Positions 1-20,000 of a stretch of 20,000 nt of DNA are shown piece by piece. The stretch lies in assembly GCA_000165425.1 (NCBI GenBank), contig CT868263.1:489103-509102 (forward strand), given 5' to 3'. The first letter of the stretch is position 1; every line of letters starts with the position of its first letter. The DNA comes from Paramecium tetraurelia. Lineage: Eukaryota. The position numbers were made by a program, and so were the translations under genes. A model generated the notes under the pieces. It was not told where the DNA came from. It saw nothing but the letters and a program-made list of their open reading frames with translations, and did not search any database.

Positions 1-45
1 GCAATATCTACTTATTTATAATTTAATATTCATTATATATTCATA

Positions 46-1497
46 ATGAACTTTTATTAGAAGAAGCTTTTGTGGTCATTTAGCAAATAATGACCTTTTT
101 TGGATTAAACCTCCTTAAAATAAATTAGACATATAGCTCGAAGGGTTTTTCATTATTTTAAGATAGAATAATCTGAAAATGAAGAAATTAAAAATTGCTG
201 ATCATGTGATATTTTATTCTAAATCAGTAAACATATTTCTAATACAAGAAATCCATAAATTGCTCGAATTGCTAACTAGAAAGAGTTAAAAATTCTTTAG
301 TTATTTAATCAGGTTTAAAAATTAGCAAATAGGGAAAATACCTTGAAATATTTGGAGAAATAGATTAATTATATGATCATTTAAAGAAATATTGTGTGTA
401 AATCAATTTTTTACAGATTTACAAATTGTGTTCTGTCAATGTTGAAAAAGAAAAAAAGAAGGTTTAATATATTAAAATTTTAGATTTATAAGATCCGCCA
501 ACGAGTAACCAATGACGAAAAAATAGCAAAGGTTTACGAACTAGATGGAGGAGATATTTAATAGATAAATAAAGAAATATAGATTTTACGATTATTGAAG
601 CATAAAAATATTGTACAAATGGAAGAAGTATACTAAGAAGATAATCGGCTTATTTTAGTTTTTGATAATCTTGAAGGAGGTGACTTAGCTAAAATAATGC
701 TCCTTAAACAATTTTGTGAGGACACTATTAGAATAATAATTAAACAAATTTTACAAGGCATAGTCTACTTACATGATTTGGGCATATTTCACAGAGATCT
801 AAAACCAGAAAACATTTTGTTTAAAAATTAAGAGCAAATCGAATAATTATAAATAATTGATTTTGCTCTTGCTGACTTTTATTGTGGTGAAAACAAGTAT
901 ATTTTTACCCGATGTGGAACTCCAGGGTATGTAGCCCCAGAAATTCTTTAAGATAAAAGATACACTTTGAATGTAGATGTTTTTAGCGTTGGAGTTATCT
1001 TATTTATGCTGCTAACTCAGAAGAATCCATTTATTAAGGAATAATTTAACTATGAATAAATAATTACTGCCAATTATGATTGTTAAATTGATTATTCTGA
1101 GGTCAAATGTTCGACGGAGTGCCTTGATCTATTAAAGAAATGTCTTAAAGTAGATTAACATAAAAGAATTTCTGCAAGGGATGCATTAAGTCACCCTTTT
1201 ATCTTAGGAACTTTCTCAACAGAGTAGATATAGTTTAGGATTAAAACTTAAAGTTAACTCTAAAAACAAAAATCGAATGGATCTCTTCGAAAAATTATTC
1301 ATATTGGAAGTCTAGATAGTCCAAGGTTTTCTTAAAAATAGAGTATTAAATCACTTCACACTGAAAGCCCTATCGACACTACATCAGATAGTCCAGGAAC
1401 GCCAAAATCGGCAAGAACTGAAAATAGATTTTCTAATTTTAAATTCTCAAAATAACAATAATGGAATTCATTTCGTGTGTCAAAATTTAAAAAATGA
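46..1497 (+). CDS. CAMK-like Ser/Thr protein kinase with N-terminal extension; atypical (no Gly loop, DFA for DFG); start uncertain (ATG46 needs a +1 shift, alternative ATG179)
   Basis: Ciliate-code translation with introns 227-248 and 462-483 (both 22 nt, GT..AG) gives [63 protein letters not shown] and [13 protein letters not shown], ending at TGA 1495-1497. Confidence 0.88.
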
Positions 1498-1590
1498 TAC
1501 AAATAATCAAATTACATTGTATTTAAATTTATAATAAAATCAATTTATATCTTAATTGACTTCTCCTTGATTCGTTCAACTTTATATCTT

Positions 1591-2040
1591 TCAATAAAAA
1601 GGCTTATAAATAAACTTCCTGAATTTTCCTCCCATCAGAAATTGAAATATTGTATGAGTTAGGTTCAGAAATGAATTTAAACTAATAGTTATTTTTTGAA
1701 TATCATTTGAAAGTCCGAATATCCATAGCTAAAGAGAGTAATTTAGGATATTAAATGTATTAAAATTTGCAACTAACTATTTTGTCAATACAATTTTAAT
1801 TTGCAAATTTCGTACTAATTTTTACTATCTGAATGCAGTATTGTATTCACAAATGCTAAGAGCACGTCTCTAGATGCTATCATTTGTAAATATTAATTAC
1901 ATTAATAGTAATTACATTTTCTGAATAAGGAGAGGATCAACAAACAAGAATAAAAAAGTTGTCCTAAAGGGATCTTGAAAACAATTACTTGAAATCAATT
2001 TTAATTTTAAATCAGCAAATACATATTACTAATAATGCAT
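1591..2040 (-). CDS. Possible 149-aa hypothetical protein or decayed gene remnant
   Basis: Open frame ATG2040 to TGA1591 under the ciliate code (MHYQQYVFADLK...KFIYKPFY). No motif recognised, and the ATG lies only 19 bp from the upstream stop, so it may be a chance ORF. Confidence 0.25.
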
Positions 2041-2059
2041 AATGTTTAAATTAAATTAA

Positions 2060-3481
2060 TCAATTTTATTTTATTAATAATTCTAAAGGTTCTATGTGAA
2101 CCACTTTATTTTACGTCTATTCAAATGAATCAAAAGGATAGACCATCATTTAATTAGATTCTTTCATATTTATAGTTTCAAACAGATTCTCAGAAATCAA
2201 CCCTCCAAAAGTATGACAAAATTAAAATGCTTAATTCCCTAATTGCTATTGAAAAACAAATTATAATCTAGATATCTCATATAATATATTGTTTAACCTA
2301 CATTTTTATTTAGCCCCTTTTTATAACATTTTATAAGCTGAACTTACACTTTATTTTGGAGATTTAGTTTTTTCTTTATGATTGAACTTTATTTGATTAA
2401 ATCGATCTAATTGTAATTCTTTAAATTCTGGATAATACATCGTTATGATATCATGAGTTTATTAATTTTCAAATAATTATTTATTATAGTACACAGCAAA
2501 ATATTATAAGATAAAAATCAATTAAACTATCGATCCTATTTAAGCTAATATTTAACCTAATTTAGGCATAATTACATTTTCAACTATAGAAATATTGTCA
2601 ATTCTAAATAAATAAGAATTTATTGCACTTACTTTATACTATCCTTTAGACATAAAATAAATTTAGGATGTCATAAAATCAATATCTACTGATTAATTTG
2701 TAATTTCATAATTATTCAAGAAAAAATAATGTCTGAGCTTATCGAAAAGAATTCCATCATCAATTATAGTTTCCTATTATTTTAACATAACCTAAGAATA
2801 AATTGTTCTTCTTGGATCAAAAGCAGAATAGAATTATTTTTCAAACGATTCTAGTTCTCTTGTAACATAATTTAATTGATGTAGCTTAATTGTGATAAAC
2901 AGAAATCCATGATCATTTTATATGTATTGTTATATTTCATTAGCATCTGCACAAGTTATCCCTTTTATATTTAATTCATCTGAACACATCACAAAAGTTA
3001 GCAAATATTGTTTCATTTCTTTATGTATTTCATCCTTTCCATATACATTATTCAAAATTAGTGATCCTTCCTCAACTTAAAACTATCTGGGGTGGTCTTC
3101 TGTGCTATACAATAACATAGGTTAATCTTCGATCCTGCTATCAAGAATGGTAAATAATAAGGGAGTAATAAAGTTCTTTTCTTTTCTAAAAGGATCAATA
3201 TCTGAGGAAAAGTCATATAAACTAAATGTGATTAATGGTTCAGACCATGCAAATTCTGAATATCCAGTTGTTTGTTACTTTGCACTTACATTTGGAGGGA
3301 CCTAATTATTTATCCATAAGATCATGATATAGAAAAAATAAGCCAAACTTGTGCTTCCTACTATTAGTGAAATAAATCCTCCTAATTTGCTTTTGAACTT
3401 TGGTTCATTTTCGTTTGTTAATAAAGCTACAGGTACACCGAAGATATCTAATTTTTCTATTGAATCAATAATTTTATTCAT
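2060..3481 (-). CDS. Ciliate expanded-family transmembrane protein (two TM helices flanking a large loop), 473 aa
   Basis: Intronless ORF of 1422 nt. N-terminus reads LDIFGVPV...FKSKLGGFISLIVGSTSLAYFFYIMILW (TM1); the second hydrophobic segment is LGQILAQIGSIVQLIFILQYFAVYY, followed by NILYEISRLQF. This resembles a large ciliate 'transmembrane protein, putative' family. Confidence 0.85.
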
Positions 3482-3592
3482 TTTATAATTTTAATTGATA
3501 TTAAACCTTTAAATTTGTTTAATTAATCAATCTTAAAATCAGGAAAAACGAAAAGATATTAGAAGCTCAAAAATAAATAAAATAATAAACAT

Positions 3593-4831
3593 TCAATTAA
3601 AATCAAGTTTGTTACTTTTCAGATAATAGGAAGTACTTTTCTTAAGCTTTTGGGCAACTTACTCAACGATTTAATCTTCAAACTCTAAAAACTTCATAAT
3701 TTTTATTGCTTAGTAAATTGGGGTTAGATTATAAAATATTGTAATGCCTGAGAAATCATCGAAATCATTAAAATCATTGATTTCATTTTATATCAATAAA
3801 TCTTGTTCCTATTTGGAAAATGTTTGAGGGATTTTTTGTAAACAATTTATTCTATCAAATATATTCATCTAGGTTTCAATAATGATTTATTCATTGCATT
3901 AAATATCTAGCATATAATCCTGATAGATCTTTCTAGAAACCAGCCCAAAAGTATTTATATCAAATAAACATAATTATTCAAGTTCCTCTTCGTTTTAAGA
4001 AGATATTTTACAACAAATGTATAAATCATTTACAAATAAGATTTGTTCAATACTTATAATATAATTAAAATAATTGATTTCAAAAATTCTTATTGATTCA
4101 TTTTACTCATTAATAAACTCTATGAAGGAATTTAAATCAGTTTTAGGAGTAAAAGCCAATAATATTTATTTATTTGATTAAGCACATCCATTTAAAGAAT
4201 TCCTATCATTTAGAAATTTCGATTATAAGTTTTATTGAACTCCTTATGAATTTATTTCACAGAGTGTTTATTCCAAATCATTTTCTAAATATAATGCGAT
4301 AAAATAGTTATGCTAATTTAATTAATAAATGGATTTCAAGAGTTAATTTTGTTTTTTATCTATGAGATTAAATTAAGACTAAATTTCCAAATTGCTATTT
4401 AAAAAGTAACAAATAATAGAACCGAATTCATATTGAATTAATAACATAGTTAATTTGGTTATTCTAAAATAAAAGGTTGTATAGCTTTGATAAGTTTGAG
4501 GAAGCTTGAATTTTGTTTATACTTTATTCATTTTGAGGAAGTCAAATGACTCAATCATAAAAGCATCACTTTGATCATAATGAGCCAAGGCTAAGCTGGA
4601 TTCTCCACATAAAAAAGCAAAAAAAGGAATGTAGTCAATCTTTCTAATCTATAATAGTAAATATTACATCAATTTTCGGGTATCTTTTAGTTCAAGTTCT
4701 ATTACATCATAATAATAGTCTTTATTAAAATTTATAAGCATTACAACCAGACCACAATTTAAATAATACGTTTAATGAAGTTCGCTCTGCTTTCTTAATT
4801 GAACATTCTCTAATTAATTAAATTCAAACAT
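3593..4831 (-). CDS. Hypothetical protein, 412 aa
   Basis: Uninterrupted 1239-nt frame from ATG4831 (MFEFNQLENVQLRK) to TGA3593 under the ciliate code; no domain recognised. Confidence 0.75.
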
Positions 4832-4858
4832 TATTATTAATAATATAAAAGAAAATAA

Positions 4859-5778
4859 ATGTCAGACGATCCCAGATTCAAAATTGTTGAAGGAATAGAT
4901 GGAGATTATGTGATCATAGGGTTTCCTCATCATATAGGAGCCAAAAGAGACAATGTTCGAATTGGATAGGACCATGGACCTGATTCTTTAAGAAGATTCT
5001 TGCCTAGAATTGGTCCATTAAGGAATGCTGAATATATGAAAGATATTAGTAATTTTATAGTTTCGGATTATGGAAATATACATGTTGACGATGATTAAAA
5101 TTTAGAAAAACTTTTGGAAAAATTGAATCAGAAAGTGAAAATTGTACACAATAAGAATCACATTCCAATTGTAATAGGAGGATCCAAGGATTGTGTTTTT
5201 GGTGTTCTTAGTGATGATTTGCATGTGATTTCAATTAATCATATTCCTGATATTCAAGTACCATATGATGGCAATAAACCAAGTATTAACTCAGGATTAA
5301 GAGCATCGACAAGTAAAATATCAATTACCTATTTTGGGTATGATAATAGCAAATTAAATTAAGAATAAGAAAATTATATAAATGAAAAATGTAATGGAAT
5401 TAGCTTATAGAAGATTAGGTAAGCATAGAAGGCATTTCATCAAGATCTGGAATAATAAGTTACACAGGCTGGAATTTTATTTAAATAAATACTTACAAAT
5501 CTTTAAGGGAAAAGAATTCATATTTCTATTTCTTTAGAAGCCATAGATGTATATCTTAATAATTATTATAGTCGGCTTTTTGTCCTGGAGTAAGCAGGCC
5601 TTGTGTGTAAGGCTTATAAGTAGAAGAAATATTTGAAATAGTTTATTTGGCAGGTAAATTTTGTGTTGGTTTGGATATTACTGATTATAATCCAACAATT
5701 GAGGATTATCGTACAGGGTTTTTATTAGGAAATCTAATTTATTATTTTATTTTATCAAAAGGAAAGGATATTAAGTGA
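4859..5778 (+). CDS. Ureohydrolase (arginase/formiminoglutamase-like) fold protein with degenerate metal site, 298 aa
   Basis: MSDDPRF, VIIGFPHHIG, GQDHGPDSLRRFL, DYGNI, PIVIGGSKD, SLEAIDSAFCPGVSRPCVQGL and DITDYNPTIEDYRT; intron 5549-5571 (23 nt). Motif order matches formiminoglutamase (HutG-type) proteins. Confidence 0.88.
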
Positions 5779-5847
5779 TATTAATTTTTTGGTATAAATT
5801 TCCCATAAATTATTCCAAATTAATTTATATATTAAAGAATTAAAATA

Positions 5848-7592
5848 ATGATTTAAAAGCATCCTCAAGTAATAACAGTTCTTTTAATTTCTGAAAACGA
5901 AGAAAAAGTCTAGAATTTCATGAAACGAATAAATTCAAATAAGCTAGAAAATCAAGAGAGAACTATTAATCTTTATTATTAACCAATTGATTTAAATAAT
6001 GATCATAAATGCTTACAATAATTATCAATGTTTGAATATGCAATTCTCTTTTTGAAGGATTTAGAATTTCATTAATTCACTATGGACAACTATAATTTTA
6101 GAATGCTCAAATTACTGCAGTTTTATAAGTACATAATAAAAATTTAACTTTAGATATAAATAAATCTTTATTATTTATGATGAAAATGATAGTAATTCAA
6201 GTATTGCATAATTATAGAATCTATACTCTTGGATTGATCAAGAAGTTAATTCGATCTTCTATGACGAAAGATTTAACGATTAGCAAGAAGAAAACTAGCT
6301 AGGGTTTTCAATCCCTAAAATTAAAATCTTAAGTGAACCAACTCAGAATGATTTCATGGAATTTTTCAACGATGAAGCAGATATTAAAGATTCTGATTTA
6401 ATCTTAGCAATCATTAATGAAACAGAGGTGAACAAAGGCATAGCATAAGTGATAGATGGATTCATTTTGAATGGATAAACTGTGCTTTATCAAGAATAAG
6501 TTGCATTATAAAAAGTATAAATTAAAAACTTTGTTGATTACTTTTCAAAATAAGAAAAGAATTTTGCATAAAAAGGAGATATTATTGAATTTTAATTTGA
6601 TTTAAAAAAGAAAATAAATGGGCTTCTAATAGGATTAAGGTAAGATAAATATCTACTCCAACCTAAAGAAATCAAAGGTGATTTTATATGTCCATAGATA
6701 GTGGGATAGGGTGGAATATAGAAAATCTAGAAATCAGATTCAAAGGCATTTTTTTATGGAATTGAATGTATATATTTTAATTACAATTAAAGGTTAGATT
6801 GAGAAGAAAAAAATATTTGGATAATTAGAGAATGGTACTTATAAAGATTTCAAGAATATAACATCAAAACCATTTGGAATGTCATTTAGGATTAGTAAAC
6901 AACTTTACTTGACTCCAAACATACTTTAAAAGAATATAATTTTATCTATTCCCAAAAACAAGAATTTAACATAACAATAAATTTTTTGTGGAAAAATAAA
7001 GACTTAAGATATATTTTAAGTCACAAAAGTGCAGGTTCAAAAGAAAAAAGTAGTTTTAATTCCTGAATTGACAAGTATTCCATCAGAAAATATGATCAAC
7101 AATGGGGTGGACTATAGATAAAGATGTAGAGTGTGCAGAACTGAAAGGGCTAGATATGTTCCTACTAATTGTGGGCATCTAAGATATTGCAACGATTGTA
7201 AAGATATATGTATGGAAGCAAAACAGTGCTTATATTGCGATAAACCTAGCAATAACACTCAAAGTTTCAATATTCATCTTACAAAATAACAACTTTAAAA
7301 TCTCAAATCAATGACTGAATAACAAATTATTGAATATTTTGCAAACCATCCTGATAAAGAAATGCTGCCTTTTATGAAAGTTTATAATGAAATTAACGAT
7401 GAATAGAACATTTATTTCGAAGTAAACTGCGACAACTGCGATTCAAGAATTACTCAATACTCTATTTGTATTAATAATCATTAAACACTACTTTGTGATG
7501 AATGTTAAATAAAGGAATGTTAGGCATGCAAGGATCAATTACAAAATAAATAAAAAATTATCTTTACATTTCCAGATGATCCAACTGCATGA
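5848..7592 (+). CDS. Degenerate EF1A/eRF3/HBS1-like scaffold fused to two RING fingers (paralog A), 564 aa
   Basis: Introns 6129-6153 and 6768-6792 (25 nt each) restore one frame to TGA 7590-7592. RING1 is CRVC-x11-CGH-x3-CNDC-x9-CLYC (7125-7238); RING2 is CDNC-x9-C-x3-H-x4-CDEC-x4-CQAC (7428-7529). The EF1A-like assignment is inferred from motif order. Confidence 0.88.
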
Positions 7593-7782
7593 ATTTATAA
7601 TCAAAAGTTTTATTAAACAATATTCTGAAAAATAAAAAAGAATTAATCCTCTTAATTATTATTATATTATTATATATATTTGATACATTCAGATATTATA
7701 GGATAGAAAAAGAATTTATTTTTTTTTACATGATCATAAATATTCTTTTATGATCTTGAAGTATTTAATAATAATAATTTAA

Positions 7783-9479
7783 ATGAATATAGTTCTTATA
7801 GCATTTTCAGAAGAATAACAAATATAAACAGCAGATAAATACCAATTTGCTTCCACATGCTATATAACATCTGATATTTACCAGCAATAAAAAGAATTAT
7901 GGAAATTTGATAAAGCTGTTGTTGTTCTTGATTAATTTCCTATAAATTTATCTAAATTAAATAAAGATGAACACCTAACAAACAGTTTAGATCCTAATTT
8001 TTCACTATTTAAAACTCTCAAATTATTAGGGTAAAATTATTCTCTTATATTTTTAGTTATCAATAAGTTTTAGTTTCTTTGGAATAAATAAAATTATAAA
8101 AATACAAGCAGGCAATTTCATAATTAGAATAAACTATTATATCTATATTCAACGATTAAGAAAGAATAATTGAAGAAGAAAGAAATGTCTTTTCGCTTAA
8201 AAATCCAACCGTGAAAGTTGTGTAAAATTGTGAATAGAATGAAATTTAAAAATTCTTTCTTAATGAAATAAATTTAACTACAAATTAAATTGATTAAACA
8301 GAATGTATTGTAGTGAGACATGAAGAAGCATTTCATATTGTTAAGGTTCTTTAAGGAGCATTATATGTAGGATAGTTTTTAAAATCGACCACATGTTAAG
8401 CCTGGATATAATAAGTAAAGATTAGTCCAGGAGGTGAAGGTAAAAAATAAAATAAACATAGTGTTTGTTAAATTTGAAGAGAATAAAATATTATAAGGAA
8501 TATTATGTAGCTATCAACATTGTCCTGAATAAATTAATGCATTCGATGTTGAAATATAATTAAGTGAATTACCAATATTGCTTCCAAAAGATGTGTTTAG
8601 AAAAATGGGTTAACTTAAGATGATATTTTACAATCAGGAATATTTGATATAGAACAGCCATAATAGTCCAATTTAATTTTAGGGCATTAAAGATAAAATA
8701 AATGGAAAAATAACTGAAAATCCAACAAAAGTTAATTTTGGTATATGCAAGTTAACACTAAAAATTATCCCAGAAGGGGAGAAAATACTGTTGAATATTA
8801 ATTCAAAGCCCATTGTTTAGTATTTTTTAAATATTAAATTAGTTTTCTTAATAATTATAATACAGTTGTTTTTTATGGACAAATTACAAATATATTAGAA
8901 AGGAAAAATAGATAAATAGATTTAGCATAATATCTTCCTCTTCCAAAATTTGAAAGAACTAAAAATATGACTCTAATAAATAATGAGGATTTAAGATACT
9001 TGTGTAGAATTTGTAAGGCGAAATAAGTTAATCGAGTATTGAAAGAATGTGGTCATTTAAGATATTGTAGTGAATGTGTTGATTTATGTCTTGAATCTAA
9101 GGAATGTTTTTATTGCAATAGATCCCTAAGTAAGTGTTATGCTGTTTCTATAATATATTTGGACTAGATAACTTTTGATTAATTATCTAAAAAGAAAAAC
9201 TAAATTTCTTAAATCAACCCTTCCAAGATAATTTAAGATGAAAACATTTCAACATATTTAAAACTTATCTATGAATAATAAAAGGGGGGAAAGATTAACT
9301 TTTAGACAATTTATTGCAAAATTTGTGATGATTTATTGGCATAAAGATTATTTTCTTGTTCAAATGAACACGTCACATTAACTTGTGAGGAATGCAATCC
9401 TAAAGATTGCAAGGAATGCAAAGCAGACATGATCTAAAAAGTTGAAATTTTATATAAATTTTAAGATGATTTATATTGA
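7783..9479 (+). CDS. Degenerate EF1A/eRF3/HBS1-like scaffold fused to two RING fingers (paralog B), 541 aa
   Basis: Introns 8031-8056 (26 nt), 8440-8461 (22 nt) and 8820-8842 (23 nt); stop TGA 9477-9479. RING1 is CRIC-x11-CGH-x3-CSEC-x9-CFYC (9003-9116); RING2 is CKIC-x10-C-x3-H-x4-CEEC-x4-CKEC (9315-9419). The EF1A-like assignment is inferred from motif order. Confidence 0.88.
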
Positions 9480-9826
9480 ATATTGGTATAAAATGTATTT
9501 TAAAAATATTATTTATTTTATATCAACAGTGAATTATTATTACAAACCTTTTTGAAATTTTAACTCATTTATATTTGATTTAATATTATTGGAAAATGTG
9601 AGAGAAGTTACAGCCCAATTTCTACAGATTAACGATCCAATATTATTATTCTCAAAAAAAGTATTAGTCTGAATAATTTAAAAAGATTAAAATTTCATTT
9701 AAATTTCAGATGTTATGAGGATTTCATAATAAAATAAAAGGATGGAGGCAAAAATCAAAACTATATTGACAGAAAAATATTTACTTAATATATAAATAAT
9801 AGTTCAATTTTGAATACAAGTTAAAT

Positions 9827-10489
9827 TCACAATTAAGATGGAACTGTTTAGCATGTGTGTTATCTATTTCTTTCGCTAGTTTACAAAACTTATTTTAGAA
9901 TTAATTTATTACATTTCCGTTAAGACTGCGATGAAGAAATCAACCTTCTTTAAAATTCTTATTATGCTAACACATTAAAATCATTGTAAGTTCCTTTATA
10001 ATTTTAAAGATTACTTTTTGTTTTTTATAAATTTTCTCTATATTACTTTATTCTCTCATTATCCTTCTTGAGAAATTTGATAGGATATTATGAGTGGGCT
10101 GATTAAAGCCTTTTTAATAAAGTCTAATTTTCCAATATTATTTTTGTAGTTTCTTTTCTTCTTAAATGATCAATTGAATATGATGTTGGAGTCTTGAAAC
10201 TAATTTTTTTTTTTTGTATTTCCTTCATTTTAGACATAAGTATAAGGTTTTGATTAACAATATCTAAGTCTTATACTAAAGGAAATTAGAGTTTATCAAA
10301 TACAATGTGTATATTTATTGGCTAATTTTGACAATGAATGCGTTGATTACCAAGGAGGAGAAAGATGTAGGCATGACTTCGCTGTTTAAAGGGTTGTAAT
10401 GTGTTTAAGTTGATCCTAATTTATTCTATATATACTTGAGCTGTTTTCTTTTTAAAACATATCGGATTTTAGTAAAGGAGATTCCACAT
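9827..10489 (-). CDS. CFAP97/Hemingway (KIAA1430)-like ciliary coiled-coil protein, 204 aa
   Basis: ATG10489 (MWNLLYQNPICF) with introns 10416-10435 (20 nt) and 10276-10303 (28 nt). Motifs KHITTLQTAKSCLHLSPP, IVNQNLILMSKMKEI and RRKETTKIILENQTLLKRLQSAHSQY resemble the CFAP97 domain. Confidence 0.75.
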
Positions 10490-10710
10490 TTTATGCTTTA
10501 ATAAAAATATTAGTATAAATTATTTCTATAAGTTAATTCCTTTACGATAGTTAATAAATTGCTTTTAATGGACAGTAAAACAAATAATAATCTTAACTTG
10601 GTTTTGCATTTAATAATTATCAAACCATCAAAATTTTCTTTTAAAATTATTAATCTAGTTTAATTGAGGTATTAGAAGTATTTTTATCATTATGATGCAT
10701 TAATAAAAAA

Positions 10711-12127
10711 ATGTTAATAGGAAATGATTAAAACTTTTAGTGCAATTAATTACTTTAGAAGGATTCTATATTCAATGATGGAAAAGCTTTATGGATAAAC
10801 TAAGATTATGATTCCTCAAAACCAATTGATTAACAGAGGTTTAAAATTGAGTTAGATTCAAAAAATAAAATAAAATAATTAACCCTATATGAAAAATACA
10901 TAAGATATAGTTAACATGTAAAAAGTACATAGATAAATTAGAAAATTATTCTTTTTGAAAATAGTTTCTTGGACCTTGTTCATAATTAATAAAATAAATT
11001 AGTAGGCTTTAGATTAGTAAAATATGATGGAAGTTTGACAATTATAGGAGAATGCAAGCAATGGATTAAAATGTTGAAAAAATATGTGATTTAAAGTGAT
11101 TTTTCTAGAAATTATAAAATAACAAAAAAAATAGGGAATGGAACTTTTGCAGATGTAAATTCTTTTGTAATTTAAGGTTTATTTAGTTAAGCATAAGCAC
11201 ACAAATAAGGAATATGCTGCTAAAATATTTTATAAGAAAAAAATAATTTTGGAGGATAAAGAACTTTTAATGATAACTAAAGAAGTCTAAATAACAAGAC
11301 TCTTTTCTAATCCTAATATTTGTTAATTATATGAGGTTTTTGAATGTAAAGTGCACTTAACTTTAATAATGGATTTATTAGCCGGATCTGAATTAGTTTA
11401 TTCTCTTAAATTGGGAGGATTATCGGAGATTTAATCAATTTTAATAATAAAACCTCTTTTTCAAGCTCTATAACTCTTACATAAGCAAGGAATCTTTCAC
11501 AGAGATATTAAACCATAAAATATAATGCTTCATCAATCTGGTAAATTAGAAACCGCATGTTTAATTGATTTTGGCCTTGCTGATTTCTGGAATCATAAAA
11601 GCGAGTATTTATTCTCCCAATGTGGAACTCCAGGATATGTAGCTCCAGAAATCTTACTTGGGCATTCCTATGATTTCAAAGTTGATGTATATAGTCTAGG
11701 ATTAGTATTGTATTTGATTCTAACAGGTAAAGAACCCTTCTAATCAAAAACAATTGAGGGTCTAATTGAAGAAAATACGTATGGGCATATTGCTTTATCA
11801 CATTTAAATTTATCTCCAAATTGTCTTGATTTTTTATAAAAAGTTCTAGCAAAATCTCCAAATCAAAGATTGACTTCCTAAGAAGCTTTGATACATCCTT
11901 TTTTACTTTTTGGCCCAGGAAATCATTTAGATTTGATTCATAACAAAATGTAATCACCTGAACAATATATTTCTAAAAGTCAATAATTTCGTAAAAGCGT
12001 TGCTTCTCTCAGATTATAAACTGATACTTCGAATAATTAATTGAATTAAAGAGATATTTTTAAAAAGAATGAGTTAGAAAGAAAAGACATCAAAAAATAG
12101 TTTTCAATTCGAAAAGTAAAACTGTGA
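10711..12127 (+). CDS. CAMK-like Ser/Thr protein kinase with N-terminal extension, 464 aa
   Basis: IGNGTFADVY (intron 11155-11176, 22 nt), [38 protein letters not shown] and DVYSLG; stop TGA 12125-12127. All canonical motifs are present. Confidence 0.93.
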
Positions 12128-12394
12128 AAGAATAATTAATGATTTTTATTTAAATTTATTATCTTGTTGAAAAAATACAATCTTGAATGATAATCAAATC
12201 TTTTGAGATTCACAATTGTTCATTTTTATCAAATTTAATTTTAATTAATATTTACTTCTGGTTTTATCAGAATAGTAGAATGTGTCTAATAATAATGCAA
12301 GATTTACTAATTTATTTAGAAAAATATCCAATTTTCTAGAAATTAAAATAACATGTAATAATAATGTGTTTTAAAGGAAGAGGCTCATAAACTT

Positions 12395-13120
12395 TACTCG
12401 AATGCAGAAGAGATGGAATCTTCCTCTTTCAATTGATAAGGAAAAAAGGTTAAAATTTGAAATTAAGATGGTAGAGGCATTTGAGTCATTTGGAATTTTA
12501 GGAAAATATTATGGTTTGACTCCTGGTCATAAAAATTAAATAAGTGATAAAGCAGCAGATGAGTTGAGACATAAACATTTCTATCCAATCACATGATAAC
12601 AGACAACTATTCAACTGCTTCTGGAGTCGCTTCAGATTGGTCTTATGGCAGAGGAATTTGGCTGAGTGAAGATTAAAGAAAATGATTTGGGTGGGAGAAG
12701 AAGATTTATTAAGAATAATTTCTATTGTATAAGGTAATGATTTAGGAAAGGTTGATAAATCATTGCATGATTTATTATTAGGAATTGAAAAAGTGGATTA
12801 TAATTTGCAGAAGATCCAGTTGATGGTGTAATTACAACATGTCCAACTAATATGGGAACAGGCAAGAGACAATCAATTCTTGGAAAATTCCCAAATATTA
12901 CTAAATAAGGAACTGATGAAAACAATTGAAAGAGATTGCCAAATAATTTGGACTCTAAGCAAGAGGATGCGGAGGAAAATATTCTGCAATGGACAAGGAA
13001 GGAACAGCTGATATTTCTCCCTCAGCTAGATTTTGAGTTACAGAAGCTAGTGTTACCAAGAGACTCTACGAGGGCTTGATTAAATTATATGAGATCGAAG
13101 TATAAGCAATAAAAGAATGA
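12395..13120 (+). pseudogene. Arginine kinase (ATP:guanido phosphotransferase) pseudogene, 5'-eroded
   Basis: Fragments SDWSYGRGIW, MIWVGEEDLLRIISIVQG, ITTCPTNMGTGKRQS, GLQARGCGG and DISPSARF fall in different frames. There are four single-base losses (~12584, ~12676, ~12790, ~12924), an in-frame TGA at 13034-13036, and no recognisable N-terminal domain. Confidence 0.87.
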
Positions 13121-13239
13121 TGAGAATGAGTTTATAAATAAAAATTATAGAATTCAATATCTTTTCTAATTAATCAGTAAAACACAATAAAGTGTAAAAA
13201 GTTTAAGGCGATTTATTAATATTTTTTGTTTTGCCAATT

Positions 13240-17502
<4,263 letters not shown>

Positions 17503-17599
17503 GTATTTGCTTTTAAAATGTTTTATTTCTCATCACTAAATAATTTTATCTAATAAAATTTTCTTAATTATTATTTTATTATTTATAATACAAATCAAT

Positions 17600-19326
17600 A
17601 TGATTTTCAAAATTTTATTTTTCTTAGCTACTTTGATAATTTTATCACTTTAACTACTAACTTATAAATGGCTTATTCAATCGTACTAAAATGAAATCCT
17701 TGATTACATGGCTGCAATTCAAATTGTATAGAACTGGATTGAATCAGAAACAGACACCAGTGGAACATATTTTCAACCCTGCCTGTAAGCATACTATAAT
17801 ATTAGAAATTGCGGCTATGAACTTGCGATAAAAAAGGATCCCCTTTATTGTTTGAAAAGTGATCTCTATAAAATTTTTCATCCACAGATTGTTTTGGAGG
17901 ATAGTTATGTTTTTCGAGATTATGGAGGAAATGATTTAGCTAGAATTATTATTAAAAACTAAATGTTCGATGTCAGTCCTAACTTTACTCAATCAGGCCC
18001 AATTTAAGAAGACGATTATTTTAACTTAGATATAGTATTTTTGTTGATTTTGAAATTAGCGAGCATCTGTCATTTACCCTTACTCAAAAACATATTTGAG
18101 AACTCATATTTTAGGAAAAGAAGCAGGATGCTTGTTTTAGAAATATATGCATATACCAGGGCAAGAAGAATTAGCTCTAAAATCATTATAATCTTTGAAC
18201 TTAAGAAGTTATTTAATTTAGTTGAGTTAAGTTAATGCATCCATAGAATGTATAAATGAAGCAACTTTTTAGAAAAAATCTTACAGAATGTGGGAGTAAG
18301 ATGAATGCTAATAGCTTTTTTCAATTATTAACTCATTAGAATATTAAAATAAATTGTAATTGGAAGGACTATAATTTATTTATAAAACTAATAAACATTT
18401 AGGAAGAGGAGTCTTACTTGTTGATAAAGAAAATGAATAACTAATAAGAAAATAATATAATAATGGGACGTTTTGTGGTAAAAATAATTAAAATGTCATA
18501 ATTCAAGAATACATAAAAAATCCATATCTGTTTAAGGTAACATAGTTGAATATAATAGGGACATAAAATGGAGTTTCGATCATATTTTTAAATAGCCTCA
18601 ACTAATCCTCCAATTTTATTTGGATATAAAAAAGCTTTAATTAAGCAATGTGCTTTAAAATTTAATTTAACAGATTTTTCAAAAGAAGCTCATGTTTGTA
18701 ATACAGCAATCACAAAATCTCTTAAGGAAGACATTAAATAGCAAAATAATGAATATTATATTGACTGGAATTTAGAAGAATTACAAGATCTTCTATTATA
18801 AGATGGATTAATCATTTCAACAGATTGGTTAAATGAATATCTTATGCCGCAAATTTAACTCAAATTATTTCACCTTTTTAATTCTGTTTAAAATAAACTT
18901 TTTAAAGATAGCCGAGTGGGAGAATTTTTTGGAGTTGATTTCATTTTAGATTAAAATTTGGAACTTTGGATTTTTGAATGTAATAGAAATCCGAACTTTT
19001 TGGTTGTGACAGAAGGAAGAAAGGAAAAATTCAATTAATTAATTCCTGATATGATTTATTTATAGTTAGAGATGGTCAGAAATAGATTCATAAGAATATC
19101 ATAATTTTTAAAATAAAAGTTAATTCCTTCTATTAGGCAAAAGTCTTTATTAGAATAATAGGAATTATTAAAGCATGAATTTCTGATTAATTATCAAGAT
19201 AGTTTCTAAAATTAATCTTAATTGAATATTGATAATTAGGCGATTGATATTACTCCAATATAAAATTTTAGCACCTGTTTTAAGGAATTAGAGAAGATAA
19301 AAATACTATAAAAGAAAAATTATTGA
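17600..19326 (+). CDS. Tubulin-tyrosine-ligase-like (TTLL, ATP-grasp) protein with N-terminal signal peptide/anchor, 559 aa
   Basis: Introns 18035-18059 (25 nt) and 18537-18558 (22 nt). Motifs HIPGQEELALK, FIYKTNKHLGRGV, IQEYIKNPYLFKGHKMEFRSY, HVCNTAI and EFFGVDFILDQNLELWIFECNRNP; hydrophobic start MIFKILFFLATLIILSLQLL. Confidence 0.9.
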
Positions 19327-19690
19327 AAATAATATTTATTAACCTATTTATAAATTGAACTTTTTATTTTTGTTTACTTAAATATTGTCTTGATTCAAAG
19401 TTTAAAACCATTTTATTTATATGAAGAGTTACACACTATTCAAAAATTGAATGTATTTGGTTAAAATTAATGGAATTTAACTTTTTAAGAAATTATATAG
19501 TCAGAATATTGACTTTTCTGAAAATCGCATCTATATTTTTTGTATATTCTATAGCTTTTTTTTTATTATCTTTTTAAGAACACTTCAGTTTTAGTCTTTA
19601 CTTTTTGGGTTTGCACGTGGTCACTTCTGATGATCAAAACTGAAATCTTGAATCTCTAAAAATAGTTTAGAATAAAAGAAATTAAATTTA

Positions 19691-20000
19691 ATGAACGATA
19701 AATTTTCAGAACATTTGAAGTTTGGCCTTGTAATTATTAAATACAAAAGTAAGGAATTTAAATAATTGCTAAACATGAACTTTATTTTTGGTCATATGTT
19801 CGCTGCAAAAAAAATCTGGAAATTTCCTTTCAATTTCAATTTCAGCCAATTCTAACACTACAGAAATGCCCAAAAACCGTTTTCCTTGAGTAAAATATTA
19901 GAACCTATTAATTACGAATTTAGAACAACTTTCTATAGATATTATGGCTTTGAGCAAGATCAAAAAAATAGAAGGATAATTCTAAAAAGGAATAAGAATC
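19691..20000 (+). CDS. Possible 5' end of a hypothetical gene running off the window
   Basis: Frame open from ATG19691 (in-frame ATGs at 19775 and 19796) to the window end; no domain recognised. Confidence 0.3.

Follow-up and report, generated by a model that had tools for sequence, protein, structure and literature searches.

The locus and its genes

The window, a stretch of 20,000 nucleotides, comes from the macronuclear DNA of Paramecium tetraurelia. It carries two genes, A and B, placed in tandem on the same (+) strand and read with the ciliate code, where TGA is the stop codon. The Paramecium lineage reads UAA and UAG as glutamine, and in-frame TAA and TAG codons are abundant in the two coding sequences (28 and 11 respectively in gene A, 35 and 6 in gene B). 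The initial annotation had seen a tandem gene pair at this place, and rightly so: A and B are real genes, both translations being those of deposited proteins, GSPATT00012872001 and GSPATT00012873001. The gene models listed below are based on this identity and on the lengths of the orthologues.

5848-7592, + strand: gene A (GSPATT00012872001), 564 aa; spliced translation identical to P0004
5848-6128, 6154-6767 and 6793-7592, + strand: exons of gene A
6129-6153 (25 nt) and 6768-6792 (25 nt, ending AAG), + strand: introns of gene A
7783-9479, + strand: gene B (GSPATT00012873001), 541 aa; spliced translation identical to P0028
7783-8030, 8057-8439, 8462-8819 and 8843-9479, + strand: exons of gene B, separated by introns of 26, 22 and 23 nt

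A variant of gene A with a 58-nt intron at 6640-6697, which would yield 543 aa, is ruled out, as the deposited protein and the orthologues use the 25-nt intron at 6768-6792. The neighbouring genes encode kinases, an arginase-family protein, CFAP97, PI3K and TTL, with no hint of translation among them.

Two zinc fingers with invariant ligands

The C-terminal region of each protein holds two zinc-finger segments, which had been described at the outset as a double RING.

7119-7253, + strand: RING of gene A, C3HC4, residues 408-452 (Pfam zf-C3HC4_3, E 3.3e-6, 27.2 bits)
8997-9134, + strand: RING of gene B, C3HC4, residues 382-427, in the last exon (Pfam zf-C3HC4_3, E 1.1e-7, 31.9 bits)
7425-7541, + strand: second zinc finger of gene A, residues 510-548, C-x2-C-x9-C-x3-H-x4-C-x2-C-x4-C-x2-C
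9312-9431, + strand: second zinc finger of gene B, residues 487-526, eight Cys/His ligands in invariant columns

For the first finger the description holds, since it lies above the curated cut-off of zf-C3HC4_3 (PF13920, 27 bits) in both A and B. All 11 family members match this Pfam family (best E 6.2e-12), the orthologue P0006 falling under the cut-off with 23.1 bits, and none of the eight ligands, which stand in C3HC4 order (C410, C413, C425, H427, C431, C434, C444 and C447, as numbered in gene A), varies among the 11 sequences. When the family profile is compared with PDB sequences, the best match of this finger is RNF123 (2ma6_A, E 8e-4), while the RINGs of cIAP, XIAP and MUL1 reach E 0.014-0.12. 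Although these C3HC4_3 RINGs are its closest counterparts in sequence, the surrounding architecture is unrelated: in many proteins of the IAP/MUL1/RNF123 type the RING is C-terminal, whereas in A and B some 110 residues, the second finger among them, separate it from the C-terminus.

The second finger also has eight invariant, C3HC4-ordered ligands in the 11 sequences (C511, C514, C524, H528, C533, C536, C541 and C544 in gene A), but its profile matches stay sub-threshold, both to Sina_RING in Pfam (E 0.016-0.022; 0.018 for gene B) and to the KAP1 B-box 2, found with the family profile among PDB sequences (E 0.053). The fragment P0010 matches zf-B_box at E 2.7, and a phmmer search of PDB sequences with this finger of gene A is uninformative (best E 0.28, to NEIL3 and eS27).

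A family found in Paramecium only

Full-length relatives were found in Paramecium only, among 1.84 billion representatives searched, and the family is conserved across species of the aurelia complex. Of 30 stretches picked up in metagenomes by a scan with the family alignment (pattern CGHLRYCx[DE]), none was confirmed. Gene B and its P. octaurelia orthologue P0001 share 495 of 541 residues. Within orthologue groups, identity is 58-77% in the N-terminal domains, 57-74% in the other segments outside the fingers and 78-81% in the RING; that the N-terminal domains are as well kept as the other non-finger segments, the RING alone being higher, argues for a constrained, functional module. The N-terminal parts of A and B, taken by themselves, are homologous (BLASTP E 5.8e-9 over 189 residues; hhalign 83.6% over 177 columns). 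Once the fingers are removed, the N-terminal part of a third group, paralogue C (P0026), has no detectable homology to those of A and B (E at least 0.027; hhalign 0.2-1.6%).

The N-terminal module in sequence comparisons

The initial annotation had aligned segments of the N-terminal part by eye with landmarks of EF1A. All 18 motif strings looked up are present and in the order stated, but no sequence method lifts the likeness beyond chance. In Pfam, none of the 11 members matches the EF-Tu/EF1A families (GTP_EFTU, GTP_EFTU_D2, GTP_EFTU_D3 / GTP-eEF1A_C) at E<=10, nor does any of the 7 exon pieces; the AARP2CN and Tsr1_G-like families are equally absent from the 11 members at this threshold. 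The family profile, compared with PDB sequences, retrieves RING or B-box chains and haemoglobin noise only, with no translational GTPase, and hhalign returns a probability of 0.12% against Escherichia coli EF-Tu and 0.07% against a 75-sequence EF-Tu alignment. The loss of the GTP-binding motifs, NKxD included, is borne out when residues 1-200 are scanned for the patterns: the G1 P-loop, G3 DxxG, G4 NKxD and G5 are absent from their expected places in 11 of 11 members, and the only DHIG, which P0026 has at residue 16, is unconserved. The string 'YGTAIDHIGLKE' in P0026, considered as a relic of G1, was rejected because the C orthologues do not keep it; the N-terminus of fragment P0008, considered as an EF1A-like domain III, was rejected too, Pfam finding RING families only.

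Predicted fold of the N-terminal module

What backs the similarity seen by eye is predicted structure, in which the following regions can be told apart.

5848-6382, + strand: gene A residues 1-170, predicted Ras/GTPase-like alpha/beta domain without G1-G5; order in the model b-a-b-b-a-b-a-b-a-b-a
6383-6658, + strand: gene A residues 171-262, rich in beta structure and placed where EF-Tu has its domain II; strands at pLDDT 25-37, very low
6659-7013, + strand: gene A residues 263-372, predicted beta-barrel placed where EF-Tu/EF1A have domain III; all-beta in the model
7783-8897, + strand: gene B residues 1-348, N-terminal module, GTPase-like over residues 1-160 and then beta-rich; homologous to the gene A module

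The AlphaFold model of gene A is of low confidence (mean pLDDT 49.8, pTM 0.41). Residues 1-170 have a pLDDT of 52-72 in most blocks of ten residues, with dips to 38-39, and most of residues 290-370 are at 54-64; the putative domain II is below 40 both in this model and in that of P0001. The motifs picked out by eye fall on matching elements of the model, namely beta1 (7-14), a strand (64-69) and a helix followed by a strand (85-92 and 97-102), then the strands at 188-200, 236-242 and 361-367.

A structural search with the N-terminal part had been proposed along with the annotation, and with the gene A model it places translation factors of the EF-Tu class on top. Foldseek matches it to 243 PDB chains with E<=1e-3, the best being the archaeal aEF1A 3wya (E 2e-8). 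The best 40 of these 243 are all EF-Tu-class factors or complexes with one, which 35 of the 40 name in their title; alignments among the matches listed span 410-510 columns with TM-scores that are low, 0.27-0.49 by target. In VIA, residues 1-370 align across all three domains with aIF2gamma, Hbs1, eRF3, eEF1A, Ski7, SelB and EF-Tu (Z 13.3-14.9, rmsd 3.9-5.4, 240-299 residues aligned). A scan of 48,161 chains, independent of Foldseek, gives EF-Tu-class factors at all of ranks 1-15 (Z 12.1-14.7 over residues 1-372). Ranks 16 and 17 are chains of the SSU processome and of a pre-40S particle (Z 11.6 and 11.2, residues 1-371), which we take to be Bms1 and Tsr1. Single-domain, small GTPases reach Z of about 10-11 over residues 5-173 only. 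As to the subfamily, aIF2gamma, SelB, EF-Pyl and EF-Tu are tied with Hbs1, eRF3 and eEF1A within 1 Z, so that an origin from EF1A/eRF3/HBS1 is indistinguishable from one from eIF2gamma, SelB or EF-Tu.

For gene B the model used is that of the orthologue P0001, with a mean pLDDT of 45.6 and a pTM of 0.30. In Foldseek the leading matches are once more EF-Tu, Hbs1 and SelB, with EF-Tu the best (E 1.1e-4, TM 0.25); 37 of the 46 matches listed name such a factor, and the translational GTPases among them have TM-scores of 0.10-0.28. VIA aligns residues 1-160 only (Z 9-10.7), best with the G domain of Hbs1L (Z 10.7), and over these residues GTPases score barely higher than receiver (CheY-like) domains and alpha/beta folds of other kinds. 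That VIA yields no three-domain match for gene B probably reflects a poor model and not a different fold.

Paralogue C has a model of its own in the ESM Atlas, made by another predictor and for another protein than the AlphaFold model of gene A. Its ten nearest structure clusters all carry PF00009 GTP_EFTU (TM 0.38-0.45), and clusters of CysN dominate these neighbours. The N-terminus of paralogue C, lacking detectable homology to A and B, may have introduced error into the alignment on which the folding was based. The Atlas feature search with P0004 and P0026 has a best score of 0.76, to archaeal hypothetical proteins, below the lead threshold.

A three-domain EF-Tu/EF1A-class module without nucleotide site, as had been claimed, is supported by the models of gene A and paralogue C, while that of gene B speaks for the first, GTPase-like domain only; the AlphaFold models are of low confidence. 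On these predictions we regard it as likely that the N-terminal module truly belongs to the EF-Tu class.

Comparison with known systems

The likeness to Hbs1, eRF3 and eEF1A resides in the predicted order and packing, in which two beta-barrels come after a G-like alpha/beta domain (with the gene A model, Z is 14.7 for Hbs1 3p26_A, 14.6 for eRF3 5lzt_jj and 14.3 for eEF1A 5lzs_jj). The Paramecium proteins differ from them in having no detectable sequence similarity to them and no G motifs, and in their C-terminal RING and second zinc finger, which none of the three possesses. Ski7, an eRF3-like exosome adaptor that does not hydrolyse GTP (4zkd/4zke; Z 13.6-14.2 and 14% identity with the gene A model), would be an analogue in one respect, that an EF1A-class module may serve as an adaptor and not as a cycling GTPase. 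However, according to the titles of its structure entries Ski7 binds GTP, whereas the whole site is gone in the Paramecium proteins, and Ski7 has no RING; its exosome-binding N-terminal part has no counterpart in A or B.

ZNF598/Hel2 is a RING-type E3 of ribosome quality control. With it, and with RNF14 and RNF25, A and B would share RING-type E3 chemistry, as predicted, but in sequence nothing connects them beyond the class of the RING. RNF14 and RNF25 act on ribosomal proteins and on factors stuck in the A site, a target class that would be common to A and B if the reading proposed below is right; in what the available text of the sources describes, they reach the ribosome via other domains or GCN1, with no mention of an EF-Tu-like module (10.1101/2022.03.21.485216; 10.64898/2026.04.27.721104). 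Tsr1 is an EF-Tu-like multi-domain protein which is reported to lack active-site residues and still to act on a ribosomal subunit (PMC4895721). It differs from A and B in a structural score under that of Hbs1 and eRF3, in having no RING and in being conserved across eukaryotes, when the A/B family was found in Paramecium only.

A putative translation-factor relic on a predicted ubiquitin ligase

A and B are probably fusions of a pseudo-GTPase with a RING. In its full form, the ribosome link set out below included, the explanation that we prefer has a little under an even chance of being right. It is that they are old tandem paralogues encoding RING-type E3 ubiquitin ligases, as their sequences predict, with N-terminal 350-370 residues or so that would be the degenerate, nucleotide-site-less three-domain core of a translational GTPase of the EF-Tu/EF1A class. 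Granted a module of that class, the ribosome or a translation factor is a possible target, somewhat less likely than not. We infer this ribosome link as follows. The dead GTPase module would be the targeting part, a permanently 'on-shaped' mimic of a factor, which would dock at the factor-binding site of the ribosome or on a tRNA-shaped partner, with eRF1, Pelota and aminoacyl-tRNA as candidates. A charged E2, recruited by the RING, would then pass ubiquitin onto nearby ribosomal proteins or trapped factors. Both halves have published precedents: Tsr1, whose structure is solved, is an inactive mimic of the EF-Tu type and acts on a ribosomal subunit (PMC4895721), and RNF14 and RNF25 ubiquitinate ribosome-trapped factors (10.1101/2022.03.21.485216; 10.64898/2026.04.27.721104). 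The most specific version, a Paramecium family of 'factor-mimic' ligases where a permanently GTP-shaped, nucleotide-free EF1A/eRF3/HBS1-like module takes the ribosomal factor site or captures eRF1, Pelota or aminoacyl-tRNA and so brings the RING to the A-site region, is unlikely as it stands; the paralogue groups A, B and C might then mimic different factors.

The fold evidence from gene A and paralogue C would serve just as well a genuine EF-Tu-class relic that now acts as a scaffold, binding a protein substrate with no relation to the ribosome, A and B being lineage-specific RING E3s of some Paramecium-specific process. CysN illustrates the case: it has the same three domains and regulates CysD / ATP sulfurylase, an EF-Tu-class protein yet non-ribosomal, and it is among the best structural matches of gene A (1zun_B, rank 10 of the 48,161-chain scan, Z 12.7) and gene B (Z 10.6), besides its prominence around paralogue C. 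Every residue needed for GTP-dependent cycling on the ribosome is gone, full-length members found in Paramecium only would be unusual for core translation quality control, and the neighbouring genes hint at no part in translation. However, most solved EF-Tu-class three-domain modules among the structural matches act on the ribosome, as does the inactive mimic Tsr1 (PMC4895721), and no result indicates an alternative partner. We give this scaffold role a modest probability.

An EF-Tu likeness created by poor models, with A and B as orphan-domain RING E3s made of a Paramecium-specific alpha/beta domain and beta-rich sequence that share no ancestry with translational GTPases, is less probable still. 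It would agree with sequence tests that are negative throughout (Pfam, family profile against PDB, hhalign), with pLDDT values mostly below 70 and under 40 in the supposed domain II, with a gene B model that fits receiver domains and other Rossmann-like folds nearly as well as GTPases, with Atlas TM-scores below 0.5 for paralogue C, and with an ESM feature search that finds nothing above 0.76. Yet two predictors, applied to three different proteins, put EF-Tu-class factors first each time. The gene A match, moreover, spans three domains at Z 14.7, against the 7-8 stated as the typical best Z for models without a clear match, and stands 3-4 Z above single-domain GTPases; even trimmed, a form that omits long low-pLDDT stretches, the alignment of Hbs1 3p26_A with residues 1-372 retains 258 residues at rmsd 3.9.

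Finally, it is very improbable that the module stems from EF-Tu-like ribosome-biogenesis factors, those of the Bms1/Tsr1 branch, with action on pre-40S particles, and not from EF1A/eRF3/HBS1: the chains taken to be Bms1 and Tsr1 align with gene A, chains of a similar kind align with the G-like domain of gene B (VIA, Z 9.8-10.4), ranking by ESM features puts a Tsr1 G-like cluster fifth for paralogue C (score 0.75, a lead only) and Tsr1 itself is nucleotide-site-less (PMC4895721), but for gene A these chains are 3 Z units below Hbs1 and eRF3, and no AARP2CN or Tsr1 family is among the Pfam matches of the 11 members at E<=10.

Significance for Paramecium

RING ligases are well known, and so are inactive mimics of GTPases. 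Full-text literature searches found no relevant paper on the fusion of a whole EF-Tu-class three-domain core to a RING and no characterised protein with the architecture of A and B, in agreement with what the initial annotation had supposed. In the Atkinson survey of translational GTPases, a term search does not find 'zinc finger' or 'ubiquitin' even once (PMC4342817). The weight of the finding is limited by its narrow distribution, in Paramecium only, and by weak models.

RNA interference by feeding works in Paramecium. If the preferred explanation holds and the module still docks at its ancestral site, A and B would offer a direct, genetically tractable handle on the delivery of ubiquitin to the ribosomal A site, and they would be a further case, beside Tsr1, of a GTPase fold kept after the loss of its nucleotide. 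Were they true factor mimics, they would stand for a route of ribosome surveillance based on molecular mimicry, of which no counterpart is described. Should the module serve elsewhere, the family would still be a clear case of domain exaptation, visible only by its fold and invisible to sequence profiles.

Gene models and locus

The window is AT-rich (26% G+C), its frames stay open only when TAA and TAG are read as glutamine, and its introns, of 22-26 nt, run GTA...AG. All three traits are hallmarks of a Paramecium macronuclear genome, an origin that protein searches bear out. With 190 bases between them and in the same orientation, genes A and B (GSPATT00012872001 and GSPATT00012873001) are consecutive annotated genes of a single 509-kb scaffold. 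The initial annotation had described them as a tandem pair, and this is borne out: the spliced translation of gene A is exactly the 564-aa P. tetraurelia protein P0004 (100% identity for exon 2), while that of gene B (541 aa) equals P0028, which represents P. tetraurelia in the cluster of P0001, a P. octaurelia orthologue. Databases name both 'RING-type domain-containing protein' and nothing further.

Genes A and B and their neighbours (window positions, strand)
202-1494 (+): protein kinase (Pfam Pkinase, E 1e-59)
4550-5848 (+): open frame immediately preceding gene A, with an arginase-family domain (PF00491, E 2.4e-12)
5848-6128, 6154-6767, 6793-7592 (+): gene A, three exons
7783-8030, 8057-8439, 8462-8819, 8843-9479 (+): gene B, four exons
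9830-10627 (-): CFAP97/Hemingway-domain frame (E 9e-8)
11090-12124 (+): protein kinase (Pfam Pkinase, E 9e-58)
13425-17366 (+): single 1314-aa open frame, class-I-like phosphoinositide 3-kinase with RBD, C2, PIK and catalytic domains
18550-19323 (+): tubulin-tyrosine-ligase-family frame (E 1.8e-14)

The arginase-family frame extends as far as gene A's start codon: either very little spacer separates the two genes, or the true stop, once splicing is taken into account, comes before the end of the frame. The kinase genes lie on either side of the region, and the CFAP97/Hemingway and tubulin-tyrosine-ligase frames near the pair are cilium- or tubulin-related. In the deposited model, intron 2 of gene A (6768-6792, 25 nt) ends in AAG instead of the usual TAG, consistent with orthologues of 564/565 aa. 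An alternative TAG acceptor lies 5 nt downstream (6768-6797); its use would make a 30-nt intron and a truncated protein, because a TGA stop follows two codons on.

A family with two zinc fingers

Gene A has orthologues in P. primaurelia (72% identity) and P. sonneborni (62%), gene B in P. octaurelia, P. pentaurelia and P. sonneborni. Overall, A and B are 24-27% identical. Compared by themselves, the two N-terminal parts still show significant relatedness (BLASTP E 5.8e-9 over 189 residues; hhalign probability 83.6%). The pair thus goes back to an old tandem duplication and is paralogous in the N-terminal module too. A third paralogue group, C, founded by P0013, has five aurelia-complex members of 552-554 aa (P0026, P0013, P0024, P0025, P0027), including P. 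tetraurelia P0026 at another locus, outside the window. All three groups have the RING and the second finger in common; once the fingers are removed, the N-terminal part of group C has no detectable sequence similarity to that of A or B. Identity of the N-terminal domains inside an orthologue group is 58-77%, close to that of the other segments outside the fingers (57-74%), and the RING alone stands higher (78-81%); the N-terminal domains are thus maintained rather than decaying.

The first finger, a C3HC4 RING, has eight invariant ligands and is matched by Pfam PF13920 in all 11 family members scanned, gene A scoring 27.2 bits, just on the cut-off. The second, C-x2-C-x9-C-x3-H-x4-C-x2-C-x4-C-x2-C in gene A, also has eight invariant ligands and gives only sub-threshold matches, to Sina_RING and a KAP1 B-box. 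The 'double RING' of the initial annotation is thus fair as a ligand pattern; as a family assignment it is established for the first finger and only putative for the second.

A profile of six members, run against 1.84 billion representative proteins, returned 19 matches at E<=1e-3. Three of these (P0005, P0003 and P0013, all from Paramecium) cover the N-terminal part; the others are RING-only proteins or short fragments. As far as databases show, the family appears confined to Paramecium. Outside the window, five short unnamed proteins of 45-160 aa (P0007, P0008, P0009, P0010, P0012) carry the CGHLRYC family signature or the second finger, and are probably fragments of further members. Another protein, P0011, is 247 aa long and carries both fingers after a short N-terminus of a different kind; a family form without an EF-Tu-like module may therefore exist.

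Sequence and predicted fold of the N-terminal module

At the level of sequence, nothing points to a GTPase. Pfam at E<=10 finds no GTP_EFTU, D2, D3 or other GTPase family in any exon piece or in the 11 proteins; the family profile meets only RING or B-box chains among all PDB sequences; and hhalign gives probabilities of 0.12% against E. coli EF-Tu and 0.07% against that sequence with 74 bacterial EF-Tu (drawn from 80 fetched loci), a bacterial-only template that makes a weaker test than HHpred. With these searches negative, the short EF1A landmarks that had been aligned by eye are, on their own, not above chance.

The predicted structure reads otherwise. An AlphaFold2 model of gene A, built on an 11-sequence alignment, is poor overall (mean pLDDT 49.8, pTM 0.41). 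Its residues 7-165 form a b-a-b-b-a-b-a-b-a-b-a domain, where most blocks of ten residues have pLDDT 52-72 and some fall to 38-39. All-beta regions continue from there up to residue 370, and the motifs picked by eye sit on the corresponding secondary-structure elements. Foldseek returned 243 PDB matches at E<=1e-3, the best 40 of which are all EF-Tu-class factors or complexes containing one (aEF1A at 2e-8, EF-Tu, SelB, Hbs1, eRF3, Ski7); among the matches listed, alignments span 410-510 columns at 8-12% identity. Realignment by VIA gave Z 13.3-14.9, model residues 1-370 extending over the targets' whole three-domain span. The most telling result is a scan, independent of Foldseek, of 48,161 representative chains; its top row is Hbs1 (3p26_A; Z 14.7, rmsd 3.9, 258 aligned), a match reached after long low-confidence stretches of the model had been trimmed.

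Structural scan with the gene A model
Ranks 1-15, Z 12.1-14.7: three-domain translational-GTPase class (Hbs1, eRF3, EF-Pyl, SelB, GTPBP1, Ski7, CysN, eIF2gamma)
Ranks 16-17, Z 11.2-11.6: pre-ribosomal chains, which we take to be Bms1 and Tsr1
Below rank 17, Z about 10-11: single-domain GTPases (Rab, Rag, Roc), on residues 5-173 only

In Foldseek, GTP-form targets fit better than GDP-form ones (TMt 0.48 and rmsd 8.1 for EF-Tu:GDPNP; TMt about 0.3 and rmsd about 14 for GDP-form EF-Tu and EF1A), on a model too poor to lean on for this. The ESM Atlas model of P0026 (pTM 0.33, pLDDT 0.49) offers independent support for the fold from group C: its nearest ten structural clusters all carry PF00009 GTP_EFTU (CysN and SelB types; TM 0.38-0.45, 183-237 residues aligned). 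The model of P0001, for gene B, is worse than that of A (pLDDT 45.6, residues 152-375 below 50). Foldseek still places EF-Tu, Hbs1 and SelB first (E 1e-4 to 1e-2, TM 0.28 or less), and among the 46 matches listed 37 name an EF-Tu-class factor and six are unrelated; VIA aligns residues 1-160 only (Z 9-10.7), GTPase G domains leading with receiver domains close behind. For gene B, the three-domain claim thus rests mainly on homology to A. The AlphaFold/Foldseek part of the check proposed in the initial annotation thus gave, from a low-confidence model, matches to three-domain EF-Tu-class factors for gene A, while the gene B model supports a GTPase-like first domain only. That the module is truly of EF-Tu class, in fold and by descent, is probable.

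P-loop, DxxG, NKxD and SA[KL] are absent from the expected places in all 11 sequences; for A and B the initial annotation had already noted the loss of GHVDSGKST and NKxD. In A and B, strand 1 passes to helix 1 through an acidic loop of three residues. Provided that the fold is assigned correctly, the ability to bind a nucleotide is lost. VIA with gene A does not tell the subfamilies apart, since no more than about 1 Z separates aIF2gamma, Hbs1, eRF3, eEF1A, Ski7, SelB, EF-Pyl, GTPBP1 and EF-Tu; 'EF1A/eRF3/HBS1-like' is a reasonable, if putative, label for a eukaryote, and such factors hold scan ranks 1-3.

A possible factor mimic carrying a RING

Both ingredients, a RING E3 and an inactive translational-GTPase mimic, are of known kinds. 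Searches of freely accessible full texts found nothing relevant on a RING or E3 fused to EF1A-like, EF-Tu-like or pseudo-GTPase modules, nor on the two gene identifiers; by term search, 'zinc finger' and 'ubiquitin' each occur 0 times in a 2015 translational-GTPase survey (PMC4342817).

The C-terminal half is of RING E3 type. The conserved N-terminal module, predicted to have an EF-Tu-class shape without a nucleotide site, would be the part recognizing a substrate or site. The main rival has the scaffold re-used to bind some unrelated partner, the way it is used in CysN, which stands among the closest matches of both models beside many factors of translation. The sceptical rival, that poor models are drawn to a common fold and no EF-Tu-class module exists, has the low confidence scores and negative sequence tests on its side and the independent group C model and three-domain scan ranking against it, and we hold it the less likely.

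Among proteins of solved structure that have this three-domain core, the majority bind the factor site of the ribosome and carry a ligand shaped like tRNA. Tsr1 is an inactive translational-GTPase mimic acting on the small subunit (PMC4895721), and RNF14 and RNF25 are animal RING ligases marking ribosomes or trapped A-site factors (10.1101/2022.03.21.485216, 10.64898/2026.04.27.721104). Taken together, these make a factor mimic bringing a RING to the ribosome the most economical mechanism. Given an EF-Tu-class module, a ribosome or translation factor as target is a tentative proposal, a little short of an even chance; the Paramecium proteins would then be nucleotide-independent mimics, placing their RING at the ribosome or on an A-site factor.
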